From contig JACPJO010000005.1 of assembly GCA_016187485.1 (NCBI GenBank), forward strand, positions 7,499-71,498: a stretch of DNA of 64,000 nt. Reading direction: 5' to 3'. Of this stretch, positions 1 through 64,000 are shown piece by piece. Under the pieces are notes generated by a model. That model did not search any database. It was not told the DNA's origin and saw only the letters and a program-made list of their open reading frames with translations. Both the position numbers and the translations under genes were made by a program. How positions within the stretch are numbered: the first letter of the stretch is position 1; each line of letters opens with the position of its first letter. The stretch is from Candidatus Uhrbacteria bacterium. GTDB taxonomy: Bacteria > Patescibacteriota > Patescibacteriia > UBA9934 > UBA10169.

Positions 1-142
1 GCGCTCCGCACCCTGCACATGCGTATGTCCCGTCCTCGTGGTGATTGATAAACTCGCCTGTAAACGGAGCTTCGGTGCCTTTCTCGCGCAGCACGCGATA
101 CTGCTCCGGAGTCAGTTTTTTCTTCCAATCGTGGTTGATCAT
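1..142 (-). CDS. msrB: Peptide-methionine (R)-S-oxide reductase, 5' part (runs off window)
   Basis: Manual translation MINHDWKKKLTPEQYRVLREKGTEAPFTGEFINHHEDGTYACAGCG matches the MsrB N-terminus (LT.EQY.V.R.KGTE.PF.G, CxxC). Confidence 0.93.
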   Translation of the reverse strand, partial: MINHDWKKKLTPEQYRVLREKGTEAPFTGEFINHHEDGTYACAGCGA

Positions 143-213
143 AGTGGCCTCTTATCCATAGTATTCTTCGCGCGTCGCTTTTTGTTGCTCTGCATGGTAT
201 AACCTTCGTCGCT

Positions 214-1677
214 ATGGCACAAGGCAACACGGTTCTGCGGTTCGAAGACGTCTCTTTTGGCTACAAACAAGACGAACTCATTTTGGATGAGGCGAGTTTT
301 TCTGTGCGCGAAGACACCAAGATCACGCTCATGGGACAAAATGGCGCAGGGAAGAGTACGATCTTCAAACTCATTACATCTGAATTGAAGCCGACGCACG
401 GAAACATCCATGTGCCGGCCGGGGTAAGCATTGCCACAGGCAAGCAAGTCATGGCACGCGAGCATCTCACAGAGACGCTTCGCGTATACTTTGCGCATGC
501 TTTTGCGGAGGTGCCGCGTAATTTGGACAAGCGCATTGCGGATGTTCTTGAGGTGGTGAACCTCTCGGCACCGCTTGAGAAGATTGTTGGCGAATTTTCC
601 GGCGGGCAGCAAGCGCGACTGCTTCTTGCCTACGCGTTGATTCAGGAGCCGGACATTCTATTGTTGGATGAACCAACAAATAATCTTGACCGCGACGGCA
701 TCGATCATCTGACGACGTTTCTTATCATGTATCCAAAAACAGTTTTGGTTATTTCGCACGACGCGGATTTCTTAAACAGTTTTACCGAAGGCGTGCTGCA
801 CCTTGATGTCTACACAGGGAAGGTCGAGAAGTACGATGGAAATTACACAGATGTTGTGGAAGAGATCGCGGTACGCATCGAACGCGATCGGGCAAAAAAC
901 GCGCAGCTTCTAAAGACGATTCAAGATCGCAAGGACAAAGTAAACTTTTTTGCGCACAAAGGAGGGAAGATGCGCAAGCTTGCGAGCAAGTTAAAAGATC
1001 AAGTCGAAGAAGCGGAAGAAAACATGGTGGATGTGCGGCGTGATGACCGGACCATCAATGACTTTGTGATTCCCGCACAGCCGTGGCCGGAACCCGTGGC
1101 GCATCTGCGCTCGGTGAAGGTGATTTTAGACCACGAAGCGCACCAGGTGGAAGTGGATTTCACGTTTCGTCGCGGCGATCACGTGCTGATCTCTGGCCCA
1201 AATGGGATAGGGAAAAGCACGCTTTTGCGAACACTTGCCGAAGGGAAGGATGATCGCGCAACGATTGCCGATGGAGTGAAGGCGGGGTATTACCGACAGG
1301 ATTTCTCTGGGCTCAATTTCAATGAAACGGCGTATGCATCGCTTGCGTCCATGATGGAAGAACCAGACAATGAGACGATACGACGCACAGGCGCGCAGTT
1401 TTTATTGAGCGGCGACGCGCTTGCAACGACGGTTGGCGCGCTTTCAGAAGGGCAAAAGGGGCTTCTGTGTTTTGCGCGGTTCGTTCTGCAAGAGCCCGGG
1501 CTTCTTATCTTCGATGAGCCGACAAACCACATCAACTTTCGCCACCTGCCCGTGATTGCGCGAGCACTCGATGCCTACGAAGGTTGCCTCCTTGTTGTAA
1601 GCCACGCAGAAGAATTCGTCCGTCAAATCCGTTTTGACCAAACCCTCGACCTCTCGACGCTTATAAAAAACGCATGA
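214..1677 (+). CDS. ABC-F family ATPase (ribosome-associated)
   Basis: Two ABC domains (GQNGAGKS/FSGGQ/LLLDEPTNNLD; GPNGIGKS/LSEGQ/FDEPTNH), no TM segments. Confidence 0.93.
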   Translation: MAQGNTVLRFEDVSFGYKQDELILDEASFSVREDTKITLMGQNGAGKSTIFKLITSELKPTHGNIHVPAGVSIATGKQVMAREHLTETLRVYFAHAFAEVPRNLDKRIADVLEVVNLSAPLEKIVGEFSGGQQARLLLAYALIQEPDILLLDEPTNNLDRDGIDHLTTFLIMYPKTVLVISHDADFLNSFTEGVLHLDVYTGKVEKYDGNYTDVVEEIAVRIERDRAKNAQLLKTIQDRKDKVNFFAHKGGKMRKLASKLKDQVEEAEENMVDVRRDDRTINDFVIPAQPWPEPVAHLRSVKVILDHEAHQVEVDFTFRRGDHVLISGPNGIGKSTLLRTLAEGKDDRATIADGVKAGYYRQDFSGLNFNETAYASLASMMEEPDNETIRRTGAQFLLSGDALATTVGALSEGQKGLLCFARFVLQEPGLLIFDEPTNHINFRHLPVIARALDAYEGCLLVVSHAEEFVRQIRFDQTLDLSTLIKNA

Positions 1678-1769
1678 GGATGAACGATAGTTTACGGACA
1701 TCTCTATTTCCGCCTGGGGATAATGTCGTGTAGATTTCCACGTCGTTTTTCTGTTATGATGCCTTCAGT

Positions 1770-2558
1770 ATGAAATACCTTGTCATCGTCTTTGACATCT
1801 TTTTTGCGAGCATGGCCACAAGCGTGTTTGCCGCCAAAGCGCCACAGCCAAATGATGATCGAAATAACCTCTTGCGTTACATTCGATACGAATGCACAGT
1901 TGAATGTATGGGAAGTAAGGACACGAAAAAAACGTATGACGAGCTTACCGCGTGTACAGATGAGTGCATCGGAAAGCCAAAGGAATGGATCCGAGATTCC
2001 GCCAAGCAGCAACGAGGCTTTTGTACAGACTCTCAGAGCACGGAGGAAGAATTAAGTTCAGTTTCTTATTGTCGAGTCGTGGCAAGCAAGCGCGACCTTG
2101 TGGAATATCAACTTAATTTTAACACGTCAAACGGTTGTCCTGTTGGCGCTGACTTCAAAAAAGATAAATGCCGATGTCCTTTTGGAAGTAGGATTGATAA
2201 AGGCCACACTTCCTGTCGTGAGAACAAAGTCGTGAAGGGTGTAAAAGAGGGTTTCCGATTTTTTACGGACTTATTTAAGCCTGATAAAGACAAAGAAGGA
2301 GAAGAAAACACCGCGCCAGTACCTACAACATCGACTCCGCCGACAGAACAGCCACCCGTACAGCCGGTGCAAAAGAACACCCAGCCTGAACCAGCTCAAG
2401 CGATTCCGAATCCGTTCGAAGGCGCCAGCACATTCACCTACGAAGATTGCATCCAGACAGCAACACCAGACGTTCTTGCAAATTATGCGGACCGCGCAGG
2501 CATCTCACGCGGCGCCATGCCCACTGCAGAACAACTCTGCGCACGGTTGAAGAAATAA
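1770..2558 (+). CDS. Secreted Cys-rich hypothetical protein with Pro/Thr/Gln-rich linker
   Basis: Signal-peptide-like N-terminus, about 12 Cys, PVPTTSTPPTEQPPVQP tract. Confidence 0.7.
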   Translation: MKYLVIVFDIFFASMATSVFAAKAPQPNDDRNNLLRYIRYECTVECMGSKDTKKTYDELTACTDECIGKPKEWIRDSAKQQRGFCTDSQSTEEELSSVSYCRVVASKRDLVEYQLNFNTSNGCPVGADFKKDKCRCPFGSRIDKGHTSCRENKVVKGVKEGFRFFTDLFKPDKDKEGEENTAPVPTTSTPPTEQPPVQPVQKNTQPEPAQAIPNPFEGASTFTYEDCIQTATPDVLANYADRAGISRGAMPTAEQLCARLKK

Positions 2559-2573
2559 AAACGAGAAGTCTGA

Positions 2574-2906
2574 TCAGGAAGACTCAGATAAATACTTACG
2601 GGCTTTAACGAATACCTTACGTTCAAGAGCCGTCAACGGGTCAATGCGCAACTCCCGAGCTATCAAAAAGAGAATATTGAAAACATCGGCGAGCTCGTCT
2701 TCAAGATGCTGCTCTGGAGAGCAAGTTTCTTCCCCCAGCTTTTTCATGCGGGACTTACCTTGACTTGAAAGCAGAGCCTCGGCTAATTCTCCCATCTCCT
2801 CCATCAGCTTGAGCAAAAGATACTCGCGATCCATCACGATCCCGTGTTTTTTCTTATAGCGTTCCGCGTTGGCCTCAATGAGACGCTGGACTTCTTGAAA
2901 TTCCAT
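2574..2906 (-). CDS. MazG-like nucleotide pyrophosphohydrolase
   Basis: KLMEEMGELAE...EDELADV motif of all-alpha NTP pyrophosphatases. Confidence 0.88.
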   Translation of the reverse strand: MEFQEVQRLIEANAERYKKKHGIVMDREYLLLKLMEEMGELAEALLSSQGKSRMKKLGEETCSPEQHLEDELADVFNILFLIARELRIDPLTALERKVFVKARKYLSESS

Positions 2907-2931
2907 AAGTTATTTCTTGACCATATCTTAC

Positions 2932-2959
2932 TTGACCCATTTGCGCTCCATGTTATCAT
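2932..2959 (+). promoter_or_regulatory. Sigma70-type promoter upstream of the tRNA-fragment/GIY-YIG/tRNA-Asn unit
   Basis: TTGACC-16 nt-TATCAT with extended -10 TG. Confidence 0.6.
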
Positions 2960-2984
2960 ACCCGCGCCCTTCACAGGCATACCT

Positions 2985-3036
2985 TCCGGGGTAGTCTCCG
3001 ACCCTACGGGTCGTAGACCCGGAGGGCTCAGCGGCA
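2985..3036 (+). repeat. Duplicated tRNA-Asn 5' end (20 nt) interrupted by a 32-nt hairpin insertion
   Basis: TCCGGGGTAG (2985-2994) + TCTCCGACCCTACGGGTCGTAGACCCGGAGGG + CTCAGCGGCA (3027-3036); the two flanks equal tRNA nt 3297-3316. Confidence 0.85.
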
Positions 3037-3048
3037 TGAGTCACTCGT

Positions 3049-3306
3049 ATGTTCTTTGTCTATCTGATACAAAGTGAAAGCGACCAAAGGTATTACATTG
3101 GGCAGACGCAAGATCTCACTGCCCGACTAGAGGAGCATAATAACGGAGAAGTCCCCTCGACATGTAATAGAGTCCCCTTTCGCTTGATCGGATACGAGAC
3201 CTACAAGACACGATCAAAAGCGCGCTGGCGTGAATACTCGTTGAAAAAGAGTGCTCACAGACGGAAGCAATTCATCGAACATGTAAGTAAAAATATTCCG
3301 GGGTAG
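3049..3306 (+). CDS. Small GIY-YIG nuclease (UPF0213/SLX1-like)
   Basis: FVYLIQS...YYIGQT..L..RL.EHN...E..LK; its stop codon lies inside the tRNA 5' end. Confidence 0.9.
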   Translation: MFFVYLIQSESDQRYYIGQTQDLTARLEEHNNGEVPSTCNRVPFRLIGYETYKTRSKARWREYSLKKSAHRRKQFIEHVSKNIPG

Positions 3307-3637
3307 CTCAGCGGCAGAGCAGTGGACTGTGACCAGGATCAAGCGATCCAAATAGCAGCTTCCTGCGGAGACGCAGGAATGAAAAGAGGGTGAACTGCTG
3401 GAAGCCGTCGCGTAAGACCAGCTAAGCTGGCCGAGCACGGTAATCAGCAGCCAAGCCCGCCGCATAGCTGAGGCAATGCAGGCGGGAAGGTTCAGAGACT
3501 ATCCGCAAGGAGTACTCCGACGATGTCGGAGGAAGCGCCCTCCGTCCTTCGGGACGATGATATAGTCCACCCCTTAAGGAAACTTAAGGATACGTGTAAT
3601 CCATTGGTCGTGGGTTCGATCCCCACCCCCGGAGCCA
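3297..3637 (+). tRNA. trnN: tRNA-Asn(GUU), intron-containing (exons 3297-3330 and 3597-3637)
   Basis: Joined exons fold as a cloverleaf: TCCGGGG/CCCCGGA acceptor, GCTC/GAGC D-stem, GTGGA-CTGT^TAA-TCCAT anticodon arm, GTGGG-TTCGATC-CCCAC T-arm, G discriminator, encoded CCA. Confidence 0.95.
3331..3596 (+). ncRNA. Group I self-splicing intron (266 nt, no ORF) at anticodon position 35/36
   Basis: 5' exon ends in U, intron ends in G; P3 GAGGGTG/CGCCCTC, P4 TGCTG/CAGCA, R TTCAGAGACTA (3491-3501), S GATGATATAGTCC (3556-3568), P9 CCTTAAG-GAAA-CTTAAGG. Confidence 0.93.
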
Positions 3638-3807
3638 CTAAATCCACTCAGTGCAAACTGGGTGGTTTTAGTTTGTTCGTGCCTTGCAAATAGTGCGGAA
3701 AAGCCATCTTTTGGTACACACTGAAACTCCCCGTCAGCAAAAATGAGTTCGGAAAACGCCTGCGTGACGATTTCTCGTTTTTCACTATTGGAGTGGACCC
3801 TGTACAC
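3638..3807 (-). pseudogene. C-terminal remnant of a probable large serine recombinase
   Basis: EKREIVTQAFSELIFADGEFQCVPKDGFSALF resembles the C-terminal segment of tRNA-targeting serine recombinases; no catalytic domain upstream; frame reads into the tRNA 3' end. Confidence 0.55.
3640..3670 (+). terminator. Hairpin terminator after tRNA-Asn
   Basis: CCACTCAG-TGCAAA-CTGGGTGG followed by TTTT. Confidence 0.7.
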
Positions 3808-3890
3808 TCCACTATTCTTCTGTTTCGATATTTAGCGTTTTGAAAACTGCTTCTATTTCTGATTCAGAATGTTGTGGTGTGTTTGGCATA

Positions 3891-4073
3891 CTATTTCGTC
3901 TCAATCGAATCCAAGAACTTATCAAACTCCTCCTTCGGAATCCGATAACCCTTGCCGAGTCTGTGTGCCTTGAGCTTTCCGGCCTCGATGTAACGGTAAA
4001 TGGTCATTTCGCTGACTCGTAGCTTCTCTGCCAGCTCAGAGACAAGATAGAAGTCTGGTATTTGGGTTGCCAT
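3891..4073 (-). CDS. HTH_17 / excisionase-like DNA-binding protein
   Basis: FYLVSELAEKLRVSEMTIYRYIEAGKLKAHRLGKGYRI. Confidence 0.88.
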   Translation of the reverse strand: MATQIPDFYLVSELAEKLRVSEMTIYRYIEAGKLKAHRLGKGYRIPKEEFDKFLDSIETK

Positions 4074-4076
4074 ACG

Positions 4077-5996
4077 TTAGAACAGCACGAGTGACTCCCC
4101 AAAAATCTGTGTGAGCTCCCATTTGCGAGTCGTATCAACGGCACGGTGTAGACCGATGAAACGAATATCTTTTTGACCCTCAAGAGCCTTGATGGTTGAT
4201 TCTTTCAAATCTGCATCAAGACAAACGAGTGCGGAACGGTCTCCGTCCGTAACTTTCCAAACCGCATTGTCTGCAAACTGGTCGAGCTTCTCTTTGTTCA
4301 TCGTGAGAGTGAAGCCCTGCTTGATGAGCATTTCGTATTGCAAGTCTGTCTCTTTGTTTTTTGGGTCAAAGAGTAGTTGCTGTTTTGCTCGCGCAAGATG
4401 TTCTTGAAATGCTTCAACGTTCTCTTCATCCGATTTTTCTGGGTCCGGTTGGTATGTGTTTTCAGGGAAGATGCTTGTTGTGAGCTTGAAGACCTTGAAT
4501 CCAGTATCAACGTCAGGCTTCTCAGAATGAATCCGTTCACCCGCGCGTTTTACACGCTCGATAGTGATATCGGATATTTTTTTATACCCAGCTTTGAATG
4601 CCTCGCTTTTTTCGTCGGTTGCTTCTGGAATCTGAACCATTACGGATTTTCTATTTCCACCGTCTTCTTGGTTGAGATCCATTACTGCATGTCCTGTAGT
4701 TCCAGAACCGGCAAAAAAATCAACGATAATGTCCTCATTTTTTGTGATGGTTTTCAGTATGACTTTGATGAGCTCAAGTGATTTTGGCGATGGGAACAGT
4801 TTGGCTTTAGTCTCAAATAAATCATTGAATACTGCTTGTCCTTTTTCAGTAAAATACTTCTTATCGTTCAAGATGCTTTTGAGCATTTTCTCAGCCCCGC
4901 TGGCATATGATTTGCGGTATATCTTCCATTGGCCATTTACTTGCTTTGCTAACAAAAACTCCGTTTCATTCTCGCTTTTTTCTTTTCCCCAAGCCCAACA
5001 CCCGTTGAAGCCGTCGTCCCAATCTGGATACACCGCAATGCCTTCCGGTGTTTTTCTCAAACTAATCTCTCCCGACTTATCGTCAACGAAAAATGGATAA
5101 TGAAGGTTCGGACGATTATGCTTACCAAACTCTCTATGTGTGTTACGGAGTTCGAGAAGACGATATTTTCCACCGTCGTCTTCCTCAGAGTATTCCGCTG
5201 CTATTTGCTCAGCATCTTTCTCAATCGCGAAATAGCCCTTAGGGAGCTGTGTTTTCGAATAACACAATACGTACTCATGATTTGTAGCAAAATATTTATC
5301 TTGCGAACGACCTTTTGGATTGCAGAGAACAGTTAGCTGTGCGACAAAGTTTTCTTCACCAAAAATCTCATCCATTAGTTTTCGAAGGTGGTGTATTTCG
5401 TTATCGTCAATAGAAATAAACACGGCTCCTTCATCTTTCAACATCATCTGCGCCAACAAGAGACGTGGCATCATCATATTGAGCCAGTTGGTGTGGTAGC
5501 GGCCGGCGCTCTCGGTGTTTGTGTCCATCTTTACACCGTCACGGAAGAGGCCGTTTTTCTCCCAGTATGCCTGCTTGCCCTCGGAGTAATCATCTGAATA
5601 GACAGAGTCATGACCCGTGTTGTAGGGAGGGTCAATGTAGATACACTTCACTTTGTTGTAGTACGCCTTCGAAAGAAGTTTTAGAACCTCCAGATTCTCC
5701 CCCTCAATAATCACGTTTTGTGTTTTATCAAAATCAACGCTGCGCTCCACGTCGGGCGCAAGGCGAGCTTTGCTCGGGGTGAAGGCATGCTTCTTAGCGT
5801 GCATCTTGCCCGGCCAGCGGAACTCAAACTTTTCGCCAAGGGAAACGTCAAAGTTGTGTGCGAGAGCATGTACCTCCTCTACATTCAGCTTTCCCTCATC
5901 GGTAAACAAATCAGGATAGAGCCGCTTTATTGCCTCAAGGCGCTCGAGGCGGTGGTCAGGGCTCTGTAATGCTGGGTTTTGTGGTTCGTGCGTCAT
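4077..5996 (-). CDS. mod: Type III R-M DNA methyltransferase (Mod)
   Basis: IEGENLEVLK, YIDPPYNTG (motif IV), DFFAGSGTTGHA (motif I) in beta-class order; adjacent Res. Confidence 0.95.
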   Translation of the reverse strand: MTHEPQNPALQSPDHRLERLEAIKRLYPDLFTDEGKLNVEEVHALAHNFDVSLGEKFEFRWPGKMHAKKHAFTPSKARLAPDVERSVDFDKTQNVIIEGENLEVLKLLSKAYYNKVKCIYIDPPYNTGHDSVYSDDYSEGKQAYWEKNGLFRDGVKMDTNTESAGRYHTNWLNMMMPRLLLAQMMLKDEGAVFISIDDNEIHHLRKLMDEIFGEENFVAQLTVLCNPKGRSQDKYFATNHEYVLCYSKTQLPKGYFAIEKDAEQIAAEYSEEDDGGKYRLLELRNTHREFGKHNRPNLHYPFFVDDKSGEISLRKTPEGIAVYPDWDDGFNGCWAWGKEKSENETEFLLAKQVNGQWKIYRKSYASGAEKMLKSILNDKKYFTEKGQAVFNDLFETKAKLFPSPKSLELIKVILKTITKNEDIIVDFFAGSGTTGHAVMDLNQEDGGNRKSVMVQIPEATDEKSEAFKAGYKKISDITIERVKRAGERIHSEKPDVDTGFKVFKLTTSIFPENTYQPDPEKSDEENVEAFQEHLARAKQQLLFDPKNKETDLQYEMLIKQGFTLTMNKEKLDQFADNAVWKVTDGDRSALVCLDADLKESTIKALEGQKDIRFIGLHRAVDTTRKWELTQIFGESLVLF

Positions 5997-6006
5997 ATAG
6001 GCGTAT

Positions 6007-8703
6007 TTAGGCGGTCACAAGGCGTTCTGCTTTTCGTTCTGGGCGTTTGCCTTCATCCGCAATCGGTGGGAAGGCATCGGTCATGTAGTATTCCTCCAGG
6101 CCAATGGCTTTGAAATGAGCTATGGCACATCTTATTTTGGCTCGTTCCTCATCGTCGAGAACCGGTTGATTTTCTTGGAAGCCCTTAGTCTCAACGACGA
6201 AGTGGTAGGTGGTAGCCTCCCCCTCATCAATCGACCGCTTTTCTATGACCAGCGCCCAATCGGGGTTGTAGGGTCCAACGGGGGTTGGGATTTTGTACCA
6301 GTCTGGGAGTTTGATAAAACACCGGACCCGATTCTCTCCATCAATGTCTTGCGCGAAGCGTTTCTCGATGGAGCTGTTGTAGACAACGTGGTCGTACACG
6401 CCTCCGCTCACCTTGATTGCGTCCTGGTACGTCTCGAATGCCTCTTTGAACTCATCCTTGCCGTAACGGTCGCTCTTTGGTTCGTAGCGCACACAACGCA
6501 CCATGGCGTGCTTGATGATACTCTTCATGGCTACGGATGCTTTGGAGAGAAACGCGACCGGATTTTGAGCTACTTTCTTTTGGTCGCGTACACCGTGAAG
6601 AATCTCTTCAATCGCTCCCATGGAGAGCCATGTCTCTTCTGCGAGCTCAGCGACGAGGTCGACTTTCGGAGCAGAGGCAACAGCGATATCTTTTATCTCT
6701 TCGCCTTTGTAGTCGTCGCTAAACGTGATGCCGTTTTGAGTATTTTGTTGCATGGAAGTAATGCGCGTGAGCGTGGCCTGCACGCGCGGGGGAGGAACAG
6801 AAAGACCATTGAGGGTTTTTACACAATCGTTCACGATGGTTTGTTCATCGAAATGAACGGTGTATTTGGTTTTGCGAGAAATAACCTCCCAGAGCCGGTC
6901 GAAATCTGAACTCTCAAAGACGGCTTTGTTGCGCTTCACTTTAGTGAGCGCTCGACGGGCATCTGTTAGTACCATCTCTTGCGCCTTATCTCCGTATTCA
7001 TCTGCGAGCTCATTTTGATATTGCGAAACAAACTCGGCGTAGCTTTGGTTGGGAATAACGGTCAGCAAGTTAACCGGAATACCACTCTCCATTTTCTCCG
7101 GGTCGCGTACACGGCTGCCGGTCTGGTCTACGCAAATACGAAGTCCGCGTCCAATCTCTTGACGCTTCTGAATCACGCTCTCTGTTTCGTTGAGGGTGCA
7201 TATGTTGAAGACGTTCGGGTTATCCCAACCAACTCCGAGTGCGGAGTGGGAGAACAAAAACTCGAGTGGTTCATCAACCGAAAGGAGTCTCTCTTTGTCG
7301 CGCATGATGAGGTCGAAAACGTCATCATTCTTTTGCATCGCGGCAACGCTGTCGGTCCATTCGCCCTTGCCGGTCTTGGCGAAGTATCCACCGTGCACAG
7401 CGTTCGTGTCACTCGGAAGTTTACCGTATTTTTTCTTATATTCCTCTGAGTAGCATTCGTTGAACAAACGACGAATCAAACCCTCCTCGTCAACGTAGTT
7501 AGCAACGCGGTCAATGAAAAAGAGTGACAACACTTTGACGCCAATCTCTGCCAACTGTTCCTTCTTTTTGAAATGTTGAGCAATCGTGAGCCGGATTTGT
7601 TCGCGGAAGATTGCCTCCTTGTCTTGCCCGTGACCGGCACCTTGCGCGAGCTCGGTTCCATTGGTGAATCGAATGCGGGCTACCTCATCACCCATATCCT
7701 TCCAGACGCGGTCGACAACCCAACCTTCGTAGGCGGGATTTTTGGTCTTCTTGCCGAGGTCATCATCCTTCGTCACTTTGATGGTCTTTTGTTTGAAACC
7801 TCCCCCAGCCAAACGAACCATAACGCCGATTTTTGCATGTGGCTGTTTACCAGCAGTAAAATCAACATCATGCACAACGATGTTTGTGGTGCTCTCTTTG
7901 TTTTCTTCATGGACAGACAGGACTTCTACCTGCTTCACGAGCCGCTTGTTGTACGCATCAAACGGCGTCAGCTGGTGGACGAGGTTCTTCACCACTTTGT
8001 GCGTGGCTGAGTAGCGCAACTTGAGGAGCGGATTGAGTCCCTCAAGACGCTTCACCATGTTGGGGGAGTCCATGCCCTCCTGTGGTTCGTCCATGATAAT
8101 AACCGGCTGAACCTGGCGAATGAGTTCAATAAGTTTTTCGCCGCCATTGCTATCGCGTTCCTGGTTGATGATACGGTCATCCGTATTGAACGCCTGCACG
8201 TTCATGACCATGATTTGCAAATCGGCAGACTGTGCGTAACCGCGAATCATTGTTGGCTTTTTGCTGTCGTAGGCAAAGGCACGGTGGTTGACGCCGTAGA
8301 TAGTTTTGAAATGGTCAGCGGCAATCTCAAGGGTCTTGAGTACACCCTCTTTCACCGCGATTGAGGGTACAAGAATAATAAACTTCGAAAGGCCGTAGGA
8401 TTTGTTGAGTTCAAAAATCGTGCGCAGGTAGACATATGTTTTACCTGTACCTGTTTCCATCTCAACGGAAAAATCGAGCTCATCAATCGGTCGGGCATCG
8501 AGAATGTTGTTGAGTTTTGCTACACGGTCGCGATTCTCTCGCACAGCTTCTGGTGCGATGCGAAGGTCATTGGCACAAACGCCGGCAAAGAGCCGGTCTT
8601 CCGCGCGAACGTAGGGCGCTCCAACAAACAGTTGAACCACCGAAGCGATAGCATCAAGCTGGTACTGGAGGTTGGCTTCAAAGTGGAGCTTTAGCATATT
8701 CAT
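6007..8703 (-). CDS. res: Type III restriction endonuclease (Res)
   Basis: METGTGKT, IMDEPQ, QEIGRGLR helicase motifs; C-terminal YNPDWA...VVETKG nuclease. Confidence 0.95.
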   Translation of the reverse strand: MNMLKLHFEANLQYQLDAIASVVQLFVGAPYVRAEDRLFAGVCANDLRIAPEAVRENRDRVAKLNNILDARPIDELDFSVEMETGTGKTYVYLRTIFELNKSYGLSKFIILVPSIAVKEGVLKTLEIAADHFKTIYGVNHRAFAYDSKKPTMIRGYAQSADLQIMVMNVQAFNTDDRIINQERDSNGGEKLIELIRQVQPVIIMDEPQEGMDSPNMVKRLEGLNPLLKLRYSATHKVVKNLVHQLTPFDAYNKRLVKQVEVLSVHEENKESTTNIVVHDVDFTAGKQPHAKIGVMVRLAGGGFKQKTIKVTKDDDLGKKTKNPAYEGWVVDRVWKDMGDEVARIRFTNGTELAQGAGHGQDKEAIFREQIRLTIAQHFKKKEQLAEIGVKVLSLFFIDRVANYVDEEGLIRRLFNECYSEEYKKKYGKLPSDTNAVHGGYFAKTGKGEWTDSVAAMQKNDDVFDLIMRDKERLLSVDEPLEFLFSHSALGVGWDNPNVFNICTLNETESVIQKRQEIGRGLRICVDQTGSRVRDPEKMESGIPVNLLTVIPNQSYAEFVSQYQNELADEYGDKAQEMVLTDARRALTKVKRNKAVFESSDFDRLWEVISRKTKYTVHFDEQTIVNDCVKTLNGLSVPPPRVQATLTRITSMQQNTQNGITFSDDYKGEEIKDIAVASAPKVDLVAELAEETWLSMGAIEEILHGVRDQKKVAQNPVAFLSKASVAMKSIIKHAMVRCVRYEPKSDRYGKDEFKEAFETYQDAIKVSGGVYDHVVYNSSIEKRFAQDIDGENRVRCFIKLPDWYKIPTPVGPYNPDWALVIEKRSIDEGEATTYHFVVETKGFQENQPVLDDEERAKIRCAIAHFKAIGLEEYYMTDAFPPIADEGKRPERKAERLVTA

Positions 8704-8742
8704 TCTCGCAGGATTTTATAGTTGCAAGTATTCTATCATCTC

Positions 8743-8760
8743 TTAACAATGCTTAACAAT
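8743..8760. promoter_or_regulatory. Tandem direct repeat overlapping the putative res-mod promoter
   Basis: CTTAACAAT twice with about 10-nt period; minus-strand TTGTTA...TAGAAT. Confidence 0.45.
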
Positions 8761-8762
8761 AG

Positions 8763-8786
8763 AAAAGCCCCCGTACGGAGGGGCTT
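8763..8786 (-). terminator. Intrinsic terminator after the Cas2-like gene
   Basis: AAGCCCC/GGGGCTT stem followed by a T tract on the minus strand. Confidence 0.7.
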
Positions 8787-8794
8787 GCTGTGGA

Positions 8795-9064
8795 CTAAGC
8801 GATATTCTCGTTCATCCACTTGGTAACTTCCTGAGATACGTTGAACGTAGACCAGTTGGACTTCACTTGAATGACCACCAGTCCATCATCCTTATCCATA
8901 ACCGTCTTGAGGTCGTTAGCGACCTGCACAGCGGCTACATCTGTCTTGATGAGCCAAAGTGACTCAAGTGGTTTTGCCCACGTGCCGTAACTCTTAATCT
9001 TCTCGACCAACTTTTTGTAATCACGATTTGGCTGTCCCAAATCGTAGGAAACCAGATAAACCAT
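8795..9064 (-). CDS. Stand-alone Cas2/VapD-like small protein
   Basis: 89 aa, YLVSYDL...Y..L...IK.YG......ES.W pattern; no CRISPR array or cas1 in window. Confidence 0.7.
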   Translation of the reverse strand: MVYLVSYDLGQPNRDYKKLVEKIKSYGTWAKPLESLWLIKTDVAAVQVANDLKTVMDKDDGLVVIQVKSNWSTFNVSQEVTKWMNENIA

Positions 9065-9203
9065 AGCTCTAACGATAAGTGATTAGATGCTACCCTGGTT
9101 CGTCGCCACGTGATATTATGAAAGGGCCGTACCCCTAAGCATTGACCTGCCACGGGCGACGAACTGTTGGAGATAGCGCATGGGTAATCCCCGATGCGCT
9201 ATT

Positions 9204-9321
9204 ATTTTCTCACGCTCGTTTCTTGCTGTCAACTTTGGTTACAGACTAATCTTCCGTTCAATATTTGAAGGGGTTTTAACTTGGGGATAAAGTTGACAAA
9301 ACCGCTCGAATGTACTATATT
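9204..9321. promoter_or_regulatory. Divergent sigma70 promoters
   Basis: Plus: TTGACA(9293)-17-TATATT, start near ATG 9329 (leaderless). Minus: TTGACA(9232-9227)-17-GAAAAT. Both -35 boxes sit in AAGTTGACA. Confidence 0.6.
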
Positions 9322-9328
9322 TCTTTAT

Positions 9329-9625
9329 ATGAATATCGGCGAAAATATCAAACTCATTCGTCGTACAAAGGGCATGACACAGGAGCAGTTAGCCAATGCC
9401 TTGGGGTATACGAAGTCTTTCCTTTCACTTGTTGAAAGTGGGGACCGGACACTCTCTTCAGAAGATATTGCACGCATTGCCGTTGCGCTTGGTGTTAGTG
9501 TTGAAGATATGCAATCACGGGTTGTTGTTCAGTTTCGCTCGGATTCTATTTCTTCGTCAGACCAGAAAAAAGTCGAAGAGGATTTTATAAAGTTTGCTCG
9601 AAATCTCAAAAACAGCCGTAACTAA
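9329..9625 (+). CDS. XRE-family HTH repressor (ImmR/CapH-like)
   Basis: IGENIKLIRRTKGMTQEQLANALG...LSLVESG; short C-terminal helical tail after VQFRS. Confidence 0.92.
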   Translation: MNIGENIKLIRRTKGMTQEQLANALGYTKSFLSLVESGDRTLSSEDIARIAVALGVSVEDMQSRVVVQFRSDSISSSDQKKVEEDFIKFARNLKNSRN

Positions 9626-9629
9626 TCCT

Positions 9630-10112
9630 ATGGAGGGCCTGACTGAAAAAATCAGAGTCATTCTTGAAAAACTGGCAATCACACAGCCTCCTATTGATAT
9701 TGAAAAAGTGGCGGCTTACTTTGGAATCAATCTAGTTCCGTATGATAACTTCCCAGACAATGTTTCTGGCATGATTGTGCGCGACCAAAATGGAGACAAC
9801 GAAAATATCTATATTGGGTTTAACTCAAAACAAGCTAAGGTGAGACAACGCTTCACCGTAGCCCACGAGCTCGGTCATTTTCTTAGTGGTCATGACGACC
9901 TAAAAATCGTTGAAGATACCTTTGATAAGGATACGGTAAAAGAAAGAGAGGCAAACAGCCTGGCCGCCGAGTTATTGATGCCCAAAGATTTTCTTGTTGC
10001 TGACATGAAGCTCGGGAAATACGATATTCCGTCCTTGGCTAGCCGATACGGGGTGAGTGAGCAAGCTATGTCGATTTGTCTACTTAAATCCGGGCTCCTC
10101 TCCAAAGTTTAG
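9630..10112 (+). CDS. ImmA/IrrE-family zinc metallopeptidase
   Basis: RQRFTVAHELGH, EREANSLAAELLMP, LA..YGVS.QAM. Confidence 0.93.
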   Translation: MEGLTEKIRVILEKLAITQPPIDIEKVAAYFGINLVPYDNFPDNVSGMIVRDQNGDNENIYIGFNSKQAKVRQRFTVAHELGHFLSGHDDLKIVEDTFDKDTVKEREANSLAAELLMPKDFLVADMKLGKYDIPSLASRYGVSEQAMSICLLKSGLLSKV

Positions 10113-10241
10113 TTTTTGGTAGGCTACACATTCGTTGCTAGCTCACGAAACTTCCAAGAAACTTCTATTTTCTCCATGCTCACCCTGACCTGGCGGTAAA
10201 TCGGCTCCAGTTCGGTAAAAATGTAGAGTTCGGAGCCAGAT

Positions 10242-10276
10242 AACACACCTTGCGTTGCAAGGTGTGTTTTCTTTTT
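10242..10276 (+). terminator. Hairpin immediately after second att core
   Basis: AACACACCTTGC-GTT-GCAAGGTGTGTT then TTCTTTTT. Confidence 0.7.
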
Positions 10277-10319
10277 AGCGCATCTCGAATATACTTGTAA
10301 AAAACCATCCATTAGATTT

Positions 10320-10709
10320 ATGAACTACAAAGGCGTAATAATTGAAGAAAGTTTAGAAAATAAAGATATTCTCAAAGATGTCAAAATCTTAGAGACGAAA
10401 GTCGAGGAAGTTGTAGAAGAACATAAAACTCCTTGGATAAAACAATGGACTTTACACACTGTTGAAATTTCAGAAAATCAAGTTGCTAGTGTCGCGGAAA
10501 AAATCAGCAAAGCATTGGATTCAAAACATAACTGGTATGCGGATTTGAAAAATGAAACTCATCATTACATTATTTTCCGCGACAAAGTTTTTTACATAGA
10601 CCGAAAAAGTAAGGAACAATATGATGAAGCGAAACACTATGGCATTTCGCTCGGCATACCAGAATATCAAGTTGATTTTGCTCCTGACGATAAAGTTTGG
10701 GAAAGATAA
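10320..10709 (+). CDS. Hypothetical protein
   Basis: Clean AT-rich ORF, GVIIEESL...WYAD...YGISLGIPEYQVDF. Confidence 0.8.
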   Translation: MNYKGVIIEESLENKDILKDVKILETKVEEVVEEHKTPWIKQWTLHTVEISENQVASVAEKISKALDSKHNWYADLKNETHHYIIFRDKVFYIDRKSKEQYDEAKHYGISLGIPEYQVDFAPDDKVWER

Positions 10710-10711
10710 TT

Positions 10712-11338
10712 ATGGCTACAAAAAGTAAGATCCAAGTGCTATTAGTTCATGGCGGAATGACCTTCAAAAATGAGAAGGACTATTTACATTACCTAAAAAC
10801 CAAAAAAGTAACGACAAAGAAAAAGATTTCTTGGACGGGAGATTATTTAGAAAAAAGTTTAGGTAAAAGGTTTGAGATAATTTCGCCACGAATGCCTTTG
10901 CAGGATTTTGCGAAGTACAGAGATTGGAAGATATTTTTTGAGAGATATTTATCTCTTATCAAAAATAAATATATTTTGATCGGTTCGTCTTTGGGTGGAG
11001 TTTTCCTTGCAAAATATCTTTCTGAAAATAAACTTCGCAAAAAGGCCTTGTCGGTATATTTGGTTTGTCCGCCTTTCGACAATACATTGCCAGACGAAGA
11101 TTTGGTCGGTGGCTTCACGCTTGGTAGTGATTTGTCGTTGATTGAGAAGAACTGCAAAAATCTTCATTTACTATTTTCAAAAGACGACGATGTTGTGCCC
11201 GCCTCTCATGCCGATAAATACAAGCAGAAATTGAAAAACGCCCATGTTGTGATTTACAAGAGCAAGGGCGGGCATTTCAACATCATCAAATTTCCTGAAA
11301 TAGTTAAGATGATTTTTGCAGATATTAAAAGAAATTAG
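10712..11338 (+). CDS. Alpha/beta hydrolase (RBBP9/YdeN-like)
   Basis: VHGG, GSSLGG nucleophile elbow, SKDDDVVP, GGHF. Confidence 0.88.
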   Translation: MATKSKIQVLLVHGGMTFKNEKDYLHYLKTKKVTTKKKISWTGDYLEKSLGKRFEIISPRMPLQDFAKYRDWKIFFERYLSLIKNKYILIGSSLGGVFLAKYLSENKLRKKALSVYLVCPPFDNTLPDEDLVGGFTLGSDLSLIEKNCKNLHLLFSKDDDVVPASHADKYKQKLKNAHVVIYKSKGGHFNIIKFPEIVKMIFADIKRN

Positions 11339-11602
11339 CCGCCGATTTTTGCAAAAAAGAAAGCCGAAGCCCGCGCGGATTCCTCCCCAGACCCCTCCTC
11401 CGCGCGGGCGAGTCCGTCGCCCCGCCTCCTTTGCCCCAGAAAAATAGTGGCGGGGCGCATCGCTTCAGATTTCGCTTCTTAGATTTGTGTATCAGATTCG
11501 GCAAAATGATTTCAAAAGTTTGCGAAGGTTTTAATTCGGGAGCCACATAGAACCGACGTGTTCAAACGCGTCGGTTTTATGTTTGTGATAGACTATTTTC
11601 GT

Positions 11603-12226
11603 ATGACCTACAAAGCCATTTTCTTCGACGCAGACGGCGTTCTCATCAAAAACAAGTTCCTCTTCACAGAACAACTCAAACAGGACTTCGGTATTGAAAT
11701 TGAAAAGATGCTTCCGTTCTTCAAGGGCGTATTTCGACAATGTACCGTCGGTAAAGCGGATCTCAAAGATGAACTCACGAAGGTCATCGGCGAGTGGGGC
11801 TGGAACGGTACAGTCGACGAGCTGATGGAATACTGGTTCACCAAAGGTACTCAGATAGATCAGGAAGTGCTGGAATATGTGAAGTCTATTCGAGGGCGTG
11901 ACATCCGCTGTTACATGGCTACAGATCAAGAGAAATATCGCGGTGAGCACCTGGAGAAACTTCTTGGAAATGATCAGGTCTTCAAACGGGTCTTCTATTC
12001 AGCTCAAATCGGTTGTTCCAAGAAGGAACCTGCATTCTGGGATCATGTCTTTGAAACGGTCAACATGGCATCACGACCACCATTTCAAGAACTGATTGAA
12101 CGCTCACAAATGCTTTTTATAGACGATGATCAACCGAAAATAGATGCTGTAGCCTCGTTCGGATTGGATACGCATCTGTACACCGATCTCGAGTCACTCA
12201 AGCAATGGTTGAACCAATATGTATAA
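11603..12226 (+). CDS. HAD-superfamily hydrolase
   Basis: FFDADGV motif I, K, FIDD motif IV. Confidence 0.9.
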   Translation: MTYKAIFFDADGVLIKNKFLFTEQLKQDFGIEIEKMLPFFKGVFRQCTVGKADLKDELTKVIGEWGWNGTVDELMEYWFTKGTQIDQEVLEYVKSIRGRDIRCYMATDQEKYRGEHLEKLLGNDQVFKRVFYSAQIGCSKKEPAFWDHVFETVNMASRPPFQELIERSQMLFIDDDQPKIDAVASFGLDTHLYTDLESLKQWLNQYV

Positions 12227-12680
12227 CCATGCACCAGAGGATTATAAATGTCCCATCTGTCTTGCAATCAAAGGTATCGAAAGCGACGACACCTGGATTA
12301 TTCAAGATGACATCTTTTACCGCGATGATCTTGTAACCGGATTTATCAGCTCAAAATTCATCAAAGGCAATGAAGGGCACCCGGTGCTGGTTCCAAACGA
12401 GCATTACGAAAACCTCTATGATCTCTCGGAGATTGTCGGACATCGCATTTTCGACGTCTCTAAGCGCATCGCGACGGCGCTCAAGAAAATTCGTGGAGCC
12501 GATGGTATAACGATCCATCAAAGCAATGAGCCGGCGGGTGATCAACACGCGTTTCACTATCACCTTCACGTCGTCCCTCGATTCAACGGCGACCACTTCC
12601 ATGAAGAGCTTTGGAAAGCCTCCCGATCTCAACCAGAGGAGCGAACCGCGTTTGCTAAGACATTACGAGATCTCCTGTGA
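12219..12680 (+). CDS. HIT family hydrolase
   Basis: CPIC, HYHLHVVPR histidine triad. Confidence 0.92.
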   Translation: MYNHAPEDYKCPICLAIKGIESDDTWIIQDDIFYRDDLVTGFISSKFIKGNEGHPVLVPNEHYENLYDLSEIVGHRIFDVSKRIATALKKIRGADGITIHQSNEPAGDQHAFHYHLHVVPRFNGDHFHEELWKASRSQPEERTAFAKTLRDLL

Positions 12681-12913
12681 GTCCTCTCCCTCCTGACTTC
12701 AAAGACCGACCGCGCATAGAGCGCTGGTGGATAAATCTGCAGGTGCTATTTCACCGTCGATCGGTGAAAGTTACCTGTTGCGAAACGTTTCGTACAGGTC
12801 CATACGCCTGCAAAGGCTGCGCCACGCTTTATGATTGTCATTCGACGAGTCTCTGGTACCGCTTCCTCGCTCGTCGCGCCAAACGCCGCTCGCCACTGGT
12901 GAAGATGTTATAA
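12677..12913 (+). CDS. Small Cys-containing hypothetical protein
   Basis: GTGA overlap with the HIT stop; CC..CxxC..C. Confidence 0.45.
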   Translation: MSPLPPDFKDRPRIERWWINLQVLFHRRSVKVTCCETFRTGPYACKGCATLYDCHSTSLWYRFLARRAKRRSPLVKML

Positions 12914-13013
12914 TTCCACACTCCATTAGCTCTAATTCGTGAGAATAAGCGAATAGTAAAAGGCTCATGGCCCCGACAAGGGTGGGTGGGTGGATCTGAT
13001 CCCAATTCACATT

Positions 13014-13523
13014 TCATGCTACAGCCGTAATAGTGTACACCGTCTTCGACCCTCTTATCTGAAGTACGACACTCTCGCCGGCGCGCTTGCCGAGAAGAGC
13101 TTGGCCAAGAGGGGAGAGATGGGAAATCCGGCCGCGTTCGGGGGCAGTTTCCTGCGAACCGAGAATTTCGTAGATCCATTTCTTTCGATTCTCTTCGAGC
13201 GTGACTTTGGATCCGATCCGCACACAGCCGTTCTCGTCTGGCCCCGATGCGATTGGGATAGCGCGCTTCAACTTCTCCTCGAGCATCAACAGGCGCTCGT
13301 TGATGCCACGCAGTTTCGCCTTAGCCATCTGGTAGCCGACGTTTTCCGAAAAGTCGCCCATCTCTGCCAACCGCTGTGTTTCCGCAACTGCCGCTGGCCG
13401 GTCTGTCTTTTTGAGGCGGAGGATGATCTTTCTCATCCGCTCGATCTCCTTTGGTGTTACGTAATCATCCTCCATTTTCAAAGCTTGTCGAAGCTTTTCC
13501 CCTCGTCTTGTAGGTACGCGCAT
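13014..13523 (-). CDS. GreA/GreB-family factor (second paralog)
   Basis: GDFSENVGYQ.AK, IS..SPLGQALLGK. Confidence 0.9.
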   Translation of the reverse strand: MRVPTRRGEKLRQALKMEDDYVTPKEIERMRKIILRLKKTDRPAAVAETQRLAEMGDFSENVGYQMAKAKLRGINERLLMLEEKLKRAIPIASGPDENGCVRIGSKVTLEENRKKWIYEILGSQETAPERGRISHLSPLGQALLGKRAGESVVLQIRGSKTVYTITAVA

Positions 13524-13632
13524 ATGTCCGGAAGTATAGCAGGCATCAGCTTTCCTCATTAAATAGCTTGTCCAACACTAAGTGTCGGACAGTTCGTTTT
13601 TAGAGCACGGAATGTGCTATAGTGACACCATT

Positions 13633-13863
13633 ATGGTGCACAAGGTGCCAGCGGATCTACGGAAAGCTCTCCTCTCAACACCTGCGTCAAGAGCCGTCTG
13701 GGAAGACATTACGCCGCTTGCGCGCAACGAGTGGACTTGCTGGGTGACGTCTGGAAAAAAAGAAGAGACACGGACTATCCGCATCAAGAAGGCACTCTCA
13801 AAACTCAAAAGCGGCATGCGCCGACCTTGTTGCTGGGCCGGCTGCCCTCACCGCTCCAAGTAG
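13633..13863 (+). CDS. YdeI/OmpD-associated family protein
   Basis: VPADLRKAL...W...TPLARNEW.CWV.S.KKEETR..RI...RPCCWAGC. Confidence 0.85.
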   Translation: MVHKVPADLRKALLSTPASRAVWEDITPLARNEWTCWVTSGKKEETRTIRIKKALSKLKSGMRRPCCWAGCPHRSK

Positions 13864-13937
13864 TCTATGCAAAAAATTATCTCCCATCTTTGGTTCGATT
13901 TCGATATTGCAGCGCTCAAACAGGCGCACGACGGCGT

Positions 13938-14237
13938 ATGATCAAAGACTTTGCGGCGTTTTTGCGAGAGTTCAACATTGTGTCGCTCGCGATCGGGTTT
14001 GTCATGGGAACCGCATCGACCTCGCTTGTTGGGTCGTTCGTCAAAGATATTCTGATGCCGATTGTGGAACCGTTGATGTCGGCGCGATCGTGGGAGACGG
14101 CCGTGCTTCATCTCGGCCCGATTAATATCGCTTACGGGGAGTTTCTCGCCGAGCTGATCAATTTTCTCATCCTCGCGCTTATCATTTTTGTCGTCGTGAA
14201 AAAGCTCTTGAAGATTGAGGTAGAGAGGAAGAAGTAG
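13938..14237 (+). CDS. mscL: Large-conductance mechanosensitive channel
   Basis: F..FLREFNIVSLAIGFVMG...V.DILMP...YG.FL..LINFLI. Confidence 0.9.
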   Translation: MIKDFAAFLREFNIVSLAIGFVMGTASTSLVGSFVKDILMPIVEPLMSARSWETAVLHLGPINIAYGEFLAELINFLILALIIFVVVKKLLKIEVERKK

Positions 14238-14240
14238 GGT

Positions 14241-14792
14241 ATGCCTCGAACCAATAACATCGTGCGCGACGCGGGAATTGTAGCGATGAGTGTTTTGGTT
14301 GCCGTAGTACTGGCTCAAACAGGCACGCTAGAGGCTCTTCTTACAAGCACGCAAGGACGGATCATGCTTGGGAGCTTTCTTGCTGGCCTCTTTTTTGTTT
14401 CCATCTTCACTGTGGCTCCTGCATCCGTCATGCTTGTGGAGATGGCGCTTGCGAACTCGGTGTGGGAAGTTGCGCTCTTCGGGGGCTTAGGGTCGCTTGT
14501 GGGAGACCTTGTCATCTTCCGATTTATGAAAGACAGCGTGTCGTCGGATGTCCGCTGGCTTTTACGAAAGACAGGGCGTGAAAAAGTTTTGGCGCTTTTC
14601 GGCATCAAGCATGTGCGTTGGCTCATCCCGTTTCTCGGCGCTCTCGTCGTTATCTCTCCGTTTCCCGATGAGATCGGTCTTGCCATGATGGGACTCTCCA
14701 ACATGAAGACGCGATGGTTTGTACCGATCACCTTTGCGCTCGACTTTTTCGGCATCCTTCTTATTGGACTTGTTGCAAAGCACGTGTGGTAA
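14241..14792 (+). CDS. Integral membrane protein
   Basis: About 5 TM segments, SPFPDEIG motif. Confidence 0.8.
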   Translation: MPRTNNIVRDAGIVAMSVLVAVVLAQTGTLEALLTSTQGRIMLGSFLAGLFFVSIFTVAPASVMLVEMALANSVWEVALFGGLGSLVGDLVIFRFMKDSVSSDVRWLLRKTGREKVLALFGIKHVRWLIPFLGALVVISPFPDEIGLAMMGLSNMKTRWFVPITFALDFFGILLIGLVAKHVW

Positions 14793-14878
14793 GTTAGGGC
14801 TCAACGAAGTCACGGACACTTGCTTTTTTCATGGTTTGCGCGCAGAATGCCCAGATTCTCAATAACAAAGACTGTCCT

Positions 14879-15349
14879 ATGAGGAATTATCAAAGCAGGC
14901 CTCGCCCGCAAGGTGCAGGAGGGTGGGGAGGGCCGAAGAAGTTTGGCGGGGCAAGACCGTTTGGCGCCAAGAAACCGTGGGATCGTGGGGGAAGCGACCA
15001 CCGCCACGAGGACCGTCCAATGTTTCAAGCCACGTGCAACGCATGTGGGGAAGCATGCCAAGTGCCGTTTAAGCCAGTTAATGGCCGTCCGGTGTTTTGT
15101 CGCAATTGTTTTAAAAAGGATGGGGATGAAAAGCCTGCACGAGACTTTTCTCCTCGGGAGTTTTCGCCTCGGCAGGAGCGCCAGGTGGAACGCCCACGCA
15201 CAGACCACTCTGGGGAGGCGCTCAAAGCCATTAATGCAAAGCTCGATGCCATCATGGACACACTTGCCGCAATGACTATTCCGTCAGCCGAGGTGCCTGT
15301 GGTGCCAAAGAAGACGACGAAGAAGCGCGCGACGAAGAAGAAGGTGTGA
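14879..15349 (+). CDS. CxxC-x17-CxxC domain protein
   Basis: MFQATCNACG..CQVPFKP..GRPVFCRNCF with Gly/Arg-rich N-terminus. Confidence 0.9.
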   Translation: MRNYQSRPRPQGAGGWGGPKKFGGARPFGAKKPWDRGGSDHRHEDRPMFQATCNACGEACQVPFKPVNGRPVFCRNCFKKDGDEKPARDFSPREFSPRQERQVERPRTDHSGEALKAINAKLDAIMDTLAAMTIPSAEVPVVPKKTTKKRATKKKV

Positions 15350-15891
15350 AGCGTATCTTTTTTGCCATCCCACTTACCGTAGAGATTCAGCAGAGACTTT
15401 CCCTGGTGCAGGGCGACATCCGGCGCCAGCTTCAACACAGCCGTGTCGCATGGGTTTCTCCCTGCGACATGCACATCACACTTCACTTTTTGGGTGAGGT
15501 CTCCGTGGCCTCCATTCTAAAACTTGTCCAGGAGGTGAGAAAACTCTCACTGCCGGACGCTTTTTCTCTGTCATGCGGAGATGTAGATGCTTTTCCTTCC
15601 AAAAAAAATCCCGAGACAATTATCGTGCGTACGCACACGCATACGGCTTTATCTGCCCTGCGCCAGCGCCTCGGGACAGTTATTGTTTCACAGGGACTCA
15701 CCATGAGTGAACGTGCGTTTCATCCGCACGTGACACTCGGCCGTGTACGTTCCTCTGGGGAAGTTCTTCAACCCGAGCAGGTCAGCCCGCTCTCTGCGCA
15801 GATTCTTATTGGCGGATTTACCCTTTTTGAAAGCAAACTTACGCCAGATGGCCCGGTGTATAGCGCTTTGGAGCATTTTCCTATCGGGTAA
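15346..15891 (+). CDS. thpR: RNA 2',3'-cyclic phosphodiesterase (2H family)
   Basis: RIFFAI, HITLHFLG and FHPHVTLGR motifs. Confidence 0.9.
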   Translation: MKRIFFAIPLTVEIQQRLSLVQGDIRRQLQHSRVAWVSPCDMHITLHFLGEVSVASILKLVQEVRKLSLPDAFSLSCGDVDAFPSKKNPETIIVRTHTHTALSALRQRLGTVIVSQGLTMSERAFHPHVTLGRVRSSGEVLQPEQVSPLSAQILIGGFTLFESKLTPDGPVYSALEHFPIG

Positions 15892-17098
15892 ATCGGCGAC
15901 GGGGTTTTCGGAACGGGGCGGGATAGCGTGACGACGTGCGAGAGGGCTGTGTCTGGACGGACCGTTCGACTGTCTCGCCCGAAGGGGTTTTCACAAGGAG
16001 AGTTTTTCGAATGAGCCGCTCAATATTTCCAATATCGCGGCGCTGTTCAGGGGCGGCAAAAGATATGGCTTTCCCAGATTTTCCGGCGCGTCCCGTGCGG
16101 CCGATACGATGCACGTAATCTTCCGAATGGTCCGGCAGATCGAAGTTCACGACGAGTTCAATATCTTTCACATCAATTCCGCGCGCGGCGATGTCGGTAG
16201 CGACCAAGATACGATATTTGCCGTTCGAAAACCCTCGTAGAGCATCCTGCCGCTGGGCCTGCGAACGGTTCGAGTGAATCTCGGCAACCGAGTGATGCAT
16301 GTTTTTAATAGACTTGGCAATCTTCTTTGCGCCGTGTTTCGTGCGGCTGAACACAAGCACGGTTCCTTTGTGTTCGGCAAGGAGGCGTTCAAGCAGCGCA
16401 GTCTTTTCTGTTTTGGGTACAATGTACACTTCCTGGTCTACTTTTTCTGCGGCAGTTCCCGATGGAGCTACCTCCACGCGCAAGGGCTGCTTCATGTATT
16501 GGCGCGCGATGGAAGCAATCTCTTCGGGCATGGTGGCAGAGAACAGCATGGTCTGCCGCTCTTTTGGTACGAGCGCAAGAATACGTTTGAGCTGCGGGGC
16601 GAAGCCCATATCGAGCATCCTATCTGCCTCGTCAAGCACCAGGACGCCCACGGTTGAAAGGGAAGTGCTCTTTTGTTCCAGGTGGTCGAGCAAGCGTCCT
16701 GGAGTGGCGACAATAATATGCGGGCGGGCCTTGAGCTGCTTCAATTGTGGCCCCATGGATGTCCCGCCAATAAGTACGGCGGTGCGCAGTCCCAACGGCC
16801 CGCCTACTTTGTGTAGTGTCTCCTCTACTTGGACTGCCAATTCGCGTGTGGGGAGAAGCACCAATCCCATTTTCCCTTTTGCCGAGATTTGCTGAATCAT
16901 GGGGAGGGAGAAGGCAAGAGTTTTTCCTGTGCCTGTCTGTGCAATACCAATCACATCTTCGCCGGTGGTGGCAACGGGGATTGCTTTAAACTGAATGGGT
17001 GTCGGATGCTGGAAGCCCAGCCGTTCAATTTGCTCCAACAATTTCGGGGCAATGCCGAGGCCAAAAAAGGATTCGCCTGCCAGTTCTTCGCGTGTCAT
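15881..17098 (-). CDS. DEAD-box RNA helicase (RhlE-like)
   Basis: Q motif, AQTGTGKT, PTRELA, DEAD, SAT, HRIGRTGRAG. Confidence 0.96.
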   Translation of the reverse strand: MTREELAGESFFGLGIAPKLLEQIERLGFQHPTPIQFKAIPVATTGEDVIGIAQTGTGKTLAFSLPMIQQISAKGKMGLVLLPTRELAVQVEETLHKVGGPLGLRTAVLIGGTSMGPQLKQLKARPHIIVATPGRLLDHLEQKSTSLSTVGVLVLDEADRMLDMGFAPQLKRILALVPKERQTMLFSATMPEEIASIARQYMKQPLRVEVAPSGTAAEKVDQEVYIVPKTEKTALLERLLAEHKGTVLVFSRTKHGAKKIAKSIKNMHHSVAEIHSNRSQAQRQDALRGFSNGKYRILVATDIAARGIDVKDIELVVNFDLPDHSEDYVHRIGRTGRAGKSGKAISFAAPEQRRDIGNIERLIRKTLLVKTPSGETVERSVQTQPSRTSSRYPAPFRKPRRRFTR

Positions 17099-17146
17099 AA
17101 GTGTTTCGCACAGAGGCTATCACAGTTTCTCCTCTCTGTATAGCAG

Positions 17147-17171
17147 AGAACCCCGCATGCGCGGGGTTCTG
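17147..17171. terminator. Stem-loop downstream of the FN3 gene
   Basis: AGAACCCCGC-ATGC-GCGGGGTTCT. Confidence 0.55.
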
Positions 17172-17287
17172 GCTACTCATCACTTTTTTCCTCGCCACCT
17201 CCGTTCTTATCGTCGCCTGCATCCGGTTCTTTGTCTGCCTCGGGAGGATTCTGCCACTGACTGTTTTGGAATGTCATATGAAAGGAG

Positions 17288-18454
17288 TTATTCGAGCGTC
17301 TCGAACGTTTTCTCGCCGGACACGGTGAGGTTGCCGCTTGCGTCCGCGCTTCCCACAACAAAGTGGTACGCCTTATCCGGCTGGAGACCGGTCACTTCCA
17401 CGTTGTGATAGAAGGAGAGCTCGGCTGAACGTTGTGCTGGAGCGCCACTTGTATCCACCGGAGAGGCGAGGCTGGCCCACACGCGGCTGTCGGATGCCTC
17501 GTTCGTTACCCAGATGATATGCGCGGAGGTGGCTGTCTTTGCGCTTACCGCCACGTAGACAATCTCCGGTCCGGTGGTGTCTTCCACGGGGGCCGGTCGT
17601 GTGTGGAATCGGTCTTCGCGCGTGCCAACATTTCCTGTCGCGTCAGCGCTCCCCATCACCACGTAGTATTGCGTGTCGGGCTCAAGCCCGGTCAACTCTA
17701 ATTGGTGAACGAACGCCAGCTCCACTTTCTGTACTGCTGGTGCCGCTTTTATGTCCACTGGGCTTGTTTTACTCACCCACACGCGACTGTCGGATGCCTC
17801 ATTTGTTACCCAGAACAAACGAGCCGATGTTGCCGTCCTTGCGTTGATCGCGGCATAGACGATGTTGGGAGCCGTCACATCTTTTACAGGCTCGCTCACC
17901 TTTGTGTGGAATGTCATGTTCTCTGTGTTGGATACATTGCCTGCGCGATCACGCGCTCCCACAAAGAACGAATAGGTGGTGTCAGGTGCCAGATTCGTGA
18001 GTTCTACCTGATGGCTCATGGACCATCCGTCGGCGGTCTTTACACGTATTGGGGATGTTGGATCGTTCGCCGCGCGGTAACTTACTGACCCGCGTGACAG
18101 TTCGTTTGTCTGCCAGCGAATGACGGCTGTCGAAACGTCGGCCTCGGCGACAACGTTGCTTATAACAGGCGCTGTCTTATCCTCCCGTTTCTCTCGATCG
18201 TCATCGTCGTCATTCAAACGATGCAGTATTTTTGCAATACCCGGCGGCAAACCTTTACCGTTTTCGAGCCGCTTCTGCACGCCTCGCGGAAGGACACCAT
18301 CCCTGAAGGGGACATCCCCATTCGCCTCCGCCCGTATCTCTACGGAAGCTTTGACCTCATCCTTCTCCCTCGTCTGGTCGTCACCGTGCGCAAACCCGCT
18401 TGTGGGGGGGAGAAGGAGTGCTGCGGCCAGAATACTTAGATAGATGTTTTTCAT
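17288..18454 (-). CDS. Secreted protein with three fibronectin type III-like repeats
   Basis: Signal peptide, LPPGIAK motif, 3x D.TAP.I...A.I.W.TNE.S...H.VELT.L.PDT.Y...D..GN. Confidence 0.88.
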   Translation of the reverse strand: MKNIYLSILAAALLLPPTSGFAHGDDQTREKDEVKASVEIRAEANGDVPFRDGVLPRGVQKRLENGKGLPPGIAKILHRLNDDDDDREKREDKTAPVISNVVAEADVSTAVIRWQTNELSRGSVSYRAANDPTSPIRVKTADGWSMSHQVELTNLAPDTTYSFFVGARDRAGNVSNTENMTFHTKVSEPVKDVTAPNIVYAAINARTATSARLFWVTNEASDSRVWVSKTSPVDIKAAPAVQKVELAFVHQLELTGLEPDTQYYVVMGSADATGNVGTREDRFHTRPAPVEDTTGPEIVYVAVSAKTATSAHIIWVTNEASDSRVWASLASPVDTSGAPAQRSAELSFYHNVEVTGLQPDKAYHFVVGSADASGNLTVSGEKTFETLE

Positions 18455-18530
18455 AGGGCAAATGAAACACTAGGGAATTAGTTCGACCTTTCCCTATACG
18501 ACGCCCTATGCGGAATTTTCTTACGCCCCC

Positions 18531-20033
18531 TTACAACCGATTAATAGCCTTTTTGAAGATTTCGGCGAGAGCGTGGATTTCCTCTATTGTTTCTGTTCCC
18601 GGACTTATGCGGATGAACGGGTTTGTGTCTTGTTCTGCGTGGAGAGCGGTCAAGTACACGCGTGTCGTGTTGAACCCAAAACTTGTTCCCGCAATGAGTG
18701 GCACATGCGCGCGCTTGGCCTCTTCTATAGCGAGACGAAGGAATTTCTTATACTGCTCAACAGTTTGTTGGCCAGGTTTCCACACGAGAACAAAGAAAGC
18801 TCCCTTGAAGGGCCGTGTTCCCATCCATGCATATGCAGGGTGTGCGGGGAGTCCAGGATATACAACGTGCGAGAGGGGGGAGTTCGTCTGTGTCTCGAGA
18901 TGCTTATCAAGAGTGTGCGCCAGCATCTCTGCATTGCGGCTGATACGCCCTAGTCGTTTTACGAGGAGTCCCTTGTTTGGCTCCGCAAGCGCTCGCGCCG
19001 AGGCGTCGGGGAGATTTGTGCCGAGGTGGACGCGCGCGGAAAAAAGTCCAGATACGTATGGCCCCACGCTCCAGATGATGCCGCCGGTAACGCGATCAAA
19101 ACCGAATTGATAAAACTTGTTGAGGCTTTCCACGACGATCAAGCGGAGGTTTGTGAAGAGAACCGGGAAGTCTTGCAATGGTTGATACATCACGCCCGCC
19201 GCGCTGTTGTCGAGCACGATAAAAGTTGGACGTTTGACAGCCTTTGCTAAGCGAGGGATGAGGGCAGAAAAGTCTGGCGCGGCAACGCGTTCGGTGTTGC
19301 AAATCGTGTCCAGGAAAATGGCTGCCGGAGCGTGCTCTTCGACGGCTCTTAGGACGGCATCCGTGTCCATCTCGTCCACAAAGTGCATAAGGCCGCTGAA
19401 CGTCTTTCGGAGAATACCTTTATTTTCAAAATAGCTTTCCCGCCCCACAAGTACGGGAGAGGTTATGGCGCCTGTCTGCACGAGGTAATTTACTACGGTG
19501 GTAAAAGCCGCCATTCCGCTTGAGGTCGCGTAGGCATGCGGCGTGAGGTGGAGCGGGGCTTCGATATACTCCTTCACGAACCGCTCCTCATAACCGGCTG
19601 CGTCAAGATTTTGATCGCGCTTGTAGTCGTTGATCGTGCCGGTGATTTTCCCCGTTTGCATTCCTGCCTCGGAGAAGAGCGCGTGCATGAACGAAGGGGA
19701 TTGCCAATCGGCGGAGCACAAAAGAGCGCCCCGCAAACCCGCCAACGCACGAAGCTCGTGCATCGTACGGCATTTTTTCTGTATCAACGAGGAAGTATCC
19801 TGCCCATCGTGTTTTCTCCGAAGTTCACGCCGAAGGCCACTCTCAATTTCCTGGTAACGTTTTTCGTACCCCTTACCGGTTTCAAAGAGCAGAGGCCGTA
19901 TGTGATCCTGCACAAACTCCGGATGCCGGCGAAGGTCTTTCAAAAACTTCTCCAGCGACTGTTTGCCGGAGCGGGCCAAAAAGAGTAACTCCTCGAAATC
20001 TTGGGCCAGGTCGACGCGAGTTTCCGCTATCAT
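18531..20033 (-). CDS. PLP-dependent enzyme, Cys/Met metabolism (trans-sulfuration) family
   Basis: SSGMAA, VLDNS, VESLNK (Schiff-base Lys), VVYPGLP.HP, IRISPG.E. Confidence 0.85.
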   Translation of the reverse strand: MIAETRVDLAQDFEELLFLARSGKQSLEKFLKDLRRHPEFVQDHIRPLLFETGKGYEKRYQEIESGLRRELRRKHDGQDTSSLIQKKCRTMHELRALAGLRGALLCSADWQSPSFMHALFSEAGMQTGKITGTINDYKRDQNLDAAGYEERFVKEYIEAPLHLTPHAYATSSGMAAFTTVVNYLVQTGAITSPVLVGRESYFENKGILRKTFSGLMHFVDEMDTDAVLRAVEEHAPAAIFLDTICNTERVAAPDFSALIPRLAKAVKRPTFIVLDNSAAGVMYQPLQDFPVLFTNLRLIVVESLNKFYQFGFDRVTGGIIWSVGPYVSGLFSARVHLGTNLPDASARALAEPNKGLLVKRLGRISRNAEMLAHTLDKHLETQTNSPLSHVVYPGLPAHPAYAWMGTRPFKGAFFVLVWKPGQQTVEQYKKFLRLAIEEAKRAHVPLIAGTSFGFNTTRVYLTALHAEQDTNPFIRISPGTETIEEIHALAEIFKKAINRL

Positions 20034-20073
20034 AAGGGTTCCGTGATTGTACACCATCTGTTATGATTCCCTC

Positions 20074-20961
20074 ATGTTTTTAGACCTATTTCAAAAAAAT
20101 CCCCGTGTTTTCACTCTCGCGGGAAAGCCAGGCGGAAAGACGCTTCTTGTGACGGCGGGAATGGATGGAGATGAGTATGCGGGGATGGAAGCTGCACGCC
20201 GTCTCGTGCAGGAATTTTACTCGGGAGGTTTTTCCGGCCGTCTCGTTGTTATCCCTATCATGAATAGGGCAGGATTCTGGGCCGAGTGCAGCCACAATCC
20301 AGAGGATGACAAGTTTCCGAAGTTCATGTTTCCGGGCCGGGCAAACGGCACACCAACCGAGCGGCTCATCCATTGGCTTGTAGATGGTCCCCTCAAGCAG
20401 GCGGACGTGTGGTATGACATGCACGGCGCGGCGCTTACCGAGGGGCTTCGGCCGTTCGTGTGGCTCCATCGTACGGGAGAGCGGGATGTCGATGTGCTGG
20501 CGCAACAGTTTATCCGGCACGTGAGGGCGGAGGTAGTGATGTTTGAGGAAACGGTGTGGCCATGCAAAGCGAAGACGCTGGCGCGGCAGGGCAAGATGTA
20601 TGTCGTGGCGGAGTCAGGGAGTCGCACAAGCAATGGAGAGGACGACGTGGCGCGCCATCTTGATTGGGCGCACACGATGATGGGGACGCTTGGGATGATC
20701 GAAGCACCATCGGCAGAAAAGACAGAGAAGGTCGTGTTACGCTCCTGCGTCATGTATCACGCTCCTTGTGACGGAAGATGGCTTCCCCGACAGGGGGTGA
20801 CACACGTTTCTCGCGGAAGTATTCTTGGACATCATTCCCCTCTGGACGGATCTCGCACCTCTCCCGTGTGTGCACTCTCTGATGGCGTACCTCTGTGGTG
20901 GAAAGAGACGCCGGCGATGCGCAAAGGCGATATCCTCTTTGCTATAGGGAAAAGTGCTTGA
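20074..20961 (+). CDS. Succinylglutamate desuccinylase/aspartoacylase-like (M14) hydrolase
   Basis: AGMDGDEYAG, FPG...GT.TER, DMH, VAESG, C-terminal biotinyl/lipoyl-like barrel. Confidence 0.8.
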   Translation: MFLDLFQKNPRVFTLAGKPGGKTLLVTAGMDGDEYAGMEAARRLVQEFYSGGFSGRLVVIPIMNRAGFWAECSHNPEDDKFPKFMFPGRANGTPTERLIHWLVDGPLKQADVWYDMHGAALTEGLRPFVWLHRTGERDVDVLAQQFIRHVRAEVVMFEETVWPCKAKTLARQGKMYVVAESGSRTSNGEDDVARHLDWAHTMMGTLGMIEAPSAEKTEKVVLRSCVMYHAPCDGRWLPRQGVTHVSRGSILGHHSPLDGSRTSPVCALSDGVPLWWKETPAMRKGDILFAIGKSA

Positions 20962-20983
20962 AGATGGGTTATACTATTTTTCT

Positions 20984-21178
20984 ATGACACACAGAATGTT
21001 TTTTCACGTGAGCGAAGCGGTCTTTGCGCTCGTGGCGCTTCTGCACCTTTTGCGGCTTGTGTATGGTTGGAGCGCGCAGATTGGTGGGTGGCAAGTGCCA
21101 ATGTGGGCAAGCGTTGTGGCCCTTGTGGCCGCAGGCTTCTTAGCGCTCTCTGCCCGCAATCTTGGACGGAGGCCATAG
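20984..21178 (+). CDS. Small 2-TM membrane protein
   Basis: FALVALLHLLRL..GW...IGGW.VP.W.S. Confidence 0.75.
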   Translation: MTHRMFFHVSEAVFALVALLHLLRLVYGWSAQIGGWQVPMWASVVALVAAGFLALSARNLGRRP

Positions 21179-21258
21179 GGTTGCAGGGAAAGAGGGAGAA
21201 AGGTAGGATCACTCGGGGCGGGAGACCCACCACACAAGGAGACAGAACGGGGGCATTT

Positions 21259-21648
21259 ATGCGACGATTGCGTTCGCCCGATGCCTACGCCACGGTGTGG
21301 GCTATCTTGGAACGGCGCGGGTTCTGCGTGCCGAAGCAACCGGCGCCCAAGAGCCGCGTCTTCGGGGACGTTGGGCTTGATGGCTACGACTTCATGCTCA
21401 TTGTGAGCGAGGTCGAAAGCACGCTTGGCATCCACGTGGACACGGATTGGCTTCTTGACCGTCCGCCCCGCGTGGAGGTTGCCGCGTACCTCAAGCGGCT
21501 GCACTTGGAGAACGTGGCCATCAACGGCTACGATGCTTCCAACCCGAAGGCTCTGCGGAATCTTGTGATGGGGCATATGACGCTCGCAAGCTTCGTGGCA
21601 ACCATCCGGGACGCCGTGGAGCGACCCGCCGTGATTCACATTAAGTGA
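21259..21648 (+). CDS. Acyl-carrier-protein-like orphan lacking the pantetheinylated Ser
   Basis: SRVFGDVGLDGYDFMLIVSEVESTLGIHV parallels ACP DLGLDSLD..E....E..FGI; own promoter-like sequence and terminator. Confidence 0.55.
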   Translation: MRRLRSPDAYATVWAILERRGFCVPKQPAPKSRVFGDVGLDGYDFMLIVSEVESTLGIHVDTDWLLDRPPRVEVAAYLKRLHLENVAINGYDASNPKALRNLVMGHMTLASFVATIRDAVERPAVIHIK

Positions 21649-21656
21649 TCTTCTTC

Positions 21657-21690
21657 GCTCCGCGCTCCCTCGGAGCGTTTCTCTTTTTTA
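21657..21690 (+). terminator. Intrinsic terminator
   Basis: CGCTCCG/CGGAGCG stem followed by TTTCTCTTTTTT. Confidence 0.7.
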
Positions 21691-21708
21691 TGGGCGGGAG
21701 CTATACTT

Positions 21709-22626
21709 TTGGCGTATGCGCACACGTTTTGCCTTTGTCCTCTGTCTTATCCTCCTGCTTGTTGTGCTTTACGTTTTTGCAGGGACCCGACTGTGAGCAT
21801 TTGTTACCGATCCAATGCGGATTTTCTCCGGCGAGATATAGGGGAGGGGGGGCGTTTTTATTTTGTGGGAACAGAGGAGGCGCCGGGAGTCCGCGCGGCT
21901 TTTGGTCCCATTGTGCGTGAGGAGTACGAGGGAGATAACGAACCAATGATCGAGGAAGGTCCATTTCGTCCTATTTCATGGAGGACGCATATGCATGCGA
22001 GGGTTCCTGCCGGGTGGCGAAAAGGGCGCATCGCTCCCATTATCCGCCGGCACGGTTTTGTGGATGTGCAAGAAGTGGGAGACTGCCGTGACCGATATTG
22101 GAGTGCGCAGGCGAAGCGCCATGAGCGAGCGTGGATGAAAGAGCAGAGGGAATGGCAGATGGTCGAGCCGACCCTTGAAGAGTTTATTGCCGGCATGCGT
22201 GCGACGGATAAAGATATACTTTTCAAAGCGATGTTTATTGATTCGCTTCGGCGGATCGCACGTGGACATGGGGGTTTGCTTCACCTTCGGGCGCTCCGGC
22301 GCGCAGACGGGCCCCTTGAGGTTGGGCTTGCGACGGTGGATGTTCCCGAATGCCGCCTCTCCTTCCACCACATTGCCTTCACGCTTCCAAGCGCACGCGC
22401 ATCTTCAGCGGGCACCGGGCTTATTATGGAGTGGTTTGACCGCGCAATGGCCCAGAAACTCCACGCTCTTCACTTCGGTGTTTTCTGGGCGCCTGGTTCG
22501 CCAAAAGATTGGAAAGGATTTTCTCGATTCAAGGCACAGTTCGGTGTGCAGATGATGGATTTACCGCATCCACTCGTGCGTTGGGCGGGGCGCATGCGAG
22601 AAAACATTCAACGTTTGTATGTCTGA
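21709..22626 (+). CDS. FemABX/GNAT-like acyltransferase 1 (start uncertain, possibly GTG 21793)
   Basis: WSAQAKRH, ..GL..EW......LHF.......WKGFSRFKAQFG. Confidence 0.7.
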   Translation: MAYAHTFCLCPLSYPPACCALRFCRDPTVSICYRSNADFLRRDIGEGGRFYFVGTEEAPGVRAAFGPIVREEYEGDNEPMIEEGPFRPISWRTHMHARVPAGWRKGRIAPIIRRHGFVDVQEVGDCRDRYWSAQAKRHERAWMKEQREWQMVEPTLEEFIAGMRATDKDILFKAMFIDSLRRIARGHGGLLHLRALRRADGPLEVGLATVDVPECRLSFHHIAFTLPSARASSAGTGLIMEWFDRAMAQKLHALHFGVFWAPGSPKDWKGFSRFKAQFGVQMMDLPHPLVRWAGRMRENIQRLYV

Positions 22627-23488
22627 CCACCTATGGTACGAGGGGGAGTTGGGAAAAACTATTTGTGTGGGGGCGGCGCTTCCAGATGGTTATAGGCGAT
22701 ATACACAGAGCGAGGCATACATACGGCGGGAGTGTACCGCGAAAAAGCATTATCAATTTGTCGGACGGCCGGGGGCTTATGGAGCTCGGTGGCGGTACGG
22801 GCCTGTGGCATTTGAAAAATATGTCGCGGATGAGGAACCGTACATAGAACGGCGAGGCTGGCCGCGCAAAATCATTTGGCAGAGAATATGTTCCAACGAG
22901 CAGCCAAGCGGGTGGAAGCTATCAGAAACGTGGACAGTTCCTCGACTCACGGGGTTTGTCGAACTTGATTCTGGGGACATGACGAGAACATGGAGCGCGC
23001 ACGCCCGCCGGCATCTCAAAACTTTTCACGCGGCCAGTACCTGGCGTCTTGAGCCGGTCACGTACGCAGAGTTTCTTCATTCGTATCGCAAAACGGATAA
23101 GCCGTACTTCATCAAGCGTCTTTTCACACACGTGCTTCGCGAGAAGATTCAAGCGCACGGCGTGCACGTGCGCCTGTTCGGAGCTCGACTTGACCGTCCA
23201 GGTGCTCCGCTTGAGGCAGGGCTCGGTGTCTTTGATGTTCCAGAGATCGGGCAATCCGTGCACCTCCTTTCGTTCATCCATCCGCGGGCGAAAATGGATT
23301 CCGTCGGTTTTGGCCTCATGGAGCGCTGGTTTTTAGAATCTCTCAACAAATCCATGAAGTTCTTGGACTTCGACACGTTTTGGGCCCCAAAAGATCCTGT
23401 CATGTGGCGCGGGTTTTCAGCCTTTAAGTCCCAGTTCGGGACACGGTTCATCCTCCACCCCCCTGCCCTTACTCGCTGGTCCTTCTAG
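22619..23488 (+). CDS. FemABX/GNAT-like acyltransferase 2
   Basis: WSAHARRH, FLDFD.FWAP....WRGFSAFKSQFG; paralog of the upstream gene. Confidence 0.75.
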   Translation: MSDHLWYEGELGKTICVGAALPDGYRRYTQSEAYIRRECTAKKHYQFVGRPGAYGARWRYGPVAFEKYVADEEPYIERRGWPRKIIWQRICSNEQPSGWKLSETWTVPRLTGFVELDSGDMTRTWSAHARRHLKTFHAASTWRLEPVTYAEFLHSYRKTDKPYFIKRLFTHVLREKIQAHGVHVRLFGARLDRPGAPLEAGLGVFDVPEIGQSVHLLSFIHPRAKMDSVGFGLMERWFLESLNKSMKFLDFDTFWAPKDPVMWRGFSAFKSQFGTRFILHPPALTRWSF

Positions 23489-23500
23489 GGGTCAGACCCC
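23488..23500. repeat. Solo REP-like palindrome GGGGTCAGACCCC
   Basis: Same unit occurs twice in the tatD insertion. Confidence 0.55.
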
Positions 23501-23638
23501 GGCGGGCTTGCAATTTTTAGGGATTTGTGATACTCTCCTTCCAAGTCTGTGACAGTTCCCTTGGCTAGCAAGTGCGTAACTTGAGTTAAGTGCGAGCAGG
23601 AAAGGTCGTGCACGGGCATTATTCAGTGAAATTTTCTT

Positions 23639-23908
23639 ATGGAACAAAACAAGTTGTTCGTGGGAAACCTCCCGTACCAAGCCACCGATGAATCGCTCAA
23701 GGCGCACTTCTCGCAAGCTGGTAACGTGCTTGAGGCCACCATCCTTACGGACCGCGAAACAGGACGTTCTCGCGGATTCGGATTCGTTGTCATGGAAACA
23801 GATGCGGCGGCTCAAAAGGCCATCCAAATGTTTGACCAGCAAGACTTCGATGGACGCCAGCTGCGTGTGAACGTGGCTCGTCCGAAGGAAGAGCGCGCCC
23901 GCTTCTAA
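23639..23908 (+). CDS. RRM RNA-binding protein
   Basis: KLFVGNL (RNP2), RGFGFV (RNP1). Confidence 0.95.
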   Translation: MEQNKLFVGNLPYQATDESLKAHFSQAGNVLEATILTDRETGRSRGFGFVVMETDAAAQKAIQMFDQQDFDGRQLRVNVARPKEERARF

Positions 23909-23920
23909 GCGTGTGCACAC

Positions 23921-23946
23921 AAAAAAGAGGCTTCTGCCTCTTTTTT
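23921..23946. terminator. Bidirectional terminator
   Basis: AAAAAAGAGGC-TTCT-GCCTCTTTTTT between convergent genes. Confidence 0.85.
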
Positions 23947-23949
23947 GTT

Positions 23950-24342
23950 TTATGGCGTAAGAGTTTCTTCTATACTCTCAATCAAAATGACAGGGGAGAG
24001 AGTGATAACGGCTTTTACTCCACGCACGATGTCTCCGCTTGTGAGCGTAACCAGCGCGCTTGTTTGTCCGGGGGCGGGGGCCGAAAGGGCCACCGTGCAT
24101 GTGGCCGCGTTTGTGTAGACGGTTGGATTATTCCATGCGGGGTCTGCAGAGAGTTGTATGAACACCTCATCCAGACATCCAAAAAGCGCGGTGCGTGTTT
24201 CAAGTGCTTGCCGCTGTTCATAAGAGCCCGCGATGCTCTCGATCCCTGTTTGGCTCAAGAGCACGAGGGCGGCAACACTCACCATACCCATGATGAGGAG
24301 CGGGAGAATAAGCACGATGCCTTTGGGGGACTGAGATTTCAT
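23950..24342 (-). CDS. Minor pilin-like protein (PilX-like)
   Basis: PKG|IVLILPLL prepilin-type N-terminus without E5; last gene of pil operon. Confidence 0.7.
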   Translation of the reverse strand: MKSQSPKGIVLILPLLIMGMVSVAALVLLSQTGIESIAGSYEQRQALETRTALFGCLDEVFIQLSADPAWNNPTVYTNAATCTVALSAPAPGQTSALVTLTSGDIVRGVKAVITLSPVILIESIEETLTP

Positions 24343-24893
24343 AAAACAATGAGAGAGGGCGGGAGAGCGATCGCCGTTTGAGAATCGAACGAGGCACTGC
24401 GCGTTGTCGCGTTAGGTGCCAACATGAAGGCCTCCAGGTAAATATTTACGCCACGAAGAACAGCAAGCGAGTCGTATACGGGATCAAATCGAAATTTTGT
24501 CACGTTAATCGTGTTGGCGCTTACCCACACAGAAGGAGCTGCATCTATCTGAATTTGCAGTCGGTTGATCGCGTGTGTACTTCCGCCAAACGTGACGGTT
24601 GTCGACGCCAAGCGTATGGTGACCGTCTCTAGCGCGGGGTTTTGGTACACGAGTACTCCGTTGTCGTTCCCGAATGTTGACGATGTGGCCAACAGCGTCG
24701 GCGCTTCCGTCAACTGGGTGTGAAGATGCGAGAGTATGAGAGCCGCGGTCTGCTCCATAGTGGCGCGCGAGCGGTACGCCTCTGCCGCGTGGGTGATCGT
24801 TAAAAAAACTTTTACACCCGCCGGCACGATGATCATGAATGCGGCAATGTAGAGCACGACTTCAAGCAGAGTGAGACCTTTGGGAGCACGCAT
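24339..24893 (-). CDS. Minor pilin (PilW-like)
   Basis: KG|LTLLEVVLY prepilin motif. Confidence 0.85.
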   Translation of the reverse strand: MRAPKGLTLLEVVLYIAAFMIIVPAGVKVFLTITHAAEAYRSRATMEQTAALILSHLHTQLTEAPTLLATSSTFGNDNGVLVYQNPALETVTIRLASTTVTFGGSTHAINRLQIQIDAAPSVWVSANTINVTKFRFDPVYDSLAVLRGVNIYLEAFMLAPNATTRSASFDSQTAIALPPSLIVL

Positions 24894-24894
24894 A

Positions 24895-25797
24895 TTAATC
24901 TGGGATAAACGGATCGCTTGTGAGCGTGGACCCATCACCAAAGACAAGCGTAAGTGTTACTACCGTTCCCTCCATGTTATCGGCAAACTGTGCTTTATTC
25001 ATTTCATCCCTATCGCTTGGGGAAAGCGTGTAGTCGGCAATATTGAGGGTCGTTCCTGTCAGTTGCGGCCCAGGTGGCGTTCCCGGCCCCGTGTCTGACC
25101 AAACTTTCACCGATTCGATAAATACTTGACTTATGGTGCTTGCGTTTGTCCATGTGAAGATTATTTTATCAATGACGACGTCTGCGCCTCCGGTATTTTC
25201 GATCTCGATTTCACGCAACTGCTTTCCTCCAAACCACTCCGCCTCACTCACATCCAAAATGACCGAGCTTGATTGTTCATTGAGAAAACAGGGGTTTGTC
25301 GGCGTTTGATAGCGCGTGCGAATGGCAGAGTGAGAGACTGTCTGTACGCGTCCAGCGGTGTCGGTCCAGTTGGTCGTTGCCTCGACATCCTTGCTGTCCG
25401 GATCCACCGTCCCGCCAGTGGGAACCACTAAACAGTTGCTATCGCGCTCAACTTCGGTGACGCTCACGCTTCGAGAAAATCCCCCGGGGAGACTCTCTGG
25501 TCCGCCCGCGGCGACACTCCACGAAGTGCCATTCCACACAACGATGCCGGGGTTGGTGATGGGGAGATCATCAAACCGAATCGTCTTCATAGCCTCGATT
25601 CCCTCCATTGTTCTCCACAGCGCTTCTTGTGCAATGAGGGCCGACCCGGTTTCTTGGTTGACTGTTACGGCAAGTCCGGCGGCTGCCCCAAAAAAAGTGA
25701 TGAGTATCGCTGCCGCAAGGACAGCTTCGAGGAGGATGGACCCACGTTCATTGTACTGCCATGCCGGTTTCGGAAATAGAAATGACATACGTCGCAT
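24895..25797 (-). CDS. Minor pilin (PilV-like) with extra C-terminal domain
   Basis: RG|SILLEAVLA prepilin-like motif. Confidence 0.8.
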   Translation of the reverse strand: MRRMSFLFPKPAWQYNERGSILLEAVLAAAILITFFGAAAGLAVTVNQETGSALIAQEALWRTMEGIEAMKTIRFDDLPITNPGIVVWNGTSWSVAAGGPESLPGGFSRSVSVTEVERDSNCLVVPTGGTVDPDSKDVEATTNWTDTAGRVQTVSHSAIRTRYQTPTNPCFLNEQSSSVILDVSEAEWFGGKQLREIEIENTGGADVVIDKIIFTWTNASTISQVFIESVKVWSDTGPGTPPGPQLTGTTLNIADYTLSPSDRDEMNKAQFADNMEGTVVTLTLVFGDGSTLTSDPFIPD

Positions 25798-26233
25798 CTT
25801 TATAGTCTATCGCAATGGAGCCATATTGACTTGTTTCTCCGTCAAACAGTCCGAAGGCAATTTCATGATCATTCCCGCTAGAAGGGCCTCCGCCGCTCAG
25901 GGTGACGGAGGAGAAGTGTGCATCTTTCTCGAAAGGCGACACAATATCTTTTGTTGTGTCGCGTAGGGCATAGCTTGTTCCGGCGAAGAGCACCACCTCT
26001 GTTGCCGATCGTGTCACTTCGTTGTAGGGGAGATACACACCCCACGGAAGGCCACTCATGCCGTCTCGCGCACGGCGAGCGGAAGTGCGCAACAAACTTT
26101 CCACGCGCAGAGCTGGCTCATCGCTGTCCGTAGCAAACAGGGAAGGAAGCGCCGCTGTTGCGGCAGTGACCAGGAGCGCAAACAGACCGATGACGAGAAT
26201 AAGTTCCAACAGCGTGAAGCCCCGGCGCATCAT
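25748..26233 (-). CDS. Minor pilin (FimT/GspH-like)
   Basis: RRG|FTLLELILV. Confidence 0.88.
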   Translation of the reverse strand: MMRRGFTLLELILVIGLFALLVTAATAALPSLFATDSDEPALRVESLLRTSARRARDGMSGLPWGVYLPYNEVTRSATEVVLFAGTSYALRDTTKDIVSPFEKDAHFSSVTLSGGGPSSGNDHEIAFGLFDGETSQYGSIAIDYKDATYVISISETGMAVQ

Positions 26234-27354
26234 ATGGAGCCAACAACTTGATAGATGGGAGAGATAATGGAGTAAGCAAGAATGCCGACGAAGACACCAA
26301 TACTCAAGATCATCACGGGCTCGATAAGCGAGGAGATATTCCGCACGGAATCGTCTACCTCCTGTTCGTAAAATTGCGCGAGGTAGTCGAGCATCTCTGG
26401 CAATGTTCCCGTTTCTTCCCCAACGCGCACTAACCGAATAGCCATCGGTGGCACGAGATGCGGCATACTTTCAAGAATGTCGGTGAGGGTTTTTCCGCGC
26501 GACACCCCCGCCTGCGCGCTCTCAAATAGTCTGCGGAAGTAAAAGTTCTTCAACACAGATCGCGTAATGGTGAGCGCGTCGTTGATCGGCATACCGCTTG
26601 CGAGAAGCGTGCCCATAAGTCGCGTAAAACGGGCCAGGTTGATATTGCGCGAGAGGTGCCGGATAACCGGCATATGCAAAATGATCCAGTGTGTGATGGG
26701 GCGGAGATGCCGGATGCGCGGAACGACAAGAAAGAGAAGGACAAGCAAGAACAGGCCGGCAAGCACGTAGAGCGGATAGGTCTTTACAAAGCCAAGCGTC
26801 CACAGAATGGCGCGTGTGGTGAAGGGAAGCTCGACTTTAAGCGTCTGAAAGAGAGGAATGATTTTAGGAAGGACGAACAGAAAGATGAATCCACCGATTA
26901 CGATAGCGCCCGCGAGCACAATCATGGGGTAGAGCATGGCGCCGCGCACTTTTTGTTGGAGTTCATGCTGTTTTTGCAGCTGCGTGGCAAGGTGGTTGAG
27001 GTTTGCTTGAAGAGTTCCCGACGATTCACCCGCGCGGATCAAGTTAATGTAGACCGCCGAAAAGACATGGGGGAACTGCTCCATCCCGTCGGCGAGTGTG
27101 CGCCCACTTTTTACGGCGTCTTCCAGTTCGTTGAGGATGGCTTTGAGTGGTCCGGATGACTGCTGAACAAGAATATTGAGCGCTTCATCGATGGCAACCC
27201 CAGAGCGCAGAAGTACCGCAAGATACTTCGTAAGCAACATGCGCTCGGTGTGTGAAAGACGCACAAACAGACGCGAACGCAAAGATACTTTTCGCCGCCC
27301 CGTAGATTTCTTCTGTACTGCCCTTTTTGGTTTCTCCTCCTTTTTCTTTGCCAT
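26230..27354 (-). CDS. pilC: Type IV pilus/T2SS platform protein (PilC/GspF)
   Basis: AGESSGTL, YP..VL, VGEETG.L, LIEP. Confidence 0.93.
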   Translation of the reverse strand: MAKKKEEKPKRAVQKKSTGRRKVSLRSRLFVRLSHTERMLLTKYLAVLLRSGVAIDEALNILVQQSSGPLKAILNELEDAVKSGRTLADGMEQFPHVFSAVYINLIRAGESSGTLQANLNHLATQLQKQHELQQKVRGAMLYPMIVLAGAIVIGGFIFLFVLPKIIPLFQTLKVELPFTTRAILWTLGFVKTYPLYVLAGLFLLVLLFLVVPRIRHLRPITHWIILHMPVIRHLSRNINLARFTRLMGTLLASGMPINDALTITRSVLKNFYFRRLFESAQAGVSRGKTLTDILESMPHLVPPMAIRLVRVGEETGTLPEMLDYLAQFYEQEVDDSVRNISSLIEPVMILSIGVFVGILAYSIISPIYQVVGSI

Positions 27355-27356
27355 AG

Positions 27357-28667
27357 CTACTCTTGCATGACGCGAATAAATTCCTCCACAGTTGTATCGA
27401 GAGAAACAATTTTACGAATGCCGTCCTCTTCAATTGTTGTCATACCCTCCGCGAGTGCCTGCCTTTTAATTTCCGCACTGCTTGCGCGCCCGATGATAAG
27501 TTTTTGGATTGCTTCAGAATTTTCCAGCACCTCATAAATACCGAGCCGCCCCCTGTACCCGCTTTGTCCACAAGCGGAGCATCCTTTTGCCTCGGCCACG
27601 GTAACGGAACTTTTCTTTTCAAATAACTTTTCAATGACATTCTCTGCCAGAATTTGTCCGGCTTCCTTCTTTGAAAAAGATTTCTGCCCACGACAGTCAG
27701 GACATGTGCGGCGTACCAAACGCTGTGCGATAGAACAGTTCAATGTGGAAGCGACAAGAAAAGGCTCGACTCCCATATCAATAAGGCGGGGGATCGTTGT
27801 GGCGGAATCATTTGTGTGGAGAGTGGAGAGGAGCTTGTGACCGGTCATGGAGGCATTAACGGCGATTTTTGCTGTTTCTTGGTCGCGGATCTCTCCTACC
27901 ATGATGATGTCGGGGTCTTGGCGCAGCAAGGAACGGAGGCCTGTGGCAAACGTGAGCTTGGCCACTTGGTCCACTTGGCTCTGGTTTACTCCCTTGATTT
28001 CGAACTCCACGGGGTCTTCAATAGTGGAGATGTTTACCTCTCGCTTGTTTAGAATTTCCAAGATGGCGTAGATCGTTGTTGTTTTTCCCGATCCGGTTGG
28101 TCCGGTAGCAAGAATCATACCCCACGGGCGTTTGATAGCGCGCTGCACGCGGGCGAGGTCGTTTGGCGCAAGTCCGAGCTGCTCCAGAGAAAGTTTGTGC
28201 GATTGGCTGGAGAGAAGCCGCAGAACGGCTTTCTCGCCCTGGGTGGTGGGAATGATGGAAGCGCGCACATCCACTGTCTCCTCGCCTACGGAAAATTTAA
28301 ACCGTCCATCCTGCGGAGCATGATGCTCGTCGGTGCGCATGCGCGTGAGAATTTTAAGGCGTGCAATGAGCTGGACGTGCACGGGCAGGGGAATCGTAAA
28401 ATCATCACGGAGAATTCCATCCACACGAAGCCGCAGAAGCCCCTGCTTTTCATCTGGTTCAATATGAATATCTGAGGCGCGGAGTCCATACGCATATGCC
28501 GAAAGCGTTTCAAACAAGCGGACAACAGCATCTTCGGCCCGGGCCGACTTTGCGGACTCAATGAGACTTTCAACGTTCGCACGGCCCGGCGTTTTTCCCG
28601 CAGGAGAAACTTTTACCGCCGAGACGATTTTGTCTTTAGCTTTGACGATTGTTTTTCGGGTAGGCAT
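27357..28667 (-). CDS. pilB: Type IV pilus assembly ATPase (PilB/GspE)
   Basis: ASDIHIEP, GPTGSGKTTT, TIEDPVE, LRQDPDIIMVGEIRD, tetra-Cys motif. Confidence 0.93.
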   Translation of the reverse strand: MPTRKTIVKAKDKIVSAVKVSPAGKTPGRANVESLIESAKSARAEDAVVRLFETLSAYAYGLRASDIHIEPDEKQGLLRLRVDGILRDDFTIPLPVHVQLIARLKILTRMRTDEHHAPQDGRFKFSVGEETVDVRASIIPTTQGEKAVLRLLSSQSHKLSLEQLGLAPNDLARVQRAIKRPWGMILATGPTGSGKTTTIYAILEILNKREVNISTIEDPVEFEIKGVNQSQVDQVAKLTFATGLRSLLRQDPDIIMVGEIRDQETAKIAVNASMTGHKLLSTLHTNDSATTIPRLIDMGVEPFLVASTLNCSIAQRLVRRTCPDCRGQKSFSKKEAGQILAENVIEKLFEKKSSVTVAEAKGCSACGQSGYRGRLGIYEVLENSEAIQKLIIGRASSAEIKRQALAEGMTTIEEDGIRKIVSLDTTVEEFIRVMQE

Positions 28668-28748
28668 ATTTTTCCACAGGGCACGCACCTGTGTACGCAG
28701 ATTTTGCTATAGTATACATGATTTCTTAATTTTTATCTTTCTCATTTT

Positions 28749-29219
28749 ATGCAACAAAGAGGTTTTACCCTTGTTGAGCTCCTCATTGTGATCGCGGTCA
28801 TTGCGATCATCGCGGCGGGAGTGTTCGTCGCTTTGGATCCGGCACAGCGGTTTCAAGAAGCGCGCGATTCGCAACGCTGGAGTGATGTGAGCGCCCTTAT
28901 TTCGGCCGTAAAGACGGATCAAGTGGACAACGGCGGCGCATATCTTGCCTCCATTGCGGCACTGACGGCAGGAAATTATCATGTGATTGGGACAAACGCT
29001 GCCGGATGTAATGCGGGATGTACAGCACAAACGACACAGGCAGCTTGTGTGGACCTTACGGGCCTTGCAACGGAGGGCTACTTGGGGAGTGTTCCAACCG
29101 ATCCGAGCGGTGGCACGGCGGCGTTTACGGATTACTACCTTATGCGCAACGCAGCGGGTGTGGTGACCGTCGGTGCATGTGACCCGGAGGCAGCTGCAGA
29201 TATTAGTATTGCCAGATAG
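28749..29219 (+). CDS. Type IV major pilin
   Basis: QRG|[16 protein letters not shown]; divergent from pilBC. Confidence 0.92.
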
Positions 29220-29263
29220 GATTCTTGACACAAGAACCGTGTCGTGGTTTAATTTGCCACGAT

Positions 29264-29434
29264 ATGTCACAAGAAAACCTCATCAAACTTGTGTCCCAGG
29301 GGGACAACACCGGGGCGGGGAAAGGGCACGTCATCTTCTCGCGGAAAAACAAAAAGACGCTCAAGGAACGCCTCGAGCTCTCGAAGTTCAACCCGCTTGT
29401 CCGCAAACACACGGTTTATAAAGAGTCCAAATAA
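29264..29434 (+). CDS. rpmG: 50S ribosomal protein L33 (Cys-free form)
   Basis: KNKK...[18 protein letters not shown]; TTGACA promoter at 29225 and terminator near 29440-29470. Confidence 0.93.
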
Positions 29435-29477
29435 TTTCACACTCCGCCTTTCGTGAAGGGCGGGGTGTTCTATTTTT

Positions 29478-30128
29478 ATGACACGTCTTCTCTCTCTTCT
29501 TGCCATTCTTCTTCTTCTGGGCGCCGGTTGCGCCCCTTCAACCACGACGATCGATACGAGCGTGGACGTAGCGGACCCGGACGACTTACCCGAAAGCGAT
29601 GCCGCGTGGACGGCACACAACAGCATCATCACGGATGGGGTAGATGAAGCGCTTGTGGGAACGTGGGTGCTTGCAGAGCAAAAAGTTGCCGGTGTCACGA
29701 ATCCGTTTGCCGGGCATTATCTGACATTTTCTGCCGACAAAACTCTTTCCCACGACTATAGCACCGAGCGAACGGAGCGTTTGCCGAGCTGCACCGTTGG
29801 AGGAATGGTCGCCGGCACGTTTTTCAGCGAACTGGAAGTGGATCTCGACGTCGTCGGGGACACAGGAGATATTGACCCGTCTTCCGGTGCCGTGAGCACG
29901 CTCTTGTACGTGACGCGTGATCGTCAAAATCCGGAAGTCGAGTGTCCGGGGTCGGATGTCGTCGTACAGTCAAACACGCCCACGCTCCCGCTTGGCACAG
30001 GCCCGCTCCGTACGGGTTCGATGGGGAGCGGCGTTCGCTACACCTACGAAATGGATGATGATTGGCAGACGCTTGTTGTAACGCTCGATCAGCCCTCCGC
30101 CATCTACACTTATAAGAGGATTCAATGA
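29478..30128 (+). CDS. Lipoprotein (lipocalin-like barrel possible)
   Basis: LLLGAG|C lipobox; LVGTW.L motif. Confidence 0.8.
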   Translation: MTRLLSLLAILLLLGAGCAPSTTTIDTSVDVADPDDLPESDAAWTAHNSIITDGVDEALVGTWVLAEQKVAGVTNPFAGHYLTFSADKTLSHDYSTERTERLPSCTVGGMVAGTFFSELEVDLDVVGDTGDIDPSSGAVSTLLYVTRDRQNPEVECPGSDVVVQSNTPTLPLGTGPLRTGSMGSGVRYTYEMDDDWQTLVVTLDQPSAIYTYKRIQ

Positions 30129-31114
30129 TTTTCCTTCCCCCTGCGCCGCTCGAAAATACAACGTACTGCTTCCTCGAGCGGTACGTTTTCAATAAGGAGA
30201 TCGCTTAGGGGAAGAGCGCCAAGCATTTTTTCCACGCGGCTGCGGACCTCCTTATGAGGGATGTGAAACACGGCTCGTTGCGGGTGGAACTCTACCAACT
30301 TTCCGAAGCCTTCGAGTACCGCTTTCGTGTGCGGATGTTCCAGGACGACGGTCACTTCTTTGTAGTCAATCACGCTTCCCACAAGCGTTTCGAGCGATCC
30401 ATCATAAAAGAGAACACCCTTATCAATCACGATGGCGCGCCGGCAGAGCGCCTCTACGTCTGCCATCGTATGGGAGGTGAGAACGATGGTGGTTTTCTTT
30501 TCACGATTCCATGTGTGCAAGAAGTCCCGGATAGACTGTTGGGAGACGACATCGAGCCCGATGGTCGGCTCGTCCAGAAAGAGGACACGCGGATTATGCA
30601 GGAGTGAGTTGAGCAACTCGCACTTCATGCGTTCGCCAAGTGAGAGTTTGCGTACTGGAATTTCCAGCACGTCTTCAATGCGCAAGAACTCGGAAAGCTC
30701 CGACACGCGTTTACGATACGTCTGATCGGGGATCTCATAGATTTCCTTATTGAGAAGGAAACTGTCTTTTGCAGGCAGGTCCCACCACAGCTGATTTTTC
30801 TGTCCCATGACGATGGAGAATTGCCGACGGAAGGCATCCTTACGCTCCCACGGAACGAAGCCCATGACGGTTGCGCTCCCCGATGTGGGCCAGAGGATTC
30901 CCGAGAGCATCTTGAGCGTTGTTGTTTTCCCTGCGCCGTTTGGGCCGAGGAATCCCACGACCTCTCCTTCCTCGATGGAGAACGTGAGATCTTGCACTGC
31001 GGGAACTTCCAGAGACTCCCGATGGACGAGTGATCGAAGCGTTCCCAAAAACCCCGCCTGTTTTTTATACGAGCGATAGGTCTTGGAGAGAGAATGGAGT
31101 TCGATGATGGGCAT
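30122..31114 (-). CDS. ABC-2 transporter ATP-binding protein
   Basis: GPNGAGKTT, LSLGERMK, LFLDEPTIGLD. Confidence 0.95.
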   Translation of the reverse strand: MPIIELHSLSKTYRSYKKQAGFLGTLRSLVHRESLEVPAVQDLTFSIEEGEVVGFLGPNGAGKTTTLKMLSGILWPTSGSATVMGFVPWERKDAFRRQFSIVMGQKNQLWWDLPAKDSFLLNKEIYEIPDQTYRKRVSELSEFLRIEDVLEIPVRKLSLGERMKCELLNSLLHNPRVLFLDEPTIGLDVVSQQSIRDFLHTWNREKKTTIVLTSHTMADVEALCRRAIVIDKGVLFYDGSLETLVGSVIDYKEVTVVLEHPHTKAVLEGFGKLVEFHPQRAVFHIPHKEVRSRVEKMLGALPLSDLLIENVPLEEAVRCIFERRRGKENH

Positions 31115-31133
31115 AGGGGAAAGGTTTGAAAGG

Positions 31134-31931
31134 TTAGGAACTGGCGGAAGTATAGTGCCGCACGGCTTTGTTCCAGACCATGACGGAGGCAGAGAACCAT
31201 AGCAGGGTCAGCCCGATGGCGACTCCCACGAGGATCGGAGATAGTTCTCCAAGAAGGGCGCGAACGGGGAAAGCGACAATCAAGAAAATCGGAATGACAA
31301 AAAGTAAGACGGAGCGAAGCAGGGAGGGGAAAAATTCTGGCGGGATGCGCGCGCTTGCCAGAAAGTGGCGATACAAAAACCACGTGGCATAACCGGACTC
31401 CATCCAGAAGCCCAGAGCAGCGCTCATCAGGTTGAAGGCAAACGCGATCACGATGCCACAAAGGAACAACACGCCTCCCGCAAGCCATCCCTCCCAGGAA
31501 GGTTGCACGGAGAGGGAAGAGAGAGCGTACCATACCATCCATCCAACAACGGGGAGGGTCGTCACGTCAAAGAGATCGAACATATGGAACGCGGCCCAAA
31601 ACAGAGGCGAGAGGGGCTTTGTAAGAATGGTATCGAGCGCCCCAGCATGGATCAGCTCGTGCACGTGGGAGAGGCCGCGCCAAAAAAGCTGAACGATGAC
31701 ATCAATCGCGTTCATGATGGCGAAGAAGAGCAGAAGCTCGCCTTTCCCGAATCCGCCTATACTTTGTGTGTGTGTGAAGAGAGCGACGGTGAAGGCAAAG
31801 AAAATCCCCATGCGCAGAAGTTTTCCGACAAAGAAGGTCAACATATCCAACCGTGAGCTTGATTGGTGAGCCATGTGCAAAACGCTCCAGGTTTTCCAGA
31901 TGCGAAAATATCTACCGACCATAAGCTTCAT
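31134..31931 (-). CDS. ABC-2 permease (DUF990-like)
   Basis: 6 TM, G.LD..L.KP, C-terminal YTSASS. Confidence 0.88.
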   Translation of the reverse strand: MKLMVGRYFRIWKTWSVLHMAHQSSSRLDMLTFFVGKLLRMGIFFAFTVALFTHTQSIGGFGKGELLLFFAIMNAIDVIVQLFWRGLSHVHELIHAGALDTILTKPLSPLFWAAFHMFDLFDVTTLPVVGWMVWYALSSLSVQPSWEGWLAGGVLFLCGIVIAFAFNLMSAALGFWMESGYATWFLYRHFLASARIPPEFFPSLLRSVLLFVIPIFLIVAFPVRALLGELSPILVGVAIGLTLLWFSASVMVWNKAVRHYTSASS

Positions 31932-32709
31932 AAGAACGGACGCCAGCGCGCCAGGATAGCGAAAGGGTGGTAAAGATGAGTGCGACCCAAAACCATTGAG
32001 TCAAAAGAATAGAGAGAATTTCTGGCCATGTGGAGTAATTTCCGAGATATGCTTGGATGGGGGTGTAAAGAATGTAGGCGAACGGTGTGTGCGTCAGGAT
32101 CGCGCGCGCGGACTCTGGAAAAAGCATGAAAGGAGTGTAGATACCACTCAAGAAGTACATGCCGACATACATAAGCCAACGTGGACCAAAAGAGCGGTGT
32201 GTCCAAAACGCGACCGTGCCTACCCCCATGTCGAGCAGAACGGCAATAAGAAGGCCGCCGACAAGAAGAAGGATGAAGAGGAGTAAAGACGTGGTGTTTG
32301 CCGGTGGTAAAAGCTCGATGTAGGGAAAACCAACGACAAGAATGCCGATAATGAAAAGGCCAATGACAGCATTGATAGACCGGAGGGCTAAAGAGCGGCT
32401 AAACCAAAATCCGAAATAGCGGATTGGGCGCAAGAGATAATTTACAAGCCCTCCATCGCTGATTTCGTCGGCGATGGTGTGCATGACTTGGGCGTGGATG
32501 ATAAGCGGAGCAAGAAGGGCGTTTAAGATGATGGTTGTCAACAGAGTCGGTAACGATACGGCGTTTTTAGGAAATGCTTGGAAGAAAAAGAGGAGAGAGC
32601 CGAAAATAATAAGGTCTTGGATTAATGCGAGAACAAAAGGGAGACGATACACAAGTCGCGCGGAAAGAGCTAACGAGAACGTGGTTGTGTATTTCCGGAG
32701 CCATTTCAT
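31912..32709 (-). CDS. ABC-2 permease (DUF990-like)
   Basis: I.DG.L..YLLRP, LSG...P...FP, YEAYGR. Confidence 0.88.
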   Translation of the reverse strand: MKWLRKYTTTFSLALSARLVYRLPFVLALIQDLIIFGSLLFFFQAFPKNAVSLPTLLTTIILNALLAPLIIHAQVMHTIADEISDGGLVNYLLRPIRYFGFWFSRSLALRSINAVIGLFIIGILVVGFPYIELLPPANTTSLLLFILLLVGGLLIAVLLDMGVGTVAFWTHRSFGPRWLMYVGMYFLSGIYTPFMLFPESARAILTHTPFAYILYTPIQAYLGNYSTWPEILSILLTQWFWVALIFTTLSLSWRAGVRSYEAYGR

Positions 32710-32738
32710 AGAAATGATGGAGCGATTATACTACGGAC

Positions 32739-33614
32739 ATGGAAAAACTGCTTTCCTGGTATAAAAAACACGGCCGGAAGTTGCCCTGGCGCCGCACGCG
32801 AGACCCGTACAAGATTCTCGTTTCGGAAGTTATGCTTCAGCAGACGCAGGTGCCGCGCGTCCTTTTATACTACGAAAAATGGCTCACGCAGTTTCCGTCG
32901 TGGAGATCTCTAGCGCAAGCAACGAACGCCCAAGTCATCCGCGCGTGGTCGGGGCTTGGGTATAATCGCCGTGCCCTTATGCTTCGCGACGTGGCAAAAA
33001 CTGTTGTGGGGCAGGGAGTGCCGAAGTCGGAGACGGATTGGCAGAAACTCAAAGGGATTGGGCCGTACACGGCGGCAGCGCTTGCGGTGTTCTCTTTGCG
33101 CACGAGGGCTCTGCCGATTGATGTGAACGTTCGCCGCGTTCTCGGGCGTGTGTTTTTTGGCAAGCCTTACCCAACACCCAAAATAGATCGGCTAATTTGT
33201 GAGAATAAGAGAATAGTTTTTGGACGAGCGCATCAGTTCTACGACGTTCCGCAAGCGTTATTTGATCTTTCCACAATGATCTGTAAGAAGAAACCGCTGT
33301 GCGAGATTTGTCCGTTGCGTACGGAGTGCAAAACGGCGCCAAGATTTCTCTCCGGAGGAGTAAAAACGCCAAAACGTTCTCTTAAGAAATCCCGCGAGCG
33401 TATTCGCATCGGTAAAAAATATCCTGACCGCATTTACCGGGGGCGTATTCTTAAACTGGCGGCCCACATTCGTGGGGTGGGCCTGCGCCATGTGGGTTCT
33501 GTGGTTGATCCGGCCTACACACCACGCGATGCCGCATGGATGACGGCTATGATCGAGCGTCTCATCGCCGATAAACTTGTTGTACGCCGCCGCGGTCGCT
33601 TATTCGTGGAATAA
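32739..33614 (+). CDS. mutY: A/G-specific adenine glycosylase
   Basis: LPWR...DPY.ILVSEVMLQQT, GLGY.RRA, HhH LKGIGPYTA, C..K.P.C..CPL...C. Confidence 0.92.
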   Translation: MEKLLSWYKKHGRKLPWRRTRDPYKILVSEVMLQQTQVPRVLLYYEKWLTQFPSWRSLAQATNAQVIRAWSGLGYNRRALMLRDVAKTVVGQGVPKSETDWQKLKGIGPYTAAALAVFSLRTRALPIDVNVRRVLGRVFFGKPYPTPKIDRLICENKRIVFGRAHQFYDVPQALFDLSTMICKKKPLCEICPLRTECKTAPRFLSGGVKTPKRSLKKSRERIRIGKKYPDRIYRGRILKLAAHIRGVGLRHVGSVVDPAYTPRDAAWMTAMIERLIADKLVVRRRGRLFVE

Positions 33615-33633
33615 CTGCTACAATTTTCCCACT

Positions 33634-34515
33634 ATGTCATCTCCTATCTTTACACGCAATGCGTTTTTGCATTTGCTTGCGTTCATCAGTTTTTATTGGG
33701 CTGTCGTGGGGCTTATCACGCTCTACTTCCAAATTGTCAACGCGCTCTTTCCGGACCCGCTTATCTATCAAGACATGACATTTGGCGCCATGCGGTGGGG
33801 GATTTCTTCGGTGGTTATTGCGTTCCCTGTTTTTGTCGTGACGATGCGGTTCATTCGGAGCCAGGGCATTATTCGACCGCATTTCCCCATATACTTCACG
33901 CTTTTTGTGACGGGTGTCACGGCCATGATTGATTTAGCTACGCTTGTATATCACCTCACCGGTGGGGATCTCACAACGCGGTTTATTTTGAAAGCACTGG
34001 CTGTGCTCGTGGTTGCCGGTTCCGTGTTTGCTTACGAATGGTGGCACTTGAAACATGACGCGCTTCACCCGTCCAAACGCGCACGCTTCATGTTTATCCT
34101 CGTCTATATTTTACTCGCGCTTTCTGTGGTTGACGCATTTTGGGTGATTGGTTTACCAAACGTGCGGCGGTCACAGTCGCTTGATGAACGGCGCGTAAAC
34201 GATCTTCGCTCTTTGCAATGGGAGGTGCTTTCTCTCTACCAACGGGATGGCGAACTTCCTGAAACGCTTGATATGCTTGTGCGCGATCCGGGCACCAGTG
34301 CTGCCTATGAGTATCGGCCACTCGACCTTGCGTCATTTGAGCTTTGTGCAACTTTTGATCGCGCTTCTACAGGAAAAGAATCGCCGCCTTATATGGGCCG
34401 ACCCATTGCGGAAACATCAGACATTTTTACCCATGGGGCCGGATACACGTGCTTTGCGCGCACGGTTGAAGCCGATCCGGCTGTAGCCAATGAAAAAATC
34501 TATCGGCTGAGGTAG
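33634..34515 (+). CDS. Membrane protein (DUF5671-like)
   Basis: 5 TM, G.LTTRF.LK, D.RRV.DL, DP.T...YEY...FELCA.F. Confidence 0.8.
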   Translation: MSSPIFTRNAFLHLLAFISFYWAVVGLITLYFQIVNALFPDPLIYQDMTFGAMRWGISSVVIAFPVFVVTMRFIRSQGIIRPHFPIYFTLFVTGVTAMIDLATLVYHLTGGDLTTRFILKALAVLVVAGSVFAYEWWHLKHDALHPSKRARFMFILVYILLALSVVDAFWVIGLPNVRRSQSLDERRVNDLRSLQWEVLSLYQRDGELPETLDMLVRDPGTSAAYEYRPLDLASFELCATFDRASTGKESPPYMGRPIAETSDIFTHGAGYTCFARTVEADPAVANEKIYRLR

Positions 34516-34535
34516 GGGGAGAATAAGAGAGGTAT

Positions 34536-34613
34536 AAAAGTCGAAAGCGACCCCGTGGGGTCGCTAGGTCCTCCTTCGCCTTGATGGGCTACGGAGGATG
34601 GAGAGAAGGAACG
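34536..34613 (-). terminator. Conserved 3' module copy A
   Basis: CGTTCCTTCTCTC...CTAGC-GACCCC-AC-GGGGTC-GCTTTCGACTTTT on minus strand; 32 nt identical to 46746-46777. Confidence 0.85.
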
Positions 34614-34614
34614 T

Positions 34615-36174
34615 TCAGTCGTTGGGATCCGTGAGCTTGCGCACCCGCATAGCGTGGGTGTCGAACGTGCAGGGCGCGTCCGCGAGCGGGTAGAAGCGCC
34701 AGCAGTCGCGCGCGACGGGCGGCGTATCGCGCGGGGGGAAGCCCGGCACGAGCACGTCGGTCCGCGCGGCGAGGAGCTGGCGGTCGATCTGGTCCTGGGG
34801 CCACTCGAGTTCGTAGCGGAGCGTCTGTCCGCTCTGCACGACCGTGGCCGTGTAGAGCTCTCGGTGCTTCGTGCGGCTGAAGCCATCGTAGGTGGGCTTC
34901 ACGAACTGCCAGCCGCACTCGATGACGCGCGACTGCAGGGCCTCGTAGAACCATGCCTGGCGCACGATGCTCTCGCGCGGCACGGTCTTGGTGCCCTCGT
35001 CTTCGCGCCCCTTCTGTGGCCTCACGGACTTGACGTAGCCGGTGCCCCCTTCCTCCATCTCGGCGGCCAGGATGTGGCGGTACAGGTAGGGGGCGTTCTC
35101 CGGCGTGAGGCGCCGGAGGAGGTTGCCGAGCAGCTGCTCGCACTCCCGTCCCCACGTGTTCCTGTGCATGTCGAGCAGCAGGTGGGTGGCGATCGTGTAG
35201 GACGAGTCGCACGCGGGCAGCGCGCGCAGGATGTCGTAGCGCACGCCGATCGGGAGGGCGCGGAGGCTCTCCGTGTCGACGTGCTTCGCCGTCATGTTCG
35301 GCTGCGACAGCGCACTCGTCGTCGCCTCGATCATGGGCAGGGCCCAGTCGAAGCCGACCCGGGCGAGCGCCATGAGCTCCTTGATGCCCTTGTTGTAGAA
35401 CGCGTTGTGGGGCGGAGGTGGCGGGTTGCCGGCCTGGAGGTGCGCCGCGAATGCCGTAGCGAGCCACCACCGGTGAACGAACGCCAGCGGAGCCCGCCGT
35501 GCGCACTCCGTGACCATCTTGCGGAAGTCGTTCACGTCCTCGAAGCAGGGCCAGAGGGAGGCGGCCCATCCATCGGAGGAGTCGAGGAACTTCCCGGCGA
35601 ACGAGCCATCCGTGTTCGTCGTGATGAGCTCCCACACGATCTCGCGCATCATCTGCTTGCCGTCCCGGTGGGTCAGGATCACGTCCGTGAGCCACGTCGG
35701 GTCGTGGGAGCGGCGGAGGATGTGCGTCCGCGCCGTCTCCACGCGCTCCTCGATCGGGAGCCAGGCGAAGAGGATCGGCAGCTCCTGCACGATCTCCGTC
35801 ATCTGGGTCCACGACGTGTCCGTCGTGAGAACCCGTGCGAGTGCCGCACGGTCTGCCTCGGGCAGGATCGTTCCGAGGTGCTCCAGACTCTGCAGGACCC
35901 AGCAGAGCCCGTGGGCCTGCGTGATGTCCTCGGGGAGGTTGCACTCGCGGTCGCGCTCGATCGCGGTCAGGATGTCCGCCAGCTTGAGCGTCCCCGTCTC
36001 GTCGCGAACCGTGAGGTCGGGGTGCAGCATGAAGCGCGCCTGGCGCGTCTTCTGTGCCTTCTTCTCCTTGATGGCCTTGTCGCGGGCCTGCTGGTACTCG
36101 AGGAAGCTGAACCCGCGATTTTCGAGATCCTTCCGGATTTCCTGCATCTCCTCACTGTTGAGCTCGATGTCCAT
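34615..36174 (-). CDS. GC-rich orphan protein (519 aa)
   Basis: Strong G/C-ending codon bias in this frame, AAAGG RBS, own promoter and terminator; no recognisable domain. Confidence 0.8.
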   Translation of the reverse strand: MDIELNSEEMQEIRKDLENRGFSFLEYQQARDKAIKEKKAQKTRQARFMLHPDLTVRDETGTLKLADILTAIERDRECNLPEDITQAHGLCWVLQSLEHLGTILPEADRAALARVLTTDTSWTQMTEIVQELPILFAWLPIEERVETARTHILRRSHDPTWLTDVILTHRDGKQMMREIVWELITTNTDGSFAGKFLDSSDGWAASLWPCFEDVNDFRKMVTECARRAPLAFVHRWWLATAFAAHLQAGNPPPPPHNAFYNKGIKELMALARVGFDWALPMIEATTSALSQPNMTAKHVDTESLRALPIGVRYDILRALPACDSSYTIATHLLLDMHRNTWGRECEQLLGNLLRRLTPENAPYLYRHILAAEMEEGGTGYVKSVRPQKGREDEGTKTVPRESIVRQAWFYEALQSRVIECGWQFVKPTYDGFSRTKHRELYTATVVQSGQTLRYELEWPQDQIDRQLLAARTDVLVPGFPPRDTPPVARDCWRFYPLADAPCTFDTHAMRVRKLTDPND

Positions 36175-36196
36175 GGTCGGTCTGCCTTTCTGGTGC

Positions 36197-36252
36197 GAAA
36201 TGCACCTTTCAAGGCAGGGCCACCATCGGCCCTACCTTGAAAGGTGCATTTC
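36197..36252 (-). promoter_or_regulatory. 25-bp hairpin in 5' leader of orphan gene
   Basis: GAAATGCACCTTTCAAGG(C)AGGGCC-6 nt-GGCCCT(A)CCTTGAAAGGTGCATTTC. Confidence 0.75.
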
Positions 36253-36369
36253 ACGCCTTCAGGGGGCCGACGTCCTACAATTTTACGGTGGACGTTGGAA
36301 GTAGGATCTAACTACATAACATGGGAATGTCCTGTTTTCTCCTCGGCTTGCTTGCCGAATGGAGGTGAC

Positions 36370-36398
36370 AGAATACCAAAAAACGGTCGAAATGTCAA
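36370..36398 (-). promoter_or_regulatory. Sigma70 promoter for orphan 34615-36174
   Basis: TTGACA-17 nt-TATTCT with extended -10 TG. Confidence 0.7.
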
Positions 36399-36443
36399 TA
36401 CATAATGGAAGACTCCGTCCGTGATACAATTTCTGCAATATCT

Positions 36444-37247
36444 ATGCCAAAGCGCACGCGCACGATTATCTCTTGGAATGTCAACGGTATTCGCTCGGTC
36501 TTGCGGCAGGGTCTTTCGGATTTTATAAAAAAACACCATCCCGACATTCTCTGCCTACAAGAAACGAAGGCTGAGCAAGGCCAAGCCGTCGTAGATTTGC
36601 CGGACTATGAGGAGTATTGGAATAGTGCAAAGAAGAGAAAGGGATATTCTGGCACCGCGATTTTCTCCAAGCAAAAACCTCTCTCGGTTTCTTTTGATTT
36701 ACCTGTCAAAGGCGGGGTGCTTACGGACGAGTATGGGGACGCTAATGGGGAAGGGCGCGTGATCACGGCCGATTACGGAGACTTTTTTCTGGTCAACGTG
36801 TATACACCAAATGCAAAGCCGGACTTGGGACGTCTGGCGTACCGACATAAAGTTTGGGACCCGGCGTTTCTGAAATATCTTAAAGCCCTTGAAAAGAAAA
36901 AACCCGTGATTGCCACAGGCGATTTCAATGTGGCGCACGAGGAGATAGACATTGCGCGACCGAAAGAGAATGTGAAAAACGCCGGCTTTACTCCCGAAGA
37001 GCGCAAAGGGTTTGAGCGCATAGTGGAGGCGGGGTTCGTGGACACGTTCCGTCTGCTCCACCCAAACGAAAAAGATCGTTACACGTGGTGGGCGCGCTGG
37101 AGCAATGCCCGTGCGCGCAATGTCGGTTGGCGCATTGATTATGTTATCGTCTCGCCGGCGCTCAAGAGAAAAATTAAACGCGCGTTTATTCTTGACCATG
37201 TTATGGGCTCCGATCATTGCCCTGTGGGGGTTGATTTGCTAGGGTAG
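36444..37247 (+). CDS. xth: Exodeoxyribonuclease III
   Basis: SWNVNGIR, LQETK, GYSG, GDFNVAH, GWRIDY, GSDHCP. Confidence 0.96.
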   Translation: MPKRTRTIISWNVNGIRSVLRQGLSDFIKKHHPDILCLQETKAEQGQAVVDLPDYEEYWNSAKKRKGYSGTAIFSKQKPLSVSFDLPVKGGVLTDEYGDANGEGRVITADYGDFFLVNVYTPNAKPDLGRLAYRHKVWDPAFLKYLKALEKKKPVIATGDFNVAHEEIDIARPKENVKNAGFTPEERKGFERIVEAGFVDTFRLLHPNEKDRYTWWARWSNARARNVGWRIDYVIVSPALKRKIKRAFILDHVMGSDHCPVGVDLLG

Positions 37248-37253
37248 CTCCGT

Positions 37254-38756
37254 ATGAACATCACTATCGTCAAAGGCAGACTGGAGGAACAAAAGGCCGA
37301 CCTTCTTGTGGTAAATGAATTCTCTGGTGTGGAGAAAACCGGCGGAGCGACGGGATCTGTTAATAAAGCGCTTGGGGGGCTTTTGGAGAAACTCATGAAG
37401 GAGGAGCAGTTTAATGGCGGACAGAGGGAGACGCTTCTAGTGCGGACGGGGGGTGTTATTCCCGGCTCACGGGTTCTTCTTGTTGGACTCGGTGAACGAA
37501 AAGATTTTTCTCTAGAAACCGTACGCGAGGTGAGCGCTGCTGCGTACAACACAGCGAAGAAACTTGGGGCGCGCCGCGTCGTCTCGATTCTTCACGGCGC
37601 AGGAGCAGGGAAGTTGTCGGCGCTTCTGTGTGCAAAGGCACAGACCGAAGGCGTACGGCTTGCCGAATATGAATTTGTTAAACGGAAAAAGGCACCAGAG
37701 AAAAAGACGCCGAAAGTAGAGTCCTGGACTATCGTCTCTTCGGATGCTGCTCATGTGCGTGCGGGGGCAAGGGGGGTGGGCGAAGGCGAACTTTCTGCCG
37801 AGGGAACGATCTTTGCGCGCGACCTTGTGAATGAGCCAGCGGGACAGATGACGCCAAGACATTTGGCGCTCGCGGCGCAAAACATCGCAAAGGTGAGCAA
37901 AGGAGCCGTTCGTATAAAAGTTTTTGAAGCAGGGCAGATCGAAAAGATGGGTATGGGGGGGGTTGCCGGCGTTGGTCAAGGATCTGTTCATCCGCCATAT
38001 TTTGTCCACCTTATCTACAAGCCACGCGGGGCAAAGAAAACGGTTGCGGTGGTGGGGAAGGGCATCACGTTTGACTCCGGTGGTCTTTCTCTCAAACCGG
38101 CCGACTACATGATGACGATGAAGTGCGACATGGCCGGTGCCGCGGCGGTGCTTGGGTTGTTCTCGGTGCTTACGCGGGTTGCTCCAAAGGTTACAGTGCA
38201 CGGGATTTTTGGCGCCTGTGAAAATATGCCGTCGGGAAACGCCATTCGACCGGGCGATGTACTCAAAGCGCTCAATGGAAAGACGATGGAGGTGTTGAAT
38301 ACGGATGCCGAGGGACGTTTGACGCTGGCCGACAGTCTTTCGTATGCGTCCAAATTGAAGCCCGACGCTCTTGTGGACCTTGCCACACTTACGGGTGCGT
38401 GCATGGCGGCACTTGGTGAAGAGATAACAGGGGTGATGGGGAACGACCACAAGTTGACAGGAGCAATATTGCAAGCGGCTGCCGCGGCTGGCGAAAAGAT
38501 GTGGGAGCTGCCACTTGAGAAGAGATACAAAGATCTCATCAAATCTGAAATTGCCGACGTAAAAAATATCGGGGGGAAATACGGCGGCGCCATTACCGCG
38601 GGTCTCTTCCTGCAAGAATTTGTTGACGCGGAAATTCCCTGGGTTCATCTAGACATTGCCGGTCCCGCGTTTGCCGAGCGGCCGGTAAATGCGTACACCC
38701 GTTATGGCGGCACCGGAGCCGGTGTAACAACACTCATCGAGTTCTTGAAAAAGTAG
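37254..38756 (+). CDS. pepA: Leucyl aminopeptidase (M17)
   Basis: GKGITFDSGG, MKCDMAG, NTDAEGRL, DLATLTGA, HLDIAG. Confidence 0.96.
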   Translation: MNITIVKGRLEEQKADLLVVNEFSGVEKTGGATGSVNKALGGLLEKLMKEEQFNGGQRETLLVRTGGVIPGSRVLLVGLGERKDFSLETVREVSAAAYNTAKKLGARRVVSILHGAGAGKLSALLCAKAQTEGVRLAEYEFVKRKKAPEKKTPKVESWTIVSSDAAHVRAGARGVGEGELSAEGTIFARDLVNEPAGQMTPRHLALAAQNIAKVSKGAVRIKVFEAGQIEKMGMGGVAGVGQGSVHPPYFVHLIYKPRGAKKTVAVVGKGITFDSGGLSLKPADYMMTMKCDMAGAAAVLGLFSVLTRVAPKVTVHGIFGACENMPSGNAIRPGDVLKALNGKTMEVLNTDAEGRLTLADSLSYASKLKPDALVDLATLTGACMAALGEEITGVMGNDHKLTGAILQAAAAAGEKMWELPLEKRYKDLIKSEIADVKNIGGKYGGAITAGLFLQEFVDAEIPWVHLDIAGPAFAERPVNAYTRYGGTGAGVTTLIEFLKK

Positions 38757-38803
38757 GCTCGGGCGTGTAACCGCTACGTCCACCTTATCTTCCTCGCTCG
38801 AGT

Positions 38804-39364
38804 CTATTTTCCAAGCGTTTGCTCACCCGGCTTCCAATCTACGGGACAGCGTTCGCCGGTTTGCAGCGCCGCAAGAACACGCAGGACCTCATCTACGGAT
38901 CGTCCGACGTCGAGATCGTTGTATGCGGCGTAGCGCAAGACTCCTTCGGGATCAATGATGAAGGTGCCACGAAGCGTGATGCCCTTACTGTGCACAAGAA
39001 CACCGTACGCGTCGCTCATCTCTTGCGTCATGTCCGAGAGCATGGGGAATTTGAGAGGCCCGATTTCTTTGAGCCACTGCTTGTGCGAATGCACGCTGTC
39101 GGTTGAGCAGCTGTACACGATTGTATTGAGCTTTTGAAAATCCGCAAAGCGCGTGGAGAACTGTGTGATCTCCGTGGGACAAATGAATGTGAAATCGAGC
39201 GGGTAGAAGAAAAGGACAACCCATTCACCACGGTGGCTTTTCAGGGGATAGGTGCGGAAGGTAACTCCGTCCGTATCTACTCCCTCTAGGGTAAAGTCTG
39301 GCGCCTGCTCTCCCACTTGCGCGTGTGCGCAGCAAAGGAAATCTTCGGTATTTTGGTCTATCAT
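38804..39364 (-). CDS. ahpC: 2-Cys peroxiredoxin
   Basis: FYPLDFTFICPTE, GRSVDE.LR, CPVDW.PG. Confidence 0.93.
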   Translation of the reverse strand: MIDQNTEDFLCCAHAQVGEQAPDFTLEGVDTDGVTFRTYPLKSHRGEWVVLFFYPLDFTFICPTEITQFSTRFADFQKLNTIVYSCSTDSVHSHKQWLKEIGPLKFPMLSDMTQEMSDAYGVLVHSKGITLRGTFIIDPEGVLRYAAYNDLDVGRSVDEVLRVLAALQTGERCPVDWKPGEQTLGK

Positions 39365-39410
39365 AGGTAAACAGCATAGCAAAAAATAAGGCAATTTGGT
39401 AGAGTGACGC

Positions 39411-40433
39411 ATGACTATGCAGGGACGCGGAAGAATTTTTCTTGGGATTTTAGCGGTTTTTGCCGTCGTGCTTTTTATTGCAGAATATCGAGCGCGAACC
39501 GCAGGGCCTCGTATCGAGCCGTTTGCGCAAAGCGAAGGGTGGGGTATCCCGCGTGAGGAAGTGTATGACTCCGGCCTCTCGTCCTCGTCCATTCCGGCCA
39601 TTGACGCCCCCGCGTTTATTTCCCCAAGCGAAGCGGATATATTTTTGTATGATGAAGGCGAGGGTGTCTCCCTATCCCTGGGCGGCGAGACACAATTCTA
39701 TCCTTTCCAGATTCTTGTGTGGCACATGGTTGTGAACGACATGATTGCCGGTGTGCCCATTGTTGTTACCTACGATCCTCTTGTGGGAAGCGCGATGGTC
39801 TACGATCGCCGTGTGGAGGGCCGCACCCTCTTGTTTTCGGTGAGTGGAAAATTATGGAACTCAAACGTTCTCTTGCTTGATCGCGAGACGGGAAGCCTTT
39901 GGCCGCAAACAACAGGACGGGCGGTGAATGGGGAATTCCTTGATCGCGATCTTGCACCGATAGGATCGGAAATCGTCACCTGGAAAAAGTGGAAGGCACA
40001 ACGCACAACAGGACGCGTGCTCTCTAAAAACACCGGGGCTGTGCGTGACTATACGCGTAATCCTTATCTTGGCTACGAAGAAAATCGTTTAGTGTATTTC
40101 CCGCTTTCCCGTCGTGACATTCGTCTCCACCCAAAGGAACTCGTCTTTGGGTATACAGGACCGGAAGGCGAGACGAAAGCGTACCCGCGCGAGTATTTGG
40201 TGGAAGAGGGAAGTATCACCGACACGGTTCTCGGGCGCAAAGTTGTCATGACGTTTAACGAGAACACAGGTGTGCTTCGTGCGAGGGGAGAAGATGTGGC
40301 GGGCGTGGCAAGCGATGTATTTCTCCGTCCTATGTATTGGTTCGCATGGGCGGCGATCCATCCAGACACAGAGCTCTATGACCCGCTCGGAGAAAAACAG
40401 AAAGTGGAAAGTGAACAGCAAGAAGGAGAGTAG
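39411..40433 (+). CDS. DUF3179-like exported protein
   Basis: IPAID.P.F, YP..IL.WH..VND, SG.L..SN....DR.T.SLW.Q, WFAW. Confidence 0.85.
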   Translation: MTMQGRGRIFLGILAVFAVVLFIAEYRARTAGPRIEPFAQSEGWGIPREEVYDSGLSSSSIPAIDAPAFISPSEADIFLYDEGEGVSLSLGGETQFYPFQILVWHMVVNDMIAGVPIVVTYDPLVGSAMVYDRRVEGRTLLFSVSGKLWNSNVLLLDRETGSLWPQTTGRAVNGEFLDRDLAPIGSEIVTWKKWKAQRTTGRVLSKNTGAVRDYTRNPYLGYEENRLVYFPLSRRDIRLHPKELVFGYTGPEGETKAYPREYLVEEGSITDTVLGRKVVMTFNENTGVLRARGEDVAGVASDVFLRPMYWFAWAAIHPDTELYDPLGEKQKVESEQQEGE

Positions 40434-40435
40434 CT

Positions 40436-41116
40436 ATGGGAACGCTCTTTGTCGTGGCGACGCCCATTGGGAACCTCCAGGATATTTCTGCGCGGGCGCG
40501 TGAGATTCTCGCGTCGGCCGATCTTGTGCTGTGCGAGGATACGCGCGTGACGGCAAAACTTCTTTCTGTGTACGACATCCACGTACGCACTGCCGCCCTG
40601 CATCAACATTCCACAGATGCGAAACACCAAGCGTATATCCGGCTGCTTGCCGAAGGAAAGACGCTCGCGCTTGTAAGCGACGCGGGAACACCAGCGATTT
40701 CCGACCCCGGCGGGAGGTTTGTAGAGGATGTTCTTCGCGCTCTTGGGGATGAAGCAAAGATCATTCCTATCCCCGGGCCGTCCGCAGTTACGGCAGTGTT
40801 AAGTGTCTCTGGATTTCCTGCAGACACCTTCACGTTTCTCGGTTTTCCCCCGCAGAAAAAGGGCCGAGAAGCTTTTTTCCGTTCGCTTGTTCACATCGAA
40901 CATACGGTAGTGTTTTACGAATCTATCCACCGTATTGTGAAGGCGCTCGCGTCTCTTTCGGCTCTTCTGCCGGAGCGCCAGATGGTGCTCTGCCGGGAGC
41001 TTACAAAACTGCACGAACATATCTATCGCGGGACGCCGGCGCAAGTGACAGACGCTCTTTTGGGTGATAGCATCAAAGGTGAGTGTGTGATCGTGCTTGC
41101 GCCCGCACGGTTTTAA
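40436..41116 (+). CDS. rsmI: 16S rRNA (C1402-2'-O)-methyltransferase
   Basis: VATPIGNL.DIS, CEDTR, SDAGTP.ISDPG, RELTK.HE. Confidence 0.96.
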   Translation: MGTLFVVATPIGNLQDISARAREILASADLVLCEDTRVTAKLLSVYDIHVRTAALHQHSTDAKHQAYIRLLAEGKTLALVSDAGTPAISDPGGRFVEDVLRALGDEAKIIPIPGPSAVTAVLSVSGFPADTFTFLGFPPQKKGREAFFRSLVHIEHTVVFYESIHRIVKALASLSALLPERQMVLCRELTKLHEHIYRGTPAQVTDALLGDSIKGECVIVLAPARF

Positions 41117-41117
41117 T

Positions 41118-42575
41118 ATGTCTCGTTTTTATCTCACGACAACTCTCCCCTACGTAAATGCCGATCCGCACATCGGATTCGCTCTTGAGATTGTGCAGGC
41201 GGATGTTGTGGCGCGCCTCCATCGCCAAAAGGGAGAGGAAGTTATTTTCAACACGGGCACAGACGAACATGGCCAGAAGATTTATCAAAAGGCTCTCGAA
41301 CAGGGGAAAGAGCCGCAGGCGTACTGTAATGAATATGCCGCAAAATTTGATCGGCTGAAGACGGCGCTTAACCTCTCCTACACGCATTTTATTCGTACGA
41401 CATCGCCAGACCATGTCGCGGCGGCACAGGAATTTTGGAGGCGTTGCGATGCGCACGGCGACATCTACAAAAAAAATTATCAGACAAAGTATTGCGTCGG
41501 GTGCGAATTGGAGAAACAAGACTCGGAGTTGACCGATGGCCGTTGCCCCGTTCATCCGAACCTTGCGCTTGAGCTGCGCGAGGAGGAAAATTATTTTTTC
41601 CGTTTTTCCAACTACCAGAAACCCCTCCTGGATCTCTATACGGCACATCCGGATTTTGTCGTGCCGGACTATCGGCTGACCGAAATCAAAAATTTCGTCG
41701 AGGCTGGGTTGCAGGATTTCAGCATCTCGCGACTAAAAGAGAAAATGCCGTGGGGAGTAAGCGTGCCGGGTGATGAAGCGCACGTGATGTATGTCTGGTT
41801 TGATGCGCTCATTAACTATATCTCTACGCTTGGCTGGCCCAAGGAGGGAAGTGATTTTGAAACCTTCTGGCCTGGGGTGCAGGTGGCGGGGAAGGACAAC
41901 CTTCGCCAACAGTCGGCAATGTGGCAGGCTATGTTGCTGTCGGCGGGGTTACCTCCATCCGAACAAATTTTCATACATGGTTTTATTACCGCGGATGGGG
42001 CGAAGATGAGTAAGTCGCTTGGAAATGTGGTGGATCCGTTTGCGATGGTCGAGCGTTATGGCACAGACGCCCTGCGGTACTATCTTCTGCGCGAGATTGT
42101 TTATGGGGCAGACGGGGATTTTTCGCTTTCACGGTTTGACGAACGATACAACGGTGATCTTGCGGATGAGCTTGGCAACTTGCTCCATCGTGTGCTCACC
42201 ATGACAGAGAAGTACGCAGAGGGGATTGCGCCTGCTCCCTCCGCTCAGGGAAAACAAGTTTCCGTGGACCGCGCCTATTTTGAGGAGCTCACTGACCAGT
42301 ATCGTTTCAGCGAAGCTCTCTCTCTGGTGTGGGATGTGGTGCGTATCGCCAATCAAGATATTGAGAACGCGAAACCGTGGGCGATGGCGAAAGAGGGGCG
42401 TTTCGATGAGGTGAAAGACGAGCTTGCGCACCTTTTGCATCTTCTCCGACAAATTGCTGACATGTTGGCTTCCTATTTGCCGGAGACGGCCGAACGAATG
42501 AAGCGCGCACTTGCCGAGCCCGGAAAACCAATAATGAAAGGGGAGCCGCTCTTCCCTAAAATGGAAACTCTATGA
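41118..42575 (+). CDS. metG: Methionine--tRNA ligase (short form)
   Basis: YVNADPHIG, GTDEHGQK, YVWFDAL.NY, KMSKS. Confidence 0.96.
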   Translation: MSRFYLTTTLPYVNADPHIGFALEIVQADVVARLHRQKGEEVIFNTGTDEHGQKIYQKALEQGKEPQAYCNEYAAKFDRLKTALNLSYTHFIRTTSPDHVAAAQEFWRRCDAHGDIYKKNYQTKYCVGCELEKQDSELTDGRCPVHPNLALELREEENYFFRFSNYQKPLLDLYTAHPDFVVPDYRLTEIKNFVEAGLQDFSISRLKEKMPWGVSVPGDEAHVMYVWFDALINYISTLGWPKEGSDFETFWPGVQVAGKDNLRQQSAMWQAMLLSAGLPPSEQIFIHGFITADGAKMSKSLGNVVDPFAMVERYGTDALRYYLLREIVYGADGDFSLSRFDERYNGDLADELGNLLHRVLTMTEKYAEGIAPAPSAQGKQVSVDRAYFEELTDQYRFSEALSLVWDVVRIANQDIENAKPWAMAKEGRFDEVKDELAHLLHLLRQIADMLASYLPETAERMKRALAEPGKPIMKGEPLFPKMETL

Positions 42576-43060
42576 CCTTTTCTCTCATGGACCTTATTCT
42601 TCTTGTCGTGCTCGGTCTCTTCACACTTGCCGGGCTCTACTTTGGGCTCTTCCATACGCTTGGAAGTCTCGTGGGCGCCGTCTTCTCCATCTTTGCTACC
42701 GGCTATGCCATGCCCTACGTGAGCAGTTGGCTTTCTGCGTGGATTCCGCTCTCGCCCCCGTTTACGGTTGTGCTGTTTGTCGTGCTTTTCCTTATCATCA
42801 GCCGATTGGTGGGATTTGTTTTCTGGATTCTCGATGAGACGCTTGGCATTGTGACGCGTCTCCCGTTTCTCTCTTCGGTTAATCATCTTTTGGGCGGCGT
42901 GTTTGGTTTTGTGGAAGGTGTTATTGCGCTTGGCGTGCTCATCTATGTGATCAACACGTACATCCCTTCGGGAGCGTTCCTCTCGGCCATAGCGGCTTCG
43001 CCAATTGCCGGATGGATTGTCGCCCTCACCGGCTGGCTGACCCCGTTGTTACCGTTTTAA
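42572..43060 (+). CDS. CvpA family membrane protein
   Basis: D..L......GL..G....LGSL.G, N.LLGG.FG..EG. Confidence 0.85.
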   Translation: MTFSLMDLILLVVLGLFTLAGLYFGLFHTLGSLVGAVFSIFATGYAMPYVSSWLSAWIPLSPPFTVVLFVVLFLIISRLVGFVFWILDETLGIVTRLPFLSSVNHLLGGVFGFVEGVIALGVLIYVINTYIPSGAFLSAIAASPIAGWIVALTGWLTPLLPF

Positions 43061-43099
43061 CAACGAGGCAGTCTGCTGGCAGGACTCCGAGCATCATCT

Positions 43100-43984
43100 A
43101 TGACTCTTTTCGATTCCCACTGCCACGTCCATTTTCGTGCTTATAAGGAGGACAGGGATGCTGTTATTAAGCGTGCAACCGAAGAGGGCGTTTTCATGCT
43201 TACCGTGGGGACGCAGGCGGATACGTCGCGTGAAGCGGTGCGTGTGGCTAACGCGCATGAAGGTGTGTGGGCGACGGTGGGGCTTCACCCCAATCACACG
43301 ACGGCACAAGAGTTTGTAGACGAGAGTGAGGAGGACACCATAGCGAAAGTCAAAACGCGCACAGAAGTTTTTGACGCGGAAATGTATCGTCCGCTTGCGC
43401 AAGATCCAAAGTGCGTGGCGATTGGGGAGTGCGGACTCGACTTTTATCGCATCCCCGAACATCTTGATCGAACGGACGTCATACGAACGCAAGAAGAGAT
43501 GCTGCGGCGGCAGTTTGATTTGGCGACCGAACTTGGGAAGCCCGTGGTCATCCATTGCCGCGACGCGCACAAAGAACAGGCAGATATAATTGAAGAGTAT
43601 GTCAAAAAGGGAAAGCTGGGTGCGCGGGGTGTGATCCATTGTTTTACGGGTACGAAGGAAGATGCCCTTCGGTATCTTGCGCTTGGGTTTTATATTTCGT
43701 TTTCGGGGGTCGTGACGTTTCCGCCACGTAAAGAGGGGTCTGACCCCTCCGGGGGTCAGACCCCTCTTGCGCCGCTTGCGCTTGTGGCGCGTGATATTCC
43801 GGAGAATCGAATTCTCATCGAAACTGACGCCCCCTATTTAGCGCCTATTCCCATGCGGGGTAAGCGCAATGAGCCGGCGTATGTGCGTCATACAGCAGAA
43901 TTTTTGGCAAAGTTGCGTGGAGTGACTTTGGAGGAGTTTGCAAAGGTGACAACAGAGAACACGAGGAGAGTATTTGGCATTTGA
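43100..43984 (+). CDS. tatD: TatD family DNase
   Basis: DSHCH, GLHP, AIGECGLDF, HCRDA, HCF, ETDAPYL. Confidence 0.95.
   Translation: MTLFDSHCHVHFRAYKEDRDAVIKRATEEGVFMLTVGTQADTSREAVRVANAHEGVWATVGLHPNHTTAQEFVDESEEDTIAKVKTRTEVFDAEMYRPLAQDPKCVAIGECGLDFYRIPEHLDRTDVIRTQEEMLRRQFDLATELGKPVVIHCRDAHKEQADIIEEYVKKGKLGARGVIHCFTGTKEDALRYLALGFYISFSGVVTFPPRKEGSDPSGGQTPLAPLALVARDIPENRILIETDAPYLAPIPMRGKRNEPAYVRHTAEFLAKLRGVTLEEFAKVTTENTRRVFGI
43731..43768. repeat. In-frame palindromic element in tatD
   Basis: Perfect 17-bp arms AAGAGGGGTCTGACCCC-TCCG-GGGGTCAGACCCCTCTT. Confidence 0.85.
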
Positions 43985-44030
43985 AATTCGAAAGCCAGGC
44001 ACGAGGCCTGGCTAGGAAGAAAAGAACGAA
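43984..44030 (-). terminator. Conserved 3' module copy C
   Basis: TTCGTTCTTTTCTTC-CTAGC-CAGGC-CTCGT-GCCTG-GCTTTCGAATTT. Confidence 0.8.
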
Positions 44031-45104
44031 CTAGAGCTTGTGGCCGAGGCGGCGCATGGTGGCGTGGATGTCGCTCACCACGAGCACGGCGTCGGCACGC
44101 GTGAGGTGCCACACGCGCTCGCCGTCCCAGTGGCGAAGTGGTCGCCGGATTGCCGAATCCTCGTTGAGTAGATCGGTGTAGAGTGCGCGCAGTCGGGGCT
44201 CGGACTTCTCTCCCTCGAATCGCTTGATGCGCAGTTTGAGGCGCCGAGCGAGCTCCGCCGACATCTCCTCGCGACTCTTCCGTGCCGCGACGAGCCGGAG
44301 GCTCGTATACACGCCGTCGTCTCGTCCCTGCTCCCACGCTGCGATGAGCTCCGGTTCCGGACTCACGCGGATGTAGTTGGCGGGGAGCGTGCGCGGCGGC
44401 GGTTGGGCGGCCTCGGTGCGCGGTGTGGCCTCTGCCGAAGGCGGTTCTGCCGCCTGCCGCTGCGCCTGCTCAATGTCCGCCGCCGTGACACCGCTTCCCG
44501 CCTGCACGACTTGTGCGCGCAGGCGCTCTTCGCGAATGCGCGCCCGGGAGCTTTCCGCCGCCGCCGTCTCTTCCGCCGTCTTCACGAGCTCCATCTTCTG
44601 CGTTCTAGCGTAGGCGGTGAAGCCATCGCGCACAGAGGAGTTCCAGAAGGCGCTGTCGTCGGGCCAGTCGGGCGCATCGTTGGGGGACGTGTAGCCGAGT
44701 TGTCGCGCCATCGCGATCACCTCGTCGTACTGATCGTCTCCCTCGGGCGCGATCTGCATCGGCTCGTCGGGGTTGCGGGAGGAACTGTGTCGGTACTTGT
44801 CGAGCGCCTTGAGTCCGTAGTAGATCGCCTCGCGCAGACTCTCGTCCACGCCGACCTTTTCGAGCAAGGTCTTCCATTGCTCGAGCGCGCCAGGCTTCTC
44901 CACGCTCTTCGTGAAGGTCCCCCGAGGGAGGAACCTCACGGCGCCCTCGACGAACGGGGCGAATTCGTAGCTGCCGTCCTTCTCTCGGTCTACGTAGTTG
45001 TTCCCCCCCTCCATCTGACGTGCGTCGGCGAAGGGGAGGGCGACGAGGTCCAGGTACTCCTGAGGATTCAGTTCAGAAAGGCTGATAGCCATGGGGTACT
45101 CCAC
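44031..45104 (-). CDS. GC-rich orphan protein (start 45104 or 45092)
   Basis: GC-biased codons, central Ala/Glu/Pro/Gln-rich linker, own promoter and terminator. Confidence 0.8.
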   Translation of the reverse strand: MEYPMAISLSELNPQEYLDLVALPFADARQMEGGNNYVDREKDGSYEFAPFVEGAVRFLPRGTFTKSVEKPGALEQWKTLLEKVGVDESLREAIYYGLKALDKYRHSSSRNPDEPMQIAPEGDDQYDEVIAMARQLGYTSPNDAPDWPDDSAFWNSSVRDGFTAYARTQKMELVKTAEETAAAESSRARIREERLRAQVVQAGSGVTAADIEQAQRQAAEPPSAEATPRTEAAQPPPRTLPANYIRVSPEPELIAAWEQGRDDGVYTSLRLVAARKSREEMSAELARRLKLRIKRFEGEKSEPRLRALYTDLLNEDSAIRRPLRHWDGERVWHLTRADAVLVVSDIHATMRRLGHKL

Positions 45105-45137
45105 TTCGTATAGGTTAGGAAAAGGCCGAAACGCCTC

Positions 45138-45199
45138 AACTTAGCAAAAAAACCTGTCGCTGTCAATGCGTTGACAGCAGCAGACTTTTCTGCTAGGTT
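45138..45199. promoter_or_regulatory. Back-to-back quasi-palindromic bidirectional promoter
   Basis: Minus TTGACA-17-TAAGTT and plus TTGACA-17-TAGGTT, -35 boxes 4 nt apart (TGTCAA-TGCG-TTGACA). Confidence 0.75.
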
Positions 45200-45328
45200 A
45201 AGCCCTTAGTTTGCGGCGATCCTGCCGCGAGCTTGGGCCGTCCAAAGACGGACGGCAAGTTCCTTGCAAGATGTTGGGCAATCCCGCCCTGTGTACGGCG
45301 CCGTGTGGCGCAGAAAGTGAGAGAGGCC

Positions 45329-46723
45329 ATGCCTCGTCCCCGTAAGGCTCTGCCTGCAGAGCTCCGGCCCGCCATTCCGGGCAAACCGGTCAATCTTCTT
45401 CCCGACAAGTACCGCCGGAACCCCCTCCAGTTCGCCCGCGAGGAGATCGACATCGCGCGCAACAAGGGGGAAGTGCCCGACAACGATGCCGCTTTCCAGA
45501 CCCAGATCATCGAGGAGGACGAACGGCGGTGGCGGTCGCGCGAGCTGCCCGCCATCGCGGGGTACGTGAACCGGATGTACGCGCGCGGAACGTTCGTGGA
45601 CCCCGACGACTTCATGATCGTCTGGGGGCTCTGGAACCAGCACACCCACAGCTTCCGGCTCTCGCACGGCGACCCGGCGGTCACGAACGTTCTCACTGCC
45701 CACAACCAGGGCATGGCCCGCCCCATCACCGATGCGTTCCGCCCCATCCACGAGAAGGCGGTTCCGGTCCCGTTGGCGCTCCTCGCCTTCGAGAAGCGGG
45801 AGATGGGCGAGGACGTCCCGGCGGGCGTCGAGACGTCGGTGTACGTCTACGTCTGCATGCCGGCCAATCTCGAGGCATCGGTGAAAGACGGAAACTTCAC
45901 CGACGACGTGAGCGTGGGCGACACCCAGGTCTACACCACGGATCGCCAGGCAGTGCACCGCCGGAAGGAGGGCAATTTCCTCTTCCGGCCGAACAGCGTG
46001 TCCAAGCACCCCCGCAAGCGCTTCGTCGCCTTCCATCCCGTCACGAAGAAGCCGATCTACCTCGCTGTGATCCCGCAGCGCTTCCTGCGCCGTGGCAAAG
46101 AGGGCGAGGAAGGCTTCCAGCCCGGGCAGCCCTGCCCGGTGGACATGGACGAGTTCGCGGACGGCTACCAGGCCCAGGTCATGGACGAAGGTGCGGTGGC
46201 CACGGACGAGCCGGCGGAAGAGGAAGTCAAGAAGATCCTCGACCGCATCGCGCACGGAGGTGCCGGCGGGCGCAAGGCCAGCAGGCAGGGCGAGTTCGAC
46301 TTCGACGGCCGCGTCTGGAACGCGCTCTCGATCCTCGGCATCAAGGAGGGTGAAGCGCCGACGGCAGAGAGCATCGGGAAGGCGCGCAGGCGCTACAGTC
46401 CGAGGCTCTTCGATGCTCGAAGCGCCATGGGCCTCCACAGCGCCCTCGTCCTGCTCGGCATGCCCGAGAGCGATCGCACCGCGTACATGAAGGACAAGCA
46501 CTTCGAGATCTTCAAAGCCGCGGTCGGTGTGGCCGAGGGGATGCTGCCGAAGGCCGAGCCGGTGGAGGAGACGGAAGGCGACAAGCCCGCCGACTCGCCA
46601 CCCGCAACAAGCGAAGCGTCCAGCGCGACGACCTCGCCCGCCGACACGACGGACGACCCCGCCATGTCCCAGCCCGCCGCGACCCGCAAGGCCCCGCGCG
46701 TGGAACCCGGCACCGACGACTGA
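45329..46723 (+). CDS. GC-rich orphan protein with possible degenerate J-domain-like segment
   Basis: GAGAGG RBS before ATG 45329, extreme C/G third positions, low-complexity tail. Confidence 0.8.
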   Translation: MPRPRKALPAELRPAIPGKPVNLLPDKYRRNPLQFAREEIDIARNKGEVPDNDAAFQTQIIEEDERRWRSRELPAIAGYVNRMYARGTFVDPDDFMIVWGLWNQHTHSFRLSHGDPAVTNVLTAHNQGMARPITDAFRPIHEKAVPVPLALLAFEKREMGEDVPAGVETSVYVYVCMPANLEASVKDGNFTDDVSVGDTQVYTTDRQAVHRRKEGNFLFRPNSVSKHPRKRFVAFHPVTKKPIYLAVIPQRFLRRGKEGEEGFQPGQPCPVDMDEFADGYQAQVMDEGAVATDEPAEEEVKKILDRIAHGGAGGRKASRQGEFDFDGRVWNALSILGIKEGEAPTAESIGKARRRYSPRLFDARSAMGLHSALVLLGMPESDRTAYMKDKHFEIFKAAVGVAEGMLPKAEPVEETEGDKPADSPPATSEASSATTSPADTTDDPAMSQPAATRKAPRVEPGTDD

Positions 46724-46731
46724 CAGACCAA

Positions 46732-46777
46732 TTCGTTCTTTCTCTCTAGCGACCCCACGGGGTCGCTTTCGACTTTT
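46732..46777 (+). terminator. Conserved 3' module copy B
   Basis: TTCGTTCTTTCTCT-CTAGC-GACCCC-AC-GGGGTC-GCTTTCGACTTTT. Confidence 0.85.
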
Positions 46778-47000
46778 TTGTATCTTTCCTTTATTCCCCC
46801 TCGAAGGTATGTAAGGATAATCTAAGGCGTGTCGCAAGGACGGGGCCCCCATAACCCCGCAGCCCAGCTCAGCTGGGCGCAGCGAGTCATCGAGCGAGGA
46901 GGATGGGGTGGACGTAGCGGTTACACGCCGTCTTGTTACCTGTTCAAAACTTCCCTTGACCTTTAGTGTCTTTCCCTATATACTTTCGGCGCTTTTCGAT

Positions 47001-48066
<1,066 letters not shown>

Positions 48067-48125
48067 GACGTTTCCTTCTGCTCCGATGCCGGAGCAGGGC
48101 TGAGATGTTCTTCTCTCTTTATTCT

Positions 48126-48674
48126 ATGTCTGTCGAACCACAAACGATTGCTCAAACGGTTGAAGCCGCCACAGCCGCTGGCCCCATTGAGGCCTTCGGT
48201 CTTAATGTGAAGATTTTCTTTGCACAACTCGTGAACTTTCTTCTCGTGCTTGTGGTGCTTTGGCGATTTGTCTATCGGCCGGTGGTGGCAATGCTTGAAG
48301 CGCGCGAGGAGAAGATCAAAAAAAGTGTGGAGCATGCAGAAGAGATTGAACGGAAACTGAAGGAAACGGAGCGCGCGCGCGAGGAAGCGTTGGCGCAAAC
48401 ACGTCTGGAGGCGACACGGTTGATTGAAGAGGCTCAAGCGAAGGCGGAAGAGAAGCAACAGGAAGTCTTAGCCAAAACACGTAAGGAGGCCGAGAAGATT
48501 GTCTACGCCAGTCGCGCACACATTGCCGAGGAGCGTGAAAAAATGTTCGCCGATGTGCGTGGGGAAGTTGCGGGGCTTGTCGTGGCGGCCGCCGAGAAAA
48601 TTCTTGCGAGTTCGGTTGATAAGAAGCGTTCGGAAGCAATGACCGAAGAAGTAATGAAGGAGGCTGGACTATGA
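48126..48674 (+). CDS. atpF: ATP synthase subunit b
   Basis: Q.VNFL.....L..F.Y.P....L..R plus coiled coil. Confidence 0.94.
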   Translation: MSVEPQTIAQTVEAATAAGPIEAFGLNVKIFFAQLVNFLLVLVVLWRFVYRPVVAMLEAREEKIKKSVEHAEEIERKLKETERAREEALAQTRLEATRLIEEAQAKAEEKQQEVLAKTRKEAEKIVYASRAHIAEEREKMFADVRGEVAGLVVAAAEKILASSVDKKRSEAMTEEVMKEAGL

Positions 48675-49060
48675 AAAAGCCTGCGGTCTATTGGGCACGG
48701 CTTCTCTACACCCTTGCCTCGCAGAAAACAGGCGAGGAGTTGACGGAGGCACTGCGCGTGTTCGTGCAGCATTTGGAGCGTCACAACGCGCGTTCCCGTT
48801 GGCGCGAGATTGCTCGAGCCTTCGAAGATGTGTGGCGGAAGGAACATGGAGCGGCCACTGTAGAGCTGTCGAGTGTGGAAGAGCCTGATCGCCACTGGCG
48901 GGACCGCCTGGCGAAAACTTTCCCCGGCGCGGAAATTCGCCTGACAAGAGACTCGGAACTTCTCGGTGGCGCTGTCCTCCAGATTGATGACAGACGCATA
49001 GACATGACGGATCGTGCGAAACTCAAAGCTCTTACCAACTTCCTTACGGCAAACGTATGA
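48671..49060 (+). CDS. atpH: ATP synthase subunit delta (short)
   Basis: Operon position; D.ELLGG..LQI.D..ID. Confidence 0.85.
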
Positions 49061-50568
49061 CGACCAAAACAAAAAAAGAAGACATCATTTCCTCTCTGCG
49101 CGAGCAGATCGAGCAATTTGAACATACGGCGAAGACGGAGCACGTCGGTACGGTCGTGTCGGTGGCTGATGGTACGGCACGACTTTCCGGATTATCGAAT
49201 GTTGCGGCGTCGGAGATGCTGACGTTTGAGGACGGTACCGTGGGTGTGGCACTCAACCTTGAAGAGGATACCGTGGGCGCTATCATTTTTGGCGAGACGA
49301 GAGCCATTCACGAAGGGGACTCCGTGAAGGCTGCGGGGCGTATTCTCTCCATTCCTGTTTCCGATGCCGTGGTGGGTCGCGTGATCAATCCACTTGGGGA
49401 ACCGGTAGACGGAAAGGGGGCCATGAAGGCAACTGATTTCATGCCCATTGAGCGCATCGCGCCGGGCGTTATGACGCGTGAACCCGTGGGCGTGCCCATG
49501 CAGACAGGTTTGAAAGCGATTGATGCGCTTATCCCGATCGGCCGCGGTCAGCGCGAACTTATTATTGGAGACCGACAGACGGGAAAGACCGCTATTGCCA
49601 TCGATGCCATCATCAACCAGAGGGGGCAGAACATGAAGTGTATTTACGTAGCGATCGGACAGAAAGAATCCAAGATTGCGAAACTTGTGGCGAGGCTCGA
49701 GGAAGCAGGGGCTATGGAATACACCACGATTGTCATTGCCGGTGCTTCTGACCCTGCGGCCATGAGCTACATTGCGCCCTATGCCGGGTGCGCGATCGGT
49801 GAGTATTTCATGAAAAAAGGCGAGGACGCGCTCATCATCTATGATGATCTCTCCAAGCACGCGTGGGCGTTCCGCGAGATTTCTCTCTTGCTCCGCCGTC
49901 CGCCGGGACGCGAAGCCTATCCGGGCGACGTGTTCTACCTCCACTCGCGCTTGCTTGAGCGCGCCGCTCGCCTTAACAAAGAAAATGGCGGCGGGTCCCT
50001 CACGGCCCTTCCGATTATTGAAACGCAATCGGGCGATGTCTCTGCGTACATTCCCACAAACGTCATTTCCATAACAGATGGGCAGATCTATCTTGAAACC
50101 GACTTGTTCTACAAGGGTATCCGTCCCGCGCTGAACGTCGGCCTTTCCGTGTCGCGTGTCGGTGGCGCAGCGCAAACAAAGGCTATGAAAAAAGTTGCCG
50201 GACGTCTTCGTCTCGAGCTTGCCCAGTTCCGCGAATTGGAAGCTTTTGCGCAGTTTGCCTCTGATTTGGATGAGGGAACGCGCAAGCAAATTGAACGTGG
50301 TCGCCGTCTCACGGAGGTGCTTAAGCAGAAACAGTACTCACCCATGCCGTTTGAAGAACAGGTTTCGGTCATTTACGCCGTGACAAACGGGTACCTCGAC
50401 GACGTAGCCGTGGAAAAGGTAGGAGACTTTGAGCAAGGGCTTCTTGGGTATCTGCGCGCAAACAAAGAGGATCTGTTGAAGCTTATTCAGAAGGAAAAAG
50501 CTATTACGGAAGAAGTGGAGGCAGGGCTTAAAACGGTGATGAATGAGTTTGCGAGCATGAAAAAGTAG
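49057..50568 (+). CDS. atpA: ATP synthase subunit alpha
   Basis: [28 protein letters not shown]. Confidence 0.98.
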
Positions 50569-50573
50569 TTCGT

Positions 50574-52908
<2,335 letters not shown>

Positions 52909-52910
52909 CT

Positions 52911-53336
52911 ATGGCAGCAAAGCTTCACATAAAATTAGTCACGCCGGAGCGCTTGCTTTTGGAAAAAGAGGCGGACCAGGTGACGCTTATGACCGAGCAA
53001 GGCGAGATTACCATCCTTCCCGGACATATTCCGCTTGTTGCAAATTTGCGAGCTGGGGAAGTGCGTGTTGTGGAAGGAGGCCGAACGGAATATTTAGTAA
53101 CATCAACGGGATTTGTTGAGGTTCGGGAAAATGGGACAGTGACGTTACTGGCGGACACGGCGGAGCGCGAGGAAGAGTTGGATATACAAAAAATCGGGGA
53201 AGCACGCACGCGGGCTCAAGAAACGCTTTCGGGAGTACGTAAACTTGAAGACGTGGATTACGCTCACGCTGTTGCCGCCCTTGAGCGCGAACTCGCCCGC
53301 GAGCGCGTGGCAATGAAACGTAAGCACCGAAAATAA
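52911..53336 (+). CDS. atpC: ATP synthase subunit epsilon
   Basis: LVTPER, GEITILPGH.PL, GFVEV, LADTA. Confidence 0.95.
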   Translation: MAAKLHIKLVTPERLLLEKEADQVTLMTEQGEITILPGHIPLVANLRAGEVRVVEGGRTEYLVTSTGFVEVRENGTVTLLADTAEREEELDIQKIGEARTRAQETLSGVRKLEDVDYAHAVAALERELARERVAMKRKHRK

Positions 53337-53343
53337 ATACAAA

Positions 53344-53460
53344 CTCTCTTAGTGGTCACTAAGAGAGAAATTAATGGGGTGATGTCAAAATTTCTCTCAT
53401 TTTACAGTCGTCCAGTATCTCTGGACCAACTTTCTCACTAAGTGATCTCTTAGTGAGAAA
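53344..53460. repeat. Multi-hairpin intergenic element
   Basis: CTCTCTTAGTG-GT-CACTAAGAGAG; GTCCAG/CTGGAC; TTTCTCACTAAG-TGATCT-CTTAGTGAGAAA. Confidence 0.65.
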
Positions 53461-53516
53461 AGTCTGGGGCGGACCAGGTACCGATTTCTCTTGCTCCTTT
53501 GCTACAATACGTCCCT

Positions 53517-56375
53517 ATGGCTGATCTCCTGGAAGGGCTCAACGAGGCGCAAAGAAAGGCGGTGACTCATAAGGACGGACCTTTGCTTATAATTGCGGGA
53601 GCTGGCACGGGGAAAACTACGGTGATTGTCCGGCGATTTGCCTGGTTGGTGGAGCAGGGTCTCGCGCCTTCTTCAGGAATTCTCACGCTTACTTTCACGG
53701 AAAAAGCGGTGCGGGAGCTCGAGGAGCGCGTAGACCAACTTTTACCGCTCGGACACCTCGATCTCCACATCCACACATTTCATGGCTTTTGTGAATGGGT
53801 ACTGCGCAAGTTTGGTATAGAAATCGGGCTTGCCCCGGATTTTGAGGTGCTTACGGAAGTGGACGCGTGGCTTTTTGCCCGTCGTAATATGCGCTCCCTT
53901 CCGCTTGACCGTTATCGCCCCACAGGGAAGGAAACAAAGTTTCTCCGGCATATTCTCACGCACATCTCCCGGGCGCGAGATGAAGGAGTGACCGCTGAAG
54001 CGTACGAAGCTTGTGCCACAAAGAGTGAGGAGCACGCGACAACAGAGGCGGAAAGAGCCGAGTCCTCCCGGATTCGGGAATTAGCAAAAGTCTACCGCGC
54101 CTACGAAGACCTACTTCATGCACATCACGCGTTGGACTTTGCAGGGCTGATTGCCGCTACGCTCAGGCTTCTTGAAACACGAGCGGATATTCTAGAGGCT
54201 GTTCGGTCGCAGTTCCCGTATCTTCTTGTAGATGAATTTCAAGACACGAATGCGGTACAGTACAAGCTTGTAAAACTTCTGGCACAGCCGCACAACTGCG
54301 TGACGGTAGTTGGTGATGACGACCAGTCGATTTATCGTTTTCGCGGAGCCTCTGTGGAAAATATCCTCGCCTTCAATCGTGAGTATCCGGAGGCAGAGCG
54401 CGTTGTGCTCACAGAAAATTATCGGTCGCGCCAGAATATTCTCGATGCGGCCTATCGTTTTATTCAGCACAACAATCCTCATCGCTTGGAATCAGAGACG
54501 GGGCTCACGAAGAAACTTTCTGCGGTGCGCGGCAGCGGGGGAGAGGTCGTGCACTGGCAAGGAGCGACACTTTCAGAAGAGGCAAGAACGGTTGTGGATG
54601 AAATTCTCCGCTTGAAGGCCGCTGGCTCCATTGAGCGATGGAGCGACGTGGGAATTCTTGCGCGGGCCAACGATCACGCAGTCCCGTTTGCGGCCGAACT
54701 TGAGTCTCGGGGCATTCCTTTTCGTTTTTTTGCGATGCAGGGGCTTTATCAAAAAAGCGTTATCTTAGATGTGCTTGCGTGGATGCGCGTTGTCGTCTCG
54801 CCTTTTCGGAGCGCGGAAGCTTATCGTGTGCTGCGGCATTCTTTTTGGGACATTCCTACGGAGGATTTAGCACGCGTGTGTTTTGAAGCGGAGCGTCAAG
54901 GACGTAATCTGTTTGAGACCATGCAAAGAGGGGCAACAGAGCTCACGCTCCGTGGGCGCGCAGCATCGGAGCAGATTGTTTCGGTGCGAAACGAACTTGC
55001 AGAACTTGCACGAACGAAGCGGATAAAAGAATTGTTCATCTATATTCTTCACAAAGGGGGCATCATCGCAGAAGTGGAGAAAGAAGAAGAGGCGCAAAAG
55101 CGTCAGACGTATAGCTATCTGACGCAGATGTTTGAGCGTGTCAAACGTTTTGATAGGCAAAGTGACGAGGGAACCATCCAGGAGTTCCTCATGGAATTTG
55201 ATGAAGAACGGCAAGCGGGGGAAGCAGGAGCGCTTGCTGGGGATGTTGAAGAAGGGCCGGATGTCGTGCGTCTTCTCACGGTTCACAGTGCGAAAGGGCT
55301 TGAGTTCCACACCGTCTTTGTGGTGAATGTGGTAGATGCCCGTTTTCCCACGCGAGAACGCGAAAGCGGAATCCCTCTCCCCCCAGAGCTTCTTTCCCCA
55401 TCTTGGTATGCGGACGATGCGCATGCAGAGGAAGAACGGCGTCTCTTTTACGTTGCCTGCACACGTGCTAAAGATCGCCTCTATATTACTTCTGCCCTTG
55501 ACTACGGCGGCGCACGGAAGAAGAAGCCCTCAAGGTTTATTGAGGAAATGAATATCCCGACGGATCTTATAGGTGCCGGAGACCAGGGAGTTTTTGCTTT
55601 CGGAGAAGCGCAAACCCCGCCAAATGTAACGACGACGATGACGATCCCAAAGTACCTGAGTTTTACACAGCTGGCAGCATTCGAGCGCTGCCCTCTGCAG
55701 TATAAATTTGCGCATCTCCTTCGCATACCTGTTCTTGGCAATGCGCACATCTCGTACGGAAAGTCCGTACACAAAGCTCTCGAAAATTTTACAAGAGAAT
55801 GGATGAAGAACAACGCTTTGCCGCCTGTTGAACTTCTGCTTTCTCTCTATCGCGAGTGCTGGATTGATGAGTGGTATCGAGACGACGACATGCGCAACGC
55901 CTTTCGCGCAAAGGGAGAACACGCCCTGCGCACGCTCTTTGACGAATGGTGCATCTCCCCTCCGGAGCCGTTTGCGGTCGAGCAGCCGTTCACACTTGCG
56001 TTTGGCGGAGGTATACTACGAGGGCAAATAGATCGTGTGGACAGGGGAGCGGACGGGCTTTACATTACAGATTATAAAACGGGCACACCAAAGACGGCGG
56101 ATGCTCTCCCCAGAGAAGATCGCGCGCAGTTGTATCTCTACCAGTGGGCGGCGGAAGAGCTTTGGCACGAACCGATCGCGCGGCTCTCCTATCGCTATAT
56201 GGAGGATGGTTCCCATGTTGACTTTTTGGGGGGTCAAGATGATTTGGACCGCGTACGCGAACGTCTTCGACAGACGTATAAAGACATCCAGTCTTCTCGT
56301 TTTTCCCCCAAACCTAACCCCATCACGTGCGCGTTTTGCGACTTTGCGTCTATCTGCGAATATCGTGCAAGCTAG
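53517..56375 (+). CDS. UvrD/PcrA helicase fused to PD-(D/E)xK nuclease (AddA/AdnAB-like)
   Basis: AGAGTGKT, VDEFQDTN, GDDDQSIY.FRGA, TVHSAKGLEF, EERRL.YVA.TRA; G.IDRVD...DYKTG; Cys at CPL and CAFCDFASIC. Confidence 0.93.
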   Translation: MADLLEGLNEAQRKAVTHKDGPLLIIAGAGTGKTTVIVRRFAWLVEQGLAPSSGILTLTFTEKAVRELEERVDQLLPLGHLDLHIHTFHGFCEWVLRKFGIEIGLAPDFEVLTEVDAWLFARRNMRSLPLDRYRPTGKETKFLRHILTHISRARDEGVTAEAYEACATKSEEHATTEAERAESSRIRELAKVYRAYEDLLHAHHALDFAGLIAATLRLLETRADILEAVRSQFPYLLVDEFQDTNAVQYKLVKLLAQPHNCVTVVGDDDQSIYRFRGASVENILAFNREYPEAERVVLTENYRSRQNILDAAYRFIQHNNPHRLESETGLTKKLSAVRGSGGEVVHWQGATLSEEARTVVDEILRLKAAGSIERWSDVGILARANDHAVPFAAELESRGIPFRFFAMQGLYQKSVILDVLAWMRVVVSPFRSAEAYRVLRHSFWDIPTEDLARVCFEAERQGRNLFETMQRGATELTLRGRAASEQIVSVRNELAELARTKRIKELFIYILHKGGIIAEVEKEEEAQKRQTYSYLTQMFERVKRFDRQSDEGTIQEFLMEFDEERQAGEAGALAGDVEEGPDVVRLLTVHSAKGLEFHTVFVVNVVDARFPTRERESGIPLPPELLSPSWYADDAHAEEERRLFYVACTRAKDRLYITSALDYGGARKKKPSRFIEEMNIPTDLIGAGDQGVFAFGEAQTPPNVTTTMTIPKYLSFTQLAAFERCPLQYKFAHLLRIPVLGNAHISYGKSVHKALENFTREWMKNNALPPVELLLSLYRECWIDEWYRDDDMRNAFRAKGEHALRTLFDEWCISPPEPFAVEQPFTLAFGGGILRGQIDRVDRGADGLYITDYKTGTPKTADALPREDRAQLYLYQWAAEELWHEPIARLSYRYMEDGSHVDFLGGQDDLDRVRERLRQTYKDIQSSRFSPKPNPITCAFCDFASICEYRAS

Positions 56376-56377
56376 TT

Positions 56378-56683
56378 ATGCTCTCCCTCTCAAACCTTCT
56401 TACGCCTGCCCTCCGTCGCGCAGGGATTGAGCGCGCCGTTCTCGCTGCACAGGTTGTTTCTGCCACGGAAGAGTGGCTCACGGTCATGCTCCCGGAAGCA
56501 ACACGTAATTCCGCGAAAGCGATCTCCGTGTACGATGAGACGATCCATATTGCGTGCACCAATCGCGCCGTGGGCCAATTTTTAGAGGGGAGGTACAAAC
56601 TTTTAGAAGCTCACGTAGTGCGCGCTGTCCCTAAAATGAGCGTGCGCGCATTGCGCACACGGATTGTCGCTTTTCTCCCATGA
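56378..56683 (+). CDS. DUF721/DciA-like protein
   Basis: Size and pattern (start similar to SL..LL, A.S....T..I.C.....Q.L). Confidence 0.65.
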   Translation: MLSLSNLLTPALRRAGIERAVLAAQVVSATEEWLTVMLPEATRNSAKAISVYDETIHIACTNRAVGQFLEGRYKLLEAHVVRAVPKMSVRALRTRIVAFLP

Positions 56684-57069
56684 CAACACACTTTTTCTTT
56701 CTCTTGACCGGCATAAGTACCGCGCTTTTGTGGATGGTGTGGATTCTTCTTCTTTGGCGGACGAATCCGGTGTTTGCGACGTGGACGGACCTTATCCTGG
56801 TCTTTGCAATTTTTTGGGTTGCCGTTACGGGAACGCTTGCTATCATTTCGCTCTGGGTTCGTGTACGTCTTCGTCCTTCGGTGCTCCTTATCCACCACGT
56901 AGGTATTTCGTTTCGTCAATCTGTGTTGATCGGGGGGCTTCTTACTGTTTCGCTGGTTCTCTTGGCCCACCAGCTTCTTGTCGTTTGGAGCGTTCTTGGC
57001 CTCCTTGTGCTTATCGGACTCATTGAGTGGTTCTTCCAACGCCGGCGTTTAGGGCAGCAAAAAACTTGA
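56680..57069 (+). CDS. 4-TM membrane protein
   Basis: Hydrophobic, SFRQ..L motif, IE.FF end. Confidence 0.75.
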   Translation: MTTHFFFLLTGISTALLWMVWILLLWRTNPVFATWTDLILVFAIFWVAVTGTLAIISLWVRVRLRPSVLLIHHVGISFRQSVLIGGLLTVSLVLLAHQLLVVWSVLGLLVLIGLIEWFFQRRRLGQQKT

Positions 57070-57134
57070 ACACCAAAACTGTTCAGGTTTTGCCTTGAGC
57101 TTGTAGCGGGCATGCGCTACCATAGACCGCGCGT

Positions 57135-58187
57135 ATGCTCAATCAATTTTTCGGTCGGTTCTCCCACGATCTTGGTATCGATCTCGGGACGTCTAATACT
57201 CGCGTTTTTGTGCGTGAGAAGGGGATTGTGATTGACGAACCTTCTGTCGTGGCCGTCAATACGCGAACGAATCAAATTTTGGCCGTAGGACGAGATGCGG
57301 AGGACATGCTTGGGAAGACGCCTCCACATGTGCAAACAACACGCCCGCTGCAGAAGGGACTTATTTCGGACTTTGAGGTGACGGAAAAAATGCTCAAATT
57401 TTTTATTGACCGCGTGCACAAGGAATCATTTACGCTTATTCCTCGTCCGCGCGTGGTGATGAGTGTGCCGCTTGATATTACGGAAGTGGAGCGCAAAGCA
57501 GTGGAAGATGCCGCAGCCTCTGCCGGAGCTCGTGAGGTGCATTTGGTGGAGTGCCCTATTGTCTCTGCGCTTGGCGCGCGTCTTCCGATTTCCGAATCTG
57601 TGGGGACGATGCTTGTGGACATCGGTGGCGGCAAGACGGAGATTTCCGTGCTGTCCCTTGCCGGTATTGTGACCTGGAAGTCTATCCCTGTGGCTGGTGA
57701 GGAGATGAACAAAAATATTACGCACTACGCACGGGATGTTTTCAGCATGATGCTTGGCGAACGTGTTGCGGAGCGCATTAAAATGAGAATCGGCAGTGCT
57801 ATCGAGCTCGAGGAACCGCTTGAGATGGAAATGCGCGGGCGCGATATGATTACAGGGCTTCCTAAAGAGATTATCGTGACGGACGGGCAAATCCGTGAGG
57901 CACTGGCCCGTTCTGTACAAACTATCCTGGAGCAAATCAAAGCCGCCCTTGAGGTCACGCCGCCGGAACTTGTGGCTGATATTTATGAGCGCGGAATTGT
58001 TCTGTGCGGTGGCGGCTCACTCCTGCGCGGGCTTGATCGTCTGATTTCCCGCTCCGCCTCGATTCCTGTGCGTGTCGCGGAAGATCCTCTCACCACGGCA
58101 GTGCGCGGCGCCGGGCGTCTCCTTGAACAGGATGCTCTTCTTGCCGATGTGACGTTGCCCTCTGCAAGCGCTTCGTCTATCGTCTAG
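57135..58187 (+). CDS. mreB: Rod shape-determining protein MreB
   Basis: GIDLGTSNT, EPSVVA, VDIGGGKTE, GGGSLL. Confidence 0.96.
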   Translation: MLNQFFGRFSHDLGIDLGTSNTRVFVREKGIVIDEPSVVAVNTRTNQILAVGRDAEDMLGKTPPHVQTTRPLQKGLISDFEVTEKMLKFFIDRVHKESFTLIPRPRVVMSVPLDITEVERKAVEDAAASAGAREVHLVECPIVSALGARLPISESVGTMLVDIGGGKTEISVLSLAGIVTWKSIPVAGEEMNKNITHYARDVFSMMLGERVAERIKMRIGSAIELEEPLEMEMRGRDMITGLPKEIIVTDGQIREALARSVQTILEQIKAALEVTPPELVADIYERGIVLCGGGSLLRGLDRLISRSASIPVRVAEDPLTTAVRGAGRLLEQDALLADVTLPSASASSIV

Positions 58188-58189
58188 CT

Positions 58190-58951
58190 ATGCCCTGGAG
58201 GAAAGAAGGACAACGGTGGAAGGGGATAGGGCCGTTTGCCCTGTTTTTTCTGGTCGTCCTTTTTCTTCTTGGCTGGAACCCTCTTCATACCGCGTGGTCG
58301 GCCCTTCAGCGCATAGGCGTGTCGATCTTGCGCTTAGGATCCTTTGCAGATGAAACATCGCGGGTAGAATCCCAACTCCAATCCTGTGCCGAAGATCTCG
58401 CGGAACTGCGCAGCCGTGTACCGCGCGAAGAAGAGCGCGCGCTTTTTACAAGTGAGACAGTTGTGGGGGGGTGGGGAAGCGTGCTTGGGTCTGTTATTGC
58501 GCGTTCCCTCATGGATGGCCGCTCCATTATTCTGGTAAACCGTGGAGAGGCCGATGGCGTGCAAGACGGCGCGGCGGTTGTTGCGGGTGACCGTATTCTT
58601 ATCGGTACCGTCGAGGATGTTCGCGCACATACGTCCGTCGTGCGTCTCGTCTCGGACCATCGCAGCCGTATTTCTTCAAAGACCGTCACTTCACAACTTG
58701 CGGGAGTGAGCGAGGGTGCACGCGGATCCTTACTCAATCTCACCTTCATTCCAAAAGAAGTTCCTCTTGCACTCGACGATCTTATTCTTACCGCTGGTCT
58801 TGAAGGAACAATCCCCGCCGACCTTGTTATTGGAACGATTACGGATATGACACAAGATGACACGGCCGCCTTCGGATCCGCATCTATTGAACCGCTGCTC
58901 GACTCACGTCTCATCTCGCTTGTGCGTATCTTCATTCCCCCGGCTTTATGA
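58190..58951 (+). CDS. mreC: Rod shape-determining protein MreC
   Basis: N-terminal TM, NRG..DGV..G..V, T.GL.G..P..L.IG; position after mreB. Confidence 0.9.
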   Translation: MPWRKEGQRWKGIGPFALFFLVVLFLLGWNPLHTAWSALQRIGVSILRLGSFADETSRVESQLQSCAEDLAELRSRVPREEERALFTSETVVGGWGSVLGSVIARSLMDGRSIILVNRGEADGVQDGAAVVAGDRILIGTVEDVRAHTSVVRLVSDHRSRISSKTVTSQLAGVSEGARGSLLNLTFIPKEVPLALDDLILTAGLEGTIPADLVIGTITDMTQDDTAAFGSASIEPLLDSRLISLVRIFIPPAL

Positions 58952-59448
58952 GTCGCGTACTTATTTACGCGGTTATCTTCCTTGCTCTGCTTTCCTTTGA
59001 GGTTGGGTTTTTAAACACTCTTCCGTGGCCGTGGAGTCTTACCCCGCTCATCCCGATCGTCTCTGTATGGATCTATCATACGTGGCACAGCCCGCTCGGG
59101 ATTTGGTTTCTCCTCGCCTGGGGATTTGCCATGGAGTGGCTTAACCTTTTCCCGTGGTTTTCGCCGCTTGTTGTGAGCGTGGTTATTGGGCTTGGCGTTT
59201 TGCTTTGGGTCGAGCGGCTCTTCAGCCATCGCTCGCTGTGGGGGCTTTTTGCCGTGTCCCTTTTGAGTATGGGTTCTTGGGCACTCGTGGAGGGTCTTTT
59301 CCGCCTTTTTAATGCCTCAACCGTTCCCGATGTCGCGCTCTTTGGTTTTGCAGAAAACATGCTTCTGCGGACACTCATGGCGCTGATGGTTTCTGTCCTT
59401 CTGTTCTTTTTTGAGGAGCGCATCCGCCGTCTGGGTCTACGCCTATGA
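58948..59448 (+). CDS. mreD: MreD-like membrane protein
   Basis: Polytopic ORF between mreC and mrdA. Confidence 0.7.
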   Translation: MSRVLIYAVIFLALLSFEVGFLNTLPWPWSLTPLIPIVSVWIYHTWHSPLGIWFLLAWGFAMEWLNLFPWFSPLVVSVVIGLGVLLWVERLFSHRSLWGLFAVSLLSMGSWALVEGLFRLFNASTVPDVALFGFAENMLLRTLMALMVSVLLFFFEERIRRLGLRL

Positions 59449-61394
59449 GCGCGCTTTTTCGTTTTGGATCACACGGCGGAGGGGCCGACGTTGTGCGTCA
59501 AGAGGCGTTTGCGCTGTCTCCGGATGTTCTCTGCGATACGCATGGAGCTTCTCTTGCGCCGCGAGCGTTTGGTCTTCGGCAGTACCTATTTGCACTTGTG
59601 CTTGTGGGGGTAGCGTGTGCCGTTTTGCTTGGGCGGGCCGCCTATCTGCAAGTTTTTCGCGGAGCGAGTTTCCGCGTTGTAGCCGAAGAAAACCGCACGC
59701 GACTCATCGTCTTTCCGGCGGAGCGTGGCGTGATTTATTCTGCCGACAAAACACTCCTTGCGCGCAACGAACCTTCCTTCACGCTTTTCGTCACGCCCGA
59801 TGACCTTCCGGAGGACCTTGAGGAGAGGCGTCGAGTGATTGAAGAGGCAGCAGGGATGGTCAGCATTGCGCCACCGGAGATTGAATTTGCTTTGGCAGAG
59901 TTTCCCGACGCGGCAGGCGAGGCCATCCCGGTGACAGGAGAGATTACCTATGAACGAGCGGTTCGCTTTCTTGTGGCCGAGGAGCGCCTCCCCGGCCTTT
60001 CCATGCGCATGGAGACGCGGCGCGCCTATGCGACATCGGCACTTCGGTCGCTTTCGCATGTGCTTGGGTACACGGGTTTCATTTCGCAAGAGGAGTATAC
60101 AACGCGGCGGTCACAGGGGTATCGGCGCGTGGACCGTGTCGGAAAAACAGGGGTGGAAGCGACGTATGAGGAGGCTTTGCACGGAGTGCATGGGGCACGT
60201 GTGGTGGAGGTGGATGCGCGCGGAAATGAGACGCGATTGATTCGTTTTGAGCCCGCACAAAATGGCAGCAACCTTTCTCTCTCGATTGACGCAGGACTTA
60301 CGGGATTTATCGAGAATCGTTTAGAAGAGTTTTTCCGTCGAAGCGGCCTCAATCGCGCGTCGGTGATTGCGCTTGATCCTCGGGACGGCGCGGTGCGAGC
60401 ACTTGTCTCGCTTCCAAGTTATGACAACAACCTTTTCTCGGGGCGCGTCTCGCCGGATATGTATAACGAGCTTTCCCTTGATCCAGACCATCCGCTTTTT
60501 TCTCGCGCGGTATCAGGGGAATTTCCCCCTGGTTCAACATTCAAGCCGACCGTGGCTGCGGTGGCGCTTTATGACGGAGTGATTGACGAGCGCACAAGTT
60601 TTCTTTCCACCGGCGGAGTGCGTATTGGGGAATGGTTTTTCCCGGATTGGAAGGCCGGCGGTCATGGGGTGACAGATGTGCGCAAAGCTCTTGCCGAATC
60701 CGTCAACACATTCTTCTATGCGGTGGGCGGGGGGCTTGGGGAATTTCGTGGACTAGGGATTGAGCGATTGAGGGAAGCGGTACGCGCGTTTGGGTTTGGG
60801 CAGACGCTTCAAGCGGATCTCCCCGGGGAGGCAGAGGGGTTCTTACCAAGCAAAACGTGGAAAGAATCTGCAAAGGGAGAGCGGTGGTATATTGGAGACA
60901 CGTATCACGCGGCCATCGGACAGGGAGACGTTCTTGTGACGCCGCTTCAGATGGCAGTTGCCACAGCGACGATTGCCAACGGCGGGGTGCGTTATGCGCC
61001 GCACGTGGTATCTTCGTTAGAACGCGACGGCGTAGAGACCTCCGTGGAGCCAGCGGTAGTGGAACGCCTTGCGGGATACGAAGAAGCGCTGCGCGTTGTT
61101 CGAGAGGGGATGCGTCAAGCGGTGACAGTAGGGAGCGCCAGAATGCTTGAAAGCTTGCCTGTGGCTGTTGCCGCAAAGACAGGCACGGCACAGACGCCGG
61201 GTGACAAGCCAACGCATGCGTGGTTTACGTCGTTTGGACCCTATGAGGCGCCGGAGCTTGTTGTAACGGTACTTATTGAGGAGGGCGGAGAAGGTTCTGC
61301 TGTTGCAGCCCCTCTTGCCCGCGATATTTACGCCTGGTGGTCCGCCAACCGCGGGTTTTCAAATGATCTTGACGATATTTTCGAGAGACGATAG
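59445..61394 (+). CDS. mrdA: Penicillin-binding protein 2
   Basis: STFK (SxxK), SVN (SxN), KTG; class B N-terminal RG.I, GKTGVE. Confidence 0.95.
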   Translation: MSALFRFGSHGGGADVVRQEAFALSPDVLCDTHGASLAPRAFGLRQYLFALVLVGVACAVLLGRAAYLQVFRGASFRVVAEENRTRLIVFPAERGVIYSADKTLLARNEPSFTLFVTPDDLPEDLEERRRVIEEAAGMVSIAPPEIEFALAEFPDAAGEAIPVTGEITYERAVRFLVAEERLPGLSMRMETRRAYATSALRSLSHVLGYTGFISQEEYTTRRSQGYRRVDRVGKTGVEATYEEALHGVHGARVVEVDARGNETRLIRFEPAQNGSNLSLSIDAGLTGFIENRLEEFFRRSGLNRASVIALDPRDGAVRALVSLPSYDNNLFSGRVSPDMYNELSLDPDHPLFSRAVSGEFPPGSTFKPTVAAVALYDGVIDERTSFLSTGGVRIGEWFFPDWKAGGHGVTDVRKALAESVNTFFYAVGGGLGEFRGLGIERLREAVRAFGFGQTLQADLPGEAEGFLPSKTWKESAKGERWYIGDTYHAAIGQGDVLVTPLQMAVATATIANGGVRYAPHVVSSLERDGVETSVEPAVVERLAGYEEALRVVREGMRQAVTVGSARMLESLPVAVAAKTGTAQTPGDKPTHAWFTSFGPYEAPELVVTVLIEEGGEGSAVAAPLARDIYAWWSANRGFSNDLDDIFERR

Positions 61395-61442
61395 ATTATG
61401 GTTATTCTCGTGGACATCCACGAGTCCCTGTTTTAAAAGCCT

Positions 61443-61898
61443 ATGGCCACCTACCTTAGCCAAGAAAAACTTGATGAGATGAAAAAGGAGCTCGAGCATC
61501 GCTCGCGCGTGCAGAGAAAGGAAATTGCCGAGCGTATTGCGTCGGCAAAAGAACTCGGCGATCTTTCCGAGAATTTTGAATACCACGAAGCGAAGGAGCA
61601 GCAGGCGCAGAACGAGTCGCGTGTCGTTCAGCTTCAAGATATGATTCGCGACGTCGTGCTTGTAGAGGAAAAATCTGGCGGAGATCGGATTGGACTCGGC
61701 AGCCGTTTTGTTGTCTCAAGAGAGAAAACCGAAAAGACATTCGAAATTGTTGGGGCGAACGAAGCGAATCCTGTAGAGGGAAAGATCAGTAATGAATCGC
61801 CTATTGGGCACGCGTTTATGGGTAAAAGGGTAGGGGAGAACGTCACCATAGACATCCCCTCCGGAAACGTCTCCTATACCATCGTGAAGATTCTTTAA
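61443..61898 (+). CDS. greA: Transcription elongation factor GreA
   Basis: GDLSENFEYHEAKE, KISNESPIG. Confidence 0.95.
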   Translation: MATYLSQEKLDEMKKELEHRSRVQRKEIAERIASAKELGDLSENFEYHEAKEQQAQNESRVVQLQDMIRDVVLVEEKSGGDRIGLGSRFVVSREKTEKTFEIVGANEANPVEGKISNESPIGHAFMGKRVGENVTIDIPSGNVSYTIVKIL

Positions 61899-61920
61899 TA
61901 CCCGCGGGGGCCTCCTCCTT

Positions 61921-62322
61921 ATGGCCGAAACTGTGGTAGTATTTGGAACGTTCGATGGTCTCCATGAGGGGCATCGGGCGTTCTTTCGTGAGGCCAAAGC
62001 GTGCGCCGACCGGCTCGTGGTCGTGGTTGCGCGAGACGTCACTGTCCAGCTCCTCAAGGGCCGGCCGGTACGGTATTCTGAACAAACGCGAATGGAGATG
62101 GTGAGGCGCGAGCCGGCAGTGGATGAGGTGCGGCTCGGAGACGCGGTGCTTGGCTCCTACGCTGTCCTTAAAGAGGTTCACCCGCGTGTCGTAGCCGTTG
62201 GGTACGACCAAGACACTCTTCTGGAAGATCTCACGCGGTGGAAAGAAACGCACATGCCCGACATCCGGCTTGTGAGACTGTCGGCCTATAAACCAGAACA
62301 GTACAAATCTTCTCTTCTATGA
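61921..62322 (+). CDS. Cytidylyltransferase-like / RibL-type FAD synthase
   Basis: FGTFDGLHEGH (HxGH), VVVARD, GYDQ, KSS. Confidence 0.85.
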   Translation: MAETVVVFGTFDGLHEGHRAFFREAKACADRLVVVVARDVTVQLLKGRPVRYSEQTRMEMVRREPAVDEVRLGDAVLGSYAVLKEVHPRVVAVGYDQDTLLEDLTRWKETHMPDIRLVRLSAYKPEQYKSSLL

Positions 62323-63590
62323 TTGACATTGCTCTTATCCGAAAAGACCCAGCGCGCATCGCGGAGGTCGCACAGCAAAAAGGGGTTGCGGTAGACGTAG
62401 ACCGCCTTCTGCATTTGGATGCGGAGCGCCGTGAGTTGGAAGGCGGAATCGCCGAGTGTAATCGTCTGCGTAAAGAGGCCGCGGCGGAAAAGAACGTGGC
62501 GCGCGGGAAAGAACTTAAGGAGCAGCTTTCACAAAAGGAAAAAGAGTTGAAAGAAATTGAGCCGGAACTCCAAGCGCTTTTACTTTCTATTCCGAATCTT
62601 CCCTCTGATGATACGCCGATTGGTTCGGATGAGTCCGCAAATGTGGTTCTCCGTACGGTGGGAGAGCCCAGGGCGCTCTCGTTTAAACCGAAAGATCATA
62701 TGGAGCTTGGGATATCGCTTGGACTTATTGATACCGCGCGCGCCGCGGATATTTCGGGAACACGTTTTGGTTACCTTTTTGGTGATGCCGTCCTCTTACA
62801 GTTTGCACTTATGAGGTTTGCTTTTGAGACGCTGACGAACCAAAGAGCGCTTGCGGACATCATCGCAAAGGCGGGGCTATCTGTTCTGGCAACACCGTTT
62901 ACTCCCGTTGTGCCGCCCGTGTTTATCAAGCCGGAAGTGTTTCAAAAAATGGGGCGGCTCGAGCCAAAGGAGGAACGGTACTATATTCCTTCAGACAATC
63001 AGTTTTTAATCGGGAGTGCAGAGCATACACTCGGACCTCTGCACATGGATGAAACAATTCCTGTCGAAAAACTTCCTCTTCGTTACGTGGGATACTCGAC
63101 AAGTTTTCGTCGTGAAGCGGGGTCGTATGGAAAGGATACGCACGGCATTTTACGCGTGCACCAATTCGACAAAGTAGAGATGGAATCGTTTACGGCACCC
63201 GGGGATGGACTTGCCGAGCAAGATTTTTTTGTTGCGATTCAAGAGCATCTCGTGACCTCTCTTGGCCTGCCGTACCGCGTCATTCTGTGCTCAACCGGAG
63301 ATCAAGGCACACCGGATGCGCGGCATCTCGATGTAGAGGTATGGATGCCTGGGGAAGGGAAGTACCGTGAGACGCATTCAGCCGACTACATGACGGATTA
63401 CCAAGCGCGACGGCTCGGTACACGCGTAAAGGATGGTGGAGGAATGACGTATGCGCATATGAATGATGCTACGGTTTTTGCTATCGGCCGCATGCTCATC
63501 GCCATCTTGGAGAATGGCCAGCAGGAAGATGGGCGAGTGCGTGTGCCAGACGCGCTTCAGAAATTTGTGGGCAAGGAGGTTATTGGGTAG
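62319..63590 (+). CDS. serS: Serine--tRNA ligase
   Basis: N-terminal coiled coil, GSAE, FRREAGSYGKDT.GILRVHQF.KVE. Confidence 0.96.
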   Translation: MIDIALIRKDPARIAEVAQQKGVAVDVDRLLHLDAERRELEGGIAECNRLRKEAAAEKNVARGKELKEQLSQKEKELKEIEPELQALLLSIPNLPSDDTPIGSDESANVVLRTVGEPRALSFKPKDHMELGISLGLIDTARAADISGTRFGYLFGDAVLLQFALMRFAFETLTNQRALADIIAKAGLSVLATPFTPVVPPVFIKPEVFQKMGRLEPKEERYYIPSDNQFLIGSAEHTLGPLHMDETIPVEKLPLRYVGYSTSFRREAGSYGKDTHGILRVHQFDKVEMESFTAPGDGLAEQDFFVAIQEHLVTSLGLPYRVILCSTGDQGTPDARHLDVEVWMPGEGKYRETHSADYMTDYQARRLGTRVKDGGGMTYAHMNDATVFAIGRMLIAILENGQQEDGRVRVPDALQKFVGKEVIG

Positions 63591-63592
63591 AC

Positions 63593-64000
63593 ATGCATGC
63601 GTATCGCACATGGATAGAAGTGAGTTCGTCGGCGCTCGCGCACAATGTCCGGGCGCTCTCGTCTTGTTTATCGCCTGATGTCCAGATGATTGCGATTGTA
63701 AAGGCAGATGCCTATGGGCACGGGTTGAGAGAAGTCGCAGGACTGCTTTGGCGGGAAGGGGTGCGCGTGTTTGGAGTGGATTCTCTTGAAGAAGCTCTTG
63801 TTGTGCGCGAATGCCTTCCTCAAGCAACCGTTATCATTTTAGGATTCGTTCCAGACAGCTCTCTTCCTCTTGTTGTCTCCCATCACCTTCACATCGGTAT
63901 GTATGATCTTGAGCAAGTTCGTTTGCTCGAGGAGGCTGCGGCGGGAGCGGAGGAGTCTGTCTCTGTGCATATAAAAATTGAAACGGGGACAGCTCGACAG
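63593..64000 (+). CDS. alr: Alanine racemase, 5' part (runs off window)
   Basis: Manual translation MHAYRTWIEVS..AL.HN...IVKADAYGHG...VHIKIETG..R. Confidence 0.93.
   Translation, partial: MHAYRTWIEVSSSALAHNVRALSSCLSPDVQMIAIVKADAYGHGLREVAGLLWREGVRVFGVDSLEEALVVRECLPQATVIILGFVPDSSLPLVVSHHLHIGMYDLEQVRLLEEAAAGAEESVSVHIKIETGTARQ

Follow-up and report, generated by a model that had tools for sequence, protein, structure and literature searches.

A small GIY-YIG nuclease gene paired with a lineage-specific hairpin at a duplicated tRNA-Asn end in Candidatus Uhrbacteria

In a Candidatus Uhrbacteria genome of 878,746 bases, the gene for a small GIY-YIG nuclease, P0001, lies between a hairpin-interrupted copy of the front end of tRNA-Asn and the intact tRNA gene. 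This cassette is a hairpin-paired small nuclease element akin to NTS-ssnA-NTS. What is new here is that its 33-nt hairpin, H1, appears from sequence comparison to be tied to the nuclease lineage across unrelated sites, and to belong to that lineage and not to the tRNA.

Results

Organization of the locus

The window, i.e., the whole stretch of 64,000 nt that was analysed, carries the locus on its forward strand. A preliminary description had reported that the first 20 nt of tRNA-Asn occur twice and that a hairpin splits the upstream copy at 2985-3036. Comparison of the sequences at the locus confirmed this base for base: positions 2985-2994 (tRNA-Asn nt 1-10) are identical to 3297-3306, positions 3027-3036 (nt 11-20) are identical to 3307-3316, and a 32-nt insert at 2995-3026 splits the upstream copy between nt 10 and nt 11. 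H1 (2994-3026) comprises a G plus this insert, which itself ends in G, and replaces a single G of the tRNA. A 12-nt linker (3037-3048) leads up to the start codon of the nuclease gene (3049-3306), whose final three codons and stop overlap nt 1-10 of the intact tRNA, the TAG being nt 8-10. The intact tRNA-Asn(GTT) has its exon 1 at 3297-3330 and its exon 2, ending in CCA, at 3597-3637; the ORF-less group I intron in the anticodon (3331-3596) is a neighbour outside the cassette. In a scan of 2850-3750, one promoter-like site and one forward terminator-like site, a stem followed by a T run at 3644-3665, bracketed the unit. The former (2932-2959, TTGACC-16-TATCAT, 10/12, sigma-70-like by consensus match only) was the sole one found before the unit, in agreement with the earlier claim of one promoter, and is likely the host's original tRNA promoter. 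Since shuffled sequences give 0.6 promoter-like sites, the promoter evidence alone is weak.

With exon ends read from the sequence, the anticodon after removal of the intron is GTT, as in intron-less relatives. A splice shifted by one base would give tRNA-His and was ruled out by group I rules and by the intron-less relatives, which give Asn. ARAGORN found no tRNA in the window. The whole stretch was recovered in one near-identical contig in three of four public runs, all from one study that is possibly the source of the assembly. In the contigs of these four runs, which drop rare variants, no joint skipping the cassette (a strain-level empty allele or a circle) was observed.

The nuclease P0001

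The 85-aa ORF taking its TAG from the intact tRNA had been described as a GIY-YIG gene, and its product indeed matched Pfam GIY-YIG PF01541 (E 1.9e-13, 51 bits, cut-off 22.6). Among 13 sequences, Y16, G18, R26, H30 and E62 were invariant and Y5 nearly so; we take Y5, Y16, R26, H30 and E62 to be the catalytic Tyr, Tyr, Arg, His and Glu of GIY-YIG enzymes. The residues matching Y6, Y17 and E64 of SsnA are retained. In the predicted structure (pLDDT 93, pTM 0.81), the nuclease domain takes up the whole 85 aa, and the model has no separate DNA-binding region or extension. Its best fold matches were UPF0213, HIGLE and Slx1, at no more than 27% identity, with TM values of 0.62-0.68 for Slx1/HIGLE and of 0.35-0.44 for I-TevI (E 0.37-0.51). 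By sequence, the best match was UPF0213 (E 9.1e-7), and the score against TIGR01453 was 18.4 bits, below the cut-off of 56.05.

With a single domain of fewer than 150 aa, P0001 has the size of an Ssn nuclease. Within 500 nt, the SRM consensus was absent at P0001 and present at 1 of the 174 genes in the set, and at three of six plasmid homologs that served as controls. The SRM-flanked proteins, three in number, grouped with two close relatives in a branch of their own (SH-aLRT 95; 88 columns) apart from P0001, in a tree without N. meningitidis SsnA, and P0001 lacks the C-terminal extension of the SRM-flanked proteins. Because of the absent SRM, the separate branch and the absent extension, P0001 is not an Ssn member by the tests run, SsnA itself being outside the tree.

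Recurrence of the cassette and empty sites in relatives

One hundred candidate tRNA-Asn loci were collected from the order and the class, and 97 were kept; L006 and L130, which had no tRNA match, and L129, which was not clearly tRNA-Asn, were dropped. As the tRNA-Asn pattern matched 68 of 151 genomes, this sample leans to typical sequences. At 13 of the 97 loci (12 found by script, L021 by eye), a small GIY-YIG gene lay directly upstream of the tRNA, and before this gene stood a 5' piece of the tRNA into which one or two hairpins were inserted. Ten of the 97 had a 5' duplicate without an adjacent ORF, and 74, from other genera, were empty, with neither duplicate nor cassette. The empty allele that the preliminary description had proposed to look for in relatives was thus found at these 74 loci; none was found at strain level, nor in the same species or genus among the material examined. 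Its idea of a minimal cassette of hairpin and nuclease that keeps a working tRNA held up as well, as the arrangement recurs at the 13 tRNA-Asn loci and at two tRNA-Ser genes of this genome, C1:51821-52045 at tRNA-Ser(GCT) and C4:237-40, across a contig end, at tRNA-Ser(GGA).

The association of small GIY-YIG genes of CPR bacteria with a tRNA 5' duplicate was likewise borne out: by script, 34 of 44 such genes lying just before a tRNA had an upstream duplicate, three of which (L092, L041, L301) were mis-anchored and were left out of the leader comparison. Of 61 genomes in the order, 54 had a homolog, and the majority of the 30 best homolog loci adjoined a tRNA or tmRNA, before or behind it. The position of the insert in the tRNA copy ranged from about nt 10 to nt 36 among the cassettes compared, and some duplicates held two hairpins, or one nested in another. 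Tandem arrays were seen in L012, L120 and L142, with repeated 86-nt units of tRNA piece plus hairpin, a stack of two cassettes, and a GIY-YIG gene surrounded by multi-copy repeats of a tRNA 3' end. In this genome, a GIY-YIG gene at C3:29280-29035 lies behind a tRNA-like 3' end, probably of tmRNA, with a long hairpin spacer; this 3'-type layout recurs in relatives at tRNA-Asp, -Met, -Lys, -Trp and tmRNA.

Origin of the tRNA duplicate

The upstream pieces matched their own host's tRNA-Asn at 164 of 185 variable cells (105.7 expected), and 17 of 21 rare tRNA variants were common to piece and host as compared with 3.1 expected. This match argues for close donors or later conversion; it would be compatible with copying of host DNA, with gene conversion or with transfer between close kin, and gives little sign of a foreign donor. 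The duplication begins at tRNA nt 1, the leader in common being 1.5 nt long vs 1.1 nt for unrelated pairs (31 cassettes), and by a rough count about 22 of 34 cassettes have an ORF whose end coincides with or falls within the start of the tRNA. This geometry fits a cassette that would carry a tRNA front end and join inside the tRNA; a target duplication that was later trimmed is also possible.

Structure and distribution of H1

The 32-nt insert folded modestly better than shuffled sequences (z -1.66 as RNA, -2.71 as DNA with flanks); its reality is accepted because of recurrence and covariation. Besides an outer stem, H1 contains a 4-base arm three times over. Of 46 copies, 42 had complementary arms 1 and 2 and 43 had an arm 3 equal to arm 1, over four base combinations left unforced by the search pattern. 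At four loci having an uninterrupted copy in the same locus, H1 replaced a single G. The nearest proteins with DNA context (51-62% identity) were accompanied by H1 variants of 33-34 nt at other sites, and the search pattern was built from the variants beside P0001's nearest relatives.

With this pattern, 28 copies were found in 19 of 401 genomes of the phylum, at 1-4 copies per genome, and the reversed-pattern control gave none. Four copies adjoined a GIY-YIG gene, namely P0001 and three of 48-56% identity at tRNA-Pro or tRNA-Arg; the other 24 were solo, and no clade gene was detected in 15 of the 19 genomes. Long open frames held five of the 28 copies, besides one upstream of a cassette gene, and one in-frame copy lay in a class I tRNA synthetase. 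H1 stood either way round relative to the gene. Eight viral stretches held solo H1. An insertion of H1 into pre-existing hairpins was considered and rejected, as the rejoined sites were no more structured than the sequence around them (7 of 46 fell in the lowest tenth, and the median percentile was 0.43). At the tRNA-Arg(CCG) loci L266, L289, L327 and L328, the anticodon arm contains H1 in reverse orientation and is similar in sequence to H1 arm 1; the anticodon arm may possibly be the origin of the hairpin.

Pairing of the hairpin with a nuclease lineage

Among 174 distinct GIY-YIG genes from all loci collected, H1 lay beside nine of the 12 whose proteins scored at least 106 bits to alignment A1 and beside none of the other 162, a comparison that is partly circular in that seven of the nine proteins helped define the H1 pattern. 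The three best-scoring proteins without a whole H1 show partial copies. A less circular test came from six further clade members retrieved in two 400-genome profile searches, in one of which clade members were clearly set off by score: H1 was whole in G256, G566, G667 and G117 and partial in G490 and G121. The H1 clade had SH-aLRT support of 95 (24 rows, SRM-flanked outgroup) and 87 (22 rows). Its 16 members with context were found at tRNA-Asn (1), tRNA-Pro (3), tRNA-Arg (4), tRNA-Lys (1), duplicated pieces of protein genes (3), spacers between an Lcl_C or FGE-type gene and bAvd (2) and other intergenic sites (2). The two spacers, L131 900-1605 and L132 908-1581, hold H1 and the nuclease between the two genes, presumably at the position where a diversity-generating retroelement (DGR) keeps its hairpin. 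Three of the nearest proteins, known from their protein sequence only, end in IPG; as P0001 has the same ending, they are probably at tRNA-Asn too.

In 34 cassettes, the 6-mer Jaccard similarity of the inserts at 50% or more protein identity was 0.23 for the same tRNA type and 0.13 for different types, and at less than 40% identity it was 0.011 and 0.013, respectively; insert similarity followed protein identity (Mantel p 0.001; kin are not independent). This genome contains three cassettes with two hairpin types, different hairpins standing beside different nucleases. In the trees, several nuclease clades keep to one tRNA type; the 183-row nuclease tree was a quick build with 87 of 180 inner branches open. 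The trees also suggested that tRNA-Asn had been colonised several times, but one clade for all 15 tRNA-Asn proteins is not rejected by the AU test (p 0.19), and the idea was dropped. No clade member was found in viral contigs (three weak matches), which were searched for a phage vector, nor among named phages and plasmids, where all matches were below 60% identity.

The neighbouring group I intron

The ORF-less group I intron reported next door was recovered as Rfam RF00028 at 3338-3589 with 74.8 bits (gathering score 50). Its boundaries, read from the sequence, give 266 nt, the exon ending in U and the intron in G. A preprint on Patescibacteria tRNA group I introns reportedly covers this tRNA-Asn position. 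Rfam confirmed 14 of the 16 introns submitted. Of ten long or incompletely delimited same-site introns examined, eight contain an ORF of 101-110 aa with a weak HNH match (E 8.5e-6 to 0.04); such an HNH-like ORF lies near the intron 5' end in L004, L008, L009, L013, L061, L081, L090 and L103. On the simplest reading, the intron of the window would be one that lost its own endonuclease. The preprint on these tRNA introns mentioned above is listed among the references of PMC12641178.

Other palindromes and neighbours in the window

The suggestion that P0001 might be behind the other palindromes of the window did not survive, H1 being single-copy in the genome. At 51547-51576, a 30-nt twin hairpin adds 10 in-frame codons near the start of a gene that we take to be ATP synthase beta-like; its match is the hairpin in the tRNA-Ser cassettes of this genome, not H1. 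Two copies of one 20-nt GC-rich palindrome lie at 34546-34565 and 46748-46767, and a 38-nt near-perfect palindrome with a 17-bp stem, unrelated to H1, at 43731-43768. Directly behind tRNA-Asn, a type III restriction-modification pair and a small HTH_17 gene occupy 3891-8703, possibly an island at the 3' side of the tRNA.

Discussion

That close relatives carry the same hairpin at unrelated sites makes a selfish element recognising its own hairpin likely. The fuller proposal, drawn by analogy, is a selfish cassette whose nuclease would recognise its own lineage-specific 33-nt hairpin in ssDNA and nick beside it, and we consider the chances of this being correct evenly balanced. According to Chenal et al. 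2025 (PMC11893778), SsnA recognises an oriented hairpin, exclusively in ssDNA, and cleaves the strand a few nt upstream of it. Likewise, P0001 would bind H1 on an incoming or exposed single strand and would cut a few bases from it, inside the tRNA-like piece. Host recombination would join the cut end to the front of the recipient's tRNA gene, and the intact tRNA behind the ORF would act as a second, longer recombination arm. Promoter and leader would remain those of the recipient, and with a new front end from the cassette the tRNA would stay functional. In the weakest step of the proposal, the same nicking and host repair would seed solo hairpins as a by-product, and these would persist in intergenic DNA, in frame within genes or in the defunct copy of the tRNA. 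The nicking model leaves the first arrival at a new tRNA type or protein gene unexplained; GIY-YIG enzymes hydrolyse DNA, and we know of no strand-transfer step.

The abundance of solo H1 (24 of 28 copies in the 401 genomes have no adjacent nuclease), the duplicates with two or nested hairpins and the ten tRNA-Asn duplicates without an adjacent ORF would also fit a view of the hairpins as miniature mobile repeats in their own right, which another enzyme moves and which pile up in a dead tRNA duplicate, next to a nuclease gene that was acquired through ordinary recombination or duplication and may or may not be of use to the host. Passive landing, however, would give any local repeat family, whereas the hairpin type tracks the protein lineage across genomes and targets and, within one genome, different hairpins stand beside different nucleases; we regard this explanation as rather unlikely. 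A free-standing homing endonuclease that cuts empty tRNA-Asn, is copied in by gene conversion and has its occupied allele protected by the hairpin seems to us unlikely, too. Empty alleles are common (74 of 97), several clades keep to one tRNA type, and T4 SegB offers a precedent as a free-standing GIY-YIG enzyme in a tRNA cluster (PMC2988022). An unbroken copy of the same 20 nt nevertheless lies directly behind the ORF, and P0001 is one 85-aa domain without a DNA-binding extension and far from the I-TevI fold. Moreover, the insert positions vary from about nt 10 to nt 36 and one clade occupies tRNA-Asn, -Pro, -Arg and -Lys, protein genes and spacers, with no single target. The word "tRNA-targeting" in the preliminary description has to be amended: the closest relatives carry H1 at other tRNAs and at non-tRNA sites.

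Cassette and intron are adjacent here and again in L007, and the preliminary description had suggested that the cassette may mobilise the intron. In such collaborative homing, described for phages (PMC3984707), the nuclease would cut intron-less tRNA-Asn at the intron site and spread with the ORF-less intron. A same-site intron was present at 23 of the 97 tRNA-Asn loci and the cassette at 13, but both at only two, where 3.1 were expected (Fisher p 0.73; kin are not independent). Besides, the tRNA-Asn behind 11 of the 13 cassettes is intron-less and would be cut by such an enzyme, no group I intron was found with the four clade relatives checked at tRNA-Pro or tRNA-Arg, and eight of the ten same-site introns examined have their own weak-HNH ORF. 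The suggestion was given up, collaborative homing being highly improbable: the cassette is independent of the intron, which is a separate tenant. An assembly or chance artefact, for which the modest folding of the insert alone could be quoted, can practically be dismissed in view of the near-identical contigs in three runs, the recurrence of the layout in many genomes and the reversed-pattern control without a match in 401 genomes.

Beyond the selfish, hairpin-recognising cassette proposed for this locus, it is conceivable, if on balance doubtful, that an undescribed class of transposase-free mobile DNA exists, in which GIY-YIG nucleases of 80-90 aa, in many lineages that each have a 20-35 nt hairpin of their own, would rebuild the gene end they invade and write hairpins into new sites, including in frame in essential genes. 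In the literature searched, with most subscription papers outside the search, we found no description of the cassette. Such a class would be the long-missing source of the short palindromes of Patescibacteria and would offer a large natural collection of ssDNA nucleases whose targets can be read off. Should the pairing be functional, the target of each enzyme would be on display beside its gene, which would make transposase-free palindrome spread and site-specific ssDNA cutting beyond Ssn, the only family described for it, testable; this genome, with three cassettes and two hairpin types, is a natural swap system. The cassettes also break tRNA genes in ways that annotation tools miss.

Among known systems, the Ssn nucleases (SsnA of Neisseria meningitidis) resemble P0001 as single-domain GIY-YIG proteins of fewer than 100 aa, and in Ssn/NTS, as in the cassette, the gene is flanked by a lineage-specific hairpin of 20-50 nt that also occurs solo elsewhere; the authors of PMC11893778 propose a mobile-element origin. 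P0001 differs from them in the SRM motif, branch and C-terminal extension. The hairpin of the cassette lies inside a duplicated gene end, mostly of a tRNA, whereas the word "tRNA" occurs 0 times in the main text of PMC11893778. H1 has 1-4 copies per genome, as compared with hundreds for Ssn hairpins. The resemblance to T4 SegB lies in a GIY-YIG gene beside tRNA genes with a patchy, selfish distribution; SegB targets a tRNA intergenic region (PMC2988022), whereas P0001 consists of the nuclease domain alone and comes with a hairpin and a duplicated end of a tRNA. Phage collaborative homing (PMC3984707) shares with the locus a free-standing nuclease adjoining an ORF-less intron, but here the two co-occur no more often than expected, and an HNH-like ORF belongs to the intron lineage itself. 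The GIY-YIG domains of UPF0213 (BH0048, EF2693) and Slx1/HIGLE are the best fold matches of P0001, UPF0213 being the best by sequence. Slx1 and HIGLE are large eukaryotic repair enzymes, Seg enzymes are larger than P0001 and have DNA-binding parts, and for UPF0213 we know of no cassette layout. RAYTs are HUH transposases with a covalent tyrosine step, unlike a GIY-YIG hydrolase. Nevertheless, REP/RAYT and the Rickettsia palindromic elements resemble the cassette in that short palindromes are tied to a small enzyme gene and solo copies are tolerated in frame, and the REP analogy is drawn in PMC11893778, too.

Follow-up and report, generated by a model that had tools for sequence, protein, structure and literature searches.

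The question raised by this locus was whether three GC-rich orphan genes that end in a common 3' module are cassettes from a common donor or insertion pathway, as the original prediction held. The window is the whole 64,000-nucleotide stretch that was analyzed. All three genes were real open reading frames at the predicted places: orphan 1 (34615..36174, minus strand, 519 aa) between the DUF5671 gene and xth; orphan 2 (44031..45092, minus strand, 353 aa), convergent with tatD; and orphan 3 (45329..46723, plus strand, 464 aa), immediately 5' of atpB. Their GC-richness was also confirmed (GC of 0.67, 0.66, and 0.67, respectively, against 0.50-0.53 in four flanking genes; GC3 of 0.93, 0.82, and 0.88 against 0.50-0.67 for nearly all neighbors). 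For orphan 2, the frame stood but the start did not: ATG at 45092 is more likely than GTG at 45104, because the latter lies upstream of the SD element GGAG. By the SD scoring rule, only orphan 2 among the three was SD-led. The orphans had no Pfam, NCBIfam, or convincing PHROG match. Orphan 1 matched itself alone among 8000 scored candidates, searches with orphans 1 and 2 in five relatives returned no significant match, and an Atlas search with orphan 3 gave no result; the single-sequence fold of the latter (pLDDT 36) was unusable. The three-orphan region is not a chimera; a 12,238-nt contig from a public run (the runs used for this check may be the source sample) covered all three orphans and the intervening core genes at flat depth and with zero differences.

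A promoter of common style had been predicted for each orphan. For orphan 1, the predicted sigma-70 promoter (36370..36398, minus strand; TTGACA-17-TATTCT, with TG before the -10 box) was recovered in a consensus scan. It is followed by a leader of ca. 190 nt containing a 30-bp hairpin (36192..36257, minus strand; no Rfam family at gathering score), which ends just before the purine stretch AGAAAGG (36185-36191, minus strand). The predicted promoters of orphans 2 and 3 lie back-to-back at 45138..45199 (45138-45166, minus strand; 45171-45199, plus strand); because their weak -10 boxes match at only 3 of 6 positions, the scan listed that of orphan 1 only. The shared style was enriched without being diagnostic: TTGACA with a T-tract preceded 10 of 61 genes of the class described below and 2 of 214 core genes.

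The module comprises a pyrimidine tract, a hairpin of ca. 18 nt of free sequence, and then TTTCGNNTT. In module 1 (34536..34616, minus strand, behind orphan 1), the pyrimidine tract occupies 34600-34616, an optional REP-like hairpin insert 34570-34597, the predicted terminator hairpin 34547-34564, and the tail 34536-34546. Module 2 (43983..44033, minus strand; hairpin 43994-44012) has a tail that abuts the tatD stop codon. The last 32 nt of module 3 (46730..46777, plus strand; hairpin 46749-46766) are identical to those of module 1, exactly as had been claimed, and the paired stems also held, as the three hairpins folded with z-scores of -2.7 to -4.4. The element CTAGC did not survive as a motif part; it lies outside the general motif and had three hits genome-wide. 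An apparent CTAG excess was an artefact, stop codons having been included. The three noted copies were real, but a fourth had been missed at 21647-21688 (plus strand; E of 0.002 by the module model), behind a 106-aa gene of the same class (the unit spans 21328..21688, plus strand; GC3 0.78) that has an acyl-carrier-like class gene as its BLAST paralogue. The REP-like insert sequence was found in five places, four of them within modules. A model trained without module 2 scored it at 37.5 bits (E of 8e-8), and 40 strict sites were found genome-wide against none in the reversed genome, far beyond chance. The module sits 7-101 nt past the stop codon. Its hairpin was 17-19 nt long in 49 of 62 copies and its stems were distinct in 59 of 62 (hairpin pair counts lean on hairpins chosen for pairing); the tail had T at position 8 in 55 and at position 9 in 50. 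Pairing of the pyrimidine tract with the SD region of its own gene (p of 0.026, 23 genes, one test) was not taken as evidence.

As predicted, the module was enriched behind GC3-high genes and was not a generic core-gene terminator: it followed 43 of 67 GC3-high unit ends against 3 of 260 core ends and, in another set, 33 of 55 class genes against 2 of 345 core genes. In form, it is a GC-rich hairpin after the gene end, followed by an interrupted U-rich tract (UUUCGNNUU); a strict terminator scan overlooked true module hairpins. Rho was looked for in the Uhrbacteria-like genome and was not found (the control rings in 9 of 14). The module model had 54 matches in its own genome, none in the family's only other genome, and one to five weak matches in each of 14 among 40 relatives. 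Judged from these features, the module is likely a lineage-specific intrinsic (Rho-independent) terminator, not an insertion site. Identical stems occur behind unrelated genes, which shows copying between loci; some leaders were likewise copied between unrelated genes. Very probably, RNA polymerase would stop in the UUUCGNNUU tail, so that each unit is insulated, and module copies would multiply through local duplication or gene conversion, with turnover inside a genus.

Of the two roles originally proposed for the module, that of terminator fits, and that of recombination signal is not supported. A recombination site, whether attC-like or PeSL-like, through which gene cassettes enter or change places is highly improbable. 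It would accommodate the 32 downstream pairs with shared sequence among 33 of 70 class genes, the 130-190-nt promoter-leader (ca. 85% alike) common to three unrelated genes, the inversion of the tatD-atp gene pair between relatives, and a tandem array with a repeated spacer in one genome (G013). However, the module occurs at 3' ends only, flanking direct copies are absent, contigs from four runs (contigs drop rare variants) held no gene-skipping joint between modules, and the two tyrosine recombinases sit on another contig (C3). The gene order of the 12-kb segment between the identical module copies agrees with that of a relative having the same flanking genes. Further, orphan 3, which belongs by sequence comparison to a small, very divergent family, has a positional orthologue in another genus (24% identity over 424 aa) whose 3' end differs.

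Given this conservation, in which orphan 2 probably shares, a common donor or insertion pathway is not supported either: a relative, G001, has a probable positional counterpart in the same slot and orientation, with 26% identity over 80 aa at an E of only 0.15. In the orphan 1 slot of G001 there is an unrelated class gene (GC3 0.83, same strand); therefore, gene replacement at fixed slots occurs. Throughout the order, a similar pair of SD-led genes occupies the tatD-atp slot, and most of these end in an ordinary hairpin-plus-T terminator. Loci of the pair family adjoin tatD or atpB in 26 of 29 cases and are SD-led in 27 of 29; the slot was empty in 8 of 20 loci. As judged from these comparisons among relatives, vertical position was shown for orphan 3 and the gene pair. 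GC3 ranged from 0.35 to 0.96 within one orthologous family. Profiles of the pair families did not reach orphans 2 or 3, and neither orphan could be linked to the pair families of other families; no solved relative of the pair family was found. A J-domain-like helix was seen by eye only and was not significant. The cassette reading is weakened further by the module model having no match in the family's other genome, yet the gene class being present in 5 of 5 relatives sampled, one of which has a core GC3 of 0.31.

That class comprises about 60 stand-alone genes, ca. 8% of the total, which are GC3-high, mostly SD-led, mostly orphan, and dispersed with their own promoters. Class and housekeeping genes of this ultra-small bacterium are unlike in codons and ribosome-binding sites; nearly all the housekeeping genes are without SD, and they often have promoters 21 nt or less from the start. 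SD elements preceded 37 of 57 class genes against 28 of 542 others, and none of 34 genes in ribosomal-protein and elongation-factor operons (GC3 0.58). Class genes for TrpRS, PepA, PilB, and DnaA-like proteins are additional copies of core genes; class enzymes require molybdopterin and heme, and MoaC and ALAD were looked for but not found. Both observations favor the host-ribosome reading discussed below. The tRNA set does not discriminate, because C-starting anticodons are present. A literature search found no paper on such a second gene class.

The high GC3 might suggest diversity-generating retroelements (DGRs), which are common in CPR, with the gene-end hairpin as their target and A-to-N mutagenesis raising GC. 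This is scarcely credible: the depletion at third positions is as marked for T as for A (9.5% and 6.5%, respectively, against 24.6% and 17.2%), so the proposal is refuted unless a template repeat is found; the bias also covers whole genes, and stems and loops are not conserved. Horizontal acquisition of the class as morons from GC-rich donors or phages, with SD, codons, and terminators as uneroded relics, is unlikely. It would suit the PilB class gene, whose best matches among those listed are from non-CPR phyla, the scarcity of relatives in the portion of G001 that was sampled (7 of 69 class genes against 217 of 589 core genes), and the different genes in the orphan 1 slot. However, the best PilB match among those listed is just 51% identical, the signals are still seen at protein identities of 20-37% for the pair families and 50-66% for thymidine kinase, one genus-specific terminator style spans dozens of unrelated genes, and module patterns had no match in viral and metagenome contigs. 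Vertically kept families already weaken the proposal. The class genes are likely long-standing, rapidly evolving residents, not cassettes of recent insertion. The explanation as a whole, a terminator module and a second class kept as residents, possibly tuned for host-ribosome translation, is assigned a probability of roughly 65%.

Whose ribosomes read the class is less certain. The 16S of the Uhrbacteria-like genome has the anti-SD, which enables the cell's own ribosome to read the class; the anti-SD was also present in 76 of 79 16S tails surveyed. In one Patescibacteria family, the 16S lacked it in 7 of 7 cases seen, yet among 12 orthologues of thymidine kinase (mostly 50-66% identical), 11 retain an SD, which points to reading by host ribosomes. 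Exact AGGAGG was also kept in unrelated leaders where the 16S tail pairs at -2.8 against -14.0 kcal/mol; these anti-SD-less regions were picked for their SD sites, and one gene in them is a homing endonuclease. In blind 20-kb samples from four anti-SD-less genomes, none of the 85 ORFs was a class gene. Two such genomes had no SD excess by the AGGAGG-ATG count ratio, a weak proxy that failed to tell anti-SD-less genomes from intact ones (p of 0.58); just 6 of 66 AGGAGG-ATG sites here were at starts. The odd 16S tail of G313 (72-78% to kin over short stretches) was set aside, and that of family f119 could still wobble-pair.

The single likeliest reason for the retained SD and codon bias, although at somewhat under even odds, is that host-type ribosomes read the class mRNAs. 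Such reading would follow DNA or RNA transfer into the host or the uptake of host ribosomes, with housekeeping genes read by the cell's own. More tentatively, the class could be a phage-early-like second genome of Patescibacteria, made up of dozens of scattered one-gene units whose ribosome-binding sites, codons, and terminators are of host type. It would reach the host as DNA or mRNA, perhaps through a type IV secretion system that lacks a relaxase, or be translated on captured host ribosomes, and its products (extra DnaA, PilB, TrpRS, kinases, diguanylate cyclase, salvage enzymes, orphans) would reprogram the host. A VirB4-like ATPase was detected by TIGR02746 below cut-off, and a PF03135 search found no VirB4; a paper on the Patescibacteria type IV secretion system favors import, not export. 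It is doubtful, but conceivable, that the cell's own ribosomes read the class in a second, leadered, SD-dependent mode, e.g. in a host-contact burst with imported host tRNAs, which would be why most Patescibacteria keep the anti-SD; in lineages that lack it, the purine motif might act without pairing, via bS1 binding or leader folding. The anti-SD here and in most relatives suits this mode, as do a thymidine kinase that serves the cell itself and the under-use of the same restriction-like 6-mers in class and core. Lgt and signal peptidase II (LspA) are present and lipoboxes occur mainly in the class (4 of 71 against 2 of 589), which suggests in-house expression. Against it stand the AGGAGG that persists where pairing is so weak and the ribosomal-protein genes without the class codon bias.

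Most Patescibacteria genes lack annotation, and how these bacteria exploit their hosts is still to be explained. The simple grammar of SD, GC3, and terminator singles out candidate host-interaction genes, ca. 8% of the total, and the SD kept where the own 16S cannot pair makes the identity of the reading ribosome a direct test in co-cultures. If a host-delivered second genome were true, the class codon bias and terminator tail would predict the unknown host; if own ribosomes read the class, the module would amount to no more than a tidy family of terminators, confined to one genus, that marks accessory genes.

Among known systems, T7Te and rrnB T1 are intrinsic terminators with interrupted U-tracts. 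The module, a putative terminator, resembles them in its GC-rich 6-8-bp stem, short loop, and UUUC-starting tail just past the stop codon. It differs in its constant upstream pyrimidine tract, its near-fixed 18-nt hairpin, and its limitation to one gene class and one genus. The ends of attC sites read RYYYAAC...GTTRRRY with a bulged bottom-strand hairpin; by eye, the 62 module copies are perfect short stems ending in TTTC. Class genes are dispersed with their own promoters, not in integron-like tandem arrays; the adenine-specific 3' variation of DGRs was not seen, and the module region had no Rfam match at gathering score. Phage morons are described as single genes with their own promoter and terminator between conserved genes, the signals not being considered a mobility vehicle (PMC2839356). 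Class genes likewise have their own promoter and terminator and a composition unlike that of their neighbors. They differ in being chromosomal, in making up ca. 8% of genes with one common terminator family, and in that several families are vertically kept at a fixed slot across the order; nor do they appear recently inserted, as orphan 3 is present in another genus and orphan 1 is replaced, not absent, in G001. The PeSL cassettes of T4-type phages are described as repeats beside ORFans with a sigma-70 promoter, stem-loop, and SD (PMC2839356, PMC4122927). Repeated regulatory sequences beside ORFans and copying between unrelated genes are common to both systems. Here, however, promoter and terminator sit apart, one at either end of the gene, and no mini-circles or exchange points emerged from the contigs of four runs, which drop rare variants; the module is 3' only and shared leaders are a minority, rather than a composite on both sides. 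Finally, a subgroup of Parcubacteria without anti-SD has been reported (PMC9297842), and this loss is the one used here as a natural experiment; SD-led genes in anti-SD-less genomes are not mentioned in the part of that report consulted, and the genome of the window, unlike those, keeps its anti-SD.

Genes were called over the whole genome (879 kb in 7 contigs), of which the window is C4:7499–71498, with a custom script rather than a standard caller. Orphan 1 (34615..36174, minus strand), orphan 2 (44031..45092, minus strand) and orphan 3 (45329..46723, plus strand, directly before atpB) had a GC content of 0.66–0.67, compared to 0.50–0.53 in four flanking genes; the respective GC3 values were 0.93, 0.82 and 0.88. 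The GC contrast was thus as originally predicted. Pfam and NCBIfam searches returned no match for any of the three. Orphan 2 had a single weak PHROG match (E 0.001, no passing stretch), and orphans 1 and 3 each retrieved nothing but themselves from about 8000 scored candidates. Positions 34538–46775 were covered by one public contig with zero differences and flat depth (the runs may be the source sample), which argues against a chimeric arrangement.

The 3' module that follows each orphan consisted, after the stop codon, of a pyrimidine tract, an optional REP-like hairpin, a stem-loop, and TTTC(G)NNTT. Two copies were identical over exactly the 32 nt claimed for them. Among unit-end genes, the module followed 33 of 55 at GC3 ≥0.75 vs. 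2 of 345 at GC3 <0.65 (Fisher 3e-31); with improved gene calls, it stood behind 43/67 class and 3/260 core unit ends, where “class” denotes the GC3-high, mostly Shine-Dalgarno (SD)-led and mostly orphan stand-alone genes and “core” the remainder. A strict pattern matched 40 sites genome-wide (35 followed one of the 132 genes, out of 844, that have GC3 >0.66, one followed a lower-GC3 gene, and four followed no called gene) and none in the reversed genome. In the 62 genes with GC3 >0.66 that had a hairpin and TTTC, 59 hairpins were distinct and 49 were 17–19 nt long; such conservation of shape with free sequence is that of an intrinsic terminator. Double changes occurred at all seven stem pairs in 25 aligned copies, which had been picked for pairing. 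Rho was not found in this genome (the control was positive in 9 of 14 genomes). A covariance model, scoring up to 150 candidates in each genome, yielded 54 matches in this genome, including orphan 2's copy (absent from the training set) and a fourth copy in the window at 21647; it yielded none in G001, the only other genome of the family, and 1–5 weak matches in 14 of 40 relatives. Judged from sequence, the module is very probably an intrinsic terminator, which agrees, in a class-specific form, with the terminator role in the original prediction.

Stem sequences were also shared by unrelated genes (33 of 70 class genes formed 32 such pairs; 28 of 234 core genes, several being tRNAs, formed 22), and a long promoter-leader was common to three unrelated class genes; therefore, regulatory ends have been copied between loci. 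In these three non-paralogous genes (C3:19987, C3:98246, C6:8672), the promoter and structured leader span 130–190 nt with about 85% identity and are possibly a regulatory RNA. Other repeats were noted: a 40-nt inverted pair (93%) at 38762–38801, after pepA/ahpC, and 46890–46929, before atpB, belonging to another intergenic family; and an intergenic palindromic repeat of ~28 nt, rich in CTTAG/CTAAG, before class and core genes (e.g. C3:127186, upstream of C4:149806).

SD-led ATG starts were present in 37/57 class vs. 28/542 core genes. Class codons ended in C or G almost throughout, and TAG was the stop in 46 of 71 class genes. Promoters within 21 nt of the start were frequent in core genes (13/25) and rare in class genes (2/22). 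This grammar is not the cell's high-expression signature, because 34 ribosomal-protein and elongation-factor operon genes had a GC3 of 0.58 and no SD. The class was present in all five relatives sampled (five families, 167–281 genes each), with SD-led fractions of 7/11, 9/21, 8/14, 7/11 and 17/20 for class and 13/161, 4/126, 4/124, 10/121 and 3/148 for core genes; each relative had its own terminator tail. Pfam matches at 1e-5 were obtained for 18 of 60 class proteins scanned (77 listed) and included MopE-repeat proteins, kinases, GGDEF, PilB with MshEN, peptidases, tryptophan dioxygenase, TrpRS, a DnaA-like protein and xanthine dehydrogenase subunits. Separate core copies exist for TrpRS, PepA, PilB and DnaA. 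The best match to class PilB, in a scan limited to 600 stretches, was 51%, and no Patescibacteria name occurred among the 80 matches listed. The second, shortened DnaA-like gene (C3:209725–210771) ends in the class terminator; the core copy of dnaA lies on C5.

The original prediction took the orphans for possible dispersed cassettes. For orphan 3 this was contradicted by G001, which belongs to another genus: there, atpB is directly preceded by a full-length orthologue (GC3 0.96; E 3e-14, 24% over 424 aa) whose 3' end is without the module. AtpB is 73% identical between the two genomes. The orthologue was the sole match among proteins of the five sampled relatives, and a search of 1.84 billion representatives with a profile of both proteins added three full-length relatives and one fragment; four long repetitive matches were set aside. 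Its divergent partner resembles orphan 2 start to start (E 0.15); orphan 1's slot in G001 holds an unrelated class gene. Among 20 fetched tatD/atp loci (counts are lower bounds), at least 8 had a pair of divergently oriented, mostly SD-led genes and at least 8 had an empty slot, the others being split or partial. Homologous pair members were 20–37% identical, and both orientations occurred. One pair family was present in 44/162 genomes of the order; in 29 of 30 fetched loci (one was dropped for an internal stop), it adjoined tatD or atpB in 26, was SD-led in 27, and mostly ended in a hairpin and T run, with GC3 of 0.35–0.96 (23 loci). No sequence link of orphans 2 and 3 to pair families was obtained, so their equivalence beyond the family is one of position. 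We put the probability that these genes are a resident second class rather than a cassette system at roughly 80%.

Several further features were noted. One genus (L042, L044, L049, L051, L052) has the pair family twice at the slot, the copies facing each other. Many relatives have a small atpI-like ORF ahead of atpB, for which 46778–46955 shows no evident counterpart, and palindromic in-frame inserts lie in tatD (43733–43766) and near the atpD start (51556–51568). The most cassette-like arrangement seen was in another genome (G013, L085:3625–8497): a tandem array of six GC3-high genes with a double-hairpin element of ~90 nt recurring between them; several of these genes have lipoprotein-like starts.

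Host-type ribosomes are our leading, tentative reading of why the class exists, drawn mainly from other Patescibacteria rather than from this genome. A VirB4-like ATPase is present, and MoaC and ALAD were not found in this genome, although class enzymes need the cofactors concerned (molybdopterin and heme). Both points favor host-type ribosomes weakly. According to PMC12102498, such secretion systems mostly lack a relaxase and are proposed to import from the host. Against host-type ribosomes stand the ability of this genome to read SD on its own and the presence of Lgt and LspA, with predicted lipoproteins being mainly class genes. A second, in-house translation mode is the next candidate, somewhat less probable.

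According to PMC9297842, some Parcubacteria have lost the anti-SD, which provides a natural experiment on SD use. The anti-SD was kept in 29/30 and 76/79 16S tails of two samples, this genome included, and lost in seven genomes of another. One of the latter type, G185, has a complete 16S gene on one 15.8-kb contig; the pairing energy of its tail with a textbook SD is −2.8 kcal/mol, as compared with −14.0 kcal/mol. All four AAGGAGG-ATG sites on that contig head ORFs (135–268 aa; GC3 0.46–0.57 vs. 0.36–0.42 for housekeeping genes, which have no SD), as did 3/3, 3/3 and 2/3 sites in three further regions; all four regions were picked for holding such sites. One gene so headed encodes thymidine kinase, present in 15 of 19 genomes of the anti-SD-less family with 50–66% identity across genera. 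The anti-SD was absent from all seven tails seen of that family and from five of neighboring families, and SD was kept in 11 of 12 fetched orthologue leaders (10 had AGGAG and one had AAGGAAG, with one of these 11 read by eye; one was not located). The leaders were largely dissimilar, and GC3 was 0.27–0.57. A recent-import relic was accordingly rejected for thymidine kinase; for the class at large, relics of a donor are the least probable of the three explanations. Counting against host-type ribosomes, blind samples of four anti-SD-less genomes held no class gene among 85 ORFs, and two such genomes had no SD excess (a weak proxy). G185 also carries a free-standing LAGLIDADG endonuclease with HTH and a textbook SD (L300:274–1080).

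Literature searches, with subscription journals and supplements outside their scope, found nothing on a two-class gene grammar or on host translation in Patescibacteria. This analysis adds a terminator family specific to the class, a gene pair at a fixed tatD-atp position, and the test with thymidine kinase. The module does not fit integron cassettes, PeSLs or diversity-generating retroelements as a member. The closest known systems are intrinsic terminators, morons and PeSLs, the latter two as described in PMC2839356 and PMC4122927.
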